Positions 1-64,000 of a DNA stretch of 64,000 nucleotides are shown one piece after another. The notes under the pieces were generated by a model. It was not told the origin of the DNA, made no database searches, and saw only the letters and a list, made by a program, of their open reading frames with translations. Where the stretch lies: the NCBI GenBank assembly GCA_036377435.1, contig DASUYM010000314.1, positions 547 to 64,546 of the forward strand. The letters run 5' to 3'. The stretch comes from Propionibacteriaceae bacterium. Lineage in GTDB: Bacteria; Actinomycetota; Actinomycetes; Propionibacteriales; Propionibacteriaceae. The translations under genes and the position numbers were made by a program. Numbering within the stretch: position 1 is the stretch's first letter; each line of letters begins with the position of its first letter.

Positions 1-459
1 ACGAGCGCCTTCGGCGGCGTCGAGCTGGCCAGGGTCGCCGTCGAGGACGGCACCATCGGCCACGGCGAGATCCGGGTCGGCGATACCGTTGTACTCGCTT
101 TCGACCGACGACCTGGGTGGCCGTCGATGCCGTCGCTGCTGCGAGTGTTTGTTGCAGATGCTGACGCGGCCATGGCCAGAGCCGTTGGAGCCGGTGCGCG
201 CGTTGTCACCGAGGCTGCGACCAGCGCCTGGGGTGCCCGCGGCGGCCGTGTCCGTGACCCGCTCGGCAACATCTGGTGGGTGACCGCGCAGGTCGAGACC
301 GTCTCCCCAGACGACTCCTGGGCCCGACTCGGTGAGCCCGGCTACGCTGCCGCGATGCGGGAAGCCCAAGAGACGCTGGACGTCGAGCTGAGCGGCCTTC
401 CGACAGGGACGGCTTCGGCTCCGGTCGCGCCAACCCAGCCAGGTCCGAACCAGCCCTAG
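1..459 (+). CDS. VOC (glyoxalase/bleomycin-resistance, PhnB-like) family protein, 5' end outside window
   Basis: Frame 1 is open from nt 1 to the stop at 457-459. The translation ...IGHGEIRVGDTVVLAFD...LLRVFVADADAAMARAVGAGARVV...WGARGGRVRDPLGNIWWV fits the pattern I associate with PhnB-like VOC proteins. Confidence 0.6.
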   Translation, partial: TSAFGGVELARVAVEDGTIGHGEIRVGDTVVLAFDRRPGWPSMPSLLRVFVADADAAMARAVGAGARVVTEAATSAWGARGGRVRDPLGNIWWVTAQVETVSPDDSWARLGEPGYAAAMREAQETLDVELSGLPTGTASAPVAPTQPGPNQP

Positions 460-718
460 AACCCAGCGCACTAGTGCGCCGCGCACCGAGAAGCACGCTC
501 TCCCGGTTTCGAGGCACCCACAGTCGCGCCGGAAGACCTACTTCCCGCAGGTAGGTTGCGGTTTACCTCGACCAGGTGATTCGTAAGCGGAAAGTGGGAG
601 CGAGCTCCCCGGTACGCCAATGCAACCAGCGGAGTCGGCAGCCGCTGATAAAGCACATCCCCGTCGAGATCATCCGCTCGTCGGGCGGTGGCGTCGCTGC
701 CGCCATAGGGTGTACCGG

Positions 719-1114
719 ATGCATCATGAGGTGACCGACATCGACACCGCCGTGGCGCTGGGCAGTGGTGACGTTCCCGTGCTCGCGACACCGCGCTTGA
801 TTGCGTGGATGGAGGCGGCAACCGTGCGGGCCGTGGCCGCCTTCCTCGAGACAGGCCAGACGACCGTCGGCACCGCGATCCGAATAGAGCACCGTCGCCC
901 GACCAGGGTGGGAGGCAGCGTCGAGATCACCGCAGCACCGCCGCGCGACGTCGCCGGGAGCCGTCTGACCTTCTACGTCCAAGCGGTCGACGGCTCGGGG
1001 GAGGTCGTCGCAGTCGGCGAGATCGACCGGGCGATCGTCGATCGGCAACGCTTCCTCGCGTCCCTGTCAGCCGCCGACGCCGGTCACAAAACGAACGATA
1101 TCCCGTGTCGCTGA
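719..1114 (+). CDS. hotdog-fold thioesterase-superfamily protein
   Basis: This lies in ORF 620..1114. ATG 719 gives MHHEVTDIDTAVALGSGDVPVLATPRLIAWMEAATV...GTAIRIEHRRPTRVG, typical of small thioesterase/FlK-like hotdog proteins. The 33 codons upstream are Arg-rich and look non-coding. Confidence 0.6.
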   Translation: MHHEVTDIDTAVALGSGDVPVLATPRLIAWMEAATVRAVAAFLETGQTTVGTAIRIEHRRPTRVGGSVEITAAPPRDVAGSRLTFYVQAVDGSGEVVAVGEIDRAIVDRQRFLASLSAADAGHKTNDIPCR

Positions 1115-1182
1115 CACACTCTGACCGTCTGCTCGATATCTCTCGGCGGCTACAACAACAGAAGCAACGGAGGTGCAGCCCG

Positions 1183-1524
1183 ATGGAGCTGGAACGGGCT
1201 CGATCATTACTGGAGGCGGAGCGTGCGCAGGTGCAGCGGCTGCTGGCCGATCTCGGCACGGCCCGGACAGATGACCATGTGGCCGAACGCGATGCGTCTG
1301 ATCCGGCGCAGCCACTGGCAGAACAGGGCGTCGACGATGCCGTAGCCGCGGGCCTGCGGGACCGGCTCGCGGCACTCGATCGGACTCTGGAACGGGTCGA
1401 AGACGGCAGCTATGGTCGCTCGATCCGCAGCGGTGCGCCCATCCCGGATGAACGCCTGGAGGCAGACCCGCCGGCCGAGCTCACCGTCCAGGAGGCCGCC
1501 GACCATCAAGCGGCGGACCGATAA
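1183..1524 (+). CDS. TraR/DksA-family-like protein with Cys-less zinc-finger region
   Basis: ATG 1183 is preceded by GGAGG about 8 nt upstream. There is a coiled-coil N-terminus, then LERVEDGSYGRSIRSGAPIPDERLEADPPAELTV. This aligns to the DksA C4 finger (YG-C-x2-CG-x-I...RL...C-x2-C), but all four Cys positions are substituted. Confidence 0.55.
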   Translation: MELERARSLLEAERAQVQRLLADLGTARTDDHVAERDASDPAQPLAEQGVDDAVAAGLRDRLAALDRTLERVEDGSYGRSIRSGAPIPDERLEADPPAELTVQEAADHQAADR

Positions 1525-1585
1525 CCGGCGGCGAGCCAGTCGGCTGACGACGGCGCCGACACACCTGTCGCCGACTGCACCTTTG

Positions 1586-3079
1586 TCACGGCACAAGCAA
1601 ACCCCAATAGCCCACCCAGCCCAGGAGAACCGCGCCCGCGGCCACCAGCATCGGCCGATGATGATCGGTCCGGTCACCATGGCGGCGGGAACGCCACCAC
1701 CGGGCGGCGATCACAATTGTGCAGACGCCGACAGTGATGGCTGATCCCTGGAGCAAGAGCCACGGGAGCGTACGACCCACGACCACGGGCCCGATGACAT
1801 TCGCGGCCGTGATCATCAAGAACAGCAGGTAGACCGGGAGGCCGAGCGTGGTGAACAAGCCGGCGGCAACGATTAGGCGCTGGGTGCCACCTAACTTCGA
1901 GGCCATGGAGCCCCCGCGGATGTGGCCCACCAAGCCTGCGAGGGGGTAGAAGGCGAACCCCATCGTCAGGGTAAAAATCAGGCCGAGGTGCGCCAAGGCC
2001 GCTGCGCCGTTCAGCGGAACCAGCACCGGCGGCGGTGTCTCTGTGGTGGGTGGAGTACCGAGTCGCGACGGCTCTGTGCGCGCGAGGTCGTCGATCCAGT
2101 GACGCTCGTAGGCCCCGTAGTCGGCCGGTAGTGACATGATCCGGTCGAAGCCGCCGTCCGCGGTGAGGTTGAGGTTATGGCGTACGCCGCTGATGAATCG
2201 CATCGTGTAGCGGGTGTTACCTCCGCGACGCAGTGCTTCCTCGATGGCCGTGCTGCTCCCCCGGGGGAGGGCGACCCGGTCAAACTCACCCCATTCGGCG
2301 AGCACCCCCTGCCGTACCTGTTGCCAAGCCGGGACCGGGTCGAAGTTGGCCTCGGGAAACAGACCGGCGCTGATCATCGTCCGAAGCGCGGTGATCTCCA
2401 GGGTGTGCGGCAGCCCGGCGCCTACGCCCGCGTGGCGGAGGAACTGGTCGTAGCCCCAGGCGGTCTGCACCGCTGGCGTCACCCCGACAGCGCCGACTGT
2501 GATCACGAACTTGACTGCACTCGACCGACGGCAGGCGAGCGGGGCGACGTAGGCCCCTTCCGATTGGGCCCACAATCCGAGGCGAGGTGGGTCGACGTCG
2601 CGTCGGGTCGCCAAGAGTGCCACCGCCGCGACAGCATCGGCGGCTAGCAGGTCGTAGTCGCGCCGCAAGATGCTGTAGCCGACCTTCCGTTTGTCGTAGA
2701 TGAGCGTGATGACGCCGTGCCGAGCGAACACCTCCGCGGCCGGTTGGAGCTCTTGCCGGCCGCGGTGGCCCGCTCCCTCCAGCATGACCAGGGCTGGTCG
2801 ACGTTTCCCGGTCGGTTTCGGAGCCACCACGATCCCGTGCAGGATCAGACCCCCGCCGCCGACGAACGTCACGTCGGTGGTCCTGACGGGCTCCGGCTCG
2901 GCGGACGCTGGTGCAATAGGGGCACCCACGGCTCCGAGGAGGATGGCCAGGAGCCAGCCGACGCACACCCGCCAACCCTGAGGCCTGGCAGAGCTGCTGG
3001 TTCGCCGAAGGGCGCTCGGCGATCCGCTCGCGGGTCCAGTCCTGTCACCTGCGGGGACGACTCCAGTTCTGACCGTCAA
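1586..3079 (-). CDS. alpha/beta hydrolase with N-terminal signal/anchor and C-terminal multi-TM region
   Basis: The ORF is 497 aa. It has a hydrophobic leader (WLLAILLGAVGAPIAPASA), then PALVMLEGAGHRG and a nucleophile-elbow-like LWAQSEGAYVA. The C-terminal ~140 aa form 4-5 hydrophobic helices. The start codon is uncertain. Confidence 0.65.
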   Translation of the reverse strand: MTVRTGVVPAGDRTGPASGSPSALRRTSSSARPQGWRVCVGWLLAILLGAVGAPIAPASAEPEPVRTTDVTFVGGGGLILHGIVVAPKPTGKRRPALVMLEGAGHRGRQELQPAAEVFARHGVITLIYDKRKVGYSILRRDYDLLAADAVAAVALLATRRDVDPPRLGLWAQSEGAYVAPLACRRSSAVKFVITVGAVGVTPAVQTAWGYDQFLRHAGVGAGLPHTLEITALRTMISAGLFPEANFDPVPAWQQVRQGVLAEWGEFDRVALPRGSSTAIEEALRRGGNTRYTMRFISGVRHNLNLTADGGFDRIMSLPADYGAYERHWIDDLARTEPSRLGTPPTTETPPPVLVPLNGAAALAHLGLIFTLTMGFAFYPLAGLVGHIRGGSMASKLGGTQRLIVAAGLFTTLGLPVYLLFLMITAANVIGPVVVGRTLPWLLLQGSAITVGVCTIVIAARWWRSRRHGDRTDHHRPMLVAAGAVLLGWVGYWGLLVP

Positions 3080-3342
3080 AGCGCATCACATCCCACAAGC
3101 TCGCCGACGCCTTCATGAGATCGGGGATTCCAGGGGTAACACCGCATCAAGATCAACAAGGTGCACTGCTGGATGGCGCATTCCGTTGAGACGGGCAGAC
3201 ATTGCAGGTTCTCCGTGGTCGGGGGACTCAGACGCCCACCACTGTAGGAATCAGGGCGCCCCGCAAACCACTCGCTGCAGGCGACAGTTCGGATCGCTTT
3301 TCGACGTACGCGGCAGTTCCTGGGGCTTGCCCGTTGGCCCTA

Positions 3343-3380
3343 CCTCGTCCCCACCTTGGCTCCTCGTCCCCACCTTGGCC
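3343..3380 (+). repeat. tandem duplication of a 19-nt unit (CCTCGTCCCCACCTTGGCT x2, last base differs)
   Basis: Read directly: unit 3343-3361 is followed by unit 3362-3380. The unit core GTCCCC-ACC-TTGGCTCC equals the 3' end of the tRNA-like relic at 3530-3543 (GTCCCCTTGGCTCC) apart from a 3-nt insertion. Confidence 0.8.
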
Positions 3381-3465
3381 CGGAAGTACGACGATCCCGC
3401 ATCAACCGAGGCGACGCGAGGCGACCGTGGTTCGGCGCTGCCCAGCGCGGCTCGTCAATCCTCAG

Positions 3466-3546
3466 CGAGCCAGGGCAACGCTCAGCGATGCCGTTCCGTC
3501 ACTTTGCAAGCACGGGGTTAGCGGGTCGAGTCCCCTTGGCTCCACC
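3466..3546 (+). pseudogene. decayed tRNA-Ala(UGC)-like relic (not a functional tRNA)
   Basis: The sequence is CGAGCCA..GCTCAG..C-TTTGCAA-GCACG GGGTT AGCGG-GTCGAGT-CCCCT TGGCTCC-A-CC. It is colinear with bacterial tRNA-Ala(UGC): D-arm GCTCAG, anticodon loop TTTGCAA, T-arm AGCGG/TTCGAnT/CCGCT, and 3' end TAGCTCCACCA. The acceptor pairs at 6/7 and the T-stem at 4/5. The D and anticodon stems do not pair. T54 is G, and pair 3:70 is A-T instead of G-U. Confidence 0.5.
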
Positions 3547-3647
3547 CCTCTTTGGACTCCCCTCGGCGACATCACCATCGGAGCCCGGTGCGCCGCTACG
3601 GTAGTGCCCGCGGAGCCGTCAGCGCGGCTTCTATAAGGAGTGCCAGG

Positions 3648-4559
3648 ATGAGCGTCACCATTGACGGCCCGGCCGACTTCCCGGCGTTGTTTCGGAGCGC
3701 GGACCGGGAATCTGAGCGAGCACAGCGGTCTTACCTGAGGTCACTCAGGGTGCGCCTCGGTGCCCTGCTCGTCGCAGCCTTCGGCGGTGCGCTCACGCTG
3801 ACTACCGCGGGTGGCTTTCAGGTTGGTGGTGGTCTGGCATTTCTCGCCTTCGCTTGCGCGTTGGGCGCCGAGCTCTTCCTCGCCAGGACCAACCCGCTCA
3901 CAACATGGTACGAGGGCCGGGCCGCAGCGGAGTCAGTCAAGACGCTCGCCTGGCGATACATGGTGCGCGCCGAGCCCTTCGAGGGCGACGCCCCTGACGT
4001 CGACAAGCAGTTCCTTGCCCAGACCCACTCGCTGCTGCAGGACCTTCGGTCGATCTCATTGGGGACAGCAGAACCCGGTGCACACCAGATCAGCGACAAG
4101 ATGCGCCAGGTTCGCGCTCTCGACTTCGATGAGCGTCGGCAGGTCTACCTCGCCGACCGGATTGCCGACCAGCAACACTGGTACTCCGAGAAGGCGCAGT
4201 GGAACGATCGCCGAGCGCGCGGATGGGTGCTCGTCAGCATTGTGCTCGAAGTCGCCGGCCTCATCGGCGGCGCGCTCAAAGCGTTCGGCTGGATCAGCTT
4301 TGACCTGCTCGGCTTCCTTGCCGCATCGGCCGCGGGTGTCATGGCCTGGATCGAGGCGAAGCAGCACCGCAACCTGGCGACGGCGTACGGCATCGCGAGT
4401 CAAGAGCTCGCCTCAATCGCGACAGAGCTCCCGACGTTGAACAACGAGGAGCGTTGGGCCGCCTTCGTGGGCCAGGCCGAAGAGGCGATCTCCCGCGAGC
4501 ACACTCTGTGGCGGGCGTCACGGGGACTGTCCGACCGCTTCAGACACAGAGAAGGCTGA
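3648..4559 (+). CDS. 4-TM SLATT/DUF4231-like membrane protein (predicted conflict-system membrane effector)
   Basis: ATG 3648 lies 7 nt after AAGGAG. The plan is: TM hairpin (LGALLVAAFGGALTLTT / GLAFLAFACALGAELFL), then TWYEGRAAAESVKTLAWRY, a helical linker, QQHWYSEKAQWNDRRARGW, a second TM hairpin, and a C-terminal helix. The family assignment is from memory of SLATT/DUF4231 architecture. Confidence 0.6.
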   Translation: MSVTIDGPADFPALFRSADRESERAQRSYLRSLRVRLGALLVAAFGGALTLTTAGGFQVGGGLAFLAFACALGAELFLARTNPLTTWYEGRAAAESVKTLAWRYMVRAEPFEGDAPDVDKQFLAQTHSLLQDLRSISLGTAEPGAHQISDKMRQVRALDFDERRQVYLADRIADQQHWYSEKAQWNDRRARGWVLVSIVLEVAGLIGGALKAFGWISFDLLGFLAASAAGVMAWIEAKQHRNLATAYGIASQELASIATELPTLNNEERWAAFVGQAEEAISREHTLWRASRGLSDRFRHREG

Positions 4560-4566
4560 ACAAGGC

Positions 4567-4601
4567 CGACCCACCACGACTCGGGCTGGCGTGGGTGGTC
4601 G
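4567..4601 (+). terminator. possible stem-loop terminator after the first SLATT gene
   Basis: CGACCCACCACG-(11 nt)-CGTGGGTGGTCG pairs at 10 of 12 positions and starts 8 nt after the stop. There is no T-tract. Confidence 0.3.
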
Positions 4602-4704
4602 TCGACTTGGCGGAAATATATGCCAGGCGCGATTCCGCTAACCGACGTCGGCGACCTGACTCTTAGGCTTACAGCAGGCGCTCGGGTGAGTGGAAGTGGT
4701 CAGT

Positions 4705-6264
4705 ATGGAGAAAGGCGAGGCGGGGCGGGTCTTCATCAGCTATCGACGCCAGGAGACGGCGTGGCCGGCGCGACAGCTCTACGACGCGCTCGTAGCTGAA
4801 CTGGGGCCGGATCGGGTCTTCAAGGATGTCGACGACATCGAGCCAGGCGATGACTTCGTCGAACGGATCCAGTCGGCTGTGGGCTCCTGCCAGGTGCTAC
4901 TCGCTCTGATCGGGCCCCAGTGGCTCACCGTCACCGATGCCAAGGGAGCGAGACGCCTCGATGACCCAGAGGACTTCGTTCGGCTCGAGGTTGAGACCGC
5001 ACTGAATCGAGACGACGTTCGAGTCATTCCCATTCTCGTTGACAACGCCAGGATGCCGACGCCTCCGGAACTGCCGAAAGGGCTGGCGGGCTTGACCCGT
5101 CGACAGGCGGTCGAGATAAACCCGGTCAACTTTGACACTCGTCGACTCTTGAGGGTGCTGAACCACACGCTGAACGACGTCGGCGGCGAGCCAGATGGGC
5201 CGTTGATATCCGGGGCCGGCGTACGGGTCCAGCCACCGGGGACAACACCGCCCGTACCTCGGGTCGAATCCGCGGCCGCGGACGGGACGAGCGATGAGTG
5301 GGTACGACCCTCCGCGCCTGCCAGACCCGGAAGCGATCGAGCGGCAGCCCGAAGACGAACGGGCATGTTGGTGGCCGTCGCTACTTCGGTCGTCTTGCTG
5401 GTGGCGGGTGGCGCCGCTGCCTGGTATGTCACGCGCGATCCTTACCAAGGCACTGCGACGATCGGCAACTCCACATCCGCCTCAAGTCCGCCCTCTGCCA
5501 CCCTCGATCCGTCCAGCAGTCCGTCGAAGACCACAGCGGCTGACGACCCAACCGGTTCGGACATCCTCGCCCACCGCGGCGGCGACGAGAAGTATCCGTT
5601 GCAGACCTTTGAGTCCCTCACGTCGGCGGCCGATGACGGCTTCGCGGTGGAAACTGACGTGCGCTGGACCAGCGACAACCGTGCGGTGATTATCCACGAC
5701 GCCGCGGCGACCCAAGGGTTACGGTGCGATCGGCCTTACCAAGTGTCCGAGACGACATGGAAAGTGCTCAGCGAGCACTGCCGCTCATTCACGAAGAACG
5801 GGAAGTCCTATCCGCCTGCAACGTACGCAAATGTGATGGAGGGCCTGGCGAGCTACAGCTCATGGGTCTACGTCGAGGTCAAGGTTGACCAGAACGCTGC
5901 GCAAAACCGCGAGTTCATCGATGTCATCCGCAGTAACGGGCTGAGTGACCGCACCGTCGTCACCTCAAACAGCCTGGACCGGCTGGCCCAAATCAGAAAG
6001 CTCGCACCCGATCTCCCTCGCATGCTCTTCATTGGCGAGAAAGTTCCCGCAAACCAACTGGATCAGGAGAAGTTGTGGGCTGTTGCGGTCAACCATGAGG
6101 TTGCGACGAAAGACTACGTAACCGAGCTGAAGGATGCTGGGATCGTCGTAATCGTCTGGACCGTGAATGAGAAACAAGCATGGGCAAAGGCGAGGTCGGC
6201 GGGCGCCGACAAAGTGCTGACCGATAAGCCAAGCGCTTACGCCGCCTGGCTGGACAAGCAATGA
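4705..6264 (+). CDS. TIR domain - single TM helix - extracytoplasmic GDPD-like phosphodiesterase fusion protein
   Basis: The N-terminus RVFISYRRQETAWPARQLYDAL...QVLLALIGPQWL...DFVRLEVETAL is TIR_2-like. The helix MLVAVATSVVLLVAGGAAAWYV is preceded by AARRRT. A Ser/Pro/Thr linker follows. The GDPD motifs are ILAHRGG and FAVETDVRWTSDNRAVIIHD. An alternative GTG start lies at 4690. Confidence 0.8.
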   Translation: MEKGEAGRVFISYRRQETAWPARQLYDALVAELGPDRVFKDVDDIEPGDDFVERIQSAVGSCQVLLALIGPQWLTVTDAKGARRLDDPEDFVRLEVETALNRDDVRVIPILVDNARMPTPPELPKGLAGLTRRQAVEINPVNFDTRRLLRVLNHTLNDVGGEPDGPLISGAGVRVQPPGTTPPVPRVESAAADGTSDEWVRPSAPARPGSDRAAARRRTGMLVAVATSVVLLVAGGAAAWYVTRDPYQGTATIGNSTSASSPPSATLDPSSSPSKTTAADDPTGSDILAHRGGDEKYPLQTFESLTSAADDGFAVETDVRWTSDNRAVIIHDAAATQGLRCDRPYQVSETTWKVLSEHCRSFTKNGKSYPPATYANVMEGLASYSSWVYVEVKVDQNAAQNREFIDVIRSNGLSDRTVVTSNSLDRLAQIRKLAPDLPRMLFIGEKVPANQLDQEKLWAVAVNHEVATKDYVTELKDAGIVVIVWTVNEKQAWAKARSAGADKVLTDKPSAYAAWLDKQ

Positions 6265-6282
6265 GCTGTATGGACTGGGTTC

Positions 6283-7317
6283 CTAGTGGTCGGCACCTTC
6301 TCCGCTGGAGGCGGCGTCTTTCTGCGAGGTTCCGCTGCTGAGGGCTTTCTCCAGCCGTGCAACGGCTGCCTGCATATTCTCGGCTCCCTCCAACCATTGG
6401 CGATGCTCGAGCGATAGCTGGTCCTGCACAGCGGCGACGTACTCACCGAGCACCGACGTGGATCCGGCGGCGATGCCGAGTCGAACGTCGTCGAGGCGCT
6501 CGCGTAAGCCCTGCAGTGCCTGAGCGGTATTGTCATAACGCTCGGCGTTCCTACGATCTTGGTTGAGGGATTCGCGGGCGGCGGCGAACGCTTGGAGCGC
6601 GGCGCCGAACACCGCAAGCGAACCGAGCGCAGCCCATTCGCTCCTCAGCGCACCGAGTACTCCGGCCGCACCTGAGGCAATTGCCGCAACCAGGACGGAT
6701 CCGGCCGATATATCAAGGGTCCGTTCGGCCGAGTTGCGGTGCCCCGACCGGCGGGTTTTGTAGTAAGCGAGCTGAAGGTCTAGCTGATAGCGGCGAAAAT
6801 ACTCCAACTTGAGCAGTTCGAGCTGGAGATCGAGTGGCTCTATTGAGGAGTTCACGATGTAACTGAAGTAGGACAACCGTTTGGTCTCTGCCCGAGCGCG
6901 CGCGGTCATCCAGTCCTCGAGGAGCCGACCTTCCTTCACCCGAAACAGCGACATCGACGCGACTCCGCCGGTGGCGACACCCATAAGAGCGAGCGCGATG
7001 AGAATTGTCTGAGTTAAGCCGCCCAATCTGCCCGCAAGCAGTGCCACAGCCATCAGTAGCGCGCTCACCGTCGCCGTTGCGAGGACGGCCCGGTTGGCTC
7101 GGATTACCCATCGCTTGAACTTTCGCTCTGCGGCAAGTGCTTCAGTGTCAGCGTCCGCATACTGGTGCGCCAGCTCCACGGGGGCGCTGCGGGTCAGCAG
7201 AGCGGCCAGTTTGGGCGCCGAGGTTTTCAGCTGCGCGGCGTGCTCGACAGGCGACAGTCCGTAGTCATCAGGGCTGCCGCTGCCAATAATTCGGGCCGCA
7301 TCCGACATGATCATCAC
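6283..7317 (-). CDS. 4-TM SLATT/DUF4231-like membrane protein, paralogous in plan to 3648..4559
   Basis: The ORF is 344 aa. It has a TM hairpin (AVLATATVSALLMAVALLA / ILIALALMGVATGGVASM), then DWMTARARAETKRLSYFSY, LQLAYYKTRRSGHRNSAERT, a second TM hairpin, and ...NAERYDNTAQALQGL. It is convergent with the TIR gene with an 18-nt gap. Confidence 0.55.
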   Translation of the reverse strand: MMIMSDAARIIGSGSPDDYGLSPVEHAAQLKTSAPKLAALLTRSAPVELAHQYADADTEALAAERKFKRWVIRANRAVLATATVSALLMAVALLAGRLGGLTQTILIALALMGVATGGVASMSLFRVKEGRLLEDWMTARARAETKRLSYFSYIVNSSIEPLDLQLELLKLEYFRRYQLDLQLAYYKTRRSGHRNSAERTLDISAGSVLVAAIASGAAGVLGALRSEWAALGSLAVFGAALQAFAAARESLNQDRRNAERYDNTAQALQGLRERLDDVRLGIAAGSTSVLGEYVAAVQDQLSLEHRQWLEGAENMQAAVARLEKALSSGTSQKDAASSGEGADH

Positions 7318-7467
7318 CCCGCGATCTCGACACGTTCGTGGCTTAGCACCTCAAAGGTGAACATGCTCATCCGACCATCGACAGGTGTGACGTCAAAGTA
7401 CAGCAGTGTCCCCGCTACTCAACGCTGTCCCGCGGGGTTCGCCCACACTCGGCGCAGCAAGTGGGTT

Positions 7468-7738
7468 TCAGCTGGTCGTGTCAGTGAGAAATGCGTGAAC
7501 GCGGTCGGTCTGGGTTGGCAGCAGATGGCCGGCATCGGGAAAGAGGATGACCGTCGCATGTGGAGCGTGCTGTTCCAGCCGTTGCTTCGTGTCGACCGAG
7601 TTGAGAACGAACGTCTCGCCCAGGTGCGTAGAGATCCAATCCTCGGTGTGCGGTACGGGCCAGCCGGCCAGCAACTCCTTGTAGTGGCGGCGCAGTGCCG
7701 CCGCGCTCTCGGGGGGTGCGGTAGATCGCGTCGGTCAT
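7468..7738 (-). pseudogene. alpha/beta hydrolase remnant (internal deletion plus frameshift)
   Basis: One frame gives MTDAIYRTP. The other gives ESAAALRRHYKELLAGWPVPHTEDWISTHLGETFVLNS, a typical hydrolase N-terminus. That is joined directly to ...HAPHATVILFPDAGHLLPTQTDRVHAFL, a typical C-terminal His region. The whole catalytic core is missing. Confidence 0.6.
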
Positions 7739-7746
7739 GGGCGGCG

Positions 7747-8186
7747 TTATCCCTCGACCACAGCGCTGACGAGACGAAGGATCTCGGCGCTGCGGGTGAG
7801 GCCGCCGGTCAGAATCACGCTCATGCTGGCGAGCTCCTCGTCGTAGTTGATGGTGATGTGGAGCTGTTCAGAGCTCTCCGACGGTGTGGCGGCGATCCCG
7901 GAGATAAGACCGGCCAGGCGATCGCGCAGATCGGGGCTGACCGCGTCCACCCGGATAACGCTGGACGCGTGAGCCTGACGCTGGCGAACGACTGCCTGTC
8001 GGGGGGTTGTCGGCAGCGACGCGCCGGCAAACGCTTCGAGGTCAGCCCGCGCAATGCGGTAAGACTTGCCGATTCGGGTCGCTTTGAGGCGACCGTCCCG
8101 GCGTGGCGGCCAGGATAGGGCGGATGCCTATCACGTCGGCCCGGGGGCCGACTCTTTAGAGCGCGAGCCATTGCAATTGAGGCCAA
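7747..8186 (-). pseudogene. excisionase/MerR-type HTH gene, apparently frameshifted
   Basis: The open frame reads ...SWPPRRDGRLKATRIGKSYRIARADLEAFAG... (HTH_17-like recognition helix and wing) with no start codon upstream of it. The preceding helix (ADVIGIRP) and an ATG (MARALKS) sit in two other frames. Only the C-terminal 67 codons (7747..7950) have a start (GTG). Confidence 0.4.
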
Positions 8187-8260
8187 TAGCCAGTGACATC
8201 AGCTTGGGCGCTGCATACTGACCTCTAATTGCGCGTTGGTGGCACTCGGGGGTTGTAGAT

Positions 8261-11200
8261 ATGCGGCGCAAATATTCGCGCGCAAGCGCGTTAGCCGGAC
8301 TGCTCGGTCTGATCATCAGTGTCAGCGTCGGTGTCGACGTGGCGGCTGCCCATTCCCCTGGGGATGACCAGGCTGATGTTGAGCACGCCAAGCAGGATCT
8401 TGCCGGTACCTCGATCGAGCAGATCGAGAAGCAAACCCTGGCCAACGCAGCCAAGATCAAGAAGGCTACCGGAGACACTCCCGGCCGACCGACGGCCGAA
8501 CAGAATGTGCCCAACGCCAGCATCTCGGCTGCCGCCGCTGCGGATCCTGGCCAGGGTGGAGCCTGGAGCTCGGTGGTCAACACCGACCAAGGAGGCAAAA
8601 CAGGAGTCGTGCCGATTTTCCAGGCAGTCCTGCCGAACGGCAAGGTGCTGATGTGGGATTCAGTGGGACAGAACGCGCCGGAGTCGATGACGAACAACAC
8701 CTTCACCCGCGCCCAGATTTGGGACCCTAACGCCAACCCCGCGACCACCGTCCGCAAGGACGTCCCGAACTACAACATCTTCTGCGCTGGATACACCCAA
8801 CTCGCGAACGGCAATGTGCTGCTCGTCGGCGGCAACAAGAATGCTGCGCTCGACGGCATTGTGCAGACCCACATTTTCGATTGGCGTAAAGAGGAGCAGG
8901 GGCAAATGCCCTGGAGCCGTGGACCTGATATGGCGGCTGCGCGCTGGTATCCCGCGGTCCAGGCTTTGGGCAATAACGAAGCCGTGATCGTTGGCGGCGG
9001 TCCGACTGTCCCCGAGGTCTACCAGACCAACAACACGCTTCGCCGGCTCACGAACGCCAGCGGGTATAGCGATCGGCTCTATGCATTCCTCAGCACCCGT
9101 CCCGATGGCCAAGTCCAGTTGATGGGTCCCCCTGGCCAGATGAGCACTATCAACACCAGCGGCACCGGAGCGATCAGCGCCACACAGACACGCGACAACA
9201 TCAACCGCACCTATGGCGGCTTCGCCACCTACAACGTAGGTAGGTCCTCGACCGGCGAGGATTACGCCAAGGCCCTAGTCGTCGGAGGCGGCGACATTAC
9301 CGAAGGCGGCCAGAACGACGTACCCACCAAGACGGCTAAAGTCGTTAGCGTCAACGGCAGCACCACCGCCGTTAGCTCCACCGCCTCTATGTCGGTAGGA
9401 CGGCGGCAACACAACCTCACCATTTTGGCTGACGGCAGCGTGCTCGCCACTGGCGGAATGAGCCGCGCGACCAATGCGAACGTCGATCTCAATAACCCAG
9501 TGTTCGCCGCGGAGCGGTGGGATCCAGCCACAGGGACCTGGACAGTCTTATCCGGCGCGAGCCGAGTACGCCAATACCACTCCAGCGCCACGCTGCTGCC
9601 AGACGGCCGCGTACTCACCGGCGGCGGCGGAGTCTGCGCTTCCTGCGTCAGTGCGGGATATCTGGAGAAGAACATCGAGTACTTCGAGCCGCCCTACCTC
9701 TATAAGAAGGACGGCAGCGGGCAGAAGGCGACCCGACCGGTGATCAGCTCCGCACCAAGCACCGCTACCTATGGGCAAGGTTTCAACATCACCTCGACGC
9801 AGGCCGGATCCATTGCCAAGGTTGGGCTCGTACGCCTTGGGGCGGCCACACACAGCCAGGACCAGGGACAGCGCTACGTACCCTTGTCCTTCACGGTCTC
9901 AGGCAGCACCATCACTGCGACTCCGCCAGCGACCTCAAACATCGCGCCAGCCGGTTACTACATGCTCTTCATCACCGATACTGCCGGCGTCCCGTCAGTG
10001 GCCAAGATGATCCAGGTGCAGCAGAAGCCGGCGGTCAAGGGGGCGCCGTCGGACTTCAACGGCGACGGATTCTCTGATGCGGTCGTCGCCGATCCTTACG
10101 CCGACCCCGGAGGTGCCGCCGACGCCGGACAGCTGACCGTGCGCTATGGCAACAGCAGCACGATCGGGGGCGGGTCGGTGGACACGCTCGTGCAGGGCTC
10201 GGGCAGCGTGGGCAACACTGCCTCGGCCGGAGACCGATTCGGGTCCACCCTGGCTGCTGCCGATCTTGATAACGATGGCTACACCGACCTCCTCGTCGGA
10301 ACACCATACGAGGACATCAGCGGCCAAGCCGATTCCGGGTTGGCACAGGTCATCTGGGGTTCGTCAGGCGGGCTCGGCGAGGGCAGGGCATCGACGCAGC
10401 TGACCCAGAGCTCCTTTGGGAGGACCGCTGCCGCAGGTGATCAACTGGGTTACGCGCTGGACGCGTCCAACGAGCTGGGCGCTGACTTGCCAATGGCGGC
10501 CGTTGGTGTTCCGCGCGGCAATGTCTCCGGGCAGAATGACGCCGGATGGGTCGGCCTCCTTGCCGCCGGCCTCAACGATCCGAGGGCCGTTGATCAAAAC
10601 TCTGCTGGGATTCCTGGGGCCGCTGAGGCGGGGGATCGGTTCGGCGAAGCGATCACGCTCGGCCTGATGGCCGGGACCTCCAGCCGAGTTGATGCCGCGG
10701 TCGGTACCCCAGGCGAGGACTTAGGCTCCGGTACAAGTGCGATAACCAACGGCGGCGCGTTCACCATAATCAACGATCTCTACACCGGAGTCGTAGCTGG
10801 GCAAGCCTACGACCAGAACAGTTCAGGGGTCCCCGGCACCCCGGAGGGCAATGACGCCTTCGGCCAGGTCGTGGACAGCGTCCGGGCCGGGGGCACCACA
10901 CACTTGGCGGTCGGAATTCCCTCCGAGGACATCGGAACGGCGGCCGACGCCGGCAGCGTGCAGCTCTTTTCTTCCACTGGCACCACGATCACGCCGGGCG
11001 TTGGGCTGACTCAGGACATCACGAATGTCGCAGACACGTCCGAAGCGGGTGATCAGTTCGGGCGCCGTCTCGTGCTGGCACCGCCGGGATTGAGTGACAC
11101 CAAGACTCGTCTTGCCGTGTCCGCGCCGTACGAAGACCTGTCAGCCGTCGCCGACGCTGGGCTGGTCCAGATCTTTCCGCTTGATGATCTTGGTGCGGAG

Positions 11201-11479
11201 GTCACCTACGACCAGAACAAGGAAATTGATAGCACCCCGATTGAGGGCAGCGTGGCCGCCAATGATCATTTTGGTGAGGGCCTCGGCTTCGTGGCCGGCG
11301 TGGCCGAGCGCTCCATCTTGATAGGAGTGCCCGATGATGTGGAGTTCTCGAGCGGCATAGTGCACGTCATCCCGCTGCCCGGTGGGCCCCCGCGGACCTG
11401 GCGCCCGGGTGTGGGCGGAGTTCCGCCTACAGCGGCGGACAGGTTCGGTGGCGCTGCCGGCGGGGAGGTGCAGCAGTAG
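8261..11479 (+). CDS. secreted galactose-oxidase/glyoxal-oxidase-like radical copper oxidase fused to FG-GAP repeat region
   Basis: A signal peptide is present (ASALAGLLGLIISVSVGVDVAAA). The copper-oxidase motifs occur in the expected order: NIFCAGY (Cys of the Tyr-Cys cofactor), ARWYPA, RQYHSSATLLPDGRVLTGGGG (Tyr-His), and AATHSQDQGQRYVPL (His). The C-terminal ~480 aa carry repeated FG-GAP units (FNGDGFSDAVVADP, GDRFGSTLAAADLDNDGYTDLLVGTPYED, and others). Confidence 0.8.
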   Translation: MRRKYSRASALAGLLGLIISVSVGVDVAAAHSPGDDQADVEHAKQDLAGTSIEQIEKQTLANAAKIKKATGDTPGRPTAEQNVPNASISAAAAADPGQGGAWSSVVNTDQGGKTGVVPIFQAVLPNGKVLMWDSVGQNAPESMTNNTFTRAQIWDPNANPATTVRKDVPNYNIFCAGYTQLANGNVLLVGGNKNAALDGIVQTHIFDWRKEEQGQMPWSRGPDMAAARWYPAVQALGNNEAVIVGGGPTVPEVYQTNNTLRRLTNASGYSDRLYAFLSTRPDGQVQLMGPPGQMSTINTSGTGAISATQTRDNINRTYGGFATYNVGRSSTGEDYAKALVVGGGDITEGGQNDVPTKTAKVVSVNGSTTAVSSTASMSVGRRQHNLTILADGSVLATGGMSRATNANVDLNNPVFAAERWDPATGTWTVLSGASRVRQYHSSATLLPDGRVLTGGGGVCASCVSAGYLEKNIEYFEPPYLYKKDGSGQKATRPVISSAPSTATYGQGFNITSTQAGSIAKVGLVRLGAATHSQDQGQRYVPLSFTVSGSTITATPPATSNIAPAGYYMLFITDTAGVPSVAKMIQVQQKPAVKGAPSDFNGDGFSDAVVADPYADPGGAADAGQLTVRYGNSSTIGGGSVDTLVQGSGSVGNTASAGDRFGSTLAAADLDNDGYTDLLVGTPYEDISGQADSGLAQVIWGSSGGLGEGRASTQLTQSSFGRTAAAGDQLGYALDASNELGADLPMAAVGVPRGNVSGQNDAGWVGLLAAGLNDPRAVDQNSAGIPGAAEAGDRFGEAITLGLMAGTSSRVDAAVGTPGEDLGSGTSAITNGGAFTIINDLYTGVVAGQAYDQNSSGVPGTPEGNDAFGQVVDSVRAGGTTHLAVGIPSEDIGTAADAGSVQLFSSTGTTITPGVGLTQDITNVADTSEAGDQFGRRLVLAPPGLSDTKTRLAVSAPYEDLSAVADAGLVQIFPLDDLGAEVTYDQNKEIDSTPIEGSVAANDHFGEGLGFVAGVAERSILIGVPDDVEFSSGIVHVIPLPGGPPRTWRPGVGGVPPTAADRFGGAAGGEVQQ

Positions 11480-11976
11480 CGCACCGTGGGCCAGCTGAGT
11501 GGCACGGAGGCCCCCCATTGGTCTTGCCGCACTGCCGCACTCAGGGCCGTCGGAGGCCGGTTGAAGAACCCGCCGGAGGCGTCGGGAATGGCTGTGCGGG
11601 ATCAGAATCGGGCGCCATCGATCCGACGCGGCCCCGGGTGGTCGGCATCATCGACGCCGAGCTCCTTCTTGGTTGGAGCCGGTTCCAGCGAACCGATCCA
11701 GATGACTTCGTCGTGAAGTGTGCGGTTGGTGCGCCGAGATCTGAGTTCGCGAGTGACGACGACCCGATACGAAACTGGGACTGCACGTAGGTCATGAGAG
11801 AACCTTGGAGGGCAGGTAATGCGTGGGAGGTCTGGCGCTGCGATGTCGCTCGTCTCGACGGCTCAAATGCTCAAATGACGGCCGAAACGTCCCAGACTGG
11901 CTGTTGATTCAGCAACAGAAGTACAGCGCGGCCCGCCGTCGCAGTCAAGACCGTTGAAGCCGACGCGCCTCCACGG

Positions 11977-13074
11977 TCACAAGGCGCGACGTTGCGCGAC
12001 CAGCGGGCAGAGGAAGGGGTCTTTGCCCCTCAGTCCGACGCTGTTCAGGTACCGAATGACGACACCGTAAGCCTGCCACAGCGATGTCTGGGTGTACGGC
12101 ACCCCTTCTGCCGCGCAGTAAGCGGCGACGAGGGGTTGCACCTTGCGGAGATAAGGGCGGGCCATCGAGGGGAACAGGTGGTGTTCGATCTGGTAGTTGA
12201 GGCCGCCCATGAGGATCGACATGAAGCGTCCGCCGCTGACATTGCGACTCATGAGGACCTGGCGGCGTAGGAAGTCCAACTTCAGCCTCGGTGAGACCAG
12301 CGGCATGCCGATGTGGTTCGGCGCAAACGACGAGCCAAGGTAGAAGCCGAAGACGGCCAGCTCGACAGCGAGAAAGGCGGCGGCCTTCCCTGGCGGCAAC
12401 ACCAGAAACACCAGAGCAACGAGACCACCGTGGCGGACCGTCAGCAAGGAGAGCTCAATCCAGCGGCGCTCGACCGGGCGGCGGCTCAGACCGCGGCGAA
12501 ACCCTTCTGAGTGGAGTGAGAGGCCTTCGAGCAGGAGGATCGGGAAGAAATACCAGCCCTGGTGGGACACCAGCCATTGCATCAATGGGCTGCGGCGCCG
12601 GGTTGCCTGCTCAGGGGTCATAGCGATGGCACCCAAGGCGACATCGGGATCGGCACCGACCTTGTTCGGGTTGGCGTGGTGTCGGTTGTGCTTGCTTCGC
12701 CACCAGCCGTAGCTGATGCCGACGAACAGGTTCGCGATGATCATGCTGGTCCAGTCGTTCCACCGGCCGGACTTGAAGATTTGGCGGTGCGCTGCGTCAT
12801 GGCCGAGAAACCCCAACTGGGTCATGATGATCGCGAGCACACCGGCACTGAGCAGTTGCCACCAGCTATCGCCGATCCAGATGAAGGTGAGTACCCAGGC
12901 GGCCAGAATGAGCACGGCGCCGATCAGTTTGGTCCAGTAGTACCCGTACCGGCGGCGCATGAGATCCAGGTCGTGCACGCGGCGGGCCAGGGCGGTGAAG
13001 GAGCTGCCGGCTCGGGTGTCCGTGGCTGCGCCAGGAGCCGTCGCCGAAGCGGTCGGAGTAAGGGTAGAAGTCAT
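11977..13074 (-). CDS. membrane fatty acid desaturase
   Basis: Three histidine boxes are present: HDAAHRQ, HNRHHANPN and QIEHHLFPSM. Hydrophobic helices are also present. Confidence 0.85.
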   Translation of the reverse strand: MTSTLTPTASATAPGAATDTRAGSSFTALARRVHDLDLMRRRYGYYWTKLIGAVLILAAWVLTFIWIGDSWWQLLSAGVLAIIMTQLGFLGHDAAHRQIFKSGRWNDWTSMIIANLFVGISYGWWRSKHNRHHANPNKVGADPDVALGAIAMTPEQATRRRSPLMQWLVSHQGWYFFPILLLEGLSLHSEGFRRGLSRRPVERRWIELSLLTVRHGGLVALVFLVLPPGKAAAFLAVELAVFGFYLGSSFAPNHIGMPLVSPRLKLDFLRRQVLMSRNVSGGRFMSILMGGLNYQIEHHLFPSMARPYLRKVQPLVAAYCAAEGVPYTQTSLWQAYGVVIRYLNSVGLRGKDPFLCPLVAQRRAL

Positions 13075-13341
13075 GGGAGGGAGAGCCGTTCCGTAGCGGA
13101 CGTCCCGGAAAAGAGTCTGGGCGACAGCGGGGTTGCTTCGGGAGCCGCGGCGAGTTTACACGGCGTCTCCGGCCCCAGACCGACTGCGGAATGCAGTGTA
13201 AGGATTCTACCCACTGAATGACCGAGCCAATCTGCGTGAGCGCCACTCGGCGATCACTGTTGCGCCGCACCATCGCGATAGGCTTATGCGATAGCCGTCA
13301 ACACCTAAGCCGGCCGTGGCTGTGAGCAATCGAAGAGGACC

Positions 13342-14127
13342 ATGGACTCCGACGACAATGCCGAGGTTGAGTCGGGTCACGACGTTGAGGCTGAGGACGA
13401 GTACCTTCGCGAGAGTCTGGCGGGTCTGTCCCGGTTGGCGTCGAACCGGCTGCCGCTGGAGGCGATGCTGACCCAGGTCGCCACGTACGCCGTGCAAGCC
13501 ATCCCCGGGGCCGACGGCGCCGGCCTGACGTTGCTCGAGCACGACAGGGCCGACACTATTGTGGCGACCGCTCCGTTTGTCACCGAGATCGACGATATTC
13601 AATACGAGATGGGACAGGGTCCCTGTATCAGTGCCGCCCGTGAAGGCCGGACCGTCCTGTCGGGCTCGCTCGGCGGAGATTCTCGATGGCCGCGCTTCGG
13701 TGGTCGGATCGCCCGGCTTGGCGTACACAGCGTGGTGTCGTTGCCGTTGATCACGCCCGATGGCGTGGTCGGCGCCATGAACGTTTACGCCCATGACAAG
13801 AACGCATTCGACGACCGGGCCGCCGAACTGGGCCAGGTCTTCGCCGCACCAGCCGCGATCGCGGTGCAGAACGCCCAAGTCCTCGCACAGACTCAGCGAC
13901 TGGCCAACCAGCTGCAGTCGGCCCTGGAACTCCGCGGCGTCATCGACCGGGCTGTCGGGATCCTGATGAGTCGAAGCGGCAGCACCGAGCATGAAGCACT
14001 CGAGCGGCTCCGTACGATGAGCCAGCACGAGCATCGCAAGCTCGGCGAGGTAGCCCGCCATATCGTCGATGAGGCCGTCGCCCGGGCGCGAGCCGCCCGG
14101 AGCCGACAGAGTCAAGAACGGTCCTGA
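13342..14127 (+). CDS. GAF + ANTAR domain RNA-binding regulator
   Basis: The GAF-like region reads QVATYAVQAIPGADGAGLTLL...GQGPCISA...SVVSLPL...GAMNVYA. The C-terminal ANTAR region reads LELRGVIDRAVGILMSRSGSTEHEALERLRTMSQHEHRKLGEVARHIV. Confidence 0.8.
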   Translation: MDSDDNAEVESGHDVEAEDEYLRESLAGLSRLASNRLPLEAMLTQVATYAVQAIPGADGAGLTLLEHDRADTIVATAPFVTEIDDIQYEMGQGPCISAAREGRTVLSGSLGGDSRWPRFGGRIARLGVHSVVSLPLITPDGVVGAMNVYAHDKNAFDDRAAELGQVFAAPAAIAVQNAQVLAQTQRLANQLQSALELRGVIDRAVGILMSRSGSTEHEALERLRTMSQHEHRKLGEVARHIVDEAVARARAARSRQSQERS

Positions 14128-14281
14128 TTAGGCGCCTTCATTATCCGCGCGTAGAGTCATTGTTGACGCGGCTATCTGATTCCCCGGTCCGCGCAGCCGC
14201 CGCCAGTGGTTTCGGCGCTTTTGCTGAGCCAGTTCACGCAGAGACGATCAGCGGGCGGATCCGCTTGCTCGGAGCACGAGT

Positions 14282-14905
14282 GTGGATCTTCCAGCAACCG
14301 TGCTTGTGCATGTTCAAGATCTCACGGCGAGCCTCGGACAAGACGATCGGGATCTGAACGACACGTTGGCGGCATTGACCACGGCGCTGCGCTCGACGGC
14401 CACCTCCTACTGCGGCTTCCAGATGACTATTGTCGAGAACCAGTGGCCGGTCACGCTGACCGCCTTCACTGATGGCAACGACGTACCGGTCAGGACGTCG
14501 CTGCGTCTCCCCCTCGGGCTGGTTTCGCGGACGGTGGGTGGGGAGAGCCGAGTCGTCTTCTTCGCCGGCACCCCTGGCGCATTCACCGATCTCGCCGCCG
14601 ACCTGAGCCACGCTCTCGGGGGCGTCCCCGTTGATGGACGATCGTCCGCCGCGAATAACGCGGATCATCGTGGGTCGCGTGTGGACGGTCACCGACGGGT
14701 GATTGAGCTGGACACTGATCTTCCACCGCTCTCTCGCGTGCCCGGGCTGACCGGCCTCCCCGAATTGACGCTGCTGAATCGCGCTGTCGGAATGCTGATC
14801 CAGCAAGGCGACGACATTGAGCAAGCTCATCAACTGCTGCGCCGGGAGGCCGCCGCTCACGGAGTCGAACCGCACATCTACGCCAAGCGGATCCTCCGAG
14901 GCTGA
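14282..14905 (+). CDS. ANTAR domain protein with divergent N-terminal (GAF-like?) region
   Basis: The start is GTG. The C-terminus LTLLNRAVGMLIQQGDDIEQAHQLLRREAAAHGVEPHIYAKRIL follows the ANTAR pattern. The N-terminal 140 aa are not recognisable. Confidence 0.55.
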   Translation: MDLPATVLVHVQDLTASLGQDDRDLNDTLAALTTALRSTATSYCGFQMTIVENQWPVTLTAFTDGNDVPVRTSLRLPLGLVSRTVGGESRVVFFAGTPGAFTDLAADLSHALGGVPVDGRSSAANNADHRGSRVDGHRRVIELDTDLPPLSRVPGLTGLPELTLLNRAVGMLIQQGDDIEQAHQLLRREAAAHGVEPHIYAKRILRG

Positions 14906-14956
14906 ACGCGGCCCAGTGTGCATCGACGCGAATCACGAGACTAGGAGCACGACAAC

Positions 14957-15667
14957 ATGAATGTAGACATCGGCGCCGAGCCCAGTTCACAGGGCCGAAT
15001 CCTCCAAGTGCCCGACGATCAACAGCACGACCGATCGCCACGTCTTTCGCCGGCGCCATCAGAGGCTCCTTTCGTTCGCCACGCGGGCTGGCTGTCCATC
15101 GCGGCGGGGGTGCTCTTCCTCATCGCCCAGACCGTGATGTGGACCTTCGACCAGAGCCAGAACCTCGAGACTTCGCAGGATCCGGTCTTCATCGCCGCCA
15201 AGATCATCCTTCTGGCGGGCTTCATCGTGCTGATGTTCGCCCTCATTGCGATCTACGGTCTGCAGGCGCGGATGGCAGGCCGGCTGGGGGTCGCCGCCTT
15301 CGCCCTGGCGATCGTAGGCACCATGATGTTGGCGGGCGACCTGTGGTTCGAGTCATTCGCCGTCCCATGGCTGGCTGCGGGGCCTGGAGCGCAGGGGTTG
15401 ACGAGCGCGCCATCCGTCATCATGGGTCTGGGCGCCATCGCGAGCTATATCCTCTTTGCAGCCGGATGGGTGCTATTCGGGATCGCCAGTGTGCGGGCCC
15501 GGGTGTTTCCGCTCCCCATCTCAATCGCCATCGTTCTTGGCGGGATCGCCGGATACCAGGCACTGCTGGCGCCGTGGGGGATGCCACTCGGCCTGGCGCT
15601 CGTCGTGCTGGGCATCTGGATTGTGAAGACGGGCGAGCGCCAGTCGGCCGCGGCCCGCAGGCAGTGA
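14957..15667 (+). CDS. integral membrane protein (about 6 TM), function unknown
   Basis: The ORF is 236 aa with six evenly spaced hydrophobic segments after a polar N-terminus. Confidence 0.55.
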   Translation: MNVDIGAEPSSQGRILQVPDDQQHDRSPRLSPAPSEAPFVRHAGWLSIAAGVLFLIAQTVMWTFDQSQNLETSQDPVFIAAKIILLAGFIVLMFALIAIYGLQARMAGRLGVAAFALAIVGTMMLAGDLWFESFAVPWLAAGPGAQGLTSAPSVIMGLGAIASYILFAAGWVLFGIASVRARVFPLPISIAIVLGGIAGYQALLAPWGMPLGLALVVLGIWIVKTGERQSAAARRQ

Positions 15668-15748
15668 AGATGGTCCCCGAGGGCGATCTGTGTGCAGTTG
15701 TCTTGTGATCATGGAGCGCAAGACGGGTCCACTCTATAGAATCCCTGC

Positions 15749-16723
15749 ATGAGCGCTAGGGAACCTCGTCCTGATGCGTTGATCATTGGCGCGCCGAAGG
15801 CGGGCACGAGCGCGCTGCATGCAGCGCTAGCCCAGCATCCGGAGATTTACGTGTCGCCAATCAAGGAGCCCAAGTACTACATGTGTTGGGACGCTCCCCC
15901 ACCGGCGTACTGCGGACCTGGCGACGCGCACAGCAATCAGGAGTGGGTCTGGTGGCGAGAGGACTACCGGGTGCTGTTCGAGAAAGCTCCCGAGGACGCT
16001 GTACGACTGGAGAGTACGCCGTTCTATCTCTACGCACGTGGGGCTCGGCACAGGATCGCTGAGGAGCTCACGGAGGCGAAACTGATCGTCATCGTCCGAG
16101 ACCCGATCGACCGGGCGTACTCCAACTGGATGCATCTGTGGGTGGACGGGCTGGAGCCGATATCGGATTTCGTCGAAGCATGGCGCGCTGAGGACAGCCG
16201 GGTCGTGGCTGGATGGGCACCCTTTTGGCATTACAGGCGTCTCGGTCGGTACGGCGAACAACTGGCCGATCTGCTCGGCCGAGTGGAACGGGAGCGGGTT
16301 TTCGTTCTTCGCTACTGGCAACTGGTGTCCCAACCGAAGGAGACGCTGAACCGCGTCGCACGCTTCCTCGGCATCGCTGAAGGTCAGGTCAGCATGATTC
16401 CTCCGGATAACGCTCGGCCGTTCGTGGAACCGGGCGTACGCGCATCGGTGTTGGGGCGAGTGATTCGCGCAGGCGCCGGAGCGGGTACTTACCTGCCGCC
16501 CCACGTCTGGCGTCGGGCTAGCAAACCACTGATAAGCCTCCTGCAACATGGTGGAGCAACCCAGCGACCAAGGCTTGCACCCGAGCAACGCACGGCACTG
16601 CTCGGAGACTGCGTGGATGACATCGCACTCCTGGAGCAGACGCTCGGCGAGTCGTTCGAGGACTGGCGGTCGGACGCTGGGCGCGGTTCCTTCGCCGAAC
16701 GGGCCGCTAAGGCTCAGACCTGA
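15749..16723 (+). CDS. sulfotransferase family protein
   Basis: The PAPS 5'-phosphosulfate-binding loop is [12 protein letters not shown]. The 3'-phosphate motif region is [19 protein letters not shown]. Confidence 0.8.
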
Positions 16724-17681
16724 TCAAGCTTGGTCGAATGCAGGTCATCAAATCGTGCGAGCCATCCGAGCGGGCAGCCTCGAAGTAGAACCGCGTGCGG
16801 CCGTCCGGGAGTGCGACGGCGCTGGCATAGCGGAGTGATCCGTCGCCATCCGGGGACTCCGCGATCGGAGCGTCACCGACCGGCCTGAGCGAGCCGTCCT
16901 GCTCCTGAGCCAGACCAGTCCGCTCAAACCAATTCTCGGCAGCGGTCGCGCGTCCGTCGTAGAGCACCGTCAGCGGCGCCTCGTTCAAGATCGTGGTGAT
17001 TCGGGTGCCCCGCCCGTACCAGGTGCCGGGCGTGCCACGCAGCACGACCCCTTGGTCCTCCCAGTGGATACCGTCGACGCTGGTCGCGTAGCGGGTGATC
17101 ATCCTGTCTTCATGCCCTTGCTCGGCCAGCGGATGACAGCACACCCACATCCGCCAATCCCGGTGTCCTCGAATGATCACCGGATCCTTGACCGCCCAAT
17201 GATCATCGCCAGCGAGCACCAGATGACGATCACCGAATGGCAACTCCTCCGGCCGCTCCGCGTCCAGTGCATCAATCCACCAGTGCTTGGAGTTCGGGGT
17301 AGCACAGCTGAGATAGAGGCGCCAACCGAAGTCGGTCGGCAAGATCACGGGGCGCTCCAGCGAAGCGGCGCCGAAGGCCTCGCGACCAACCTCGCAGACT
17401 GGCTTGAAGTCGACGCCATCCAATGACCTAGCGACGACGACGCCGACTCCACGTCCGGAGCCGAGAGGTCGCCGGATGCGGTAGGCCAGCCAGAACGTCC
17501 CGTTCACCAGGACGCAACTTGCACCTCCAGCCCAGTTGCCGGGACCGGCGTCCGGAGCAGATACGACGACCTCCGCGGTGTCGTAGCGAGGAAGCTGGAC
17601 ATCGACCAGAGCAGCCACGGAAGAAAACCTATCCGAATAGTCGGCAATAGGAGTCGCATCTCGGCTCACATGTGCCGTCAT
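16707..17681 (-). CDS. five-bladed beta-propeller glycosidase-like protein (GH32/43/130-type fold), function unknown
   Basis: The ORF is 324 aa with repeated W/Y-x-G-x-S and VKDPV-type blade motifs ([42 protein letters not shown]). It overlaps the sulfotransferase 3' end by 17 nt and is convergent with it. Confidence 0.45.
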
Positions 17682-17764
17682 CGAGGTTGCGGACGCGAGG
17701 TCGAAAGTCCCCAGACAGACATCAAGAAGACCGTCCCAGAAAAACGTCAGAGTCGATGTCTAAT

Positions 17765-17780
17765 ATGAACGTATGTTCGA
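17765..17780 (+). promoter_or_regulatory. putative LexA (SOS) box overlapping the start codon of the DUF222/HNH gene
   Basis: ATGAAC-GTAT-GTTCGA compares with the mycobacterial/actinobacterial SOS box TCGAAC-N4-GTTCGA, matching 10/12 including both GAAC/GTTC cores. It sits in an unusually A+T-rich stretch (TCTAATATGAACGTATGTTCGATAAG). Confidence 0.5.
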
Positions 17781-19395
17781 TAAGCAGGGGAGTGGGCCGG
17801 ATGCCGCGACGACTTTGTCGTTGGTATCCCACGCTCACCGCCAGGTGCTGGAACAAGAATGCGCCTTGGTTGAGCTGGCGGCGCACTGGGCCGATCTGCA
17901 TCATCCCGACAGCCAGGTAGTCGTTGAGAAGCCGCTGCCGGGTGCGGAGCGGGGACGCCGGCTGGGTGGGGAGGGCACCCCGCAGGTGTTGGAGTTCGGC
18001 GCCGCCGAATTGGGTGCCCGGATGCAGACCACGATCGGATCGGCGCGGGCGTTGATGGCTGATGCGTTGGACATCCGGCATCGGCTACCTGCGCTGTGGC
18101 AGCTGGTCTTGGCAGGCGAGGTGGCGTCGTGGCGGGTCCGGAAGGTGGCCCAGGCCACCCGGCATCTGAGTCGGGATGCGGCCATGCACGTGGATGCCGC
18201 GGTCGCCGACTCGATTGCTGGGTTGCCGTGGGGCAGGTTTGAGACCCTGCTGGCCGCCAAGATCATTGAAGCCGACCCGAGGGCGGCTGAGGAGCAGGCC
18301 AAGATCTGGGAGGCGGAACGCTTCGTACGGGCCGGCCGCACCGGACAATCGGGGCTGAAGTTGCTGATTGCCAAGGCCAACGCCGGCGATGTCATCTGGT
18401 TCATGGCCACCATCAACCGGATCGCTGAGATCCTGCGGCTGCAAGGCGACCTGGACACCGCCGAGGTACGCCGCTCCAAATCCATCGGCATCCTCGCCCA
18501 ACCAGCCCTGGCTGTGCAGCTGCTGTGGGACTTCCGTGGCGAACAGCACCCCGCTGCCCAACCGCAGCAGCCCGAGGAGCTGATCCACAATGAACCCAAC
18601 GTGCCCTACGACAGGTCGAGCGCCGGACCAGCCGACGATCCGCCAGAAAGCGCGGCCGACGACAAGTCACCGGGTCAGTCGGCGGAGCCTGCGCAGACGT
18701 CAGCGGTGCAGAACTTGGCTGGTTCCGCCGTGGAGGCGGCAGCTCAGCCGGTGGAGTCGGCTGGTTATGGGTTGATCATCCAGCCGAGCGGAGTGGATGC
18801 CCGCAAGCTGCGGCCGCAGCTGATGCTGCATATCCATCTCAGCCAGGAAGCACTGCTCGGCTACCACCAGGGCAAACCTGGACTCGTCGGCGGCGCTTGC
18901 CGCTTCGAAGGAGTCGGGCCCATCACCCTCGGCCAAGTCCGCCGATTCCTCGCCGACACCGCGTGTGACATCAAGGTGCAACCAGTGATCGACCCGCACG
19001 ACACCCCACCGGTGGACGGCTATGAGATTCCCCGGCGGATCCGCGAAGCCATGTTCCTCCGGATGCCGGGCAGCTGCTTCCCCTACGCAGCCGGAGCCGA
19101 ACGCATGGATCTTGATCACACCAAGTCGTATGTACCGCTTGCCCGTGGTGGCCCGCCCGGCCAAACCGGGGTACACAACCTGGGTCCGCTGATCCGGCTT
19201 GAACACCGCGTCAAAACCCACAGCCGATGGCGGGTCCGACAACCCGAACCCGGCGTCTGGCTCTGGCAATCACCCCACCAGAACTACTACCTCGTCACCA
19301 ACGCCGGAACCCAACACCTCGGCGACGGATCATTCGCCCGCCGGGTATGGAAGGCGGCTACACACCCACGCCGTCTCTCCATCACGGCCGCGTAG
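17773..19395 (+). CDS. DUF222 / HNH-endonuclease-like protein (REP13E12-type family)
   Basis: The N-terminus HRQVLEQECALVELAAHWADLHHP is typical of DUF222. The C-terminal HNH region is CFPYAAGAERMDLDHTKSY...GVHNLGPLIRLEHRVKTHSRW, in which the usual Cys/His positions (C-x-x-P-x-C, LCRxHH) are partly substituted. Confidence 0.75.
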   Translation: MFDKQGSGPDAATTLSLVSHAHRQVLEQECALVELAAHWADLHHPDSQVVVEKPLPGAERGRRLGGEGTPQVLEFGAAELGARMQTTIGSARALMADALDIRHRLPALWQLVLAGEVASWRVRKVAQATRHLSRDAAMHVDAAVADSIAGLPWGRFETLLAAKIIEADPRAAEEQAKIWEAERFVRAGRTGQSGLKLLIAKANAGDVIWFMATINRIAEILRLQGDLDTAEVRRSKSIGILAQPALAVQLLWDFRGEQHPAAQPQQPEELIHNEPNVPYDRSSAGPADDPPESAADDKSPGQSAEPAQTSAVQNLAGSAVEAAAQPVESAGYGLIIQPSGVDARKLRPQLMLHIHLSQEALLGYHQGKPGLVGGACRFEGVGPITLGQVRRFLADTACDIKVQPVIDPHDTPPVDGYEIPRRIREAMFLRMPGSCFPYAAGAERMDLDHTKSYVPLARGGPPGQTGVHNLGPLIRLEHRVKTHSRWRVRQPEPGVWLWQSPHQNYYLVTNAGTQHLGDGSFARRVWKAATHPRRLSITAA

Positions 19396-19437
19396 CTCGA
19401 TAGCCAACCCCTGTTGCGGGGCCTATAGCCGACTTCC

Positions 19438-20262
19438 TTAGCTCCCGGCTGACCAGCTCAGCTCGCAGACGGCTGCTCTGTGATCGGACGGATAGACGCC
19501 GTCCACTGCCTCGCCGGCCAGCATGGTCGACACCACCTTGACGCGCTGCGCCCACTCTCCCGGCCGGAAGAAGATGTGGTCGATACGCTGGTCGATCAAT
19601 TCCTTCGCCTCGATCGGTGCAGAAGGATGCCTGGAGGGCAGGGTCACAGCCGCCGGATCGCCTGCGCCAGCGCGCCACGCGTCGGTCAACACATCCGACA
19701 ACGGGCGAAGTATGGGGCTGTTCGGGGCGGCATTGAGGTCACCAGCGACAATGATCGGCAAGGAACCGTCAAGATCAGGATCGGTGGCGAGGTCAGCCAC
19801 AGTCTGCACTTGCGCGATTCGATCATCGTTGTAAGCGGGCTCGTACTCCAGACACGCGATGATCACGTGTAGTGGTCCTGCAGGGTGTCCCAGCGTCGCG
19901 ACCATGGCTACTAAGCTGCGGTGCCGCGCCGGCATCTCGACCTGCCGCAGTTTGCTGATCGGCCAACGGCTCAGTAGCCCCAGACCCAACAGGATTTGAT
20001 CATCTTCCGGCGCCCGTGGCACATCAGATACCGGTGGGTAGGACGGCGCCACGAAGCCGGCATGCATCCCAAGTTGGTCAGCGAACTCTTGAGCCTGAGT
20101 CGTCGTGGCACTGCCCCATACCTCCTGCAATGCGACCACATCGGCGCTGACCTGGCGAAGCGTCTCTAATAGGCCGGTTTGACGATCCTTCCAGTCAGGC
20201 CCGAATCTCCACCAGATGTTCCAAGTCAGGATCTTGACCCGACCCGCGGGCACGTCGTTCAT
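19438..20262 (-). CDS. endonuclease/exonuclease/phosphatase (EEP) family protein
   Basis: Motifs are VKILTWNIWW, ADVVALQEVW and YPSDHRAV. The internal ATG at 20262 is preferred because the longer ORF (to 20364) would overlap the divergent SulP upstream region. Confidence 0.7.
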   Translation of the reverse strand: MNDVPAGRVKILTWNIWWRFGPDWKDRQTGLLETLRQVSADVVALQEVWGSATTTQAQEFADQLGMHAGFVAPSYPPVSDVPRAPEDDQILLGLGLLSRWPISKLRQVEMPARHRSLVAMVATLGHPAGPLHVIIACLEYEPAYNDDRIAQVQTVADLATDPDLDGSLPIIVAGDLNAAPNSPILRPLSDVLTDAWRAGAGDPAAVTLPSRHPSAPIEAKELIDQRIDHIFFRPGEWAQRVKVVSTMLAGEAVDGVYPSDHRAAVCELSWSAGS

Positions 20263-20409
20263 GCGTCTCCTTCCGAGGACACCGGCCACCAAAAGTACTT
20301 CCGACAGCCTGCGAGCAATCGCATGCCATCCGGCTGGCCGCTGCCGGTTGAGCGCAACGGACAATCTGCAACGGCATCACCACCGATCAGGGCCCGATAC
20401 GGTCGTTCT

Positions 20410-22155
20410 GTGTCGAACCAGGCAACCGCAAAGAGCCCGGCATCCTTGACACGCCGCTATCTGCCGGGGATCAGGGTGCTTCGCGAGTACCAGCGAACCT
20501 GGCTGCGCGGGGACCTTCTGGCTGGAGTGACGGTCGCGGCCTATCTGGTTCCGCAGGTCATGGCGTACGCGGAGGTAGCCGGACTGCCCGCGATTGCTGG
20601 ATTGTGGGCAGCCGTCGCGCCGCTGGTTGCCTACGCCGTTTTCGGCTCGTCCCGCCAACTCTCCGTCGGTCCGGAGTCCAGTACCGCACTGATGACCGCT
20701 GCGGCGGTCACCGTGCTGGTCGCGGGTGATCAGCAGCACTACGCAGAAACAGCGGCGGCGCTAGCGCTCGCGGTGAGCGCGATTTGCCTGGTCTGCTGGC
20801 TGGCCAGGCTTGGCTTCCTGGCCAATCTGCTTTCCCATCCAGTCCTCATCGGTTACATGGCCGGTATCGCGGTGCTGATGATCGTCAGTCAGCTCGGCAA
20901 GGTGAGCGGTGTTGAAGTGGAAGGGGATTCAGTCCTATCCGAAGTGCGGTTCTTCGTCGTCCATCTCGATGAAGTTCATCGCCCGACGCTGCTTGTTGCA
21001 GCCGGCACCTTCGCAGTGCTCGTGGCGCTTTACCGGTTACTGCCGCGATGGCCCGGTCCGCTGATCGCGATGGTATTGGCCGCAGCCGCAGTGGCGGTGC
21101 TCGATGTGGACCAGATGGGGGTCGCGACCGTCGGCAGTATCCCGCGCGGGCTGCCCCCAGCCTCGATTCCCGACTTCTCCACCATCGACTTCAGCACCCT
21201 GCTACCGGCCGCGCTTGGTGTGACCATCGTCGCCTACACCGACAACGTCGTAACAGCGCGAGCCTTCGCAGCCAGGCGGCGGGAGGAGATCGACGCCCGC
21301 CAGGAGTTCCTGGCCCTAGGTGCGGCCAATCTAGGTGCTGGGTTGTTCTCCGGCTTTCCCGTCAGCAGCAGCGGCAGCCGGACGGTGATCGGGGACACGA
21401 TGGGCAGCCGCACTCAGCTGTACTCCCTCGTCGCCGCCGCAATTCTGCTACTCACCATGCTGTTCCTGGGTCCAGCACTCTCCACTTTTCCACTAGCTGC
21501 CTTAGGCGCTCTCGTGGTGTTTGCTGCACTCCGGTTGATCGATTTCGCGGAACTCCACCGGATCGCCCGGTTCCGCCGCAGCGAGCTTTTCTTGGCGTTG
21601 GCCACAACGGCCGCGGTGTTGATCTTCGATGTGCTATACGGCATAGCGGTGGCCGTAGCACTGTCAATTCTGGACCTGCTACGCCGCATCGCCCGACCAC
21701 ATGACGGCATCTTGGGCTACGTTCCGGGGCTGGCCGGCATGCACGACATCGACGACTACGACACCGGCCGCCAGGTGCCCGGCCTATTGGTCTATCGCTA
21801 CGACGCGCCGCTTTTTTTCGCCAATGCCGAGGACTTCAAGCGTCGCGCGCTGGCCGCGGTCGACGCTGCGGATCCCCTGGTGGAGTGGTTCCTGTTGAAT
21901 GCGGAGGCCAACACCGAGATAGACCTGACAGCAGTCGACGCCCTTGAGGAGGTGCGCAAGAGGCTGGCCGAGCGCGACATCGTTTTTGCTTTCGCCCGGG
22001 TGAAGTTCGAGGTGCGGGAGATTCTGGCGTCAACCGGGTTCATCGACCGCATCGGTGAGGACAAGGTGTTTATGACGCTGCCTACGGCGGTGAACGCATA
22101 CCAGGATTGGTACGCTGCCCGTCACGGCGGTGACGCGCCGGGTCCGCGACCTTGA
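20410..22155 (+). CDS. SulP family anion transporter with C-terminal STAS domain
   Basis: The sequence includes LRGDLLAGVTVAAYLVPQVMAYAEVAGLPAIAGLW and multiple TM helices. The STAS region reads GLLVYRYDAPLFFANAEDFKRR...DLTAVDALEEV. The start is uncertain, with candidates GTG 20410 and ATG 20323. Confidence 0.8.
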   Translation: MSNQATAKSPASLTRRYLPGIRVLREYQRTWLRGDLLAGVTVAAYLVPQVMAYAEVAGLPAIAGLWAAVAPLVAYAVFGSSRQLSVGPESSTALMTAAAVTVLVAGDQQHYAETAAALALAVSAICLVCWLARLGFLANLLSHPVLIGYMAGIAVLMIVSQLGKVSGVEVEGDSVLSEVRFFVVHLDEVHRPTLLVAAGTFAVLVALYRLLPRWPGPLIAMVLAAAAVAVLDVDQMGVATVGSIPRGLPPASIPDFSTIDFSTLLPAALGVTIVAYTDNVVTARAFAARRREEIDARQEFLALGAANLGAGLFSGFPVSSSGSRTVIGDTMGSRTQLYSLVAAAILLLTMLFLGPALSTFPLAALGALVVFAALRLIDFAELHRIARFRRSELFLALATTAAVLIFDVLYGIAVAVALSILDLLRRIARPHDGILGYVPGLAGMHDIDDYDTGRQVPGLLVYRYDAPLFFANAEDFKRRALAAVDAADPLVEWFLLNAEANTEIDLTAVDALEEVRKRLAERDIVFAFARVKFEVREILASTGFIDRIGEDKVFMTLPTAVNAYQDWYAARHGGDAPGPRP

Positions 22156-22171
22156 CGCTGGCTGCTGGCGA

Positions 22172-24007
22172 TCACCGGCCGCGATCGAGTTCCCTGTTCA
22201 GCGTGATGGCAGCGTCGATCAGAGCCAGATGCGTGAATGCCTGAGGGAAGTTGCCGATCTGTTCGCCCGTTAGAGCGATTTCCTCCGAGTAGAGGCCGAG
22301 GTGGTTGGCGTAGGTCAGCATCTTCTCGAATGTATTGCGTGCCTTCTCGAGCTGCCCGGCTCTCGCGAGCGAGTCGACGTAGCTGAAGGTACACAACGAG
22401 AACGTCCCTTCGGAGCCGAGCAATCCGTCAGGTGAGGCCGCTGGATCGTAGCGATACACCAAGCTGTCGGTGACGAGCTCGCCATCCATAGCCTCCAAGG
22501 TCGAAGTCCACATTGGATCCTTCGGAGAGATAAAACCAACTGATGTCATGCGTAGCAGCGACGAGTCGAGCACATCCGTCTTCGAGTGCTGGACGAACGC
22601 CTGGCGCGCCTCGCTCCAGTCGGCTTCCATGATCTGGTCATAGATGGCGTCCCGTTCGGTACGCCAACGATCCAGCGGCGCCGGACGTCCGTGCATATTT
22701 GCCAAACGGAGGCCGCGGTCGAAGGCGACCCAACTCATCAGCCGTCCGTACGTGAACTCCTGCCGCCCGCCCCGAGTCTCCCAGATTCCCTCCTCCGGCT
22801 GGTTCCAGCTGTCGGCGAGCCAGTTCAGGATGTCGCAGAGACGGCGCCATCCCTGGTGGCCGCCTTCCAGTCCATGTTGGTTGGCGAAGTAGAGGCTATC
22901 GATCGCCTCGCCGTAGATGTCGAGCTGCAGTTGGTCCGCGGCGCCGTTCCCGATCCGTACAGGACTAGATCCCCTGTATCCCTCCCAATGGGGAAGAATC
23001 TCCTCGATCAGGTCACTGGAACCATCAATGCGATACATGATGTTGAGCGGGCCACCTTTACCGCCTACCTGCTCCTGGACCCTCGCGGCCAGCCAGCGTC
23101 CTAGGGCTGCCGCCTCCTCGGTGAATCCCATACCTAGTAGCGCATAGACCGAGAATGAGGCATCACGAACCCAGGTGAACCGGTAGTCCCAGTTGCGCTC
23201 CCCCCCGATCTGCTCCGGCAGCGCCGCCGTCGGTGCTGCGACGATGCCACCGGTCGGCGCGTACGTCATGAGCTTCAGCGTGATCGCGGACCGTTCCAAG
23301 GTCTCCCGCCACCGACCCGTGTAGGTGGACTGCGCGAGCCATGACCTCCAGAAGCCAGCAGTCTCGTTGAAGAGCTGCCAGGCCTCTGAGACTCGGATTT
23401 GTCGCGGAGGGCGAGGCTGACCTGTCTCCAAGACAAGTCCGCGCATCTGACCGGCTGTCAGGGTGAGCTCGAAGGTCAGATCTTGTTCCGACACACGTTG
23501 GACACGTGCAAGTCGAGCATCGTCCGGTTCCCGAACAATGCTGAGCGACATCGCACTCTGGGCACTTTTGAAAAAGATCCCGTCCTCGCTGACATGGGTC
23601 TCATGCGGCTCCCGGCCGTAGTCAAACCTCGGAGCGATGTCCACAACGAAGGTCATCTCACCGCGCACGCACCGGAGCATCCGTACCATCTGGTGCCGGT
23701 TGGAGGCGACCGCGGTACTGGTGATTGGCATGAAATCGACGACTTCGCCAACACCCGACTCGGTGAGAAAACGGGTGACGAGAATGGCGGTGTCCGGGTA
23801 GTAGAGCTGCTGCCTGGTGAAGGTGTCGACCGTTGGTCGAGTGCGCAAGTGTCCACCTTGATCCTGGTCCAGTAGCGAGCCGAAGATGCTGGGCGAGTCG
23901 AAGCGGGGCGCGCAGAACCAATCGATGGTGCCGTCGGTGCTGACGAGTGCCGCCGTCTGTAGGTTGCCAATGAGTCCGTGATCGGCGATGAGTGGGTAAT
24001 TCGACAT
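22172..24007 (-). CDS. glycoside hydrolase family 15 (glucoamylase/trehalase-like)
   Basis: From ATG 24007 the protein reads MSNYPLIADHGLIGNLQTAALVSTDGTIDWFCAPRFDSPSIF. It also carries ERNWDYRFTWVRDASF and a C-terminal (alpha/alpha)6 region. Confidence 0.85.
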   Translation of the reverse strand: MSNYPLIADHGLIGNLQTAALVSTDGTIDWFCAPRFDSPSIFGSLLDQDQGGHLRTRPTVDTFTRQQLYYPDTAILVTRFLTESGVGEVVDFMPITSTAVASNRHQMVRMLRCVRGEMTFVVDIAPRFDYGREPHETHVSEDGIFFKSAQSAMSLSIVREPDDARLARVQRVSEQDLTFELTLTAGQMRGLVLETGQPRPPRQIRVSEAWQLFNETAGFWRSWLAQSTYTGRWRETLERSAITLKLMTYAPTGGIVAAPTAALPEQIGGERNWDYRFTWVRDASFSVYALLGMGFTEEAAALGRWLAARVQEQVGGKGGPLNIMYRIDGSSDLIEEILPHWEGYRGSSPVRIGNGAADQLQLDIYGEAIDSLYFANQHGLEGGHQGWRRLCDILNWLADSWNQPEEGIWETRGGRQEFTYGRLMSWVAFDRGLRLANMHGRPAPLDRWRTERDAIYDQIMEADWSEARQAFVQHSKTDVLDSSLLRMTSVGFISPKDPMWTSTLEAMDGELVTDSLVYRYDPAASPDGLLGSEGTFSLCTFSYVDSLARAGQLEKARNTFEKMLTYANHLGLYSEEIALTGEQIGNFPQAFTHLALIDAAITLNRELDRGR

Positions 24008-24145
24008 CGATGTCTGATCCTTACTTTGCGGAGCCGGCGTAGACCGCATCGGTCCCGGATGTGACCATGCTGCGCCAGCTTCCTTGCCTATGGCCTCACC
24101 CCCAGAGGGTGATTGCTGGCGCACTGGTTGTGGAACGATGCTGCG

Positions 24146-25558
24146 GTGACTCAAAGTGCACCGGTCGAACAGGGATCGAGCAACCTGCGACGCGTACTCG
24201 CTCCCCTAGCCCTCGCCCAGTTCATCTGTAGCTTTGCCGGCTCGAACATGAACGTGATGATCACCGATATGAGTGAGGACCTGGACACCACCGTTCAGGG
24301 TATTCAGATCGCGATCACGATCTTCCTGTTGGTGATGGCGGCACTGATGATCCCTGGCGGCAAGCTGACCGACCGCTACGGCCGCAAACGATTATTCATG
24401 CTCGGACTGATCGTCTATGGCATCGGTGCCGTGCTGAGCGCTGTCTCGCCCGGCTTGGGCGTGCTGATCCTCGGCAACTCAATTCTGGAGGGCGTAGGCA
24501 CGGCGATGTTGATCCCGCCGGTCTACATCCTCACGACGTTGCTGTTCACCGAGCTGACGTCCCGGGCTCGTGCGTTTGGGGTGATCAGCGCCATGGGAGG
24601 CGTCGGCGCCGCAGCCGGTCCGCTGATCGGGGGTCTTATCACCTCGGCCATCAGTTGGAGGGCAGCCTTCATCTTCCAAGCACTGGTTATTGCTGTGATC
24701 GTCCTCCTGAGTCGAAAGATCACCGATCCACTCCCGGCCGACCCGACTCGACCGTTCGACACCACTGGCGCCGTCCTCTCAGCCGTCGGTCTGGTGCTCG
24801 TAGTCACGGGCATCCTTGCAGCAGACAACAACCTCTGGCTCATGCTGATCTTGATCATCACCGGTGTTCTCGTCCTGGCGTTGTTCTTCCGATCAGTACG
24901 CGCCAAGGAGCGGGCTGGCAAGGAGCCTCTGCTGTCGACGAGCCTCTTCCGCAACCGCACCTCCAATCTCGGTCTGGTAACCCAAAACACCCAATGGGTC
25001 CTGCTCCTAGGCTCATCATTTGTGGTCTCGGCCTACCTGCAGGTGGTTCGGGGCTACGACGCGATCCAGACCGGTGTCATCTTCACCGCGGCAACGGTGG
25101 GGTTGCTGGCCTCCTCGCTCGCCGCAGAACGTCTCGCTAAGCGGCGTGCACAGCGCACCCTCATCCTTGCCGGATTCGTTCTCACGATTGCTGGCATTGG
25201 TGTCCTGCTCTTGATAGTGAGGGTTTCTCCAACCGCCTGGGCGTTCGCACCAGGACTGCTCCTCATAGGCCTTGGTCTCGGCATGATGCTTACGCCGTCG
25301 GTGAACGTCGTGCAGTCAAGCTTCCCGGACGACCTGCAGGGTGAGATCTCCGGCCTGTCCCGCAGCGTGTCCAACCTCGGTTCGAGCCTCGGAACCGCTA
25401 TCGCCGGCACCATCCTCGTTGCCGGCATTACCGCCACGCCGGAGCGCGCCTACGGACTCGCGATGGCGGCTCTTGCAGTGGTTGGCCTGATGGGCCTAGT
25501 TGCTGCTGCGATGCTGCCGAGGAAGATCACTGCCGTTGGACTCACCCAGAGCGGGTGA
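24146..25558 (+). CDS. MFS transporter (DHA2-like, about 14 TM)
   Basis: Motif A is PGGKLTDRYGRKRLFMLG. There are many TM helices. The start is uncertain (GTG 24146 or TTG 24113). Confidence 0.8.
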   Translation: MTQSAPVEQGSSNLRRVLAPLALAQFICSFAGSNMNVMITDMSEDLDTTVQGIQIAITIFLLVMAALMIPGGKLTDRYGRKRLFMLGLIVYGIGAVLSAVSPGLGVLILGNSILEGVGTAMLIPPVYILTTLLFTELTSRARAFGVISAMGGVGAAAGPLIGGLITSAISWRAAFIFQALVIAVIVLLSRKITDPLPADPTRPFDTTGAVLSAVGLVLVVTGILAADNNLWLMLILIITGVLVLALFFRSVRAKERAGKEPLLSTSLFRNRTSNLGLVTQNTQWVLLLGSSFVVSAYLQVVRGYDAIQTGVIFTAATVGLLASSLAAERLAKRRAQRTLILAGFVLTIAGIGVLLLIVRVSPTAWAFAPGLLLIGLGLGMMLTPSVNVVQSSFPDDLQGEISGLSRSVSNLGSSLGTAIAGTILVAGITATPERAYGLAMAALAVVGLMGLVAAAMLPRKITAVGLTQSG

Positions 25559-25588
25559 AGTCTCCGCGGGGTCTCGGCTCGCGCCAGC

Positions 25589-25608
25589 CGCTGACATGGC
25601 AGTCAGCG
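25589..25608 (+). terminator. possible hairpin after MFS gene
   Basis: CGCTGAC-ATGGCA-GTCAGCG is a perfect 7-bp stem 31 nt after the stop. There is no T-tract. Confidence 0.25.
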
Positions 25609-25778
25609 TAGGCCTCTAGTGATCCTTGTCTCCTAAGTTCCTTTGCGGTTGCGGCTCTATGCCGGAAACCTTGCGGTCAGGCTGGCGGGCTGTGCACTTT
25701 GCAGCGTAATCTCGTACACCGCCCCTCGCTCCTCCTGCGTCAGGCGTTGAAAGCTGACTGGGTCATAGCGCGGGAAGG

Positions 25779-26213
25779 TCACGACGCCGCGGCTCGTCGG
25801 CTGTCCTGCGGCGCCGCCGGTACTGGCTGACGCAGGTAGGCCGCGAGCGCCCAGATGACGAGCATGTCAACAGCGATGATCATGATCGCCCACAACGGCG
25901 AGAACGGCAAAAAGACGAAGTTCAAGATTGCCGAGATCACTGCCACGACCATGCCAGCGACGCGAGCCCAGGTCTGACCCCTGAGCAGCGAGATGCCGAT
26001 CACCAGCAGCGCTAGGCCGACCAGAAGGTGGATCACGCCCCAGACGGTCAGGTCAAAAGCGAAGATGTATTCCGGCACCACAACGAGCCACTCGTCGTTC
26101 ACAACGGCCGCGAGACCTTCGAGGGCCTGGAAAGCCCCACCGATGATCATCACAAGGCCGGCAAAGACGGCAATACCGTGAGCCCAGGGGCTGACGGCCT
26201 GTGTGTTTGCCAT
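25779..26213 (-). CDS. small 4-TM membrane protein (DUF7144-like)
   Basis: The ORF is 144 aa: ...FAGLVMIIGGAFQALEGLAAVVNDEWLVVVPEYIFAFDLTVWGVIHLLVG...WARVAGMVVAVISAILNFVFLPFSPLWAIMIIAVD. Confidence 0.65.
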   Translation of the reverse strand: MANTQAVSPWAHGIAVFAGLVMIIGGAFQALEGLAAVVNDEWLVVVPEYIFAFDLTVWGVIHLLVGLALLVIGISLLRGQTWARVAGMVVAVISAILNFVFLPFSPLWAIMIIAVDMLVIWALAAYLRQPVPAAPQDSRRAAAS

Positions 26214-26445
26214 TGGTATCTGGCCTCCAATTCTGGTTGAGTCTGACTCGACTGCAGATGAACGGTACGTGGCAGCGGGCGTCAGAAAATCACCCGTTGC
26301 GGGTGAATGGATGCGTGCACACTAGCGGCAAAATCGCGCTGCCGAAGCGATAGCGGAGAATCACCCAGCGATCGCCAGGTCCGAGATTGAATGCGAGGCT
26401 CCAGTGACAGAGAACGACCGTCTGAGCAGCACCGAGGAATCGCGG

Positions 26446-28002
26446 ATGAACCGGCCGCTAGCCATCCTGCTGGCGATGGCAATGTTCGTGCTCGTCGTCG
26501 ACACCTCGATCATGAATGTATCGATCTCGGCCGTCGTTCGGGATCTCGAGACGACGGTGAGCGGCGTCCAGTCGGCGATCGCACTTGAAGCGCTCGTGTC
26601 TGCCGCGTTCATTTTGATCGGCAGCAAGGTCGGCGACCTCATCGGGCGCAAGCGCGCTTACGTGCTCGGGCTGCTCGGATACGCCATCGGCGCGGCCGCT
26701 ATGACGCTCGCCCAGAACCTGCTCGCAATCGTTGTCTTCTGGGCCATCATCGGCGGTATTGGGGCGTCGCTGCTGCTCCCCGCTATGCAGTCCCTTATTC
26801 ATGGGAACTTCGAGGGCGCAGCTCAGAAGCGCGTCTATGCGCTCGTCGGTGCAGCGGCTGCGATTGCGGCGGCGGTCGGACCCTTGCTGGGCGGGTTCAT
26901 CACCACATACTTCTCGTGGCGAATCGCCTTCCTGCTTGAGCTCGTGATCATCATCGTCGTGCTCTCCGGCATCAAGCTGGTGCACGACGTGCCCTATACC
27001 GGCAGCCGAGAGGTAGACGTCGTCAGTGCGCTCCTCTCGATCCTGGGCATGGGCGGCATTGTGCTCGGCATCCTGGTTTGGCAAGAGGGCGGAGAGTATG
27101 TGCTGGCGATTCTGGCCAGCGGCGCCCTTGGGCTCGCGGGTTTGGCGTACTGGCTGCTCCGTCGCAAGCGGCAAGAAAAAGCGACACTGATCGATCCAGA
27201 CCTGTTCCGGTCTAAGCATTTTCAACTGGGAATCTCCCAGCAGATGCTGCAGCAGATCGCTCTCGGCGGGCTCATGATCGCCTTGCCGATCTACCTGCAG
27301 ATGGTGCTCGAGTACAACGCCATGCAGGCGGGCCTGTCTATCGCGCCACTTTCCCTCAGCATGTTCGGCGTCGCGATGCTCGCAGGACGAAAAGCCGAGG
27401 GACGGCGGCCTAGCACGCTCGTTCGGATGGGCTTTCTTCTGCTCGCGGTCGGGATTGGAGTATTGATCCCGATCGTGCCCCGTGCCGACTCCGGCTGGTA
27501 TCTCCTGGTTCCGTTGGTGATCGCCGGATCGGGACTCGGCCTGCTGGTGTCTCAGCTCAACAATTACACGCTGGCGCCGATCTCGGAGGAGCGAGTTAGT
27601 GAGGCTGCTGGAGTCAACTCTGCAGCGGGATCGTTCGGGCTCTCCTTCGGCTTGGCATTTGCGGGCGCCACCATGCTGGCCACGCTCGCGGTTTCCTTCA
27701 CGAATATGGCCCAGGAGAGCACGGTCCTGCCGACGTCCGACAAGGAGCGTGTCGCCGTAGTTCTCGAGGAAGATGCGCAAGTCATGAGCAACACTCAGCT
27801 GACCCAGCTGCTCGAGAGCCAACCTCCTGAAATCCAAGATGAGATTGTCCGTATCAATACCGAAGCCCGGCCGCTGGCACTTCAGGTGGCTCTACTTGTG
27901 CCGATCATCGCCGGCCTGCTCGGTCTCCTCAATTCGTTCCGGATGAGCCGACTGCCTGACGTTAAGCCATTCTCCGCAACCGAAGGAATGTCGATCGGCT
28001 GA
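26446..28002 (+). CDS. MFS transporter (EmrB/QacA DHA2 type)
   Basis: ATG 26446 lies 7 nt after GAGGA, and the ORF is open from GTG 26404. Motif A is GSKVGDLIGRKRAYVLG. There are about 14 TM helices. Confidence 0.8.
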   Translation: MNRPLAILLAMAMFVLVVDTSIMNVSISAVVRDLETTVSGVQSAIALEALVSAAFILIGSKVGDLIGRKRAYVLGLLGYAIGAAAMTLAQNLLAIVVFWAIIGGIGASLLLPAMQSLIHGNFEGAAQKRVYALVGAAAAIAAAVGPLLGGFITTYFSWRIAFLLELVIIIVVLSGIKLVHDVPYTGSREVDVVSALLSILGMGGIVLGILVWQEGGEYVLAILASGALGLAGLAYWLLRRKRQEKATLIDPDLFRSKHFQLGISQQMLQQIALGGLMIALPIYLQMVLEYNAMQAGLSIAPLSLSMFGVAMLAGRKAEGRRPSTLVRMGFLLLAVGIGVLIPIVPRADSGWYLLVPLVIAGSGLGLLVSQLNNYTLAPISEERVSEAAGVNSAAGSFGLSFGLAFAGATMLATLAVSFTNMAQESTVLPTSDKERVAVVLEEDAQVMSNTQLTQLLESQPPEIQDEIVRINTEARPLALQVALLVPIIAGLLGLLNSFRMSRLPDVKPFSATEGMSIG

Positions 28003-28015
28003 TGACTCGGACTCG

Positions 28016-28675
28016 CTATGAGCCGCGCTTTAGGCCAAGAGTGGCCAAGAGGTCCTCGTGGAGCTCCATCCAAACCGTGTGGCACGAATCGATCTTGGGT
28101 TGGGCGACCCACGCTCGCTCGCCGCGATCCACCCTCTCCAGGGCCGCTGAGTACCGTTCGGCGTACCCGGCGAAGCGCTGCAACGCAGCTGCGAGCTGCT
28201 CGCACACCGGCCGAAGCCGGCGTTGAAGACCGCGCAGATCAGCGAGGACACCCTGATCCCAGCGCCAGTCCATGTGATCGTTCGCGGCCAAGGGATCCAC
28301 CCGGTCCGGCCGGATTTGCCAGTTCGTGACGGCCGCCAGCAAATCTGAGTTGAGGGCAATGAACACATCATGTGCGGCGACCACCTCGGAGCGTGCCCCG
28401 GTCTGGTCCAGCTCGGCCGACAGGCGTCGCTCGTTCTCGGCACGACCCGTCCCAGTCAATGCCCAGCCGTTGATGTCGGCGAAACTCACACGACTGATCC
28501 ACCCGAAGGCTTCGTAGTCGAGCAGCAGTTCGTGCACGAGGTCAGGAGCTAAAACAAAGCGCTGGGCCACTGCCTCGACGTCCGCCATCCCCTTCACGCG
28601 CAACCCGTGCAGAACGAGCAGCTCGGGAGAAGAGATGTGCGCCACAGCCCAAGACCTTAACTCGGCAGGCTGCAT
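28016..28675 (-). CDS. conserved hypothetical protein (possible winged-helix N-terminus)
   Basis: The ORF is 219 aa with protein-like composition (LLVLHGLRVKGMADVEAVAQRFVL...WALTGTGRAENERRL). I do not recognise a family. Confidence 0.45.
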   Translation of the reverse strand: MQPAELRSWAVAHISSPELLVLHGLRVKGMADVEAVAQRFVLAPDLVHELLLDYEAFGWISRVSFADINGWALTGTGRAENERRLSAELDQTGARSEVVAAHDVFIALNSDLLAAVTNWQIRPDRVDPLAANDHMDWRWDQGVLADLRGLQRRLRPVCEQLAAALQRFAGYAERYSAALERVDRGERAWVAQPKIDSCHTVWMELHEDLLATLGLKRGS

Positions 28676-28992
28676 GACCGATCGGGATTAGTACCGAGCG
28701 ACAACCACGCAGGCCCGTTGAGTCGAAAACGCCAGCCGAGATAATCTATGCGCTGTCGTGACTGACCGCCCCTGCTTTTAAGCCCGTTTGTCAGACAATC
28801 CGCCAAGTTCTGCATGACGGGCTGCATGACGACCAGCCCGCGGTGAGCAGACCACGCCGAAGCGTGAGGACTGTTTCGAGCTAGGTCGGACCGAAAGCGG
28901 GCGTCAGCCACGCACACGAAGCTGATGGGAGTTGTACAGGTCAATACGAGCTGCAGTGCTTCTCGATGCACTCACGGGGGTAAGGAGCAGTC

Positions 28993-30195
28993 ATGCGTGT
29001 GGCCATCGTTTCGACCTATCAGCCGCGTCCCTGCGGCATAGCGGTGTTTTCCTCCGATCTGCGGGCGGCACTCCAGGAGACCGACTCCTCGCTCGCTGTC
29101 GAGATCGTCTCCATCATTCGGGAGGATCCTCCTTCGCACCCACCAGAAGTCGTCACGACGATCCGCCAAGAAGTTGCCAGCGATTACGCCGCGGCAGCCT
29201 CCGAACTCAGACGACGCGATGTCGATGTCGTGCTGATCGAGCACGAGTTCGGCATCTTCGGCGGCGATTGCGGGAAGTTCGTTCTCACTCTCGCAGATGA
29301 GCTCACGGTGCCCATGGTCGTCACCCTGCACACCGTGTTGGCGAGTCCGTCACCCGGCCAGGCCGCCACATTGCGTGCGCTGTGCCGACGAGCGGCGCTG
29401 GTGATGGTGTTCACCGAGACGGCCCGTCGGATGGTCGTCGAGCAAGGTTTGGCTGAGTTCGATCGGGTGAGGGTAGTGCCCCACGGAGCTCCGGACATCC
29501 TGACTGCCGCCGCGTGGTCAGACCGAGTCGGGGAAGACCTCCCCAGCTCATCCCTGAAACTCGGTCTGCCGAGCCTCGCCGGTCGTACGGTGCTGTCGAC
29601 GTTCGGGCTTATCTCAGACTCAAAGGGCCTCGAACTGGTCATCCGTGCCCTGCCAGCAATCACCGCAGCCCATCCGGAGGTCATCTACTTGATCGCCGGC
29701 CAAACACACCCCGAGGTGATCCACAAGGAGGGCGAAAGTTACCGGCTGGGGCTGCAGCGCCTCGTACATGATCTTGATGTTCATGATCATGTGTGGTTCA
29801 TTGACCGATTCCTGACGACCGATGAACTGGCAATGCTGCTTGCTCGCACTGACCTCTACATGACGCCGTACCGATCGCGAGATCAGATCGTCTCCGGAGC
29901 CCTTACCTACGCCGTCGCCGCTGGATGTCCGGTGGTGTCGACCCCTTACTTCTACGCCGAGGACCTGCTGAGCTCGGGCGCTGGCGTGCTCGTGCCCTTC
30001 GGGGAAGCCTCAAAGCTGGCGACAGGCGTGCTTGAACTGCTCGGGTCGCCTGCCAAGTTGGCCGGAGCGCGGGCGGCGGCTCGGCGAGTGGGCGCGGATC
30101 TCACGTGGGCAAGTGTGGGCAAGGCGACCCTCGAACTCTTGTCCGAAGCCGCACATGGGGTGCTGCACCCAGCTGGGGTGGCGGGACCACGATGA
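28993..30195 (+). CDS. glycosyltransferase family 4 (GT-B)
   Basis: The N-terminus is MRVAIVSTYQPRPCGIAVFSSDL. The C-terminal nucleotide-sugar region is SGALTYAVAAGCPVVSTPYFYAEDLL. AAGGAG lies upstream of the ATG. Confidence 0.8.
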   Translation: MRVAIVSTYQPRPCGIAVFSSDLRAALQETDSSLAVEIVSIIREDPPSHPPEVVTTIRQEVASDYAAAASELRRRDVDVVLIEHEFGIFGGDCGKFVLTLADELTVPMVVTLHTVLASPSPGQAATLRALCRRAALVMVFTETARRMVVEQGLAEFDRVRVVPHGAPDILTAAAWSDRVGEDLPSSSLKLGLPSLAGRTVLSTFGLISDSKGLELVIRALPAITAAHPEVIYLIAGQTHPEVIHKEGESYRLGLQRLVHDLDVHDHVWFIDRFLTTDELAMLLARTDLYMTPYRSRDQIVSGALTYAVAAGCPVVSTPYFYAEDLLSSGAGVLVPFGEASKLATGVLELLGSPAKLAGARAAARRVGADLTWASVGKATLELLSEAAHGVLHPAGVAGPR

Positions 30196-31259
30196 GAAGT
30201 TCGCCGCAGATCCAGCCGAGCCATCTGCTCAACCTCGTCGATGATGTCGGCATCGTGCAGCACGCCTACGGAACCATTCCCAACCGATCCAGCGGCTACT
30301 GCGTTGACGACGTCGCGCGGCTGGTGATCACCGGACTGGCTCTGGAGCACGGGCTGAGCGACGGGCCCTACCGCCGAATTCTCGCTTCGGGGCTGGCTTT
30401 CTTGTTCCATGCCTGGGACAGCGGGCCGGTCGGCATGCACAACCTGATGGACTACAGACGTCGCTGGCAGGATGCTCCGCACGTCGGCGATCACATCGGC
30501 AGAGCCGCCTGGGCTCTCGGCGCGGTCATCGCGGACCAGCCGGAACGCGAAGAAGCTGCGCCGTGCCTGGGAATGCTCGCCGATATGCAGCCTTGCTTGG
30601 AAGGGGCCGCCACCCCGCGCGAGGCGGCGTACACGATCCTCGGGCTAACCCGACCCGATATCAGTGTTCTTCCAGCACCACTGCAGAGGCTGATCGACAC
30701 CTTGTCCGACCGACTCTGCAAGTGGTACGACGAGCACCGCCGGGAGGGCTGGCTGTGGTTCGAGAACTCTCTGACCTACGACAACGGCCGCTTGCCGCAG
30801 GCAATGATCGCGGCAGGGGCGCGCCTCGGAAAGACCGAGGTCAAGCAGCGTGGTCTGGAGGCACTCGATTGGTACGCCGACCAGTGCACCGTGGATAGCG
30901 ACGCCATCCGCCTGGTGGGCAATCGCTGGCGTCGGGCCGATGACCCTGGTCGTGCGCACGGTGAGGAGGGTGACGAGCAGCCCATCGACGCGGCGGCGCT
31001 GACCGAGGCACTGATCGAGGCCTGGACGTACACCGGTCGTCGCGAGTACGCCGGTCAGGCTGTGCGCACGTTCGAATGGTTCCTCGGGCGGAACACCCTC
31101 GGCCTGCCGGTTTACGACATAACCACGGGCGGCTGCCACGACGGTCTCGGCTTGGCCGGTTTGAACGCCAACGAAGGTGCCGAGTCCACCCTGGCCTACC
31201 TGCAAGCCCTGCTCGCGCTGGAGAACGCCGGCCTGCAGAGCTGCATCACCCGGCCATAG
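30192..31259 (+). CDS. conserved hypothetical protein of the GT4/GH130 operon
   Basis: ATG 30192 overlaps the upstream stop (ATGA). The 355-aa protein is helix-rich (possibly an alpha/alpha toroid). I do not recognise a family. Confidence 0.55.
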   Translation: MRSSPQIQPSHLLNLVDDVGIVQHAYGTIPNRSSGYCVDDVARLVITGLALEHGLSDGPYRRILASGLAFLFHAWDSGPVGMHNLMDYRRRWQDAPHVGDHIGRAAWALGAVIADQPEREEAAPCLGMLADMQPCLEGAATPREAAYTILGLTRPDISVLPAPLQRLIDTLSDRLCKWYDEHRREGWLWFENSLTYDNGRLPQAMIAAGARLGKTEVKQRGLEALDWYADQCTVDSDAIRLVGNRWRRADDPGRAHGEEGDEQPIDAAALTEALIEAWTYTGRREYAGQAVRTFEWFLGRNTLGLPVYDITTGGCHDGLGLAGLNANEGAESTLAYLQALLALENAGLQSCITRP

Positions 31260-32336
31260 ATGACGATCACTGCGAGAGTCGGGAATCGCGCACCGACGAC
31301 TGCGGAGGATCCAGTGCGCGATGCGCGAGCAGTGGGAAAAGTTGCACTCCTGGGGCCGATCGCGTGGCGTACCCCACCCAAGCACTACGGGCCGTGGGAG
31401 CAGGTGACCGGCCTCCTGGCCGATGGGCTGGTGCGGCGAGGTGTGGATGTGACGCTCTTCGCGACCCTCGATTCGCAGACTGCGGCGACCCTCGACGGGG
31501 TGGCCCCAGGTGGTTATGAGGAGGACAACAGTCTCGACGGTCGCGTCTGGGAAGGCTTGCATGTCGCCCACGCGCTGTCGCGCTCATCCGAGTTCGACTT
31601 GATGCACAACCATCTTGATTGGCTGCCGTTGGCGTTCTCGAAGCACTGCCGGACACGCCTGCTCACGACTATTCATGGTTTCTCTGATCGCAAGATCCTT
31701 CCGGCCTATCAAGCGGCCGATTCGGCGTACGTCTCGATCTCGGATGCCGATCGGACACCGGAGCTGGACTACTGCGCGACCGTTTACCACGGCATCGACC
31801 TCAGCCTGTTCGCCTTCTCGGCGACAGGTGGGGAGGATCTGGTCATCCTCGGCCGTATCCATCCCGACAAGGGCACAGCGGATGCCATCGACATCGCCAG
31901 CCGCGTCGGACGCCGGCTGAAGATCGCGGGCCCGATCCAAGATCCGGCCTACTTCCAGGATCGCGTTGCACCACTCATCGACAACGACCGCGTCTGCTAC
32001 CTCGGCTCAGTCGGTCCCGACCAGCGTTCGGACCTGCTCGCCTCCGCCGCTGCGCTGCTGCACCCCATCGCATTCGACGAACCCTTCGGGTTGTCTGTCG
32101 TCGAGTCGATGGCGGCGGGCACCCCGGTGATCGCCTATAACCGTGGCGCCATGCCAGAGATCGTCGACGAGGGCGTGACCGGTTTCCTGGTGTCAGACGC
32201 CAACTCTGCAGCAGCGGCGGTCGAGTCGGCGATCAAGCTCGATCGCAGCAAGGTCCGCCGCGTGGCGGAGCGCCGTTTCGGCGCGGATCGCATGATCGAC
32301 GATTACCTTGCTCTATATGCCACGATCCTCCGGTGA
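31260..32336 (+). CDS. glycosyltransferase family 4 (GT-B)
   Basis: The ATG immediately follows the upstream TAG. Motifs are KVALLGPIAWRTPPKHYGPWE and DEPFGLSVVESMAAGTPVIAYNRGAMPEIV (the E-x7-E region). Confidence 0.8.
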   Translation: MTITARVGNRAPTTAEDPVRDARAVGKVALLGPIAWRTPPKHYGPWEQVTGLLADGLVRRGVDVTLFATLDSQTAATLDGVAPGGYEEDNSLDGRVWEGLHVAHALSRSSEFDLMHNHLDWLPLAFSKHCRTRLLTTIHGFSDRKILPAYQAADSAYVSISDADRTPELDYCATVYHGIDLSLFAFSATGGEDLVILGRIHPDKGTADAIDIASRVGRRLKIAGPIQDPAYFQDRVAPLIDNDRVCYLGSVGPDQRSDLLASAAALLHPIAFDEPFGLSVVESMAAGTPVIAYNRGAMPEIVDEGVTGFLVSDANSAAAAVESAIKLDRSKVRRVAERRFGADRMIDDYLALYATILR

Positions 32337-33297
32337 GATCAGCGGCGAACTCTTTCAGCGCTATCGAGGCAACCCGCTGCTCAGTCCTGACCGTTGGCCG
32401 TACGCGGCCAACGCGGTCATGAATGCTGGGGCTGCGCAGGTCGAGGGGACAACCGTGCTGCTCTGCCGTGTCGAGGACCGACGGGGAATCAGTCACCTGA
32501 CCGTCGCCAGATCGCAGAACGGCGTTTCCAACTGGGTGGTCGACGAGGATCCACTGCTCGCGCCCGACCCGGCTCTGCGACATGAGGCCTGGGGTCTTGA
32601 GGACCCCCGGCTCACCTGGGTCGAGGATCTCAACAGCTGGGTGATCGCGTTCACCTCATTCGGACCTGGCGGCCCCGGACTCTCCTTGGCACTGACCAAG
32701 GACTTCCGATCGGCTGAGCGGCTCGGCATGGTGCGTGCTCCTGAGGACAAGAACGGCGCGCTGTTGCCGCGCCGCATCCGTGGTGAGTACGTCCTGCTTC
32801 ACCGCCCTGTGACGGTTCTGAGTCACCGGGCCGACATCTGGCTCTCGCGGTCCACGGACCTGCATAGCTGGGCCCCGCCGGAGCCCGTGCTGGCAGCCAG
32901 GCCCGGAGGCTGGTGGGACTCGGCCAGAATTGGGATCGGGCCGCCGCCCATCGAAACCCCAGAGGGCTGGCTCTTGATCTATCACGGCGTACGCCAGACC
33001 ACCTCAGGTGCGCTCTACCGCGCCGGCCTAGCACTTCTTGATCTTGAAGAGCCAGCCCACGTCCGGCGACGCTGTGGCGAATGGGTCCTGGGTCCGCGGG
33101 AGGAGTACGAACTCATGGGAGACGTACCCGGAGTCGTGTTTCCCTGCGGGATGATTCATCGGCCAGAGTCGGACGAGCTGCGGCTCTATTACGGCGCGGC
33201 CGACAGCTGCGTCGCGCTGGCCACCGCCTCGCTCTCGGAAGTCCTCGCCTTCGTCTTGGAACACGGCGAAGAGGATTCGACCGACCTTCAGATCTGA
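32317..33297 (+). CDS. GH130-family glycosidase/phosphorylase-like protein
   Basis: Motifs are GNPLLSP...AANAVMNAGA, EDPRLTWVEDLNSWVIAFTSF, LLIYHGV and LRLYYGAADSCVALA. It overlaps the upstream gene by 20 nt. Confidence 0.75.
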   Translation: MPRSSGEISGELFQRYRGNPLLSPDRWPYAANAVMNAGAAQVEGTTVLLCRVEDRRGISHLTVARSQNGVSNWVVDEDPLLAPDPALRHEAWGLEDPRLTWVEDLNSWVIAFTSFGPGGPGLSLALTKDFRSAERLGMVRAPEDKNGALLPRRIRGEYVLLHRPVTVLSHRADIWLSRSTDLHSWAPPEPVLAARPGGWWDSARIGIGPPPIETPEGWLLIYHGVRQTTSGALYRAGLALLDLEEPAHVRRRCGEWVLGPREEYELMGDVPGVVFPCGMIHRPESDELRLYYGAADSCVALATASLSEVLAFVLEHGEEDSTDLQI

Positions 33298-33323
33298 GGC
33301 GGCAACACTGCAAGCCCCAGCTA

Positions 33324-33398
33324 CAACTCCGCGTCACTTACTCGAGCTCCGCATCGTCTGCAGCTAGTGCGGAGCTCGAGCAAGCGAAGCGGAGTTGT
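33324..33398. repeat. 75-nt nested palindromic element, copy 1
   Basis: The outer stem is CAACTCCGC/GCGGAGTTG. The inner stem is CTTaCTCGAGCTCCGCA/TGCGGAGCTCGAGcAAG, with 13 bp perfect. The loop is 14 nt and contains CTGCAG. Confidence 0.8.
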
Positions 33399-33505
33399 GG
33401 CGCGAGGACATGTCACGCATGCAACGCGAGGCGGTTTGAGTTGCGGAACTTATCCACAGATTTCCGGTGACTAGGTTCCGTTGGTGTCCCTTAGTGCGTT
33501 GAGGT

Positions 33506-34417
33506 TTGCTCATGGATGAGATCAAGCTGACCCGCAACCTGTTGGACCAGGGCTATGACTATGACGATCTTCGGCGACTGCACCGTGGCGGTGAACTCAT
33601 CCGTGTACGGCGTGGAGCGTACGCCCTCCAGGACAGGCCAGATCTAGCCGTCGAGCAGCGGCATCGACGTCTGATAGTGGGAACCGCACCCCAACTCAGG
33701 GATGGCGCCGTCTTCAGTCATGGGTCGGCAGCTGTGTTGCATCGATTACCGGTGTGGGCGGCCGCGGTGGAGAGGGTCCACGTGACGCGTAACCGGAGCG
33801 GCAACGGCATCAAGCGCGCAGTCGTCCACCTGCATGGTGCGCCGCTCGATGGGCCTGAGATTGTCTTGATCGACAACATGGCCGTGACGTCGCTGGCTCG
33901 TACGGTGGTCGACCTCGCTCGTACCTTGCCAATGACGCAGGCGGTCGCGGCGGGTGATCGCGCCCTGGCGTTAGGTCTGCGGAGACAGGAGCTCGGCGCG
34001 TGCCTGAGTGCCATGGAACATTGGCCGGGTGTGCGTGCGGCGCGCCGGGTGGTCGAGTTCCTCGACGTGCGCGCCGAGAGCGTTGGCGAGTCCGTGAGCC
34101 GCGTACGGCTAATGGAGGAAGGGCTGCCACGGCCGGAGCTTCAACGTGAGATCTTCGGACCGGACGGGCGGCTCATCGCCCGCGTGGACTTCTACTGGGA
34201 TGAGCACAAGACGGTTGGCGAGTTCGACGGGAAGATCAAGTACGGCCGGCTGCTCAGGCCCGGGCAGCGTGTCGAGGATGTGATCTTCGACGAGAAAGTC
34301 CGGGAGGACGCGGTACGCGATCTCGGCCTGCAGGTAATCCGCTGGATCTGGCCAGACCTCTATCGCACCGGGGTCCTTCGTGGCCGAGTGCACCGAGCCT
34401 TCGCACGCGCTTCCTGA
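33506..34417 (+). CDS. AbiEi-N-like / DUF559 (Vsr-like endonuclease fold) protein
   Basis: The N-terminus reads LRRLHRGGELIRVRRGAYAL...AVFSHGSAAVLHRLP. The C-terminus reads RVDFYWDEHKTVGEFDGKIKY...REDAVRDLGLQVIRW. This is a common actinobacterial family. Confidence 0.7.
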   Translation: MLMDEIKLTRNLLDQGYDYDDLRRLHRGGELIRVRRGAYALQDRPDLAVEQRHRRLIVGTAPQLRDGAVFSHGSAAVLHRLPVWAAAVERVHVTRNRSGNGIKRAVVHLHGAPLDGPEIVLIDNMAVTSLARTVVDLARTLPMTQAVAAGDRALALGLRRQELGACLSAMEHWPGVRAARRVVEFLDVRAESVGESVSRVRLMEEGLPRPELQREIFGPDGRLIARVDFYWDEHKTVGEFDGKIKYGRLLRPGQRVEDVIFDEKVREDAVRDLGLQVIRWIWPDLYRTGVLRGRVHRAFARAS

Positions 34418-34420
34418 TTG

Positions 34421-34494
34421 CCACTCCGCTTCATTTACTCGAGCTTCGCAGCCTCTGCAGCTGGTGCGGAGCTCGAGCTAGTGCAGCGGAGTGG
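34421..34494. repeat. 75-nt nested palindromic element, copy 2 (same orientation)
   Basis: The sequence is CCACTCCGC..TTTACTCGAGCTTCGCA-gcctctgcagctgg-TGCGGAGCTCGAGCTAG..GCGGAGTGG. It is roughly 80 % identical to copy 1, and the stem substitutions keep pairing or give G-U. Confidence 0.8.
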
Positions 34495-34633
34495 AGGAAC
34501 TAACTCCCTGGTCCGGAGCGCCAAAATCACCCCCCAAGAGTGAGGCGGCCCGTGGCACCGTCCACCATGCTTTCGGATGGATCGCCTTCACCTGACCTAG
34601 CCGGCGATTCACGACAGAGAGGATGTACTCCGC

Positions 34634-35122
34634 ATGGCGACATTGACCGCATGGGCTTTTGACACCGTCGACGGTGCCGAGCAGGCGTCCCAGAAGTTAC
34701 AGGCGCTCCAGTCCCAAGAGCTGATCAAGATCCAGGACGCCGCGGTCGTCTCTTGGGAACCGGGAAAGAAGAAGCCGAAGACCCGGCAGCTGAGCAACAT
34801 GACGGCGGCCGGTGCCCTTGGCGGCACGTTCTGGGGCATGCTGTTCGGGTTGATCTTCTTCGTGCCGCTGCTGGGAGCAGCGATTGGCGCCGGCATTGGT
34901 GCGCTGGCGGGCTCGATGACCGATGTTGGGATCGATGACAGCTTCATCGATGGTGTGAAGCAACGCGTAACGCCGGGTACGTCAGCGCTGTTCGTGCTGA
35001 GCTCGGATGCGGTTATCGATCGCATCAAGGACACCTTCAAGGACAGCCACGCTGAGCTGATCGCCAGCAACTTGACAGAGGAGCAGGAGGCCAAGCTGCG
35101 CGAGGTCTTCGTCGAGGAGTGA
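34634..35122 (+). CDS. DUF1269-family membrane (glycine-zipper) stress protein
   Basis: The sequence is ATLTAWAFDTVDGAEQASQKLQALQSQELIKIQDAAVV...AAGALGGTFWGMLFGLIFFVPLLGAAIGAGIGALAGSMTDVGIDDSFI. Confidence 0.75.
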   Translation: MATLTAWAFDTVDGAEQASQKLQALQSQELIKIQDAAVVSWEPGKKKPKTRQLSNMTAAGALGGTFWGMLFGLIFFVPLLGAAIGAGIGALAGSMTDVGIDDSFIDGVKQRVTPGTSALFVLSSDAVIDRIKDTFKDSHAELIASNLTEEQEAKLREVFVEE

Positions 35123-35147
35123 TCTTGGCCGCCAGCACCTTCTCAGC

Positions 35148-36908
35148 ATGAAGGAGGGGAGCGGCGGCGGCGCTGGCGCAAGCTACGAGGACGACGCGTC
35201 GCCCTTCCAGCGCCCAGCTCGCCGGCCGCTCCTGCAGCGGCTGATCCCGGTATCCGAACAGGTACCGGGCTACCGCGGCGGAACCCTGCGGCGGGACTTA
35301 TTGGCCGGCGTAACCGTCGCCGCCCTGGCACTGCCGGCGTCGTTGGCGTACGCCGAAATTGCCGGCCTGTCGCCTGTGATCGGCCTTTACGCACTGCTGC
35401 TACCGGCAGTTGCGTACGCGCTGTTGGGCTCATCCCGCCAGTTGGTGGTCGGGCCCGACGGGTCTGTCGCCGCACTTGTCGGGGCAGCTGTGATCCCCCT
35501 GACCACCGATCCAGAGCAGCGGGCGTCCCTGGCAGCCATGCTGGCGCTGCTGGTTGGTGGTGTGTTCCTGGGAGCTCGGCTGATCCGGCTGGGCTGGATC
35601 GCGGACTATCTGTCACGGCCCGTGCTCATCGGCTACATCCACGGTGTTGCTGCTGTCTTGATCATCGGTCAGCTCGGCAAGCTGCTCGGCCTGAACATCA
35701 GTGCCCAGAATCCTCTGAGCGAACTGGTCGAGGTCCTCCGGGAGATCAACGACATCAGCTGGGCCACATTCGCGGTCGGGGTGGTCTGTCTGGCGGTCCT
35801 GCTGCTCTTCGGTTTGCTGTTTCCGAAGCTCCCGGCGCCACTCTTCGTCGTCGTGCTGGCCATTGTGGTCTCGGCTGTGGTGGGGCTGGCAAGCAAGGGG
35901 GTCGCAGTGGTCGGCGAGATCCCGGCCGGCTTGCCCAGCCTCGAAGTGCCTGACGTCCGGCTGACCGATGCACTCAAGCTCATTCCAGCCGCACTGGGCA
36001 TCTTCTTCGTCGGTTTCTCCGGCGGGATCCTGACGGCTCGGACCTACGCCGGCCGCCACGGCCAGCACGTGCACGCGGGTGCCGAGCTGGCTGCTTTGGG
36101 CGCGGCGAATTTGGCCGCCGGAATCAGTCAGGGGTTCCCCGTCGGTGCCAGCGGCTCACGTACATCGGTCAACGATCAGATGGGCGCCCGCACGCAGCTC
36201 TCAGGACTGCTTTCTGCAGGGGTGACCGCACTGGTTCTGCTCTTCCTCACCGGTCCCGTGGAGTATCTGCCCGTAGCGACCCTCGGCGCTGTCATTGTCG
36301 CCGCATCGATCGGGATGGTCGATCTTGCCTCCTGGCGGGGTCTCACGCGCCTCAGCCGCGTGGAAGTCGCGATAGCTGCCACAACCATGATGGGAGTGGT
36401 CTCTGTAGGCGTGCTTCGAGCGTTACTGATCGCCGTCGCCCTCTCCGTCGTGGACGCGGTCCGCCGCAGCGCCGCTCCGCACGACGCGGTGCTCGGCTGG
36501 GTCGAGCGATTGGACCGATACGCCGACGTACGGATCCACCCCACGGCCAGAGTCGTTCCCGGAGTATTGGTCTACCGGCTCGATGATCGCCTGTTCTTCG
36601 CGAACGCCCACTATGTCAAGGGCCGCATCCGCGAGGCTGTCGCAGGCGCGCCCGCGCCCGTGCATTGGCTGGTCTTCGACGCTGAGGCGCTTAACCATGT
36701 CGATGCCACGGGGGTCCGTACGCTGACCGAACTGATCGAGTCACTGCGTGATGAATCCATTACATTCGTCTTCGCCCGCCTCCACGGCCACATGAACGAT
36801 GACCTTCAAGCCGCGGGCGTCCTTGATGTGGTCGGCGAGGAGCACGTCTACCCGACCGTTCGCGCAGCGGTGGAAGCCGCAGAACCCAGACCTGATCCAC
36901 GTCTCTGA
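35148..36908 (+). CDS. SulP family anion transporter with STAS domain (second copy)
   Basis: The sequence includes LRRDLLAGVTVAALALPASLAYAEIAGLSPVIGLY. The STAS region reads GVLVYRLDDRLFFANAHYVKGR. It starts 25 nt after the DUF1269 gene. Confidence 0.85.
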   Translation: MKEGSGGGAGASYEDDASPFQRPARRPLLQRLIPVSEQVPGYRGGTLRRDLLAGVTVAALALPASLAYAEIAGLSPVIGLYALLLPAVAYALLGSSRQLVVGPDGSVAALVGAAVIPLTTDPEQRASLAAMLALLVGGVFLGARLIRLGWIADYLSRPVLIGYIHGVAAVLIIGQLGKLLGLNISAQNPLSELVEVLREINDISWATFAVGVVCLAVLLLFGLLFPKLPAPLFVVVLAIVVSAVVGLASKGVAVVGEIPAGLPSLEVPDVRLTDALKLIPAALGIFFVGFSGGILTARTYAGRHGQHVHAGAELAALGAANLAAGISQGFPVGASGSRTSVNDQMGARTQLSGLLSAGVTALVLLFLTGPVEYLPVATLGAVIVAASIGMVDLASWRGLTRLSRVEVAIAATTMMGVVSVGVLRALLIAVALSVVDAVRRSAAPHDAVLGWVERLDRYADVRIHPTARVVPGVLVYRLDDRLFFANAHYVKGRIREAVAGAPAPVHWLVFDAEALNHVDATGVRTLTELIESLRDESITFVFARLHGHMNDDLQAAGVLDVVGEEHVYPTVRAAVEAAEPRPDPRL

Positions 36909-36939
36909 CGTTGTTGTGCTTCGCTCCGCTCGGCGTGGA

Positions 36940-37578
36940 TCAGCTGACTGCAGGCGACCTCTTTCGACGGCCAAGCTTGATCGGGAAGATGAGGAAGAAC
37001 GCAATTACTAGATAGCCGATCACTGCAATGAGCGGCGTAAACCAACCGACCACGATTAGCACGAGATAGAGCGCGAGGCTCGGTCTCAGCCGCTTGGACA
37101 GCAGCGTGATCTCCTCATCGCCGGTGGCTGGGTGCACGAGGTGATGACGCACCGCTTGCACCCACATCAGCGACAAGAGTGACGTCACCGCCAGCAGGGT
37201 GACGCCGAAAATTGTGGCAGCGACTTTCTCGTCTTCGCGAGATCCGAGGTACTCAGCCACCAGTTTGGTGGGAAACGGCAGGAATGACACAACCAGCAGC
37301 AGGGCGAGATTCAGCCTCAGAAGTGTGGCGTTGGCACCATGCATGTAGTGCGTGATCGAGTTGTGTCCCAGCCAAGTCGCACCGATTGTCGCAAAGCTGA
37401 CGATGTAGGCGAGATAGGACGGCCACAGGTCGAGTACTGCCCTGAGCAGATGCCCTTCGGACCCCTCCGGCAGTGAAAGCTCCAGCACCAGCAGGGTGAT
37501 GGCGATGGCGAAGACGCCGTCGCTGAACGCCTCCATTCGGGAAACGCGCACCACCAGGTCGTCGTTTTCGTCAGCCAT
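36940..37578 (-). CDS. TMEM175/DUF1211-family potassium channel-like protein
   Basis: From ATG 37578 the protein reads MADENDDLVVRVSRMEAFSDGVFAIAITLLVLEL, which carries the hallmark FSDGVxAIxxTLLVL. It has 6 TM helices. Confidence 0.8.
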   Translation of the reverse strand: MADENDDLVVRVSRMEAFSDGVFAIAITLLVLELSLPEGSEGHLLRAVLDLWPSYLAYIVSFATIGATWLGHNSITHYMHGANATLLRLNLALLLVVSFLPFPTKLVAEYLGSREDEKVAATIFGVTLLAVTSLLSLMWVQAVRHHLVHPATGDEEITLLSKRLRPSLALYLVLIVVGWFTPLIAVIGYLVIAFFLIFPIKLGRRKRSPAVS

Positions 37579-37700
37579 TTCTGATCCTTCCGCCGAGCGC
37601 GATGACAACTCACCCGCGCAGGGTGATGCCCTCCGATCTCTGGCGGGCCCATACTGCTGACCAGCTTTGAGGACAGTAACGCAGCCCAAAGATCAAGGAG

Positions 37701-38270
37701 ATGGAGATGGCGGTCGACACGTTCGTGGCGTACATCGGTGTGTACCCCACCGTTGAGGATGCGGAGGCGGACTACCAACTAGTGAAGGATCTGCACACCA
37801 AGGCCGGCATGCTGGACGCCTACGACGCCGCGGTGATCGAGAAGCGCGCCGACGGCAAGGTGCGGATCACCAAGAAGCACGAGACGCCGACTCGGGTTGG
37901 CGGAGTGCTCGGCGGCGGTGTTGGTCTGGCTACCGGGCTCGTCTTGGCGCTCTTTCCGTTCGCCGCGATCGGGGGTGGCTTGCTGGCCGCGACCACGGCC
38001 GGTGGGGCCGTGCTCGGTGCGGTGAGCGGTCACGCGGCGGCTGGGATGAGTCGCAACGATCTCAAGGAGCTTGGCGAGTACCTCGATGAGGGCCAAGCAG
38101 GGCTCGTGGTTGTCGGCGTGGTGGAGATGGAAGACGACATCAAACGATCGATGAGCAGGGCCGACAAGGTGGAATCCAGAGAGATAAAGGCCGACACCGA
38201 GGTGATCGAGCAAGACGCCAAGGCCGCTGGTGCCGCGCCCGCTGCGGCGGACACCGCGGGCGAAGACTGA
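37701..38270 (+). CDS. DUF1269-like glycine-zipper membrane protein
   Basis: The sequence is DTFVAYIGVYPTVEDAEADYQLVKDLH...DAAVIEKRADGKVRI...GGVLGGGVGLATGLVLALFPFAAIGGGLLAATTAGGAVLGAVSGHAAAGMSRNDLKELGE. AAGGAG abuts ATG 37701, so ATG 37707 may be the real start. Confidence 0.65.
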   Translation: MEMAVDTFVAYIGVYPTVEDAEADYQLVKDLHTKAGMLDAYDAAVIEKRADGKVRITKKHETPTRVGGVLGGGVGLATGLVLALFPFAAIGGGLLAATTAGGAVLGAVSGHAAAGMSRNDLKELGEYLDEGQAGLVVVGVVEMEDDIKRSMSRADKVESREIKADTEVIEQDAKAAGAAPAAADTAGED

Positions 38271-38307
38271 ATCATCAAATCGTGACGGCGATCAGGACGG
38301 TAGCGCA

Positions 38308-39762
38308 GTGACGGACGATGCTGCGCTGAGTGTGGACGAGCGGGCCGAGCTCGAGCGACTGCGGGCCGAGGTGGCTGACCTGCGCTCGCAAGTTTCCACC
38401 GCGCCCGCACCTGCCGAGCAGGTCGTCATCCCACCCTCGCGACCGCGGCGGCAGCGGTGGCGCTCATTGGTCGCGACCTTGCTCATTGTGATCGGCTGCA
38501 TACTGGCGCCGCTGTCGGTGGTGGCCGTTTGGTCAAAGAACTTGATCACCAATACCGACCGTTACGTGGCCACCGTGGCTCCGCTCGCAGACGATCCGGC
38601 GATCCAGAATGCTGTCGCCGACAGGATCACCGCAGAGATCTTCTCGCACCTCGACGTCGTGGGAATCACCAATCAGGCTGTGGATGCGCTTGCCGAGCGT
38701 GGGTTGCCTCCGCTCGTCGCCAATCGACTCCACGGACTTTCTGAGCCGTTGTCCAGCGGGGTCCAGAGCTTCGTACGAACCGAGGTTGGGAAGGTGGTGG
38801 CGAGCGACGCGTTCGCAGATGGCTGGGTGACCGCTAACCGGGAGGCCCATAGCGCACTGGTCGCGGCCCTTACTGGGCAAACCCGGGAAGGTGTCACGAT
38901 TGAGAACGACACCGTGAGCATCAACCTTGGCCCATTCATCCAAGTGGTTAAGCAGCGGCTCGTCGACAGGGGATTTGAGTTGGCGAATCGCATCCCCAAC
39001 GTCAACCCATCCTTCACAGTTATCCAATCGGAGGCCATCACCAGAGCGCGTGACGCGTTCAATCTCCTCAACACTGTTGGAAACGTGGCCCCCGTCATTG
39101 TTCTGATCTTGTTTGTGATCGGCGTCTATGTCGCAAAAGACCACCGCCGCGCGCTGGTGGGTGTCGGGCTCGGATTGGCTGGCGGCATGTTGGCGCTGGG
39201 GCTGGCGCTCGCCTGGTTCCGAATGATCTACCTCAATGAACTTCCTCTGGGCGTGTTGACCCGGGACGCCGCAGGTTCCTTCTACGACACCCTGGTGCGG
39301 TTCCTGCGGCTGGGGCTCCGTACGGTCTTGGTCTTTGGCCTGATTGTCGCTCTGGGCGGGTTCCTCACCGGCCGTTCGACCACCGCGGTACGGACCCGCG
39401 CGGCGCTGGGCTCAGGTATCGGTTGGCTGCGAGGCGGTGCCGAGAAAGCTGGCTTCCGCACCGGGCCCGTTGGTGCCTGGGTCTACACGTACAAGCGGGT
39501 GCTGCGGATCGTCGTGCTTGCGATAGCAGCGCTGGTGCTGGTCTTCTGGGATCAACCAACCGGGAAGGTGATCATCGGTATAACGCTGGGAGTGCTGGTT
39601 GCGCTGGTGATCATCGAGTTCCTTGGCCGGCCACCCAGTCCGGTTGCTCCGGAGCCCGAGATTCCTCCTGATGGAGAGGTGAGCGACTCTGCTCCGCCAA
39701 CCGAACCTGTGCTGACAACCTCACAAGCTCAGGACGCAACGAAAGCCGATATGCGTGGTTGA
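38308..39762 (+). CDS. integral membrane protein, function unknown
   Basis: GTG 38308 opens a coiled-coil N-terminus (ERAELERLRAEVADLRSQV), then a TM helix, a large soluble domain, 4-5 C-terminal TM helices and a Pro-rich tail. Confidence 0.55.
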   Translation: MTDDAALSVDERAELERLRAEVADLRSQVSTAPAPAEQVVIPPSRPRRQRWRSLVATLLIVIGCILAPLSVVAVWSKNLITNTDRYVATVAPLADDPAIQNAVADRITAEIFSHLDVVGITNQAVDALAERGLPPLVANRLHGLSEPLSSGVQSFVRTEVGKVVASDAFADGWVTANREAHSALVAALTGQTREGVTIENDTVSINLGPFIQVVKQRLVDRGFELANRIPNVNPSFTVIQSEAITRARDAFNLLNTVGNVAPVIVLILFVIGVYVAKDHRRALVGVGLGLAGGMLALGLALAWFRMIYLNELPLGVLTRDAAGSFYDTLVRFLRLGLRTVLVFGLIVALGGFLTGRSTTAVRTRAALGSGIGWLRGGAEKAGFRTGPVGAWVYTYKRVLRIVVLAIAALVLVFWDQPTGKVIIGITLGVLVALVIIEFLGRPPSPVAPEPEIPPDGEVSDSAPPTEPVLTTSQAQDATKADMRG

Positions 39763-40599
39763 GGTGTCGAGCGACTGAGGTGATCGCGCCGCCGGGCGGT
39801 AGCGCAGACAGTACTCGGGAGCGCACAGATGTGATCCACCCTTCAGAGCCTTGCGGGTCGTCTGATCGGGCGCAGCGGTGGGGCCACAGCACGGCGATGT
39901 CACGTTATGCCTCGCCTGATATGTGGTGGTCGTCCATTCCCAGACATTGCCGATCATGTCGACCAGCCCGAACCCATTAGGCGGAAACGACCCCACCGGA
40001 GACGTGCCGACCCAGCCGTGAGCGCCCGCGTTCTCGTAGGGGAACCGCCCCTGCCAGGTGTTCGCCATCAACTGACCGTCTGGCCTGACCTCCTCGCCCC
40101 AGGCGTACGTCGACGTGCTGCCCGCTCGGGCGGCGTACTCCCACTCGGCCTCGCTCGGGAGGCGACGACCCGCCCAATTCGCGTACGCCTCGGCGTCCGG
40201 ATAAGCGACCTGAACCACAGGGTGGTCGGGCTTCTCCTCGATCCTGGATTCAGGGCCGAACGGATGCCGCCAGTCGGCACCCACCGACCAGCGCCACCAC
40301 TGCCGCCAGTTGCTCATGTCGACCGGTCCGGCTGTAGAGGCAAACGCCAGTGCGCCTGGTTCAAGCTCTTCAGGGGGAAGGTCAGGGAACAACACCCGAT
40401 CGAGTGGACGCTCAGCCATCGTCACGTATCCCGTCTCTGAAACGAACTCTGAGAACTGCGCGTTGGTGACGGGGTGCTGCTCGATCGCGAACGGCTGGAC
40501 ACGCTCGTCATGGACCGGCCCCTCGTCGGGATAGAACTGCTGGGAGCCCATCCGGAAGACTCCCCCGGTCAGCTCGACCAGATCCGACAATATGCCCAC
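39721..40599 (-). CDS. formylglycine-generating enzyme (SUMF1/FGE) family protein
   Basis: Motifs are GGVFRMGS, HPVTNAQFSEFVSETGY, RLPSEAEWEYAARAG, GNVWEWT and KGGSHLCAPEYCLRYRPAAR. The start is GTG. Confidence 0.85.
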   Translation of the reverse strand: MGILSDLVELTGGVFRMGSQQFYPDEGPVHDERVQPFAIEQHPVTNAQFSEFVSETGYVTMAERPLDRVLFPDLPPEELEPGALAFASTAGPVDMSNWRQWWRWSVGADWRHPFGPESRIEEKPDHPVVQVAYPDAEAYANWAGRRLPSEAEWEYAARAGSTSTYAWGEEVRPDGQLMANTWQGRFPYENAGAHGWVGTSPVGSFPPNGFGLVDMIGNVWEWTTTTYQARHNVTSPCCGPTAAPDQTTRKALKGGSHLCAPEYCLRYRPAARSPQSLDTSTTHIGFRCVLSL

Positions 40600-40834
40600 G
40601 AGGATGACGCTAGCTTCTCCGGGTCGGCGTCACTCAAAGATCACCCCTAAAGAGTGATGCCTCACCCAGCCGATCAGGAGCACTGTGCCGTTATCGAACA
40701 ATCGCGTCGCGAGTCAACCCGTGGAGGGGCGGCATGTCCATAACGACTCCCAGAGCAAACCGGTGGGCGGTCGGAATTACGGTCTTTGCTAACTGGGCCC
40801 TGGCCACCAGCGGCCAAGCGGCCACCTCACGGTC

Positions 40835-41113
40835 ATGACCAGAGGCGCTGGGCGCCTCACCTATGAGATACGCGTACGCGGTGAGTTGACCGATGCACTC
40901 GTCGCTGCACTGCAGGCTCTGAACCTGCACATCGAACAGACAACGAGCGGCACGATCCTGGTTGGGGTCTTCCGCGATCAGGCAGAACTTCACGGTGCGC
41001 TGCAGGCCATGCAAGATCTTGGCGTTGAGTTGGTGGAAGTGCGGCAAAGATCAAGCTGGACGAGAGATGGCGACCCACCTAGCATGAGGAATGGTGCGTC
41101 TTCGGGGGATTGA
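40835..41113 (+). CDS. small conserved hypothetical protein upstream of LAL regulator
   Basis: The ORF is 92 aa: RLTYEIRVRGELTDALVAALQALNLHIEQTTSGTILVGVFRDQAELHGALQAMQDLGVELVEVRQ. This ACT-like pattern is seen in many actinobacterial small proteins. Confidence 0.5.
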   Translation: MTRGAGRLTYEIRVRGELTDALVAALQALNLHIEQTTSGTILVGVFRDQAELHGALQAMQDLGVELVEVRQRSSWTRDGDPPSMRNGASSGD

Positions 41114-41192
41114 CGCAGCTGATCCTCGCCGCGGCACCGTCAGGGAACGAGCGCTCCCGGACAGCTCAAGCGAATGGCCTTGCAGCGGAAGG

Positions 41193-43715
41193 ATGGCGAT
41201 CTCTCAAGACGGTGTGATCACTCGTCGAAGGCTTCTGCAGTTCGGTAGAAGCGCTTCGGAGCCCATTACGCTCGTGTCCGCCCCAGCGGGCTATGGCAAG
41301 ACCACGCTGTTGCAGCAATGGGCTCCAGACACCGGCGGTCCGGTGGTCTGGCTAGACCCAGTGGAGACCACGGATAGCTGGCAGCTTTGGGGTCGGATCA
41401 CCGATGCTCTGAGTCTCCCGGCCGTCACGCTGATCATCGACGACGTCCATCTCCTGGAGGGCAACCGCGGCAGCTGGCTGTTGAAGGATGCGCTGCATCT
41501 GGCCGATGGCATGCGACACATTGTCATCGCAACACGCCGTGATCCGATCCTGGCGCTCCATGCGGCCAGGCTTGCCGGCAAGGTGCGGGAAATCAGAGCT
41601 GATGACCTGGCCTTTGACGAGGACGAGACTCGGCTGTTCCTGATTGCGAACAACATTGTCGTCAGTCCGGAGCAGACACATGCGCTCTGGTTGCACACCG
41701 AAGGCTGGCCAGCCGGGCTCAGGCTGTCCACAACGCCCTTGTCTCACGGCGCCCATTCGGACGACGCTTTCTCTACCTTGCTGCACGGCGACACCGCGGT
41801 GGGCAGCTACCTGATGGGCCAAGCACTCGCTTATACAGCTGACGATGTCCGTACGTTCCTCCTCCAAACGGCGGTGAGCGAGTTCCTCGACGTCGAGCTT
41901 GCGCAGGAACTTACAGGCCGCTCCGATGCGGCGTTGCTGTTGGAACGAGTGCGTTACCAGCCGGGTTTTCTCCATCGGCTCACGGGAGGCCGTTGGCCCT
42001 ATCGCTATCACCCCATGTTTCGTGCCCTGCTGCTCGCTGAACTGATGCGATCCTCGCCTGAGGAGCTTCGCCGACTGTCGGCTCGGGCCGCGGCATGGTT
42101 CTCCAAACAAGGTGAGCACATCCGCGCAGCTCCCATAGCTGTACAGGGTCAGTCATGGGAGGCCCTCGGCGAGGCTGTTCTGGCCGGATCATGTGTGGCA
42201 CTCGCGACAGGGGACTGGACCTGGGTCCGGACAGCATTCGCCCGATTGCCGACCTCCGGCCGGGATGACGATCTCAGCATGCTGCTGTCATCGGTCTTGA
42301 TCAGCCTCGGCACCGGTGCCCGGATGGAAGCGTTGGCGTCGCTGTCGGGGATCTTGGATGCTAGGCCGCGTCCTCGGGCGCGACAGCAGGCCGACGTACT
42401 CCGGTTCCTCAGAGCCTGGTGGTTCGCCGAGCGAGGTCAGCCAGAATTGGCGGTACGGATCCTCGAGGTCGATCCTCACCACGACCCGACCGCTGCTTCA
42501 ACCGCTGCCTCGCACGCATTGAAGTCCAAATGGCATGAATTGCACGCCGCATGTCTTCTCCTCGAAGGGCCATCAAGCACAGCGGTGACAATGCTCAACG
42601 AGTCCAATGCCTCAAGTGCCGTGGCGTACACGGCCGTGCAACTTGGAGCACTCGAGATCCGAGCATGGGAAGCGATCGTTGCCGGGGATCTTCGCTCGGC
42701 TCAGCAGCAGCTAGATCGGGCCGAAGCACTTATGGACCGCGAGAGCGATCCGGGCACGCTCTATCAGGGGGCAACGATTCCGGCAGCGCGGCACTGGGTC
42801 GAGATGGAGCTAGGCAGCGGAAATGCAGCGTCACCTGATCATCTGGAGACCAGCCCTGCTCGATCTGCGTTTCCCCACCCGATCAGCCAGGCGCTGGAAA
42901 CCATTGCGGACGCGCGTATGCGCCTGGTCCGACATAACGACTCGCTGGGCTGCGCCTTGATGCTGGATGAGCTGATCGTGACAAATCCGTCCGTTCAGCG
43001 ATGGTGGACGACCGGATGCTTGTGGGCAATTGCCCGCATCGACGCCCACCTTGCCGCAGGCGAATTCTCAAAAGGTCTCCATCTGGCACTGAATTCATCG
43101 CCGGCGAACGATGTCGACGACGGAACGCACAATCAGTCGTATCTGCAGGCGTGGATCATGCAGCGTGCCGCCTTTGATTCTGGGACGGGCCAGCTCAACA
43201 CAGATCTGGATCAATTGATGAGCAATCTGCCTGTTGAGTCGGCGTTGCTTCATGGCCGATCTGAAGCGCTGCGAGTACGAGTGCTGCTGGGCGCTGCGAG
43301 TCTGGCTCTGCGGGCGAGGATGCCTGACAAGGCCTCGCATTATCTTCGGCTCGCGTTGCATAGCACCGTGATCCACGGCTGGCGCCGCCCGTACGGTGAG
43401 ATTGCTGCGGCGATCATGCCGGTGCTGGAGGCCGAGCGGCGTCGGATCACGGCGTACGGAGAGCAGGTGGTCGATCTACTTGGCTATCTCCGGGGGCAGC
43501 CGGTCTCCGGAGTTCGGTTGACTGATCCGCTCTCGGAGCGGGAATTGGAGATCCTGCAGTATCTACCGACTCCGCTGGACCAGCGCGAGCTCTGCTCGGC
43601 TCTCTTCATCTCCAGGAACACGCTGAAGACCCACTTGCGCTCGACGTACCGCAAACTTGGCGTGCAGACGCGTCGCGAGGCCGTGCTCCAGGCGGAGCGG
43701 CTCGGACTCCTCTAA
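41193..43715 (+). CDS. LuxR-family large ATP-binding (LAL/MalT-like) transcriptional regulator
   Basis: The Walker A motif is VSAPAGYGKTTLLQQW. A long helical/TPR-like middle region follows. The C-terminal HTH is LSERELEILQYLPTPLDQRELCSALFISRNTLKTHLRSTYRKLGV. The ORF is open from 41091. Confidence 0.8.
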   Translation: MAISQDGVITRRRLLQFGRSASEPITLVSAPAGYGKTTLLQQWAPDTGGPVVWLDPVETTDSWQLWGRITDALSLPAVTLIIDDVHLLEGNRGSWLLKDALHLADGMRHIVIATRRDPILALHAARLAGKVREIRADDLAFDEDETRLFLIANNIVVSPEQTHALWLHTEGWPAGLRLSTTPLSHGAHSDDAFSTLLHGDTAVGSYLMGQALAYTADDVRTFLLQTAVSEFLDVELAQELTGRSDAALLLERVRYQPGFLHRLTGGRWPYRYHPMFRALLLAELMRSSPEELRRLSARAAAWFSKQGEHIRAAPIAVQGQSWEALGEAVLAGSCVALATGDWTWVRTAFARLPTSGRDDDLSMLLSSVLISLGTGARMEALASLSGILDARPRPRARQQADVLRFLRAWWFAERGQPELAVRILEVDPHHDPTAASTAASHALKSKWHELHAACLLLEGPSSTAVTMLNESNASSAVAYTAVQLGALEIRAWEAIVAGDLRSAQQQLDRAEALMDRESDPGTLYQGATIPAARHWVEMELGSGNAASPDHLETSPARSAFPHPISQALETIADARMRLVRHNDSLGCALMLDELIVTNPSVQRWWTTGCLWAIARIDAHLAAGEFSKGLHLALNSSPANDVDDGTHNQSYLQAWIMQRAAFDSGTGQLNTDLDQLMSNLPVESALLHGRSEALRVRVLLGAASLALRARMPDKASHYLRLALHSTVIHGWRRPYGEIAAAIMPVLEAERRRITAYGEQVVDLLGYLRGQPVSGVRLTDPLSERELEILQYLPTPLDQRELCSALFISRNTLKTHLRSTYRKLGVQTRREAVLQAERLGLL

Positions 43716-44893
43716 GTCTCTGAAGCTTTGGCGTCAGGTTCCTGTGTCGGCTCGACAGAAGGGGACTCCAGTGCGGGTGATTGCGTCGTCGTATCCACGG
43801 CATCAGATTCCTTGCCTTGAGCCTGTTCCGACACATCGCCAGGTTTTTCGCTGGACAAGAGAACTCCCACCCAGTCCTGGTCGGGATCGACATCGACAAG
43901 CAAGGCCTTAACCAGCAGGCTGAGCGGAATAGCAAGAAATGCTCCAGAAGCGCCGAGAATCGTGGACCAGACGATCAACGACAGGAAGCTTAGGGTGGCC
44001 GAGAGTCCGACTGTGACGCCGACGACCCTCGGTTGAATAATGGTTTGGATGACAAAGTTCAATACGCAGTAGACCACGACCACGATAATTGCGGTAACGA
44101 CGTCCTTTTCGAGCAACGCGATTATTGTTGGTGGCACCAACCCGATAATGAACCCGATATTGGGGATGTAGTTGGTAATAAATGCCAACAGTGCCCAGAG
44201 CCAGGCATAACGGATGTCGAGAATCCACAGCGCGATGAAGTCGCAGAATGCGACAACCGCGCCGAAGACCGTTGCTACCGCGAGATATTGGCGGGAGCCA
44301 TGAGCGAACCGATCAAATACTTCCGCGAGCCGCTGACCGTGCACTGGGACGCGTTTTAGCTTCGAGGCGAAGTCTCCCGCGTCGACAACTGTGAAGAACA
44401 GCAGCACGATGAGGAAGAAGATGTTGCTCAATACGCCGGCGAGCCCGCCGAGCAGGCTGCCCGCTACCCCAACGAGTCTGCTTGGGCTGAGGTCGTTCAC
44501 AAAGCCTTGGAGCTGCTCCTGGCTTACTCCGACCGACTCGAGTAGTTGAACGGCCTGCTGTAAGAAGGCCTGGAATTGTGGGCCGTAATCCTGCAGCAGG
44601 GTCGCGAACTGGATGCCTCCGATCACCAGAATCGTGGTAAGCCCGAAAACGATCCCGTAGACCGCGATGAGGCTGAGGATCATTCCCAGCCAGGCCGGTA
44701 ACCGGTAACGGTCAGCCAGCTTTCGTATGGGGTGGACGGCGATCGAGAGCACCAATGCCATGAACACCGGACCGAGGATGTTGGCGAATTGCCTCATGCC
44801 CAGAGCCGCGACTAGCGCGGCGGCGAGTCCGAGAAGGATGATCAGCCCACGGGGGAACCCCGGACGGATGCTGACGCCAATCTGCGAGCTCAT
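43712..44893 (-). CDS. AI-2E (PerM/UPF0118) family transporter
   Basis: The ORF is 393 aa with 8 TM helices and a typical C-terminal polar tail. Motifs include LGPVFMALVLSIAVHP and FITNYIPNIGFIIG. Confidence 0.75.
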   Translation of the reverse strand: MSSQIGVSIRPGFPRGLIILLGLAAALVAALGMRQFANILGPVFMALVLSIAVHPIRKLADRYRLPAWLGMILSLIAVYGIVFGLTTILVIGGIQFATLLQDYGPQFQAFLQQAVQLLESVGVSQEQLQGFVNDLSPSRLVGVAGSLLGGLAGVLSNIFFLIVLLFFTVVDAGDFASKLKRVPVHGQRLAEVFDRFAHGSRQYLAVATVFGAVVAFCDFIALWILDIRYAWLWALLAFITNYIPNIGFIIGLVPPTIIALLEKDVVTAIIVVVVYCVLNFVIQTIIQPRVVGVTVGLSATLSFLSLIVWSTILGASGAFLAIPLSLLVKALLVDVDPDQDWVGVLLSSEKPGDVSEQAQGKESDAVDTTTQSPALESPSVEPTQEPDAKASET

Positions 44894-44960
44894 GGGAAGA
44901 GACTAGGGGACTTGTCCGCCGCGCGAATCGTCCTTCGGCGACTGCGTCCAATTTCTTGCG

Positions 44961-44974
44961 CAGACTTGTCAGCG
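44961..44974 (-). promoter_or_regulatory. 14-nt motif CGCTGACAAGTCTG (copy a, on minus strand)
   Basis: The plus strand reads CAGACTTGTCAGCG. It lies 68 nt upstream of the AI-2E gene start, in the same orientation as that gene. Confidence 0.35.
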
Positions 44975-44984
44975 CGCAGATGAA

Positions 44985-45692
44985 TTATGGGCGCGTACGA
45001 GTGGTGTCAACCCGATCCGACGCCGGGGCGTTCTCGAGGAACGCGAGTACGGCGACAACCCGGCGGTGGACGGGCGCAGCCGAGATGCCTAGCTTGGCGA
45101 AGATCGCGTTGACGTGCTTTTCTACGGTCGACTCGGAGAGAAACAGGGCTTCCTCGATGCCTGCATTGGTCTTGCCCTGAGCCATCTCCCGGAGGACGTC
45201 CAGCTCGCGCGGAGTCAGGGAGGCTAGCGGGCTTGAGGCGCGTGTCTGCTGTCGCGCGACCAGGGTATCGATGATCAGCGGATCGACGACCGATCCCCCG
45301 GACGCCACCTCATGAAGCGCGCGGACCAGGTCCTCAAGATCACCGACCCGATCTTTGAGCAGGTACGCCAAACCTGCGGAGCCGTCATTAAACAGGGCGC
45401 GGGCGTAACTCTCATCTGTGTGCTGCGACAGCACCACGACGCCGATCTCGGGGAGTTCGGCACGAACGCTGGTTCCGGCACCCAACCGGCTCTCGATCGT
45501 GAGCTGGCCGTGTAGCGCCTCGACGCGGTCACGGATGTTGGCCAAACCCCCGGAACGGGCACCGTTCAGCTCGAACCCGCGACCGTCGTCCTCAACAACG
45601 AGGCAGAGTCGGCTGCCTGAATGCGAGAGCCGGACCCGAGCGTCCCCACACGGCAACTGCGACGCTGACTGGTGCCAACGGCCGCAGGTCAT
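44985..45692 (-). pseudogene. in-frame chimera: C-terminal HATPase fragment of a histidine kinase fused to a NarL/LuxR response regulator lacking its N-terminal receiver half
   Basis: The HK G1/G2 region is ARVRLSHSGSRLCLVVEDDGRGF...GGLANIRDRVEALHGQLTIESRLGAGTSVRAELP. It is joined directly to the REC beta4 onward (VVVLSQHTDESYARALFNDGSAGLAYLLKD). The HTH LTPRELDVLREMAQGKTNAGIEEALFLSESTVEKHVNAIFAKLG follows. The rest of the 440-aa ORF is antisense to the antiporter gene. Confidence 0.6.
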
Positions 45693-45740
45693 GCGTGGCA
45701 ACGGTGACCATTGCTCCTCCTCGTCAATAACGACCGCCCA

Positions 45741-45754
45741 CGCTGACAAGTCGG
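45741..45754 (+). promoter_or_regulatory. 14-nt motif CGCTGACAAGTCGG (copy b)
   Basis: It lies 99 nt upstream of the antiporter GTG 45853 and 49 nt upstream of the chimera ATG on the other strand. Confidence 0.35.
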
Positions 45755-45852
45755 AGGCGGGGGTGCGCGTACGGGCGTAGTGTGTGCCTCGGTGTGCCGG
45801 GAAGGCTGGTCGGCAATCGCTTCGCTTCGTCGACTCTGCCGAGGAGCAGCAC

Positions 45853-47315
45853 GTGTCCGAGACGACCCGGTTCGCCTTGATCATCGCGCTGACCAGCGCT
45901 GTTGCGCTGGCTGCGGTGCTGGTCAACCGGCTGACTGCGCGCCTTCGAGTTCCGGCTCCTGTCTGGATGCTGGTCGCTGCCGCTGTCGCTGTGCAGGTTG
46001 TTCCTGGAATGCCGACGCCGCGGGACGACACGGTCCAGCAGGTCGTCGCAGTTGCGCTGGTTCTGATCTTGTTCAACGGCGGCAGGCACATCGGCTGGGC
46101 TCGGCTCCGGCACGCTCTCGGACTGATCATTGTCGTCGGGGTAGTCGGCACCTTCCTGACCGCGGCCGCCGGCAGCCTCCTGCTGCATGCGGCCTTCGGA
46201 CTAGCGTGGTATGTCGCTTTGCTGGTCGCGACTGCCGTCTCGCCGACCGACCCCGCAGTGGTGTTCTCGGTCCTCGGGAAACAGGAGATCGCTGGACGCA
46301 GCAGCACGATCTTGGAGGGCGAATCCGGGGCGAACGACCCAGTCGGGATCGCGCTGATGGGTGGGCTCCTGGCTGCTGGCGGAGTCGGTGGAGTCGCCTT
46401 CGGCCGCGTTGCTGCGGATTTCGTGCTTCAGATGACGATTGGGGTAGCCGCTGGCATTGCGGGCGGTGTCGCTCTGCTCTGGTTCATGCGCCGGGTCTCC
46501 CTTCCGAGCGAGGCCCTGTACCCGCTGCGAACGCTCGCGAGCGTCCTGCTTCTCTACGGCATAACGACGCTGCTGCACGGATCCGGCTTCCTCGCCGTCT
46601 TCATTGCCGGCATCGTGATCGGCCACCGCCGCGCCCCATACCAACGCGAGATTGAACGTTTCCACTCTGCACTCGCGGGACTTGCGGAGATCGTTGCCTT
46701 CGTGGTTTTGGGACTGACCATCGACCTGACGGTCCTGGCTCGGATGGATGTATGGCTGCCGGGACTGATTCTTGGCCTCGCGCTCGCGCTTGTGATTCGG
46801 CCGCTCGTTGTCGGTCTGTGCCTCCTTCCTGCACAGCTCGATCGCGGCGAGCGGATTTTTGTCTTGTTCGCAGGGCTCAAGGGAGCGGTGCCGATCTTGC
46901 TCGGCGAGCTGCTCCTCACGGCGGACGTACCGGATGCGGAGCGACTGTACGGGATCGTCGTCGTCGTGGTGATCTTCTCCGTCGTGGTGCAGGGCAGCCT
47001 GGTCCCACCGTCGCCCGGCGATTGGGAGTGCCTATGCAACCCGTCAGCCTGGAGCCATGGGCGGTCGACGTGCGGCTTCGAGCGGACCCGGATACGACTC
47101 ACCAGGTTAGCGTTGCTGCCGGGTCTCTCGTTGACGGCCGGACCGTCAAGGACGTCGCCGAGCTGGCTAGCAATATCTGGATCAGCATCGTCGTACGCGA
47201 TGGGCAGCTGTTGCCGGTACGCGGCGACACCCGACTGCGAGCACGTGACATGGTGACGCTGCTCACTGACGGTGACATTCCTGAGCGGGTCACCGAGATG
47301 TTCACCAAACCCTGA
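45853..47315 (+). pseudogene. cation:proton antiporter (CPA1) with C-terminal TrkA-C/RCK_C domain, apparent 1-nt frameshift
   Basis: GTG 45853 lies 6 nt after GAGGAG. There are 11-12 TM helices in the frame of ORF 45784..47256 up to ...FSVVVQGSLV. The expected continuation PTVARRLGVPMQP...VSVAAGSLVDGRTVKDVAELASNIWISIVVRDGQLLPVRGDTRLRARDMVTLL (TrkA-C) is in the frame of ORF 46752..47315. The switch is at the C-run 47004-47006, which has 3 C where 4 would keep the frame. Confidence 0.65.
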
Positions 47316-47320
47316 GCCAA

Positions 47321-47335
47321 CGCCGACAAGTCGGC
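47321..47335 (+). promoter_or_regulatory. 14-nt motif CGCCGACAAGTCGG(C) (copy c, perfect palindrome GCCGAC-AA-GTCGGC)
   Basis: It lies between the convergent antiporter and DLW-39 genes, 206 nt upstream of the lipoprotein gene. Confidence 0.3.
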
Positions 47336-47345
47336 TTTGAGAGAG

Positions 47346-47489
47346 TCAGCTCTCGCCGAAGCGGGCGACGGGGTCAGTGGCCTCAGCCCAGAGTTCCGCC
47401 TCAGATGCGGCTTGACGTGACTTACGGCGTACGAACCATAACGCGCCTCCGGCGACAGCCCCGACCGCGAGCGCGACCTTCCATTTCAC
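47346..47489 (-). CDS. DLW-39 family small membrane protein
   Basis: This gene is below the ORF-track size cutoff and was found by reading. GTG 47489 gives VKWKVALAVGAVAGGALWFVRRKSRQAASEAELWAEATDPVARFGES (47 aa). It has a TM helix plus the (D/E)LWAEATD signature. Confidence 0.6.
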   Translation of the reverse strand: MKWKVALAVGAVAGGALWFVRRKSRQAASEAELWAEATDPVARFGES

Positions 47490-47540
47490 GCGTCAACCTT
47501 AGCGGCCCGAGATCAGTCGCGGCCGGTACGGTGTCGGTCT

Positions 47541-48134
47541 ATGAGGCGACTCCTTGGAGCACTCATCGGCCTGCTGCTTGCCTTGGCGGCATGTGGTGTA
47601 CCGGCTGCCGACGAGCCGCAGCCCAACGTGGCTCCTACCAGCAGCAGCCCGGAAGGTACGCCGGTGGAGTCGACCCCACGCCCGAGCGCGGCCAGCGCCA
47701 GACCGGGCGAGGTGCCCGAGGAGCAACAGTTCAGCCTGGACGACGTCGCTGAGTTCGACGACGGGCTGCTGATCGAGATCGCCGGAGCGGTCGCGGACAA
47801 AGCGACGAAGACTGATCGCGGCGCTGAGGCGACGAACGGCGAGATCGTGGTCGCGTCGGTCCGCATCGAGAACAAGACCAAGGAACCGTACGACGCCGAG
47901 AACGTCCTGATCGGTGCAACGTACGGCACCGGCAAGGACGCGCAGATCATCATCGACAAGACCGACGAACTGCAGAGCGGCTTCACGGGCACGATCAGGC
48001 CCAAGGACGAAGACATCGCGACGGTAGGATTCGCCGTCCCGTACAAGGAGCTGAAGAAGGTGACCTTCATCGTCGACCCGAACGACGACGTACATGAGGC
48101 GATCAGCTTCACCGGCACGGTGCAACGGGACTGA
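47541..48134 (+). CDS. lipoprotein, DUF4352-like Ig-fold domain
   Basis: The lipobox is LLLALAAC-G. A Pro/Ser-rich linker follows. The domain region reads GLLIEIAGAVADKAT...GEIVVASVRIENKTKEPYDAENVLIGATYG. Confidence 0.7.
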   Translation: MRRLLGALIGLLLALAACGVPAADEPQPNVAPTSSSPEGTPVESTPRPSAASARPGEVPEEQQFSLDDVAEFDDGLLIEIAGAVADKATKTDRGAEATNGEIVVASVRIENKTKEPYDAENVLIGATYGTGKDAQIIIDKTDELQSGFTGTIRPKDEDIATVGFAVPYKELKKVTFIVDPNDDVHEAISFTGTVQRD

Positions 48135-48198
48135 GGCAGGGAGATCGAGATCGCGTATGACAGTGCCGCTGAGCTCGTCGAAGCGTGCCTTCACAGGC

Positions 48199-51126
48199 TC
48201 AGGGCAGAGTCAGACCGACCCGGTGAGCTAGGGCCGCAGCCTCGCCTCGACCGCTGACCCCGAGCTTGGCCAAGATGTTGGAGACATGCACGCTGGCCGT
48301 CTTGGTACTGATAAACAGGGCGGAGCCGATCTCGCCATTGGACCGGCCGGCTGCCACCAGTTGCAGCACCTCGAGTTCGCGTGGCGTCAGGCCCGCCACC
48401 GGACTCTCCTTCGTCGACGGAGTGACCGCGAAACCGGCACGCTGCGCGAGCGCTGAAATCCGATCGGCCAGCAGGGTCGAGCCGAGCGCGACGGCACCTT
48501 CTGAAGCCGTCGCTAGCACCTCCTTGGCCTCGACACGCTCCCGTCCCGCGACCAAGTGCTGGCCGAGTCGCAGGCCCGCGTACGGACGCAGATGGGCAGG
48601 CGCCGGCTGCGCGGCCAGCTGATCGAATGCGGACCGCCAAGCTTCTGCCGTGTCATCCAGCTCCGCGATGATCATCGGCTCCCAGAATTGGCGGATGCGT
48701 ACGTGCATCGAGCGATGATCAAAGAAGTCCCGAACGAGCGCCAATCGCTCCCCCGTGCCCTCCCGCTCGTCGAGAACCCGGGCAGCCGTCGCACCAACCG
48801 CAAGCACCGGGTAGCACTGAGTCCGTTCGTAGAGCTCCCAACGATCAAAGAACACCTTCACATCGGACCAGACTCGCTGATGATCACCCACAGCGAGGGC
48901 GTGCTCGGCGTCGGTGCGGATTGCCTGGCTGTTGTACTGCGGCGATAGCTGCCCGTTGGTGATCAGCGGTCGAAACTCGGCCAGCACTGCATCCGCCTCG
49001 TCGAGCTGGCCACGCCACACATGCAGCCAGGCTTGGAGCAGCCGCAGGTGAGCATGATGGTGCGCTGGCGGATCCAGTTCCAGCGCCCGCTCGATCATGG
49101 CCGACGCCCGCGTCCACTCTCCCAGCGCCAGAAGGGGTTCGGCGGCATTCCCGGCGAGCATGGCACCGAGGGAGCGTTCCAGACCAAGCTCACCCGCGAC
49201 GTCGACACCGCTCAAGGCCTGGCGTGCTGCGTCGTCGTAGCGGCCGACATGGTTGAGCGCATCGGAGTAGTTGATATAGAAGCGCAGCAGCGTCCGGGTG
49301 TTGCTGCGCGCAAGGTGGCTGACTCGCTCGAACGCGGCGAGCCCTTCTTCCTCTTGGCCGGCGGCAGCCAGGCTGGTGCCGAATGTGATCCACGCGTTCG
49401 CCGTGACCGAGTCGGAGTCAGCGAGGGCCGCGGCCTCGACAGCTTGCTGCGAGAACTCAATGCCCTGCTGGACATCGCCGGACAGCATGGTCCGACGGGC
49501 CAGCATCTCCAACACTCGGGCGCGTAGCTTGGGATCGGCGTCCTTCGGGAGGATTTCATGAGCTTCGCGGAGGGCTTCGACGCCGCCAGAATCCATCAGG
49601 CTGAACTTCGTACGCGCCCGGATGATCAAGGCCTCAATGCGCTCGCGAGGTTTCTCCTTCGCGTCTAGTTCATCGAGAGCGGCACTCACCAGCGCGAGAG
49701 ATCGTTCGATCTCACCGGCATCCTCGGCGGCGTACGCGGCGCGCATCAGCAAGCTCGCGTGCGGCCCAGCGACCGATTGTGGATCGTCCACCTGATCCCA
49801 TAGCTCCAGGGCCCGCTCGTACAGCTTGAGCGCCTCATGGAACGCCGCAGACCCCGACTCGGCGGCGGTCAGCGCCCACCGGAAAGCCTTGTTCACATCG
49901 TGCGCTGCGTTCCAGTGGTGAGCGATCTCCAAGGGAGCGGCTTCGGCACTCATGAGCTCTGGATGCTCCTCCAAAATCTTTGCGAAGCGGGCATGCAAAC
50001 GAGCGTGCTGGCCTGGCAGCAGATCGTCGTGGATCACCTCGCGCAAGAGCGCGTGCCGGAAGGAGTATCCGGTCTCGTCCACCGTGAGGACAGCCGCGTC
50101 AATTGCCTCCCGGAGTTGGCTCTCCAAGTCCCCATCCGCGGCATCCGCCGCCGCTGCGAGCAGCTCGTGATCAACACGGTTTCCCGCGACCGCGGCCAAT
50201 TGCAGGGTTTGCTGCGCCCGGTCGGAAAGGCTCAGGACGCGTACGTTCAACGCGTCCCGCAGCGTGTCCGGCATATCGATACACCCACGGGCCGCCGATC
50301 GGGTGAGCTCTTCGACGAAGTACGGAATGCCCTCGCTGCGCTTGTAGACCAGATCGATCACCACGTTGCTCGGCGGCCGTTCCATCAACTGGGTCAACAG
50401 CTCGGCGACCTCAGCGCGCTCCAGATTGGGTACATCGACGCGTACGGTGCCCGGGAAGCGACCCACCTCGGCCAGGAACGGACGCAATGGATGGCGACGG
50501 GTGAGTTCATCGGTGCGGTATGTCGTGATGATCATCACCGGGGCATCGGCCAAGGCGCGGGCCAAGAAGCGGAGCACATGACGAGTGGACTCGTCAGCCC
50601 AGTGGATGTCCTCCATGATCACCACGAGCGGCCCGTTCTCGCTGGCCCGCTCCATCAGCATGGTGACGGCCTCAAAGAGCTGCAGCCGGATCGTGTCCTC
50701 GTTCTCACGCGTGGCTGTGCCTACGTCAGGAAGCAGAGCGCCGAGCGCCTGCCGGCCGGCACCGACCCACTCGACGATCTGCTCGCGGCCATGCTGGTTC
50801 TCCAGATCCCGCAATGCACCGACGATCGGTGCGTACGGCAAGCCTTCCTCGCCCATGGGGACGCACTGACCCCGGATCAGCTGGGCCTTGCGGTCGGCGA
50901 GCGGACCAAACAGATCGGCAACGAACGCCTCGACGACCGTGGTCTTGCCGGCGCCGGCGTCACCGCCGATGATCACAAACCGGCTGCCGTCGTCAATGAC
51001 ATCGTCGAGAGTCTGGCCAAGTCGAGCACGCTGTTCCGCCCTCCCGACGACGTACTGCGTCCGAACGGTGGTGGCCGATCTGGCCGCTTTCACCATGAGC
51101 ACTATCGTGCCACCAGCCTGTGACAC
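48199..51126 (-). CDS. LuxR-family large ATP-binding (LAL) transcriptional regulator
   Basis: The Walker A motif is FVIIGGDAGAGKTTVVEAF and the Walker B region is LVVIMEDIHWADEST. TPR-like repeats follow. The C-terminal HTH is LTPRELEVLQLVAAGRSNGEIGSALFISTKTASVHVSNILAKLGV. Confidence 0.85.
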   Translation of the reverse strand: MSQAGGTIVLMVKAARSATTVRTQYVVGRAEQRARLGQTLDDVIDDGSRFVIIGGDAGAGKTTVVEAFVADLFGPLADRKAQLIRGQCVPMGEEGLPYAPIVGALRDLENQHGREQIVEWVGAGRQALGALLPDVGTATRENEDTIRLQLFEAVTMLMERASENGPLVVIMEDIHWADESTRHVLRFLARALADAPVMIITTYRTDELTRRHPLRPFLAEVGRFPGTVRVDVPNLERAEVAELLTQLMERPPSNVVIDLVYKRSEGIPYFVEELTRSAARGCIDMPDTLRDALNVRVLSLSDRAQQTLQLAAVAGNRVDHELLAAAADAADGDLESQLREAIDAAVLTVDETGYSFRHALLREVIHDDLLPGQHARLHARFAKILEEHPELMSAEAAPLEIAHHWNAAHDVNKAFRWALTAAESGSAAFHEALKLYERALELWDQVDDPQSVAGPHASLLMRAAYAAEDAGEIERSLALVSAALDELDAKEKPRERIEALIIRARTKFSLMDSGGVEALREAHEILPKDADPKLRARVLEMLARRTMLSGDVQQGIEFSQQAVEAAALADSDSVTANAWITFGTSLAAAGQEEEGLAAFERVSHLARSNTRTLLRFYINYSDALNHVGRYDDAARQALSGVDVAGELGLERSLGAMLAGNAAEPLLALGEWTRASAMIERALELDPPAHHHAHLRLLQAWLHVWRGQLDEADAVLAEFRPLITNGQLSPQYNSQAIRTDAEHALAVGDHQRVWSDVKVFFDRWELYERTQCYPVLAVGATAARVLDEREGTGERLALVRDFFDHRSMHVRIRQFWEPMIIAELDDTAEAWRSAFDQLAAQPAPAHLRPYAGLRLGQHLVAGRERVEAKEVLATASEGAVALGSTLLADRISALAQRAGFAVTPSTKESPVAGLTPRELEVLQLVAAGRSNGEIGSALFISTKTASVHVSNILAKLGVSGRGEAAALAHRVGLTLP

Positions 51127-51141
51127 CCGGCCGGGTCGCGC

Positions 51142-51336
51142 TTAGTGCGCGACCCGGTGCTGGGGCGCCGCGATGGCGATGCGTCGTTGTCCGCGACGGG
51201 ACAACACCCTGCGCCACCAGCTCACGTGACCGCTCATCGCCAACCGAACCCGCCGGTTGTGCTCAGCCAGTCTCGCCAAGTCACGCTCCTGCTGATCGTT
51301 CAGCGTCTGGAACGTGTAGTCATTCATCAAGCTCAT
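51142..51336 (-). CDS. small hypothetical protein directly upstream of the LAL regulator
   Basis: The ORF is 64 aa. A strong AAGGAGG lies 5 nt before the ATG. The stop is 15 nt from the LAL start. No family is recognised. Confidence 0.45.
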   Translation of the reverse strand: MSLMNDYTFQTLNDQQERDLARLAEHNRRVRLAMSGHVSWWRRVLSRRGQRRIAIAAPQHRVAH

Positions 51337-51432
51337 TTCAGCCTCCTTGTTGTCCTTGTAACCATGGTGTTTCTAAGGCGTGGAGGCCTAACACGTGGAG
51401 ATGACGTATCTTTTCGGCCAGCTACGGTCTGA

Positions 51433-51456
51433 GGTACCTAAGGTGCCTTAGATACC
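51433..51456. promoter_or_regulatory. operator-like palindrome GGTAcCTAAGG-TG-CCTTAGaTACC
   Basis: The arms are 11 bp with one mismatch and are A+T-rich. The site is in the divergent intergenic region between the small-ORF/LAL operon and the topoisomerase IB gene. Confidence 0.3.
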
Positions 51457-51494
51457 CGACCTGCCAGCGTCGGCGGTCGTTCTGGCGACCACTC

Positions 51495-51509
51495 CGCTGA
51501 CAAGTCGGC
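51495..51509 (+). promoter_or_regulatory. 14-nt motif CGCTGACAAGTCGG(C) (copy d)
   Basis: It is identical to copy b over 14 nt and ends 22 nt upstream of the topoisomerase IB GTG. Confidence 0.35.
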
Positions 51510-51530
51510 AAAACGGGTACAACTACAGAC

Positions 51531-52547
51531 GTGCCGAGGCTGAGAAGGGTTTCACCACGAGATCCCGGATGGACCCGGCGGCGCGCCGGGAAGGGGTTCG
51601 TCTACCTGGACGAGTCCGGGAACCGCCTAGCCGCGGAAGAGAGTCAGCGCTGCAAGCTCCTGGTCATTCCGCCGGCGTGGGAGCAGGTGTGGATCTGCCC
51701 GGTACCCAATGGGCACCTGCAGGCGGTCGGCGTCGACGACGCCGGCCGGCGGCAGTACATCTACCACGAGCAGTGGCGACTCCAGCGTGATCGGTTGAAG
51801 CACGACAGGGTGCTTGAGATCGCCGCCCGACTCCCGTCGGCGCGACGGACAGTAGCCAAGCATCTCCAGCTGGAGGGAATGCCGTATCAGCGCGCGTTGG
51901 GAACTGCCTTTCAACTTCTTGATCTTGGTTTCTTCCGGATCGGCGGCGAGGCGTACGCGGAGATCAACAACAGCTACGGTCTGGCCACGATCCAAAAGGA
52001 GCACGTCACGATCGAGGCCGGAGCGGTGATCTTCAACTACGTCGCCAAGTCCGGTCAGGAGCGATACGTGGCGCTCGCTGATGATCTTGTTCTGCGAGCC
52101 GTCCGCGACCTGCTCGCACGACAGGGAGGAGGGCCAGAACTCCTCGCGTACCAAGATGGACAGCAGTGGCACGACGTCAGCTCCAACGACATCAACAGCT
52201 ACCTCAAGGACCTGCTCGGCGATGAGATGTCGGCCAAGGACTTCCGTACCTGGCACGGCACCGTGATCGCCGCCGTAGTGCTGGCGGAGGCCAATGAACG
52301 CGCCAGAAGTGTCAGCGCCCGCAAGCGGGTCGTTTCTGCAGCGATGAAGGAAGTGGCGGGCTATCTCGGCAATACGCCGGCGGTCGCCCGCGCATCTTAC
52401 GTCGACCCGCGGGTGATCGATCTCTTCAACGACGGCGTGACGATCTCACCAGCGCTGGCCGCGACGGATACCGATCTTTCGGACGGCACCACGCATGGCA
52501 AGATCGAACGGGCCGTACTGAACCTGCTGGGAGCCGAGCCCAGCTGA
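51531..52547 (+). CDS. type IB DNA topoisomerase (poxvirus/eukaryote-like, bacterial TopIB)
   Basis: The N-terminus reads DPGWTRRRAGKGFVYLDESG. The catalytic region reads FRIGGEAYAEINNSYGLATIQKEHV...YVAKSGQER...SAKDFRTWHGT. The active-site tyrosine context is ARASYVDPRVI. Confidence 0.8.
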   Translation: MPRLRRVSPRDPGWTRRRAGKGFVYLDESGNRLAAEESQRCKLLVIPPAWEQVWICPVPNGHLQAVGVDDAGRRQYIYHEQWRLQRDRLKHDRVLEIAARLPSARRTVAKHLQLEGMPYQRALGTAFQLLDLGFFRIGGEAYAEINNSYGLATIQKEHVTIEAGAVIFNYVAKSGQERYVALADDLVLRAVRDLLARQGGGPELLAYQDGQQWHDVSSNDINSYLKDLLGDEMSAKDFRTWHGTVIAAVVLAEANERARSVSARKRVVSAAMKEVAGYLGNTPAVARASYVDPRVIDLFNDGVTISPALAATDTDLSDGTTHGKIERAVLNLLGAEPS

Positions 52548-52561
52548 CCGCGATCAGATGA

Positions 52562-53059
52562 TCACTCGACTTCAGGGCTGCCCTGGCGTGTCATCAAGGA
52601 CTCGAGCAACTCCATGTCCTGCTGTGCCAGCCAGGTCTCCTCGAGCGGGGTGCCCCCAGCCCGCTGGATCGCGGCGCTCAAGGGAGCGGCCCAGACGTGC
52701 TCGATGAGCGCAACAGCCGCAGTACTGCCGGTGGGTATGGCATCGGCGAGCGACCAGGTTGCGGCAGATTCGATCTTGCCCGCATCCGGCTCTGCTTCGA
52801 TCTTGGTCGGCTCCGGCGCTGTGTCCGCTGCCACCGCTGGCCGACCGAGAATCTCGGCGGCCACTCCGCCAAGATCGGCTGCGAATCCTTCCGGTGCTGT
52901 CATCGTTTCAAGAGCGCCGTCCTCGGTGCGCGAGACAAGAAGGAGGTCGATGAGCCGGACGATGCCGGCCTCCCGCAGCCGGGTAAATTCCGCAAGCACG
53001 TCGCCGGAAAACCTCGGCTGATCGAAGCCGACAACCAGCACCTGCACTGGTCCGATCAC
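52562..53059 (-). CDS. DUF6325/DUF1269-related soluble stress protein
   Basis: The sequence includes IGPVQVLVVGFDQPRFSGDVLAEFTRLREAGIVRLIDLLLVSRTEDGALE. The GTG start overlaps the upstream stop (GTGA). Confidence 0.55.
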   Translation of the reverse strand: MIGPVQVLVVGFDQPRFSGDVLAEFTRLREAGIVRLIDLLLVSRTEDGALETMTAPEGFAADLGGVAAEILGRPAVAADTAPEPTKIEAEPDAGKIESAATWSLADAIPTGSTAAVALIEHVWAAPLSAAIQRAGGTPLEETWLAQQDMELLESLMTRQGSPEVE

Positions 53060-53430
53060 GTGATCACCCGCGCCCGCAGCTCCTGAAACTCCGCCTGCGT
53101 GATCACCCCGGCATCCAACAGCTGCTGCAGCGCCAGCTGCGTGTCTGGTTGTGTCCTTGCTGGAGAATCGGTCCCTCGGGACGGGACGGGCGCCCGAACG
53201 AAGGCTCCGCCGGCCGTGGTGAGGTCAGGAAAAGACGGCGGCGGCGCGGACGGATGGGAGGCCGCGTACGCCTGTGCCGGCGAGAACCGACCGCCGTAGT
53301 AGGGCACATTCCCGGTCATTCCAGCGCGCCGCAGCTGCTTGGGCACCAAGAGCATCGGGCCTCCTCGGTCAATTACTCTGACAGTTGCACGCTCGACAGG
53401 CTCAGCGCGCATGAGCGTATCGTCTACCAA
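53056..53430 (-). CDS. SHOCT domain protein
   Basis: The C-terminus LALQQLLDAGVITQAEFQELRARVIT is the SHOCT motif. The middle is Pro-rich. Confidence 0.65.
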   Translation of the reverse strand: MVDDTLMRAEPVERATVRVIDRGGPMLLVPKQLRRAGMTGNVPYYGGRFSPAQAYAASHPSAPPPSFPDLTTAGGAFVRAPVPSRGTDSPARTQPDTQLALQQLLDAGVITQAEFQELRARVIT

Positions 53431-53691
53431 AGTGTGAGCGCTCCTCTAGGGCTGTAGCCGGTAGAAACCGCCAGAAGTCCGTTTCGACGTCAAGACCCTC
53501 AAACCGGCCAAGCCCGGCTTCCTCGGCATACCTCGACGCCTTCGTAGCCCTTGTAGTGCGGGTGGTCGGGGTCGGCGAGGTCGGGACACCTCCTCCTGTC
53601 GCTGGGTCTGCGGATCGAGCGCCTGCAGAAGGCAAAGCGGGTTGTCGCCGCACAGGCTTGCTACGGTGGGCCAAAACGTCGAGGAGCATGT

Positions 53692-54666
53692 ATGGGCATC
53701 CGCAGCATGGTGGGCTCGACGCTTGAGTCGGCCATCGGTCGCGAGCGCACGAACACGATACGCAGGACGGAACGGAAGGCGCGGAACGCGTTGGCCAAGC
53801 GGCTGGCAGTGGAGCCACCGAAGAAGCCGGCCGCGAAGCCCTCGCCTAAACCGAGCGCCCGCAAGCCCAAAGCAGCGGCTAAGCCCTCGCCGTGGCAGCC
53901 GCCAGACCCGTTCGTGTCGCACCCGGAGCCGAGGATGAGCCGCCATGAGCTGCTCCAAGGGCTTCATGAGAAGACACGGCCCCGCACATATCTGGAGATC
54001 GGGATCAGAACCGGCAGGAGCCTGACGCTCTCGCGTGCCCGTTCGATCGGAGTGGACCCTCTCTTCAAGATCGACAACCCGATTCACTGCGATGTGCAGT
54101 TGATCAAGGCCACTAGCGACGACTTCTTCGCCGGCGACGACCCGCTGGCCCACTTCGAGGGCGCCCCAGTTGATCTTGCTTTTATCGACGGGATGCACCT
54201 CTCGGACTTCGCGCTCCGCGACTTCATCAACATCGAGCTGTACATGGCCGACACCGGCGTCGTTGTGCTCGACGACGTGCTACCGCGCAACGGACTCGAA
54301 GCCGCTCGCGTTCGCAAGACCGAGCCGTGGACAGGCGATGTGTACAAGGTCGTCGAGATCTTGCGCCGGAGGCGACCTGATCTCGTCGTGCTACTCGTCA
54401 ACACCGCACCTACCGGTACCGCAGTGGTCGTCGGCGTCGATCACGCGTCCACAATTCTCAGGGACGCGTACGCGGAGGAAGAGCCGTACCTGCTGCGTCC
54501 GGATCCGCAGACGCCGCCGCAGGAGTATCTGGACCGCTCCATCGCCGTTGCGCCGGACATCCTCCTCGAGTCCCCGGCGTGGGAGCGGCTTGTCGCTGTC
54601 CGCGAGTCAGGAGCCTCAGCCGACCTTTCACCGCTCTGGGCCGAGTTGCGAAGCCTGGTTCCCTAA
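53692..54666 (+). CDS. class I SAM-dependent methyltransferase (CmcI/Methyltransf_24-like) with basic AKP-rich N-terminal tail
   Basis: The core reads RTYLEIGIRTGRSLTL...VDLAFIDGMHLSDFALRDF...GVVVLDDVLPRN...WTGDVYKVV. The N-terminal tail is KKPAAKPSPKPSARKPKAAAKPSP. Confidence 0.65.
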   Translation: MGIRSMVGSTLESAIGRERTNTIRRTERKARNALAKRLAVEPPKKPAAKPSPKPSARKPKAAAKPSPWQPPDPFVSHPEPRMSRHELLQGLHEKTRPRTYLEIGIRTGRSLTLSRARSIGVDPLFKIDNPIHCDVQLIKATSDDFFAGDDPLAHFEGAPVDLAFIDGMHLSDFALRDFINIELYMADTGVVVLDDVLPRNGLEAARVRKTEPWTGDVYKVVEILRRRRPDLVVLLVNTAPTGTAVVVGVDHASTILRDAYAEEEPYLLRPDPQTPPQEYLDRSIAVAPDILLESPAWERLVAVRESGASADLSPLWAELRSLVP

Positions 54667-55242
54667 CGATCATCGGCGGGTCCGGGCAACTCGTCGCTGA
54701 GCCAAGCGGAGACAAACACATCGCCCCAAGCGGTCAACGCAATCTCCTTCTCCGTCTGGGAGAAGATTCCAAGATCGCTAAGGTTGTACAATTCGCGGCG
54801 CAGGCTCGAGTTGATCATGCGGCGGATAAGGTGGTAGTCCGACCCAGCCCGCTCACTGGGCGGCAGTATCCAGCTTTCGGTGAAGTCTGCGATTTCCTCC
54901 AGCGGGACCGCGCGGGGCCGCCGTACGAAGCTTCGGAGCAATGCATATCCCAACGCAGGTAGTCCGAAGCCTCGATCCTCGTCTAGACAGTTGCAGCAGC
55001 AGATCCTGGACGGATCCCGCGGGCCATGAGGTCGGGTCGAGATCGTCGTACGTCGCGCGGAGATCGAGCAAGCTCTCGAGCAGTTGCACGTCGACTTCCT
55101 TGTTCTTGGCCCGAAGCCAGGTCGTGAAGTGGCTGAGCAGGAGCCGATGTGGAGCGTCCGTCACGGCATGGTAGGGCCGGCGCGGCAGCCAACAAAGTGC
55201 TGGCAGGTGCCCGGCGCGCGGAAATCTGCAATTCGTCAGCAC
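54663..55242 (-). pseudogene. hypothetical gene split over two frames (possible frameshift near 54985)
   Basis: ORF 54853..55242 reads ...LLLSHFTTWLRAKNKEVDVQLLESLLDLRATYDDLDPTSWPAGSVQDLLLQL. It continues naturally in the frame of ORF 54663..54953 as LDEDRGFGLPALGYALLRSFVRRPRAVPLEEIADF...LTAWGDVFVSAWL. No family is recognised. Confidence 0.3.
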
Positions 55243-55310
55243 TTAGCTGCGTCCGGGCCAGTCTCGCGCGTGGCTTTCCCACGCTGCCAGGGATATTGAC
55301 GCTCGCGGAG

Positions 55311-55388
55311 CGTTTCTCCGCACAAGGCCACGAATGAAGCAGGTTTTGCACGAGATGGTCGATTTATGTGGCCTTGTGCGGAGAAACG
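55311..55388. repeat. perfect 21-bp inverted repeat with 36-nt A+T-rich loop
   Basis: CGTTTCTCCGCACAAGGCCAC (55311-55331) is the exact reverse complement of GTGGCCTTGTGCGGAGAAACG (55368-55388). Confidence 0.85.
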
Positions 55389-55473
55389 GCGAGACGTGAC
55401 TGCCATCGACTCATTTCGCTGCTGATTGGGCCGCCCCCGCAGTACTTCTCAGCGACTCCTCCGCCAGGTCGCC

Positions 55474-56235
55474 CTAGCGGGCCAAGTACCCTCCATCGAC
55501 CGGGTAATAGGAGCCGGTAACGAACGAAGAGGCATCACTGGCCAACCACGCGACGAGCTCGGCGACCTCTTCGGATCGACCCAGTCGCTGCAGTGCGTGC
55601 TGTCCGGCCAGGAAGTCGAGCGCCGACTGCTCCAGGTTCGCCTCCAGCAGCGGGGTCATGATGAAGCCCGGACCTACGGCGTTGACGCGTACACCGTCGG
55701 CGGCATGCTCCCAGGCGGCCACCTTTGTCATGCCCAGAACGCCGTGCTTGGCCGCGACGTACGCGCTGGACATGGCAAAGCCGACCTGACCCAAGATCGA
55801 AGCCATGTTGATCACGGAGCCGCCGCCACTGCGCCGCATCGCCTGGATGCCCGCGCGCATGGTGTAGAAGACGCCGTCGAGATTCACCCCGATCACCTGG
55901 TGCCAGGAGGCGTCGCTGTACTCAGCTGTAGGCTTCTGCTCCCCGCCGATACCGGCGTTGGCAACAACGATGTCGACTCGGCCGAGAGCATCGGCTGCGT
56001 CCTCCATCGCATCGTTGACCTGACCGGAATCGGATACGTCGACGGTTGCCGTACGAGTGGCCCGGCCGTACTGCTCTAACTCAGCCACGGCCTCCTCCAG
56101 CGCCTCTGCCTTCAGATCCCATAGGCACACGCTGGCGCCCGAACGAGCCAGCGCATGAGCGCAAGCGAGGCCGATTCCCGAGGCCCCACCGGTGACGACG
56201 GCCACCTTGCCGTCGAGTTCGTAGTTGATCATCAC
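55474..56235 (-). CDS. SDR family oxidoreductase (FabG-like)
   Basis: Motifs are GKVAVVTGGASGIGLA, NAG and SSAYVAAKHG (Y-x3-K). Confidence 0.85.
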   Translation of the reverse strand: MMINYELDGKVAVVTGGASGIGLACAHALARSGASVCLWDLKAEALEEAVAELEQYGRATRTATVDVSDSGQVNDAMEDAADALGRVDIVVANAGIGGEQKPTAEYSDASWHQVIGVNLDGVFYTMRAGIQAMRRSGGGSVINMASILGQVGFAMSSAYVAAKHGVLGMTKVAAWEHAADGVRVNAVGPGFIMTPLLEANLEQSALDFLAGQHALQRLGRSEEVAELVAWLASDASSFVTGSYYPVDGGYLAR

Positions 56236-56596
56236 TCCTCCTGCCTTGGCCGCACTGACGCACAGCGGGTTCGCTCTCTCGAGTTCCTGAGCACCGACAC
56301 ACAGTAGTGTGCTCAGCTACCCCGGGGGGGCGACCAGGGGGCTGAAAGCGAGCGCGGTCCCGGCCTGACCGTCCTGATGCGTCTGTTGCCCCTTGCGAAT
56401 TGAGATCAATCGGTCATTCTGCCTATGGCTTTATGGCCGTGATTGCGGTTGAGTGGGTATGAACCCAAATGTCTCTGAAGTCCTATTCCGGTGTGCCGGT
56501 CTTCGGCATGCGGCCACCGTCGGGCGTGCTTCGAGCGCGACCGCGGTTGGTCCATACGAAGATCAACACCGTGGGCCCAGCCTTGAGGAGGTTGCA

Positions 56597-57094
56597 GTGA
56601 GTGTGTTGCGATTCGACCCGTTCGGTGATCCGTTCCGGCAGGTGGATCGGCTGACGAACCAGCTGCTGTCAGGAACCCGAACCCCGATGGGGATGCCGAT
56701 GGATGTCTGGCAGGCCGAGGACGGGTTTCATGTCTCGCTGGACCTTCCCGGTGTGGATCCGTCCAGTGTCGACATCACCACCGAGCGAAACGTCTTGACG
56801 ATCACTGCAGAGCGTCGCCCGGAATACCAGCAGGCTCAGAACGTCCTTGTGGCGGAGCGGCCTCAAGGAAGCTTCACGCGACAGTTGCAATTGGGCGACA
56901 CGGTGGACTCCGAGAACGTCCAGGCGACGTATGCCGACGGGGTCCTGCATCTAACGCTCCCGATCACTCAGGCTGCCCAGCCGCGCCGAATTCAAGTGCA
57001 GACTGGCGGCGGCGGCGAACGTCAGATTGAGGTCGAGGCCGAGTCGGCGGAACCGGCTAGCCCGTCCGGGGAGTCCACCCAAAGCGGTTCGTAG
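56597..57094 (+). CDS. Hsp20/alpha-crystallin family small heat-shock protein
   Basis: GTG 56597 follows GAGGAGG. The sequence reads VLRFDPFGDPFRQVDRL...DVWQAEDGFHVSLDLPGVDPSSVDITTERNVLTITAER...ATYADGVLHLTLP. Confidence 0.8.
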   Translation: MSVLRFDPFGDPFRQVDRLTNQLLSGTRTPMGMPMDVWQAEDGFHVSLDLPGVDPSSVDITTERNVLTITAERRPEYQQAQNVLVAERPQGSFTRQLQLGDTVDSENVQATYADGVLHLTLPITQAAQPRRIQVQTGGGGERQIEVEAESAEPASPSGESTQSGS

Positions 57095-57127
57095 GCGGCG
57101 ACGCCGAGAAAGTGTGAGGAGATCTTT

Positions 57128-57682
57128 GTGTCACAGCTGCTGGTATTTGGAGTCGACAGCTCTCAAACGGCGGAGAAGGTGCTCGACCTGGCAGGCGATC
57201 TGGCGAAGCAACAACTGCTGGAGCTGGCGGACGCAGCCTGGGTGGAACGCACCCCGGACGGCAAGGTCAAGCTTCACCAGTCAGTGAACTTGACTGCAAC
57301 CATGGCCGGGACGGGCGCGGTGACCGGCGCGCTGTGGGGCACCTTGATCGGGTTATTGTTCCTCAACCCGTTGGCCGGTGCGGTCGTCGGAGCTGGTGTG
57401 GGTGCTGGAACAGGTGCAGTAACCGGATCCTTGACCGATATTGGAGTCAACGACAACCTGATCCGCGAGATAGGGGAGACACTCGAGCCCGGCAAGGCCG
57501 CCGTGTTCTTCCTGGCTCGGAACGCCACCGTGGACCGGGTCATCGAGGCCCTCAAGCCGTACAACCCGCGAGTAATTCAGACTAACTTGAGCGTGGACAG
57601 CGAACGCGAGCTGATCGAGGCGCTGCAAGGCAAGAACGTCGGTGCGGAAGCGGGCAGCGCGTCGCAGCAGCCGAGCAGCTAA
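57128..57682 (+). CDS. DUF1269-family membrane (glycine-zipper) stress protein
   Basis: GTG lies 7 nt after GAGGAG. The sequence reads LLVFGVDSSQTAEKVLDLAGDLAKQQLLELADAAWV...GALWGTLIGLLFLNPLAGAVVGAGVGAGTGAVTGSLTDIGVNDNLI. It starts 33 nt after hsp20. Confidence 0.75.
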   Translation: MSQLLVFGVDSSQTAEKVLDLAGDLAKQQLLELADAAWVERTPDGKVKLHQSVNLTATMAGTGAVTGALWGTLIGLLFLNPLAGAVVGAGVGAGTGAVTGSLTDIGVNDNLIREIGETLEPGKAAVFFLARNATVDRVIEALKPYNPRVIQTNLSVDSERELIEALQGKNVGAEAGSASQQPSS

Positions 57683-57744
57683 GCCTCTGTCATAGGTCAA
57701 TTGCCTGGCCGATCGCGGTCAGTGCGATGCTCGAGCGTGCCCGC

Positions 57745-58533
57745 CTACTGCGCTAGAAATCCCCCGTCAACGGGAAGTATCGCGCCAGTGATGAAGGACG
57801 CCTGATCGGAGGCAAGGAACAAGATCGCCTCCGCCACCTCGCTCGGCTCGCCCAGCCTTCCCATCGGGTGTGCGGCTTTGATCACCTCCAGATACTCCCG
57901 CCCGCCCGGCTCCTCGGGCAGCCGCTGCACCCGCTCAGTGTTGATCGTTCCTGGCGCCACCGCATTGACCCGAATGCCATGGCTCGCCCATTCGACAGCC
58001 AGATGCTTGGTCAGACCGGAGGCGACGAATTTCGCCGGACCATAGGTCGACTGTCGTGCTTGGCCGGCCACACCTGAGATCGAGGACAAACAGACGATGG
58101 ACCCGCCGCCGGTAGTCAACATCTGCTCGATCGCGTACTTGCACGTCAAGAACATGCCGCGGCCGTCAATCGCCATGACCTCTTCCCAGTCATCGGCTGT
58201 GGCTTCGACGACAGACGCAAGCGGAATGATGCCCGCGTTGGCGACCGCGATGTCAAGCCGGCCGTACTGCTCAATGGCGACGTTGATCATCCGGCGGGAA
58301 TCCTCCGGCTTCGACACGTCCGCCGTCACGACGGCGACATCATCTGTCACGTCCGCAAGCGAATCGTGTAGCGCCGACATGCCGTCAGTATTGATATCCG
58401 CCAGAACAAGACGGGCCCCCTCGCGTGCAAACAGTTCTGCCGTCGCACGGCCTATCCCGGCCGCCGCACCCGTCACCACAGCACACTTTCCGAGCAGGCG
58501 CCCAGAACTTCCTCTGGTGGACGATGCCATCAC
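57745..58533 (-). CDS. SDR family oxidoreductase
   Basis: Motifs are GKCAVVTGAAAGIGRA, NAG and STYGPAKF (Y-x3-K). Confidence 0.85.
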   Translation of the reverse strand: MMASSTRGSSGRLLGKCAVVTGAAAGIGRATAELFAREGARLVLADINTDGMSALHDSLADVTDDVAVVTADVSKPEDSRRMINVAIEQYGRLDIAVANAGIIPLASVVEATADDWEEVMAIDGRGMFLTCKYAIEQMLTTGGGSIVCLSSISGVAGQARQSTYGPAKFVASGLTKHLAVEWASHGIRVNAVAPGTINTERVQRLPEEPGGREYLEVIKAAHPMGRLGEPSEVAEAILFLASDQASFITGAILPVDGGFLAQ

Positions 58534-58578
58534 CGCAGTCGCTGATTCTCAAACATGGCAATACTCGCCTTCTCAAAC

Positions 58579-59121
58579 TCAGCCTCCATCGGCTGCGTTG
58601 GTTCTCGCACCCGCCGCGACCGCATGCCGGCTTTGAAGCCAGCTGAAGTAGTCCCACCAGGAGGCTCTGATTTCATCCTCGGTGAGTCCGAGATCGTAGG
58701 CGGGTGAAAAGAGCGGAAGAGCCTTTTCGATCTTCACGAGAACGATATGGCGGATCCTGGCGCGGACGTCCCTCATTGGCGGTTCGCCGCTCTGATAGAA
58801 CGCCAGGATCCGCTCGAAGAGCGCACCGTCTCGGAGGACCTGCGCCGATCCTTTGAATCGATATCCTCTCCGGGCAATCGGATCGACGACGTTCACCTCC
58901 ACAGCACGATTCGTGCCGAGGTTCTCCACGGTCTGCGGCGACATGAGGTCACAGAAGACAAGGTGCTCGTCGTCCCAGACCCTGGTGGTCCCCTTGGGGG
59001 AGAGATTGGGCGTGCCGTCGGAGCATACGGTGGCCACGAATCCGAGCCGCTGTTCGCCAACGATTCGCTTCATATCTGGCGTCAGTATCGGGGCGGGTTC
59101 CGGTTGCACCGAAGACATCAT
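58579..59121 (-). CDS. pyridoxamine 5'-phosphate oxidase-family (FMN-binding split barrel) protein
   Basis: The sequence includes MKRIVGEQRLGFVATVCSDGTPNLSPKGTTRVWDDEHLVFCDLMSPQTVENL. Confidence 0.7.
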   Translation of the reverse strand: MMSSVQPEPAPILTPDMKRIVGEQRLGFVATVCSDGTPNLSPKGTTRVWDDEHLVFCDLMSPQTVENLGTNRAVEVNVVDPIARRGYRFKGSAQVLRDGALFERILAFYQSGEPPMRDVRARIRHIVLVKIEKALPLFSPAYDLGLTEDEIRASWWDYFSWLQSRHAVAAGARTNAADGG

Positions 59122-59221
59122 CGACCTCCTCGCGTTCTACCCATGGTTTCAGGCGTGAGCTTCTGCACCAGTCCTGAGTCACCAAACCGAGCGGATAGTA
59201 GAGCGACGCAGTTGCCATGAT

Positions 59222-60304
59222 GTGGATGTGAGCACTCCCCCGAGCCGAACGCCCAGTCAGGTCCGACGCTGGCGGCAATATCTCGCCGACGAGCGCTCTG
59301 AGGCCGCTGGCTACCGCCGGCTTGCGGAGCGCCGGACGGGCGAGGAACGAGACATCCTGCTCGCGCTGGCCGATGCGGAAAAGCGGCACGAGTCGCACTG
59401 GTTGGAATTACTCGGCGACGACGTCGGTCCGCCGCGCCGCAGCAGCCTGCGCACCCGGCTGCTCGTCTTCCTCGCCGCGCACTTCGGCGCCGTCTTCGTG
59501 CTCGCCCTGATGCAACGCGCCGAGGGCCGCTCGCCGTACGAGACGGACGCGGACGCTACCGACCGGATGGCGGCCGACGAGCGGATTCACGGCGAAGTGC
59601 TGCGGGGTCTTGCCGCGCGTGGCCGCGAACAGCTGTCCGGAACGTTGCGGGCCGCCGTATTCGGCGCAAACGACGGCCTGGTCAGCAACCTGGCCCTGGT
59701 GCTGGGGATCGGGGCCACTGGTGCCGATGTACGCACGATATTGTTCACCGGCCTCGCCGGCCTGCTGGCTGGAGCGCTGTCCATGGGCGCGGGGGAGTAT
59801 GTGTCGGTCCGGTCACAGCGTGAGCTTCTCCAGTCGACTCATCCCGACCCGGAGTCGCAGTCGGCGCTGCCACATCTGGATGTCGACGCCAACGAGCTTG
59901 CGCTGGTCTATCGGGCTCGGGGGATGCAGCCACCGGAGGCAGAGGAACATGCCCGTACGGTGTTGGCCACGCTGCACCTGGATGCCGTCCCACCGGAGGC
60001 AGCCGGAGTCGACCCGCATGAGGCGGTCGGGTCTGCCTGGAGCGCGACACTCTCCAGCTTCTGCTTCTTCGCTTCCGGCGCCCTGGTGCCGGTGCTGCCG
60101 TACCTGTTCGGTGCCTCCGGGTGGACTGCGGTAGTGATCGCCACCGCGCTGGTCGGGATCGCGCTGCTCGGCACCGGTGCGGTCGTCGGTCTGCTGTCCG
60201 GCGCGTCGCCGCTCAAGCGGGCGCTGCGCCAGCTTGCCATCGGCTACGGCGCGGCGGCCGTCACCTATCTCTTGGGCCGTGCGTTCGGTGCCACCGTGGG
60301 TTAA
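59222..60304 (+). CDS. VIT1/CCC1-family iron/manganese transporter with N-terminal ferritin-like domain
   Basis: The ferritin-like region reads ERSEAAGYRRLAE...LADAEKRHESHW. The VIT1 region reads LRAAVFGANDGLVSNLALVLG and includes 5 TM helices. Confidence 0.75.
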   Translation: MDVSTPPSRTPSQVRRWRQYLADERSEAAGYRRLAERRTGEERDILLALADAEKRHESHWLELLGDDVGPPRRSSLRTRLLVFLAAHFGAVFVLALMQRAEGRSPYETDADATDRMAADERIHGEVLRGLAARGREQLSGTLRAAVFGANDGLVSNLALVLGIGATGADVRTILFTGLAGLLAGALSMGAGEYVSVRSQRELLQSTHPDPESQSALPHLDVDANELALVYRARGMQPPEAEEHARTVLATLHLDAVPPEAAGVDPHEAVGSAWSATLSSFCFFASGALVPVLPYLFGASGWTAVVIATALVGIALLGTGAVVGLLSGASPLKRALRQLAIGYGAAAVTYLLGRAFGATVG

Positions 60305-60364
60305 GCGAGTTTCTTCCAGCGGGCCGCCCCAGCGACGCGGGCGGCTCTCAGAGAAAGGATTTCA

Positions 60365-60811
60365 ATGATGACGCAAAGAGATGAACAGCTTCATGGGTTT
60401 TCACTCACCCGGACCCTTCCCGCCGAGCCTCGCGAAGTCTTCTCCTACTTCACCGACGCGGAGAAGTTCGCCCGATGGTTCGTGGTGCCCGGCTACCTCA
60501 CACCGGCGTCGCGGCTGTCGCTCGACCCGCGACCGGGTGGGCGGATTGAAGGGGTGATGGTGTCGGCCGCAGACGAATCGGAGATTCCGTTCGAACTCAG
60601 GTACGGAACAATCGACCCGCCCACGGCAGTAGGGTTCGTCTTTCCCAACCCGGCCGACAACGTCACGATGACACTGGTCGATCTGGCTGAGGGGCGGACG
60701 AACCTGACCTACCGGAACGAGGGCTCGCCGCCGGAGGCTCGCGCGGAGGCCGTCGCCGGCGTCGTCATCATGCTCGATGCGATTGAATCCTCGCTGAGCG
60801 AGAGTCGCTGA
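60365..60811 (+). CDS. SRPBCC (AHSA1/START-like) domain protein
   Basis: The sequence includes FSLTRTLPAEPREVFSYFTDAEKFARWF. AAAGGA lies upstream of the ATG. Confidence 0.65.
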   Translation: MMTQRDEQLHGFSLTRTLPAEPREVFSYFTDAEKFARWFVVPGYLTPASRLSLDPRPGGRIEGVMVSAADESEIPFELRYGTIDPPTAVGFVFPNPADNVTMTLVDLAEGRTNLTYRNEGSPPEARAEAVAGVVIMLDAIESSLSESR

Positions 60812-60835
60812 CAGCGTTTCGGCGCTGTCCCGAGA

Positions 60836-61501
60836 TCACCGCCTGACGGTACTGGTTCTAGAGGATCCGATGTTGGACTTGATCCAGTCATTCATCGGCC
60901 CACACGCGTCGAAGGTATCGACGACGAATCTCCGTACGGCTGCGGCGTCGCGGAGCTCGGACCCCTCCAGTCGGCGATGCGCGCTTACCGCCTTCTGTCG
61001 CAGCAGGTCGACACGGGGATGATCTCTCGGATATCCGCGGGGCGCCGTCCTGAGTGGCTCAGTCATGCCATGTCCGACCTCGAAGCCACGCTTGCTGAGC
61101 TCGTCCAGGATGCCTTCGAGCGCACGACCGGTGCTATCGGCCGCCACCGCCTCCCGATACCGTTCCAGCTGATCAGGCGCCATCATGTACGCGCCACACG
61201 CTGCCATGAGCCCGCGCGCGTCCAGGTGCACGTAATGGACCGTGCCATCGGCTTCGTGCGCGGCCCCATGCTGGGTCTTGTACGGCGACTTGTCATGTGA
61301 GAAGCGGATGTCACGGTTCATCCGAAAGATCTTGAATGGACCGAACCGTTCTGGCAGCGATTCCACCAGCGCAGCCATCGGCTCCTTGACTTCGTTCTCG
61401 AAGACTGCCTTATTCACGGTCCAGTACTCCTTCGAGTTGTTGCGCTCGAGACGGGCAAAGAACTTGGTCGCTTTCGGCGTAAAGCCTCCTGCCTCCGTCA
61501 C
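60836..61501 (-). CDS. DUF2461 (TIGR02453-like) family protein
   Basis: The sequence includes FTPKATKFFARLERNNSKEYW...FKIFRMNRDIRFSHDKSPYKT. Confidence 0.75.
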   Translation of the reverse strand: MTEAGGFTPKATKFFARLERNNSKEYWTVNKAVFENEVKEPMAALVESLPERFGPFKIFRMNRDIRFSHDKSPYKTQHGAAHEADGTVHYVHLDARGLMAACGAYMMAPDQLERYREAVAADSTGRALEGILDELSKRGFEVGHGMTEPLRTAPRGYPRDHPRVDLLRQKAVSAHRRLEGSELRDAAAVRRFVVDTFDACGPMNDWIKSNIGSSRTSTVRR

Positions 61502-61588
61502 GGCGTGCCTCCTCGATCACTCAGCGATGTGAGTCTTCAGGGTCGCGTCGCTGATGTAAAGCTCCCCGCTACAGGGAAGGGGAAGCTG

Positions 61589-61907
61589 TCAGCTGGCCAG
61601 CTGTTGTGGCGGGCTGACGGCCCGCCAGATCATCTGGGCGAACTCGGAGTCACCTATGGGATGGGTGCCGCTCGCGTTGACCAGATAAATCCGGTGCTGG
61701 GGTGATCGCCATAGCCACGTGCCGGGTACGGGCTGGCGGACCCGCCAGCCGGCGTGGGTTTGTAGCGGTGGTGACGTCGGGTGTGGGGTCCGAGGTTCCC
61801 GCGACCATTCCTGAGACTTCCAGCCGAGGACAACACCGCTCGATCCGGCCAATCTCGATCCGGACAATGCTGGCGCGACAGGAGGTCGAGTGAGCCGAGG
61901 GTCCCAC
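61589..61907 (-). pseudogene. truncated, frameshifted C-terminal remnant of a second DUF222/HNH gene
   Basis: One frame reads ...NLGPHTRRHHRYK, which is the HNH core. The next frame continues THAGWRVRQPVPGTWLWRSPQHRIYLVNASGTHPIGDSEFAQMIWRAV. This is colinear with KTHSRWRVRQPEPGVWLWQSPHQNYYLVTNAGTQHLGDGSFARRVWKAA of 17773..19395. The frame switch is at the A-run TACAAACCC (plus strand about 61759-61761). Confidence 0.65.
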
Positions 61908-61926
61908 TAGCGGCTAGGGCGTACTG

Positions 61927-62751
61927 CTAGGAGTCGGTGTCGTCTCCGCCGAGGTATTCGGCTCCGGCATCTGGGGCGGATGCTGCCATTCTGGGCCCGC
62001 TCGGCATGAAGCTGAAATAGTCAGGCTGCAAGTGCTGGATGTCGGTCATGAGCCATAGCCATCCGCTATCCCGGCTGAATCTAAGCGAGAGGACGCCGGT
62101 GTTGTCCCACCAACCGAGTCGTGTGAATCCGCGATACGAAGCCAGCTGGTGCTCTGGTGTGTCCAAGCCGGCCACTGCGGTAAACATCAGGTGGGCGAGC
62201 CAAACCTTGAGGATGCCGCCGTGGGCGACCACTACAGTCAGCCGCTCCGGCCGGGCCTCGAGATATCGGCGGATCTCCTCTGCGCGCCGCCATAGGTCGT
62301 AAAGGTTCTCCTCGTCGGAGAAACGGCCGTCAGGCTTGTCGGCCACCGCCATGGCGGCATGCTGGATCTCCCGCGCCTGAGGGTCGTGGAACGCCAATCC
62401 TTGCAGCTCGCTGGGGAGGTCGATCTCTCGTAGGAGCGAAGGATGGTTCGCAAGGTCAGGGTCGTCTGCCGGCAGATCCACCCATGAGGAACCCTCCCAC
62501 ACCGGGACGATGTGCGGGGCCCCTGTCGCCTGGGCGATGGCGCCCGCGGTGCTGCGCGCGCGCAAATAGCTGCTGCTGATGATCAGGTTGACGGGCAGGG
62601 CCGAAGGGCGTTCAGCGAGGCGGCTAGCATCCTCCGAACCAAGCGGGGTGAGAGGGTCCAAGTCGTACTGATTGCCAGCTTGGAAGGTGTTCGTGGCGTT
62701 CGTTTGACTCTCGCCGTGGCGAATAACGATGAACTGCTGATAATCGGCCAT
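61927..62751 (-). CDS. histidine phosphatase (phosphoglycerate-mutase-like) family protein
   Basis: The catalytic motif is FIVIRHGESQTN. Later motifs are SSSYLRARST and VVAHGG. Confidence 0.8.
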   Translation of the reverse strand: MADYQQFIVIRHGESQTNATNTFQAGNQYDLDPLTPLGSEDASRLAERPSALPVNLIISSSYLRARSTAGAIAQATGAPHIVPVWEGSSWVDLPADDPDLANHPSLLREIDLPSELQGLAFHDPQAREIQHAAMAVADKPDGRFSDEENLYDLWRRAEEIRRYLEARPERLTVVVAHGGILKVWLAHLMFTAVAGLDTPEHQLASYRGFTRLGWWDNTGVLSLRFSRDSGWLWLMTDIQHLQPDYFSFMPSGPRMAASAPDAGAEYLGGDDTDS

Positions 62752-63030
62752 GCCGCCGCCTTATCCAGCATCGAACGAATGAACTCGTGGGTGACTTCAA
62801 CGTCAACGGACCCTTGGCGGCTTCCACTACGTCGCCGTTCATTCTTCAGGGCGGCGAGTAGCAGGTAGTTTTCCTATGGGAAGTGGAGTCATCGGTAGCG
62901 GAAGCATCCTCGGCGTCGCGGTCGCCCATGCTGCAAGCGTATTCGAGCTGGGCTGGCGGCGCCGGGCCGTAGCGGGCAGCGGCAGGTGATGGGAGGCTAG
63001 TCGGATAGCAAGTGGAGCGCACCGACCGAC

Positions 63031-63942
63031 GTGTTGACCCACACCTACGGCGACGAAGGAAGCACCACCCCGGTGACCACCGGCCTGTCCCAACTCGTGA
63101 GGCGCCATCCCCTGGCGGCTTTTCTCGTTCTGACCTACGGCTTGTCGTGGGCCTTATGGATCCCACTCGCCATCTTTCGGGACGCCGTCCCTGGACCACT
63201 TGTCTTCACCGCCCTTCTCATCGGCTCGAACATCCCGTCGGCGGTCGCGATCGTCCTCACGGCCATCGGGCTCGGAAGGAGCGCCACTCGCAAGCTCCTC
63301 GGCCAACTCCTGATCTGGCGAGTCGGCTGGCGGTGGTACCTCGTCCTCCTCGCGCCGGCCGCGCTCGTTGTCGGCACCATTACCCTCGTTTCCCTTATGC
63401 GCGGCGGCCCGACAGCTGCACTGGCCGTTCCGCTGTTGAACGCGATCTTCCTCGTGGCGTTCATGACCTTTCCGGGCAGCTCGCTTGGCGAGGAGATCGG
63501 CTGGCGCGGGTACGCACTTCCCCGGCTCCAATCCAGACGTACGGCGCTGACCGCCAGTCTCGTGGTCGGGACCCTGCATGGCCTCTGGCACCTGCCACTG
63601 TGGCTGAGGGGAGAACCTGATCATCCGCTCAGCGTCTACCCCGCCTTCGTCATCCAGGCGCTCGCGCTGTCCGTGATCTATACGTGGCTGTACAACAGCA
63701 CCAATGGCAGCCTGCTCCTCGCGGTTCTGTTCCACACGGCAACGAACGCACCCTTGACCTTGGTGCTTTTGCCCCTCGGGGTCGAGAACTGGCTCCTACC
63801 GTTCTGGCTGATGGCCCCGTTATCGGTTGTGGCGGCCCTCGTCGTGGTAGCGGTGTTTGGGCCGTCGAACCTGTCCCGGCACCCACGGCAAACCCAGCCC
63901 GCAACGCCAGCAGAAGCGCCAGCCGATGGTGTCACCCGATGA
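63031..63942 (+). CDS. CPBP-family intramembrane glutamic endopeptidase (CAAX protease/Abi-like)
   Basis: Motif 1 is SSLGEEIGWRGYALPRL, motif 2 is HGLWHLP and motif 3 is FHTATN. There are about 8 TM helices. The start is TTG. Confidence 0.8.
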   Translation: MLTHTYGDEGSTTPVTTGLSQLVRRHPLAAFLVLTYGLSWALWIPLAIFRDAVPGPLVFTALLIGSNIPSAVAIVLTAIGLGRSATRKLLGQLLIWRVGWRWYLVLLAPAALVVGTITLVSLMRGGPTAALAVPLLNAIFLVAFMTFPGSSLGEEIGWRGYALPRLQSRRTALTASLVVGTLHGLWHLPLWLRGEPDHPLSVYPAFVIQALALSVIYTWLYNSTNGSLLLAVLFHTATNAPLTLVLLPLGVENWLLPFWLMAPLSVVAALVVVAVFGPSNLSRHPRQTQPATPAEAPADGVTR

Positions 63943-64000
63943 CTGTCTGGACCATCCGTGTGATGGGAGACGCCGATGCGCAGGGGTCGGAGTGGTTCGA
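63939..64000 (+). CDS. start of an unidentified gene (possibly GNAT-like), 3' end outside window
   Basis: ATG 63939 overlaps the upstream stop (ATGA). It reads MTVWTIRVMGDADAQGSEWF... to the window edge. This is too short to classify. Confidence 0.3.
   Translation, partial: MTVWTIRVMGDADAQGSEWF

Follow-up and report, generated by a model that had tools for sequence, protein, structure and literature searches.

An uncultured soil actinobacterium (Propionibacteriaceae) carries three adjacent genes, A, B and C, in which a gene for a TIR protein (B) lies between two genes for SLATT proteins (A and C). The arrangement raises the question of whether the three genes act together and, if so, whether they represent a new system or a variant of a known one. 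An initial annotation of this DNA proposed an undescribed module in which a TIR signal opens a SLATT suicide pore. Its domain calls stand, and the general idea is sound in that A is homologous to such an effector. The claims that the gene set is undescribed and occupies a low-G+C islet at a tRNA do not stand, and co-conservation across genera fails. The three open reading frames that it had placed at 3648..4559, 4705..6264 and 6283..7317 are present and intact in the 64,000-nucleotide stretch of DNA analysed here (the window), where the following features can be assigned:

3573..3647, + strand: leader of gene A, about 75 nt long and marking the block's left boundary, from an upstream alignment of nine loci
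3648..4559, + strand: gene A, 303 aa, SLATT_3 + SLATT_1 (DUF4231), putative ThsH-like effector
4631..4704, + strand: leader of gene B, conserved in the upstream alignment and containing TAGGCT
4705..6264, + strand: gene B, TIR_2, one transmembrane helix, GDPD
4705..5184, + strand: TIR_2 domain of B, aa 1-160, N-terminal, cytoplasmic
5185..5556, + strand: linker of B, variable, with the transmembrane helix (nt 5365-5421) and then a stalk
5557..6264, + strand: GDPD domain of B, C-terminal phosphodiesterase, predicted outside the cytoplasm
6283..7317, - strand: gene C, product of 344 aa, putative double-SLATT paralogue of high divergence, convergent with B
7318..7410, - strand: leader of gene C, conserved in the upstream alignment, marking the block's right boundary

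Evidence for a link to a known system came from gene A. Its product matches SLATT_3 (E 6e-46), SLATT_1 (E 3e-36) and DUF4231, with Pfam and NCBIfam scores that exceed their cut-offs, bearing out the original SLATT/DUF4231 call. The four transmembrane helices of the protein form two hairpins, at aa 33-72 and aa 192-231. In Thoeris type VII, a ThsB TIR protein is paired with the SLATT effector ThsH, the signal is canonical cADPR, and the system provides phage defence (bioRxiv 10.64898/2025.12.03.692087, December 2025); the combination of a TIR with a SLATT effector has thus already been described, on experimental grounds. The A protein aligns end to end with a Providencia SLATT protein that adjoins a ThsB TIR (36% identity, E 3e-55), at a locus whose neighbours include BrxA, an integrase, PIN and TnsA. 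Relatives of A at 42-50% identity, soil examples among them, lie mostly directly behind ThsB genes: at the loci of 22 such genes from a metagenome scan there was a ThsB-type ORF, in nearly all cases immediately upstream and in the same orientation. Homologues 69% identical to one validated type VII ThsB TIR were found directly upstream of 294-aa DUF4231+SLATT_3+SLATT_1 proteins (two loci). These SLATT proteins share 36% identity with A along its whole length, and the domain build of ThsH is taken from these loci rather than from validated ThsH sequences. Like the effectors beside ThsB genes, A combines a length of ~300 aa, this build, and four transmembrane helices. Judged from its sequence, A is a clear homologue of ThsH. 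PADLOC v2 and NCBIfam r20 contain no defence model for A, which is uninformative on novelty because canonical ThsH-like proteins also lack one. A sequence search for relatives of A or C with solved structures returned none, even at E<=10.

The TIR protein encoded beside A differs from ThsB. The type VII TIR belongs to PF08937, whereas the N-terminus of B matches TIR_2 (PF13676; aa 9-125, E 5e-14, 53.3 bits against a cut-off of 28), is SARM1-like, and continues into a transmembrane helix and then a GDPD domain predicted to be external. To our knowledge, the known Thoeris TIRs are small soluble proteins. The best solved relatives of the B TIR are SARM1 TIR domains (E 1e-4). The motif DFVRLEVETAL is encoded at 4972-5004, with a Glu (E95) at 4987-4989 that aligns with the Glu of the SARM1 WVHKE motif, which we take to be E642. 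Alignment to SARM1 thus supports E95 as the catalytic Glu that had been suggested for this domain, and the residue is invariant in two alignments (A1 and A2), down to 41% identity. The two domains also have in common a FISYRR box, a catalytic helix of the form D-[WF]-V-x-x-E and a Gly in the BB loop. However, identity to SARM1, an animal NAD+ hydrolase/cyclase, is only ~25-30%, and B is without the ARM/SAM regulatory domains, being membrane-anchored with an ectodomain. SARM1 itself reportedly makes canonical cADPR, in work by Essuman from 2017.

Beyond the TIR domain, B has one hydrophobic helix (aa 221-239; hydropathy peak 2.25) with five K/R before it and one after, followed by a Ser/Pro/Thr-rich stalk. 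B is a single-pass membrane protein with the TIR in the cytoplasm and the GDPD predicted to lie outside the cell, in agreement with the earlier description of a TIR fused to an exported GDPD. The GDPD match (PF03009) covers aa 290-510 (E 8e-24, 85.6 bits against a cut-off of 23.6), and among solved structures UgpQ (2otd) is its best match. When aligned to 2otd and 2pz0, B and its relatives (alignments A1 and A2) keep H290/R291, E316/D318, H331 and E391/K393. These seven residues presumably correspond to those that serve catalysis and metal binding in solved GDPDs, and because they are retained, the ectodomain is probably an active enzyme. Two cysteines, C341 and C359, are also invariant in the alignments. 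The TIM-barrel and the His/Arg, Glu-x-Asp, His-Asp and Glu-x-Lys residues are common to B, the cytoplasmic UgpQ, and GlpQ. Unlike those enzymes, B has PLQT in place of the usual PENT substrate motif, a membrane tether and a TIR fusion, and its score against the NCBIfam equivalog (69 against a cut-off of 264 bits) indicates that it is not an equivalog of UgpQ/GlpQ. GlpQ-type GDPD enzymes are secreted and degrade teichoic acid or glycerophosphodiesters. The literature searched contained no mention of a TIR-GDPD fusion. An AlphaFold2 model of B from a 12-sequence alignment had a mean pLDDT of 43.6, too poor for fold searches.

The second SLATT gene, C, is far more divergent. Its SLATT_1 match exceeds the cut-offs of Pfam (31.8 against 26.3 bits) and NCBIfam (41.6 against 41), while SLATT_3 is a weak match (E 0.007, 16.5 bits, below the cut-off of 45); the SLATT-like call for C therefore holds for SLATT_1 and is weak for SLATT_3. 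The plan that A and C were said to share is confirmed, with two transmembrane hairpins in each and a collinear, full-length hhalign alignment of the A/ThsH family with C (aa 3-290 against 41-310, E 4.9e-5, probability 68%). On this profile evidence, C appears to be an old, very divergent double-SLATT paralogue of A's build. It adjoins B in all resolvable loci at least 71% identical to B, save two (L015 and L019).

These features can be set against known systems. As in type VII, a TIR with a catalytic Glu is encoded adjacent to the ThsH-like gene. In type VII, however, ThsB lies upstream in an overlapping operon, whereas here the TIR gene is downstream of A with its own leader, and the second, very divergent SLATT gene has no counterpart there. 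An HMM for ThsB had no match in the window translated in all six frames, nor among the ORFs of loci L001-L026, and a search for a degraded ThsB upstream of A found none. SLATT effectors are also known from CBASS and from reverse-transcriptase systems (DRT10/UG17, with SLATT_5; DRT3), where they are predicted pores opened on a nucleotide or nucleic-acid signal. A and C are of the same superfamily of two-helix membrane modules, but are of the SLATT_3+SLATT_1 double type, with no cyclase, reverse transcriptase or ncRNA nearby; SIR2, Macro and SLOG partners are also missing near the module, as first described. What is known already is the pairing of TIR and SLATT; what differs here is the lack of ThsB, the SARM1-like membrane TIR, the second SLATT and the separate leaders.

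The reading that we favour, with slightly less than even confidence, is that the locus derives from a Thoeris system of type VII. It is supported by the homology of A to ThsH, including the full-length alignment with a SLATT protein adjoining ThsB; by the catalytic Glu kept in the B TIR; and by recurrence of the trio with sharp edges under purifying selection. A-B-C is found in 30 of 41 resolvable loci and B-C in a further 5 of the 41, all in one uncultured Propionibacteriaceae lineage. Flanks unrelated to one another surround the trio in at least seven contexts, B-C is found in a minimum of three more, the edges of the block are sharp, and the trio is retained at dS ~0.3. In five independent comparisons, the folded domains evolved under purifying selection (dN/dS 0.11-0.26), with ranges of 0.12-0.21 for A, 0.11-0.20 for the B TIR and 0.12-0.25 for C; the linker of B gave 0.72-1.09. 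Comparing A, B and C distances by mirror-tree gave a weak correlation, which the narrow range of divergence makes uninformative. Under the type VII reading, B would be activated, probably by clustering via its membrane or ectodomain part, and its TIR would cleave NAD+ to give a cADPR-type signal and/or NAD+ depletion. A, perhaps with C, would bind the signal and oligomerise, and the breached membrane would lead to growth stop or cell death (abortive infection). That B is functionally coupled to A and C is plausible, though unproven. Against a type VII derivative stand the absence of ThsB from the window and 26 related loci, the metabolic flanks, and the orientation of C, which is convergent with B and not co-transcribed with it.

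A second explanation, which we consider credible and on balance unlikely, is that the block comprises two or three independent units: B would be an autonomous membrane TIR sensor and NADase effector, A-C would be a separate ThsH-type pair that answers a signal made elsewhere, or none, and their adjacency would reflect a shared variable accessory spot. Evidence for independence came from the leaders. Upstream of A, conservation in nine loci with different flanks runs only from ~3573 to the ATG. This stretch contains TACGGT, which resembles TANNNT, as well as a GC hairpin and, as ribosome-binding site, GGAG. The B leader is kept in A-B-C, B-C and B-only loci, hence also without A, and the C leader is conserved in 7 of 10 aligned loci, B-C loci included. 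The three genes are separate transcription units that stay together in one block of 3.8 kb, under the type VII reading as well. Each part also occurs without the other: A-C pairs without B or any remnant of it are found in L033 and L035, and B lacks a SLATT neighbour both in closer relatives (L015, 70%; L019, 82%) and in all distant ones (L021, 51%; L024, 41%; L026). No SLATT neighbours were found for distant TIR-GDPD genes (41-53% identical), and the trio is limited to the one lineage, contrary to the expectation of co-conservation across genera. Moreover, a transmembrane helix follows the TIR in 76 of 103 representative relatives of B (>=300 aa, with the TIR box-1 motif, from the top 150 matches listed), and the C-terminal domains of 96 Pfam-scanned relatives of the B TIR are varied (GDPD in 13; also PD40, Kelch, TPR, WD40 and PASTA). 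These architectures place B in a large, apparently unstudied family with an N-terminal TIR, a single transmembrane helix and a variable ectodomain, so B may act by itself. The own leader of B, the separate occurrences and this family likewise count against a type VII derivative. On the other side, a TIR gene directly beside a ThsH homologue is the defining type VII pairing, and joint movement of the trio through so many contexts is unexpected for unrelated neighbours.

It is also conceivable, but improbable, that the genes form a lineage-specific envelope or physiology module rather than a phage defence. The GDPD would act on envelope glycerophosphodiester polymers or lipids, the TIR would couple envelope state to NAD metabolism, and the SLATT proteins would serve as regulated channels during stress, in dormancy or in programmed death. 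The genomic context is consistent with such a role. G+C is native (63.1% in the module against 63.6% in the window), which removes the proposed lower-G+C islet, and metabolic genes flank the block both in the window and in about 10 further contexts, where L018 adds one STAND NTPase. No defence island was found around the block in the window or the related loci examined, whereas type VII was discovered by defence-island or mobile residence. The tRNA relic was not recovered, as ARAGORN found no tRNA in the whole window and Rfam (E<=1) none in 1-13000, and a tRNA-like string near 3505-3547 lacks conservation among the related loci. Searches for direct or inverted repeats flanking the block and for mobile-element genes found none; a tRNA integration site was rejected on the results of ARAGORN and Rfam and the missing repeats. 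The reported gene debris is real, an alpha/beta-hydrolase gene in two fragments at 7510-7713 (-) that is intact in relatives, but the context typical of defence is not, given the metabolic flanks. A phage origin was rejected: viral contigs lacked TIR-GDPD and yielded one distant ThsH-like match only. Selection on the trio is as strong as on the neighbouring housekeeping genes (Hyd 0.29, GlyOx 0.17), and the retained GDPD residues, with a probably active ectodomain, also count in favour. However, among characterised proteins A is most closely related to anti-phage effectors, and the block, which is found at different genomic positions in close relatives and is patchy in make-up (B-C, A-C, B alone), behaves like accessory genes. 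A decaying remnant, in which a former ThsB-ThsH system has lost ThsB and the rest are inert neighbours, is very improbable: the absence of ThsB, the hydrolase pseudogene next door and frameshifts in A, B or C in L017, L020, L025 and L048 (which may equally be long-read assembly errors) are consistent with it, but the three genes are intact here and under purifying selection, and their catalytic residues and motifs are invariant.

Here, a Thoeris-type SLATT effector has been kept beside a SARM1-like TIR that spans the membrane and carries an apparently active enzyme domain, predicted to be external. A more ambitious proposal, which we regard as speculative and improbable, is that B and its relatives are bacterial transmembrane TIR receptors, in which a surface event would cause clustering, switch on the cytoplasmic TIR, and yield a cADPR-type product that opens ThsH-like SLATT pores. 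In B, the ectodomain would sense or process an event that involves envelope polymers containing glycerophosphodiesters, as might happen when a phage adsorbs or the wall is damaged. If true, bacteria would have TIR immune signalling that runs outside-in, with a topology like that of Toll-like receptors, and feeds a Thoeris effector. Should the pairing prove not to be functional, the locus is a useful caution that TIR-SLATT adjacency alone does not make a system. If it is functional, the locus would offer a tractable three-gene system for testing the gating of ThsH-type pores and any cooperation between two SLATT paralogues, and bacterial TIR immune signalling could start at the cell surface.

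The three open reading frames singled out by the initial annotation are present as it described them, and a gene remnant lies beyond C:

Features of the locus
3648-4559, plus strand: gene A, a double-SLATT protein of 303 aa with Pfam matches to SLATT_3 (6e-46), SLATT_1 (3e-36) and DUF4231
4705-6264, plus strand: gene B, a TIR-TM-GDPD protein of 519 aa with TIR_2 at aa 9-125 and GDPD at aa 290-510 (Pfam)
6283-7317, minus strand: gene C, a divergent double-SLATT protein of 344 aa, in which SLATT_1 passes cut-offs and the SLATT_3 signal is weak
7510-7713, minus strand: remains of an alpha/beta-hydrolase gene, in fragments of 43 and 33 aa that are 72-79% identical

A likewise matches the corresponding NCBIfam domain models, with every Pfam and NCBIfam score above cut-off. 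Two transmembrane hairpins are found in C, as in A. The C family profile aligns collinearly and over its whole length with that of the family containing A and ThsH, the SLATT effector of Thoeris type VII (aa 41-310 against 3-290, E 4.9e-5), and the sole match in the window to an A-family HMM, apart from A, is C. C is best read as an ancient, strongly diverged paralogue of A.

Evidence for the origin of A came from comparison with Thoeris type VII, a validated system in which the TIR protein ThsB produces canonical cADPR upon infection and the SLATT protein ThsH is the effector, lethal on cADPR; it occurs across several phyla, Actinomycetota among them (10.64898/2025.12.03.692087, a preprint of December 2025). 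A search with the TIR domain of a validated type VII ThsB (Table S1 of 10.64898/2025.12.03.692087) retrieved homologues that are 143-aa PF08937 proteins. The homologue in Providencia stuartii (69% identical) is followed immediately by a 294-aa DUF4231+SLATT_3+SLATT_1 protein, to which A aligns over 289 residues with 36% identity (E 3e-55) and with which it shares the motifs TWY-x-x-R-x-x-AES-x-KT and SREHT-x-W. When metagenomes were scanned with that alignment, 80 loci were returned; those 83-96% identical to A come from one uncultured Propionibacteriaceae lineage, and 22 A-like genes of 42-50% identity share their locus with a ThsB-type ORF, which in nearly every case lies immediately upstream and in the same orientation. 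The Providencia stuartii alignment and the presence of ThsB beside these more distant relatives indicate that A is derived from a ThsH effector. In this lineage ThsB is missing, both from the window and from 26 related loci. PADLOC v2 and NCBIfam r20 contain no model even for canonical ThsH-like proteins, which makes the lack of a call for A uninformative. The initial annotation had correctly guessed the type of system and considered it undescribed; its kind has now been described as Thoeris type VII (10.64898/2025.12.03.692087), of which the locus is a variant.

Several of the loci retrieved for comparison show other arrangements. A Providencia stuartii locus (L028, 1523-4313) carries two tandem pairs of ThsB and a SLATT_3/SLATT_1 protein, adjoining BrxA, an integrase, a PIN_12 gene and TnsA, a typical defence-island setting that the window does not share. 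In L091 and L092 (3387-5891), the gene after a canonical ThsB-ThsH pair is convergent with it and encodes a soluble TIR_2 protein of 299 aa, a further example of a second, non-ThsB TIR adjoining a ThsH gene. In L027 (1758-3429), a TPR-S protein takes the place of the SLATT protein beside a homologue (72% identity) of the validated ThsB used as query; this pairing fits the cADPR signal that Thoeris types VII and VIII are reported to share (10.64898/2025.12.03.692087).

B contains one strongly hydrophobic helix (aa 221-239), with five Lys/Arg residues before it and one after, and a Ser/Pro/Thr-rich stalk directly C-terminal of it; two Cys of the GDPD domain are invariant in alignments of relatives. 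These features predict a cytoplasmic TIR and an extracytoplasmic GDPD domain. The best relatives of the TIR among solved structures are SARM1 TIR domains. DFVRLEVETAL in B aligns with SARM1 DWVHKEIVTAL, placing E95 (nt 4987-4989), which is invariant among B relatives down to 41% identity, on the catalytic Glu of SARM1. Aligned with UgpQ-type enzymes, the GDPD domain retains His-Arg, Glu-x-Asp, His-Asp and Glu-x-Lys, with PLQT in place of PENT; it is likely to be active as a phosphodiesterase, but with a substrate preference that has shifted. UgpQ/GlpQ orthology is ruled out by a score of 69 bits, against a cut-off of 264 for the NCBIfam equivalog model. In one TIR-GDPD relative (L026, 5980-7497), the first GDPD catalytic His is replaced by Arg (LARRGG), so the ectodomain there may be inactive.

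Hundreds of close homologues of B exist, every one TIR+GDPD, and those that are named come from Propionibacteriaceae MAGs; an identical match to C is likewise a protein from a Propionibacteriaceae MAG. In the genome and metagenome contigs scanned, both sides could be resolved for 41 loci of the lineage:

Gene arrangements at the 41 loci
A-B-C: 30/41
B-C: 5/41
A-C: 3/41
B alone: 3/41
A-B without C: 0/41

At least 7 unrelated flank contexts hold the A-B-C block, and at least 3 further ones B-C; the genes in these flanks are almost all metabolic. Block edges are sharp, similarity extending about 75 nt into the region 5' of A and about 95 nt into that 5' of C, and no repeats flanking the block were found. 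At dS of 0.2-0.45, dN/dS lies at 0.12-0.21 (A), 0.11-0.20 (TIR), 0.16-0.26 (GDPD) and 0.12-0.25 (C); the B linker has 0.72-1.09, and two flanking genes have 0.17-0.29. The flank contexts, sharp edges and low dN/dS indicate that A, B and C are functional and travel as a block among close relatives. Co-conservation across genera was not seen: the trio is limited to one lineage. Two full blocks with different flanks, on separate contigs (L004 and L005), fall in one MAG bin (MFD08497.bin.2.53); either the genome has two copies of the block or the bin is mixed.

With the homologies, conserved catalytic residues, predicted topology, block conservation and purifying selection established, the reading that we tentatively prefer, at somewhat less than an even chance, is that the block acts like type VII Thoeris with another signal generator. 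We infer the TIR activity, the kind of signal, a possible trigger and possible interactions between A and C or of B with either, as follows. The membrane or ectodomain part of B would activate its TIR, which would turn NAD+ into a cADPR-type molecule; ThsH-like A, possibly with C, would then oligomerise and the membrane would be breached.

The main rival, which we consider rather doubtful, makes B an autonomous protein and A-C a separate SLATT pair. Each gene has its own conserved 5' leader of 75-95 nt across loci with differing flanks (3573-3647, 4631-4704 and 7318-7410), and that of B is also found in loci that lack A and in loci with B alone. In the A leader, a TACGGT box and the ribosome-binding site enclose a GC-rich hairpin (CCGCG...CGCGG) with a possible regulatory role. 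A-C pairs have an unrelated 150-nt spacer instead, which retains nothing of B. The TIR-GDPD genes of L015 (70% identity) and L019 (82%), like every more distant one (41-53%), keep the TIR-helix-GDPD build, and none of them has a SLATT gene within 6 kb. These leaders, B-less pairs and SLATT-less genes count against tight coupling, and B is plainly able to exist without SLATT partners. Its TIR heads a very large family, with 4,530 matches at E ≤ 1e-30 among 1.84 billion representatives. Pfam finds TIR_2 in 95 of 96 close representatives, whose C-termini cover 74 families (GDPD in 13, also PD40, Kelch, TPR, WD40 and PASTA). Among the best 150 listed (P0361-P0510), 103 relatives have at least 300 aa and the TIR box-1 motif; a transmembrane helix follows the TIR in 76 of these, and in 66 of the 76 there is exactly one. 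B is a member of a family built from an N-terminal TIR, a single transmembrane helix and a variable outside domain, a family for which no description was found in the literature searched.

An envelope role rather than defence is a less probable alternative still, one that the native composition of the block, its metabolic flanks and its housekeeping-like conservation would fit. The low-G+C islet, tRNA relic and defence-island context of the initial annotation were not borne out: G+C is 63.1% in the module and 63.6% in the window, no tRNA was found by ARAGORN in the whole window or by Rfam in 1-13000, and the neighbours are ordinary (glyoxalase, thioesterase, membrane hydrolase, galactose-oxidase-like protein, fatty-acid desaturase and GAF-ANTAR). 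The gene debris is real, 7510-7713 being a decayed gene within the 940-bp gap after C; L001 has the complete alpha/beta-hydrolase gene (327 aa), situated between C and the galactose-oxidase-like gene. The supposed relic probably came from GGTTAGCGGGTCGAGTCCCCTTGGCTCCACC (about 3505-3547), which resembles the 3' part of a tRNA; it received no ARAGORN or Rfam call and is not conserved upstream of A elsewhere. The non-coding sequence upstream of A contains, beyond the conserved block, a perfect 18-nt tandem direct repeat (3343-3379), two copies of CCTCGTCCCCACCTTGGC separated by one base. A 497-aa protein (1586-3079, minus strand) resembles a secreted hydrolase in its N-terminal half and has several transmembrane helices towards its C-terminus; Pfam gives no match for it at E ≤ 0.001, yet it is 85% conserved in relatives. 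An Rfam match to the archaeal snoRNA family sR28 inside the desaturase gene (12820-12877, plus strand; 26.9 bits, below the gathering score of 39) is almost certainly chance.

Alongside the purifying selection on the block, a decaying remnant is unlikely. The locus would be of far greater interest if its membrane TIR turned out to pass an event at the cell surface on to a Thoeris effector.

Follow-up and report, generated by a model that had tools for sequence, protein, structure and literature searches.

A membrane-anchored TIR-GDPD protein encoded between two SLATT genes in Propionibacteriaceae: a possible relative of the Thoeris type VII systems

Introduction

The TIR proteins of known Thoeris systems (ThsB) are described as sensors of infection that then become makers of a signal. 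In Thoeris type VII, which has been reported in Actinomycetota, a ThsB TIR protein is combined with a SLATT effector, ThsH, and both the anti-phage activity of the pair and its use of the canonical cADPR signal have been demonstrated experimentally (bioRxiv 10.64898/2025.12.03.692087). Here we describe a gene from a soil-dwelling Propionibacteriaceae bacterium whose product, which we refer to as TIR-GDPD, joins a TIR domain through one predicted membrane helix to a glycerophosphodiester phosphodiesterase (GDPD) domain, and which is flanked by two genes for tandem-SLATT membrane proteins.

The gene lies at positions 4705..6264 (+) of the window, by which we mean the whole 64,000-nucleotide stretch of DNA that was analysed. 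An earlier note on the same DNA had drawn attention to the TIR-TM-GDPD polypeptide, which it took to be unusual in architecture, exported at its C-terminus and altered at its metal site; the SLATT context was absent from that note. Its statement that no characterised TIR protein has such a topology holds within the literature searched, where we likewise found no link between TIR and GDPD.

Results

The reading frame and its domains

The open reading frame at 4705..6264 (+) is real. Its translation is free of stops over 519 aa plus the terminal stop codon, the reverse strand is stop-rich, GC3 is 0.73 against a GC2 of 0.48, and homologues share the ATG at 4705 as their start (MEKGEAGRVF...); the mechanically called frame opens at GTG 4690, five codons before this ATG. 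Profile matches, homologues and an AlphaFold2 model all bear on the product. A match to Pfam TIR_2 (E 4.8e-14, 53.3 bits where 28 is the cut-off) takes in aa 9-125, and one to Pfam GDPD (PF03009; E 7.6e-24, 85.6 bits against 23.6) takes in aa 290-510 with profile positions 1-243 of 244; GDPD_2 also matches, and all three profiles score above their gathering cut-offs. A first AlphaFold2 model, built with 40 close homologues, had a mean pLDDT of 47 and was superseded by one built on a 64-sequence alignment that included relatives of 45-55% identity (pLDDT 79), in which the TIR domain reaches 80-94 and the GDPD domain 83-98, aa 222-242 form a helix and the two linkers are disordered.

Pfam, hydropathy and AlphaFold2 together bear out the domain order given by the earlier note (a TIR domain and a disordered linker, then one TM helix, a Ser/Pro/Thr linker and the GDPD barrel), and every string that it quoted, namely AARRRT, MLVAVATSVVLLVAGGAAAWYV, STSASSPPSATLDPSSSPSKTT, ILAHRGG, YPLQTFESL, VETDV and IIHD, is present in the translation. 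No second copy of the TIR, GDPD or SLATT-A genes was found within the 64,000 nucleotides of the window. Public databases label the protein only as 'glycerophosphodiester phosphodiesterase family protein'.

The TIR domain

The TIR domain, predicted to be cytoplasmic, occupies 4705..5184 (+; aa 1-160) and is modelled by AlphaFold2 as strands alternating with helices. Among solved structures its top sequence match is the TIR domain of SARM1 (E about 1e-4, aa 4-130), in which DWVHKEIVTAL is aligned to DFVRLEVETAL of TIR-GDPD; this sets E95 (nt 4987-4989) opposite the Glu of HKEI, which is E642, the catalytic residue of SARM1. E95 is invariant in alignments of 40, 64 and 110 relatives. Because SARM1 is the closest match, and because the residue aligned with its Glu is invariant, the TIR domain looks enzymatic and of the SARM1-like type, with E95 as its putative catalytic residue. 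Mean identity of the domain is 0.88 within the clade, and the TIR module retains 45-68% identity across phyla. Such conservation across phyla is unusual, and would sooner be expected of a cellular function under constraint than of rapidly evolving immunity.

No similarity to the two verified type VII ThsB TIR domains was detectable by sequence, and the TIR-GDPD motifs are absent from the searched part of the supplement to the type VII study; on a comparison with these two verified sequences, the domain was not placed in the ThsB clusters of that study.

Linkers, membrane helix and topology

The TIR domain is followed by a cytoplasmic linker rich in Pro, Gly, Ala and Arg (5185..5364, +; aa 161-220), disordered by composition and by a pLDDT below 50 and ending in AARRRTG; its mean identity is 0.53, and its length varies strongly among relatives. 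The single TM helix lies at 5365..5430 (+; aa 221-242; model helix 222-242) and, with a Kyte-Doolittle peak of 2.25, is the sole segment of the protein above 1.6. Five K/R are found in the 15 residues before it and one after it. Beyond the helix is a Ser/Thr/Pro-rich linker, predicted to be extracytoplasmic (5431..5559, +; aa 243-285; 10 S, 8 T and 6 P in 43 residues; pLDDT below 50).

TIR-GDPD has no signal peptide or N-terminal hydrophobic signal. All 64 relatives have one TM segment with an excess of K/R on its N-terminal side (mean 3.6 against 0.7 on the C-terminal side), and Cys341 and Cys359 of the GDPD domain are invariant among relatives down to 36% identity. Since there is no signal, the TM helix follows the positive-inside rule, the Cys pair is kept and the nearest TIR-less relatives are GDPDs anchored in the membrane at their N-terminus, with the same two Cys, the N-in/C-out topology of a type-II membrane protein, as the earlier note had proposed, is well supported at the level of sequence.

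The GDPD domain and its active site

The GDPD TIM-barrel, predicted to be extracytoplasmic, spans 5560..6261 (+; aa 286-519). The assignment of this fold to the C-terminal domain is upheld by Foldseek, which aligns the model with 2pz0 (E 1.7e-19, target-normalised TM (TMt) 0.86, rmsd 2.3 A over 239 columns) and with GlpQ 5t91 (TMt 0.81), and by sequence matches in the PDB to 2otd (7.5e-11) and 2pz0 (1.7e-8). The key residues are H290, R291, E316, D318, H331, D332, E391 and K393, together with the cysteine pair C341/C359. The HRG and HD motifs of 2otd, 2pz0, 3qvq and 4oec have their aligned counterparts in H290, R291 and H331; across the 64-sequence alignment R291 and H331 do not vary, and H290 is present in at least 90% of the sequences. 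E316, D318 and E391, which align with the E-L-D of 2pz0 and with the Glu of its N-I-E-I-K, are also invariant.

The E-N-[ST] motif is not found after HRG, its place being taken by P-L-Q-T at aa 298-301 (LQT at 299-301). L299 is invariant in the clade, and relatives read mostly LET, as well as FET, SET, AGT, WQT and SHT; as the alignment stands, LQT in place of ENT is a family trait, and the LET of most relatives is a shifted Glu. The metal ligands of GlpQ are Glu-70, Asp-72 and Glu-152, and the ENT Glu is not named as a ligand of either metal or phosphate (PMC7086022). The earlier note was thus right that ENT reads LQT, but its suggestion that a metal-binding Glu is lost and the metal site altered is not supported, as E316, D318 and E391 are invariant and the ENT Glu is no named GlpQ ligand. 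A leaning towards phospholipase D or SMase D is likewise not favoured: ordinary GDPDs are the best matches in both sequence and fold, with LpgD 8ghh (TMt 0.65) and LyPls-PLD (0.61-0.63) below the 0.81-0.86 of GDPD and GlpQ structures, and the NCBIfam LpgD equivalog gives E 3.3e-6 and 26.6 bits against a cut-off of 450. In the window's clade the GDPD domain has lost none of its catalytic residues, and there it is therefore probably an enzyme. Certain other TIR-GDPD relatives are without the GDPD catalytic residues, a loss that fits a binding or sensing role of the domain.

Distribution of the architecture

Both TIR and GDPD domains are present in each of the 119 full-length clusters that make up all but one of the best 120 matches (68-99% identity), the remaining match being a 403-aa fragment with GDPD only, and relatives at 36-62% identity also have both; a chance fusion is ruled out by the presence of the two domains in these 119 clusters and in the distant relatives. 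More than 120 close clusters show the architecture, as do about 20 species-level genomes, which belong for the most part to Propionibacteriaceae, with Micropruina and Aeromicrobium in addition. Rather than being rare, it is common in its clade and forms one branch of a large family in which TIR and TM are followed by a variable ectodomain (TIR-TM-X). Across this family the TIR module is fused via one TM helix to 76 Pfam C-terminal families (97 representatives), including WD40, PD40, Kelch, TPR and FGE-sulfatase, and such varied ectodomains on one TIR module are the pattern to be expected of a constant output with interchangeable sensors.

The family is widespread in soil Actinomycetota, and its TIR module is found in many other phyla as well. 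One weak TIR match was found in 2.9 million viral contigs, and a mobile or phage origin of TIR-GDPD was rejected on this near-absence. The culturable relatives include Micropruina sonneratiae, Arthrobacter sp. MAHUQ-56 and Pseudarthrobacter siccitolerans 4J27.

The SLATT genes and the spacer

Directly upstream of TIR-GDPD is SLATT-A (3648..4559, +), which codes for a 303-aa tandem SLATT_3 + SLATT_1 (DUF4231) membrane protein and whose ATG at 3648 is preceded by AAGGAG. The domains are recognized by Pfam (SLATT_3 8.2e-46, SLATT_1 3.4e-36, DUF4231 7.3e-19) and by NCBIfam (SLATT_3 4.9e-53, 179.6 bits against 45; SLATT_1 3.1e-35, 121 against 41), and the protein has hydrophobic segments near aa 37, 61 and 192. 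SLATT-B (6283..7317, -), convergent with TIR-GDPD, codes for a 344-aa membrane protein with SLATT_1 (Pfam 1.6e-7; NCBIfam 1e-10, a marginal 41.6 against a cut-off of 41), a weak SLATT_3 (0.0067) and four hydrophobic segments, such segments being paired in both SLATT-A and SLATT-B. The stop codons of TIR-GDPD and SLATT-B are 18 bp apart, and SLATT-A ends 145 bp upstream of TIR-GDPD.

The spacer between SLATT-A and TIR-GDPD (4560..4704, +) consists of a variable, hairpin-capable first part and a conserved last part of about 65 bp (approximately 4640-4704, containing CTCTTAGGCTTAC); in an alignment of seven loci the distal part is rich in indels and the proximal 65 bp or so are nearly invariant. 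This proximal part may be TIR-GDPD's own promoter and 5' leader, an assignment that we infer because TAGGCT resembles TAnnnT; a sigma-70 scan gave no promoter match in the spacer. A structured RNA in the spacer was rejected, the whole-spacer fold being no better than those of shuffles (z -1.0). SLATT-A and TIR-GDPD are on the same strand, SLATT-B is convergent, and the 145-bp spacer contains the conserved promoter-like part; to judge from this layout, SLATT-A, TIR-GDPD and SLATT-B are probably not one operon. A stretch at 3500-3550 that looked like the 3' end of a tRNA or tmRNA was considered as an integration scar and dismissed for want of ARAGORN or Rfam (gathering threshold) support; ARAGORN detects neither a tRNA nor a tmRNA anywhere in the window, and Rfam at permissive thresholds gives only a chance miRNA match.

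Conservation of the neighbourhood

A SLATT or RyR-domain membrane protein adjoins TIR-GDPD in 19 of 26 loci other than that of the window. SLATT-A is also adjacent in L001/L012, L005-L008 and L017, and SLATT-B in all loci of at least 74% identity, among them L009 and L010, where SLATT-A is missing; the trio of SLATT-A, TIR-GDPD and SLATT-B is conserved and the outer flanks differ between loci. A tandem SLATT gene is upstream of TIR-GDPD in L086, from Micropruina, and downstream in L088, and L013 has a single divergent SLATT. The SLATT-A counterparts of L086 and L088 are 38-42% identical to that of the window and the TIR-GDPD proteins 44-46%, so that, on these identities, the divergence of the SLATT partners has kept pace with that of TIR-GDPD. 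In eight other TIR-GDPD loci the neighbour is a membrane protein of about 780 aa with a RyR domain; phage RyR-domain proteins of the same Pfam family bind or cleave 2'/3'cADPR (PMC13232231). SLATT or RyR neighbours occur in at least five different gene arrangements, and their recurrent adjacency together with this parallel divergence is hard to explain without a functional link. Seven of the 26 loci have no SLATT or RyR neighbour, and TIR-GDPD can therefore exist alone.

A protein search with SLATT-A returned only matches of at least 75% identity and was uninformative on distant contexts, and SLATT adjacency was therefore examined from the TIR-GDPD side. Arthrobacter and Pseudarthrobacter carry the same TIR module with other ectodomains, and there the gene overlaps a SLATT gene. 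An all-against-all comparison of two genes on each side in 66 TIR-TM-X loci gave only small clusters, and a single partner gene for the whole family was rejected. PADLOC recognizes no known defence system among the four nearest genes; conflict-type genes lie near certain relatives (L087, L088), and the surrounding synteny is partly ordinary chromosomal (a hydrolase, a galactose-oxidase-like protein and a fatty-acid desaturase).

Discussion

The analysis establishes the architecture of TIR-GDPD, its fold, the conservation of its catalytic residues, the sequence-based evidence on its topology and its recurrent neighbourhood. We read the protein as the TIR component of a Thoeris-type-VII-like TIR/SLATT system, membrane-anchored and provided with a surface enzyme or sensor, and give this reading a probability of about 0.5. 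TIR-GDPD would then be a type-II membrane protein with a cytoplasmic SARM1-like TIR domain and, outside on a flexible Ser/Thr/Pro tether, a GDPD domain that is catalytically competent by its residues; the flanking tandem-SLATT proteins would be its partners in a two-part, Thoeris-like membrane system. The GDPD ectodomain would register an envelope event, possibly a change in glycerophosphodiester material (teichoic-acid-like polymers, (lyso)phospholipid head groups) such as phage attack or envelope damage might bring about, upon which the anchored proteins would cluster and their TIR domains form an active oligomer. The E95 site could then cleave NAD+ to give a cADPR-type nucleotide and/or lower NAD+, and the nucleotide would open the SLATT membrane proteins, so that growth of the attacked cell stops. 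In this scheme we infer the chemistry, as well as what triggers the system and which way the signal runs. The scheme is counted against by the lack of detectable similarity to the two ThsB domains, the probable absence of a single operon, the 7 of 26 loci in which TIR-GDPD has no SLATT or RyR neighbour, the lack of a known defence gene among the four nearest neighbours, the partly ordinary synteny and the high conservation of the TIR module, and by the kept catalytic residues of the GDPD domain, whose probable catalysis the scheme does not tie to signalling.

The sole other folded domain of a TIR protein being outside the membrane would put sensing at the cell surface, and its regular pairing with SLATT or RyR proteins offers a concrete, testable circuit. 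A TIR/SLATT system of this kind would bring type VII-like signalling into a large TIR family for which the literature searched offers no characterisation, and would supply a candidate ligand for bacterial RyR-domain membrane proteins. A broader proposal, which we regard as unlikely, is that TIR-TM-ectodomain proteins are 'outside-in' immune receptors, in which an active GDPD domain reads or processes envelope glycerophosphodiesters, the TIR domain makes a cADPR-type nucleotide and the nucleotide gates a partner, SLATT here and RyR in sister lineages. If this were true, the signalling from cADPR to ryanodine receptors would have its prokaryotic counterpart in the RyR version, which would also add a new class to the Thoeris-like effectors.

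It is possible, if doubtful, that TIR-GDPD is instead a self-contained, membrane-anchored SARM1-like NADase, whose ectodomain senses an envelope cue and whose TIR domain depletes NAD+, leading to dormancy or abortive infection, with the SLATT and RyR proteins independent or accessory. The seven loci without such a neighbour would be expected of a self-sufficient enzyme, as would the apparent status of each gene as its own transcription unit and the absence of a conserved partner family at most loci in which the same TIR module carries other ectodomains; moreover SARM1, an NAD+-consuming enzyme, is closest to the TIR domain, and the Thoeris survey sets stand-alone TIR proteins aside as likely NAD+ depleters. 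The association in 19 of 26 loci, in at least five arrangements and with partners that diverged in step, nevertheless sits poorly with independence, as does the fact that SLATT and RyR domains are both tied to nucleotide signals.

Four observations would go unexplained if TIR-GDPD were a housekeeping, membrane-anchored exo-GDPD engaged in phosphate scavenging or in the remodelling of teichoic-acid-like polymers or phospholipid head groups, its TIR domain serving as an oligomerisation or NAD-linked regulator and its SLATT adjacency having no defence meaning: the invariant catalytic-type Glu of the TIR domain, the recurrent SLATT/RyR neighbours, the joining of TIR-TM to dozens of unrelated and mostly non-enzymatic ectodomains, and the loss of GDPD catalytic residues in certain relatives. 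We consider this role quite improbable, although the residues for catalysis and metal binding do not vary within the clade (H290 being kept in at least 90% of sequences), plain TIR-less exo-GDPDs have the same anchor and linker as well as the Cys pair and the motif, the locus has a stable chromosomal setting with no known defence gene among the nearest four and almost nothing in viral contigs, the TIR module is highly conserved across phyla, and the only public name refers to the phosphodiesterase. A TIR domain regulating envelope phosphodiester metabolism would itself be new. Lysophospholipase D enzymes (LpgD, LyPls-PLD) and the SMase D toxins also belong to the GDPD superfamily, and the GDPD domain could in principle be the effector, a phospholipase-D-like or teichoicase weapon directed against the cell's own outer membrane leaflet, its wall or neighbouring cells, with the TIR domain as cytoplasmic regulator. 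The weak matches to LpgD (NCBIfam, 3.3e-6) and to 8ghh and 7ym0 (Foldseek), and the hydrophobic Leu that LQT brings near the substrate site, point that way; ordinary soluble-substrate GDPDs are however the better matches by sequence and fold (TMt 0.81-0.86 against 0.61-0.65), the LpgD equivalog score of 26.6 is far under its cut-off of 450, relatives with dead GDPD sites persist and the other ectodomains of the family are not enzymes, and we think such a weapon highly improbable.

SARM1 is the best solved-structure match to the TIR domain and keeps the Glu in D-[WF]-V-x-x-E-[IV]-x-T-A-L, but identity is low, and SARM1 is a soluble protein under the control of ARM and SAM domains, in contrast to a TIR domain placed N-terminal to a membrane anchor and ectodomain. 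With GlpQ, UgpQ and the T. tengcongensis GDPD the C-terminal domain shares a full Pfam match, the fold, HRG, E-x-D, HD, the later E-x-K and the GDPD insert; it differs in having L-Q-T for ENT and a Cys pair in the insert region, and in being membrane-tethered and fused to TIR. The TIR-less actinobacterial GDPDs P0158, P0176 and P0186, whose GDPD domains are 42-44% identical to that of TIR-GDPD, have the same kind of anchor, Ser/Thr/Pro linker, two Cys and [LFW]-[EQ]-T motif, but are without the N-terminal TIR domain and cytoplasmic linker. Members of the TIR-TM-X family with WD40, PD40, Kelch, TPR, FGE-sulfatase, RDD or unknown ectodomains are 60-70% identical in the TIR domain, usually have a linker and one TM helix after it and in certain cases a SLATT gene following; the C-terminus of TIR-GDPD differs from theirs in being an enzyme fold rather than a repeat or binding domain.

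Toll-like and IL-1 receptors may be compared by analogy only, as single-pass proteins with an outward domain and a cytoplasmic TIR domain (PMC7075850). Their TIR domain is C-terminal (type I) and that of TIR-GDPD N-terminal (type II), the ectodomains are unrelated, and the TIR domain here is likely to be an enzyme and not an adaptor, so that no homology of the whole architecture is implied. At the level of the locus, a close known system is Thoeris type VII. TIR-GDPD differs from it in that its TIR domain is SARM1-like, membrane-anchored and joined to an extracytoplasmic GDPD domain, and in having two SLATT genes, both of the tandem SLATT_3 + SLATT_1 type and probably not in one operon with the TIR gene; the system is known here from sequence. 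What the two have in common is a TIR gene that immediately adjoins the gene for a SLATT membrane protein, a link that recurs in diverged TIR-GDPD relatives.

Results

The gene at window 4705-6264(+) runs for 519 codons without interruption, stops abound on the opposite strand, and its codon-position GC (GC3 0.73, GC2 0.48) resembles that of the neighbouring genes. Pfam places TIR_2 at aa 9-125 (E 4.8e-14) and GDPD at aa 290-510 (E 7.6e-24, profile positions 1-243 of 244), with GDPD_2 matching too, while NCBIfam and PADLOC return only generic similarity to TIR and GDPD. In a hydropathy scan, this TIR-GDPD protein has a single segment of membrane type; it spans aa 221-242, peaks at 2.25, and has five K/R in the preceding 15 residues and one after it. 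In an AlphaFold2 model built on a 64-sequence alignment, both the TIR (pLDDT 80-94) and the GDPD (83-98) are confident, residues 222-242 are helical and the two linkers are disordered; a model from 40 close homologues was unusable and was superseded by this version. GDPD structures occupy the Foldseek top 50 against the PDB throughout, which supports a GDPD-barrel fold for the C-terminal domain, against the refuting outcome named in the earlier note; 2pz0 matches at E 1.7e-19 (target-normalised TM 0.86, rmsd 2.3 A) and Bacillus subtilis GlpQ (5t91) at a target-normalised TM of 0.81. Pfam, the hydropathy scan, AlphaFold2 and Foldseek thus confirm the order TIR, TM, GDPD in one polypeptide that the earlier note had proposed, and every string it quoted is found in the translation. 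The GDPD model (window 5560-6261) also resembles virion-borne GDPD domains of staphylococcal phages, namely the C-terminal domain of phage K gp155 (9f5m, target-normalised TM 0.86) and the phi812 central spike (9eul); the phi812 spike is a case of the same fold carried by phages on virion proteins.

In alignments with solved GDPDs, their P-E-N-T reads P-L-Q-T in TIR-GDPD. The ENT to LQT change is therefore real, but the loss of a metal-binding Glu that had been read from it is not supported, the aligned acidic ligands being conserved. The ligands named for GlpQ are Glu-70, Asp-72 and Glu-152 (PMC7086022), LpgD also uses 'the same three acidic residues' (PMC10404611), and the ENT glutamate is not among the metal ligands named in either source. 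Aligned with 2pz0, H290-R291 correspond to HRG, E316/D318 to E-L-D, H331-D332 to HD, and E391/K393 to the E and K of N-I-E-I-K; each of these residues is invariant or nearly so in both the 40- and the 64-sequence alignments, and the catalytic machinery and metal triad are therefore intact. L299 is invariant within the window's clade, and departure from ENT is shared by the family: L-E-T or F-E-T, in which the Glu is displaced by one residue, predominates among relatives, while S-E-T, A-G-T, W-Q-T or S-H-T occurs in a few. The change more probably adjusts the substrate pocket than costs the site its metal. The first catalytic His is missing from the homologues P0126 and P0129 (ARRGG), and P0140 lacks nearly all catalytic residues (AEGG, no ExD, no HD), which argues that part of the family keeps the GDPD domain without catalysis; these three are likely pseudo-enzymes retained as binding domains. 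The sole pseudo-enzyme locus examined, that of P0126 (L092), lacks both a SLATT and a RyR neighbour.

For the N-in/C-out topology predicted in the earlier note, the sequences offer support of five independent kinds. TIR domains use cytoplasmic NAD+, and the N-terminus of TIR-GDPD (MEKGEAGRVFISYRRQ...) has no signal-like hydrophobic stretch. A single hydrophobic segment follows the TIR domain in 64/64 aligned family members, and K/R are in excess on its N-side in all 64 (mean 3.6 vs 0.7). Cys341 and Cys359, in the GDPD insert region, are invariant across all aligned TIR-GDPD proteins, down to 36% identity, which is the pattern of a putative disulfide in an exported domain. In the closest TIR-less GDPDs (P0158, P0176 and P0186; 42-44% identity), a charged N-terminus is followed by one TM anchor, then by a linker rich in Ser, Thr and Pro, and finally by the GDPD; they share the two Cys and the motif variant but lack the TIR, which makes TIR-GDPD look like a type-II anchored exo-GDPD with a TIR and a long disordered linker added at its cytoplasmic end. 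Mean identity within the clade is 0.88 for the TIR and 0.83 for the GDPD, and 0.53-0.62 for the linkers and TM segment.

The single polypeptide had been called unusual, yet it is no rarity: TIR-GDPD sequences are already public, under generic names only, and within its clade this architecture is frequent. Among the best 120 matches in a collection of 5.8 billion proteins, all 119 full-length clusters (68-99% identity) contain both domains, and their source names read only 'glycerophosphodiester phosphodiesterase'; in GTDB, at one genome per species, full-length genes occur in about 20 species, the carriers being Propionibacteriaceae soil MAGs, Micropruina, Propionicimonas and Aeromicrobium. 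When the TIR module (aa 6-160) was searched exhaustively with HMMER against 1.84 billion representatives, it proved 60-70% identical to the N-termini of well over 100 50%-identity clusters with quite different C-termini. In 97 representatives, 76 different Pfam families follow the TIR, including WD40, PD40 and Kelch propellers, TPR, RDD and FGE-sulfatase, usually with one TM helix in between. At 45-68% identity the module extends to Pseudomonadota, Myxococcota, Chloroflexota, Acidobacteriota, Verrucomicrobiota and Bacteroidota, but viral contigs contain almost none. Among solved structures, the module's closest match by sequence is the SARM1 TIR domain; E95, invariant in all alignments made, aligns with the Glu of SARM1 HKEI, the catalytic residue E642.

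The SLATT genes on both sides of TIR-GDPD were overlooked in the earlier note. SLATT-A (3648-4559(+), 303 aa) has a strong tandem SLATT_3 plus SLATT_1/DUF4231 match, and SLATT-B (6283-7317(-), 344 aa), convergent with TIR-GDPD, has SLATT_1 just above the NCBIfam cut-off and a weak SLATT_3; pairwise comparison of the two found no significant similarity. This trio is retained at every locus where TIR-GDPD is at least 79% identical, with differing outer genes, and loci L009 and L010 retain SLATT-B alone. Each of the three genes is probably transcribed on its own, SLATT-B being convergent. The ~65 bp that lead up to the TIR-GDPD start codon (window about 4640-4704), which contain CTCTTAGGCTTAC and AGCGGATGTGGTCAGT, are nearly invariant at seven loci, the rest of the spacer being indel-rich, and could be a promoter, leader or regulatory site.

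Several observations concern the trio's surroundings. The MAG MFD08497.bin.2.53 has two whole-trio copies (L005 and L006) on separate contigs with different outer flanks, and the trio thus behaves as a duplicable or movable cassette. In L017 (7001-8556) aa 1-519 of TIR-GDPD are covered at 92% identity only as short tblastn segments and are not called as one ORF; the gene may be frameshifted, whether because it is a pseudogene or because of an error in long-read assembly. Within the 7318-8260 gap, window 7510-7713(-) is an alpha/beta-hydrolase gene remnant matching only residues ~90-132 and ~274-306 of a 327-aa protein, and is therefore a deleted pseudogene; the intact gene lies beside SLATT-B in L001 (10772-11755). 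Adjoining the trio, window 8261-11479(+) encodes a galactose-oxidase-like protein of 1072 aa (Glyoxal_oxid_N, GO-like E-set and Kelch) with FG-GAP repeats, syntenic in L001/L012 and L005 and absent from L006-L010.

To see whether the SLATT link goes beyond local synteny, other genomes were examined around TIR-GDPD genes that have diverged to 44-51% identity. In Micropruina L086 a tandem SLATT gene precedes TIR-GDPD, in L088 one follows it, and in L013 a single-domain SLATT is divergent from it; the tandem partners are 38-42% identical to SLATT-A and have therefore diverged in step with TIR-GDPD. Overall, 19 of the 26 distinct non-window loci have a SLATT or RyR neighbour, and such a neighbour is missing at seven (L004/L011, L015, L025, L031, L039, L091 and L092). 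A RyR-domain membrane protein of ~780 aa (range ~775-830) directly adjoins TIR-TM-GDPD at eight loci, with PF02026 around aa 585-650: L014 (2897-5266), L016 (8768-11263(-)), L018 (8638-10998(-)), L019, L020, L087 (6581-8932(-)), L089 (6622-8964(-)) and L090 (2500-4827(-)). Sister genes in Arthrobacter, Pseudarthrobacter and a Propionibacteriaceae MAG encode this TIR module and one TM helix ahead of a small Cys-containing ectodomain without a Pfam match (L032:6956-8622, L033:6932-8615, L035, L036 and L029:1914-3983), and they overlap or abut a DUF4231/SLATT gene of 160-180 aa; the two named genera offer culturable hosts for examining the TIR-SLATT link.

Other conflict- or signalling-type genes also occur near diverged TIR-GDPD genes: a divergent 961-aa second TIR plus beta-propeller protein at L087:1960-4845(-), a TPR-S plus Trypsin_2 protein and an AAA_16/GerE pair in L088 (7830-9470(-) and 86-2841), and a guanylate-cyclase-domain protein at L090:6655-7542. 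In the myxobacterium Vitiosangium sp. (L070:4987-7447), an ORF with weak SLATT similarity (E 1.7e-5) runs up to the start of the TIR match; the two may form one SLATT-TIR fusion or a closely coupled pair.

Discussion

Gene pairs of TIR and SLATT were shown to be anti-phage systems, Thoeris type VII, reported from Actinomycetota among other phyla, in which infection leads to TIR-made canonical cADPR, and this cADPR arrests cells expressing the SLATT effector ThsH (2025 preprint, 10.64898/2025.12.03.692087). Phage RyR-domain proteins (PF02026) bind or cleave 2'cADPR and 3'cADPR (2026 preprint, PMC13232231). The SLATT and the RyR neighbours are therefore alike in having domains linked to nucleotides that TIRs produce, and by analogy with the phage proteins the RyR-domain membrane neighbours could be a new class of TIR-signal-responsive effector. 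The literature searched, these two preprints included, makes no mention of a TIR-GDPD fusion, of a membrane-anchored ThsB with an ectodomain, or of a bacterial RyR-domain membrane protein beside a TIR.

We propose, with a probability of about one half, that TIR-GDPD supplies the TIR of a Thoeris-like membrane system. The basis is the observed architecture, fold, catalytic-residue conservation, topology evidence and recurrent, co-diverging neighbourhoods; from it we infer the nature of the trigger and all chemical and physiological steps. The GDPD ectodomain would supply an envelope input, clustering of the anchored protein would activate the TIR, the E95 site would convert NAD+ to a cADPR-type nucleotide and/or deplete NAD+, and the SLATT proteins would answer by permeabilising the membrane. 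Against this reading, the TIR has no discernible sequence relationship to two verified type VII ThsB domains, the trio genes are probably not one operon, a partner is missing at a quarter of TIR-GDPD loci, known defence genes were not found among the four nearest neighbours, and the TIR module is more conserved than is usual in immunity. In addition, the GDPD of the window's clade has clearly been retained as an enzyme, although a mere sensor would have no need of catalysis.

The likeness to SARM1 recalls a self-contained sensor-effector that depletes NAD+ without a partner, which we consider doubtful beside the recurrent SLATT and RyR neighbours. A housekeeping exo-GDPD whose TIR is regulatory is unlikely. 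A PLD-like effector role for the GDPD is highly improbable, since ordinary GDPDs are clearly closest both by sequence and by fold.

Relative to the literature searched, three things are new: a membrane-anchored TIR protein in a Thoeris-like context that bears an exported enzyme domain, the regular presence beside it of tandem SLATT membrane proteins or, in sister lineages, of ones with a RyR domain, and its membership of a very large TIR-TM-variable-ectodomain family. Outside-in signalling, in which the ectodomain acts through the TIR on membrane proteins gated by SLATT or RyR domains, is a tentative and rather improbable extension of the Thoeris-like proposal. Among known systems, we class TIR-GDPD with the TIR/SLATT signalling systems.
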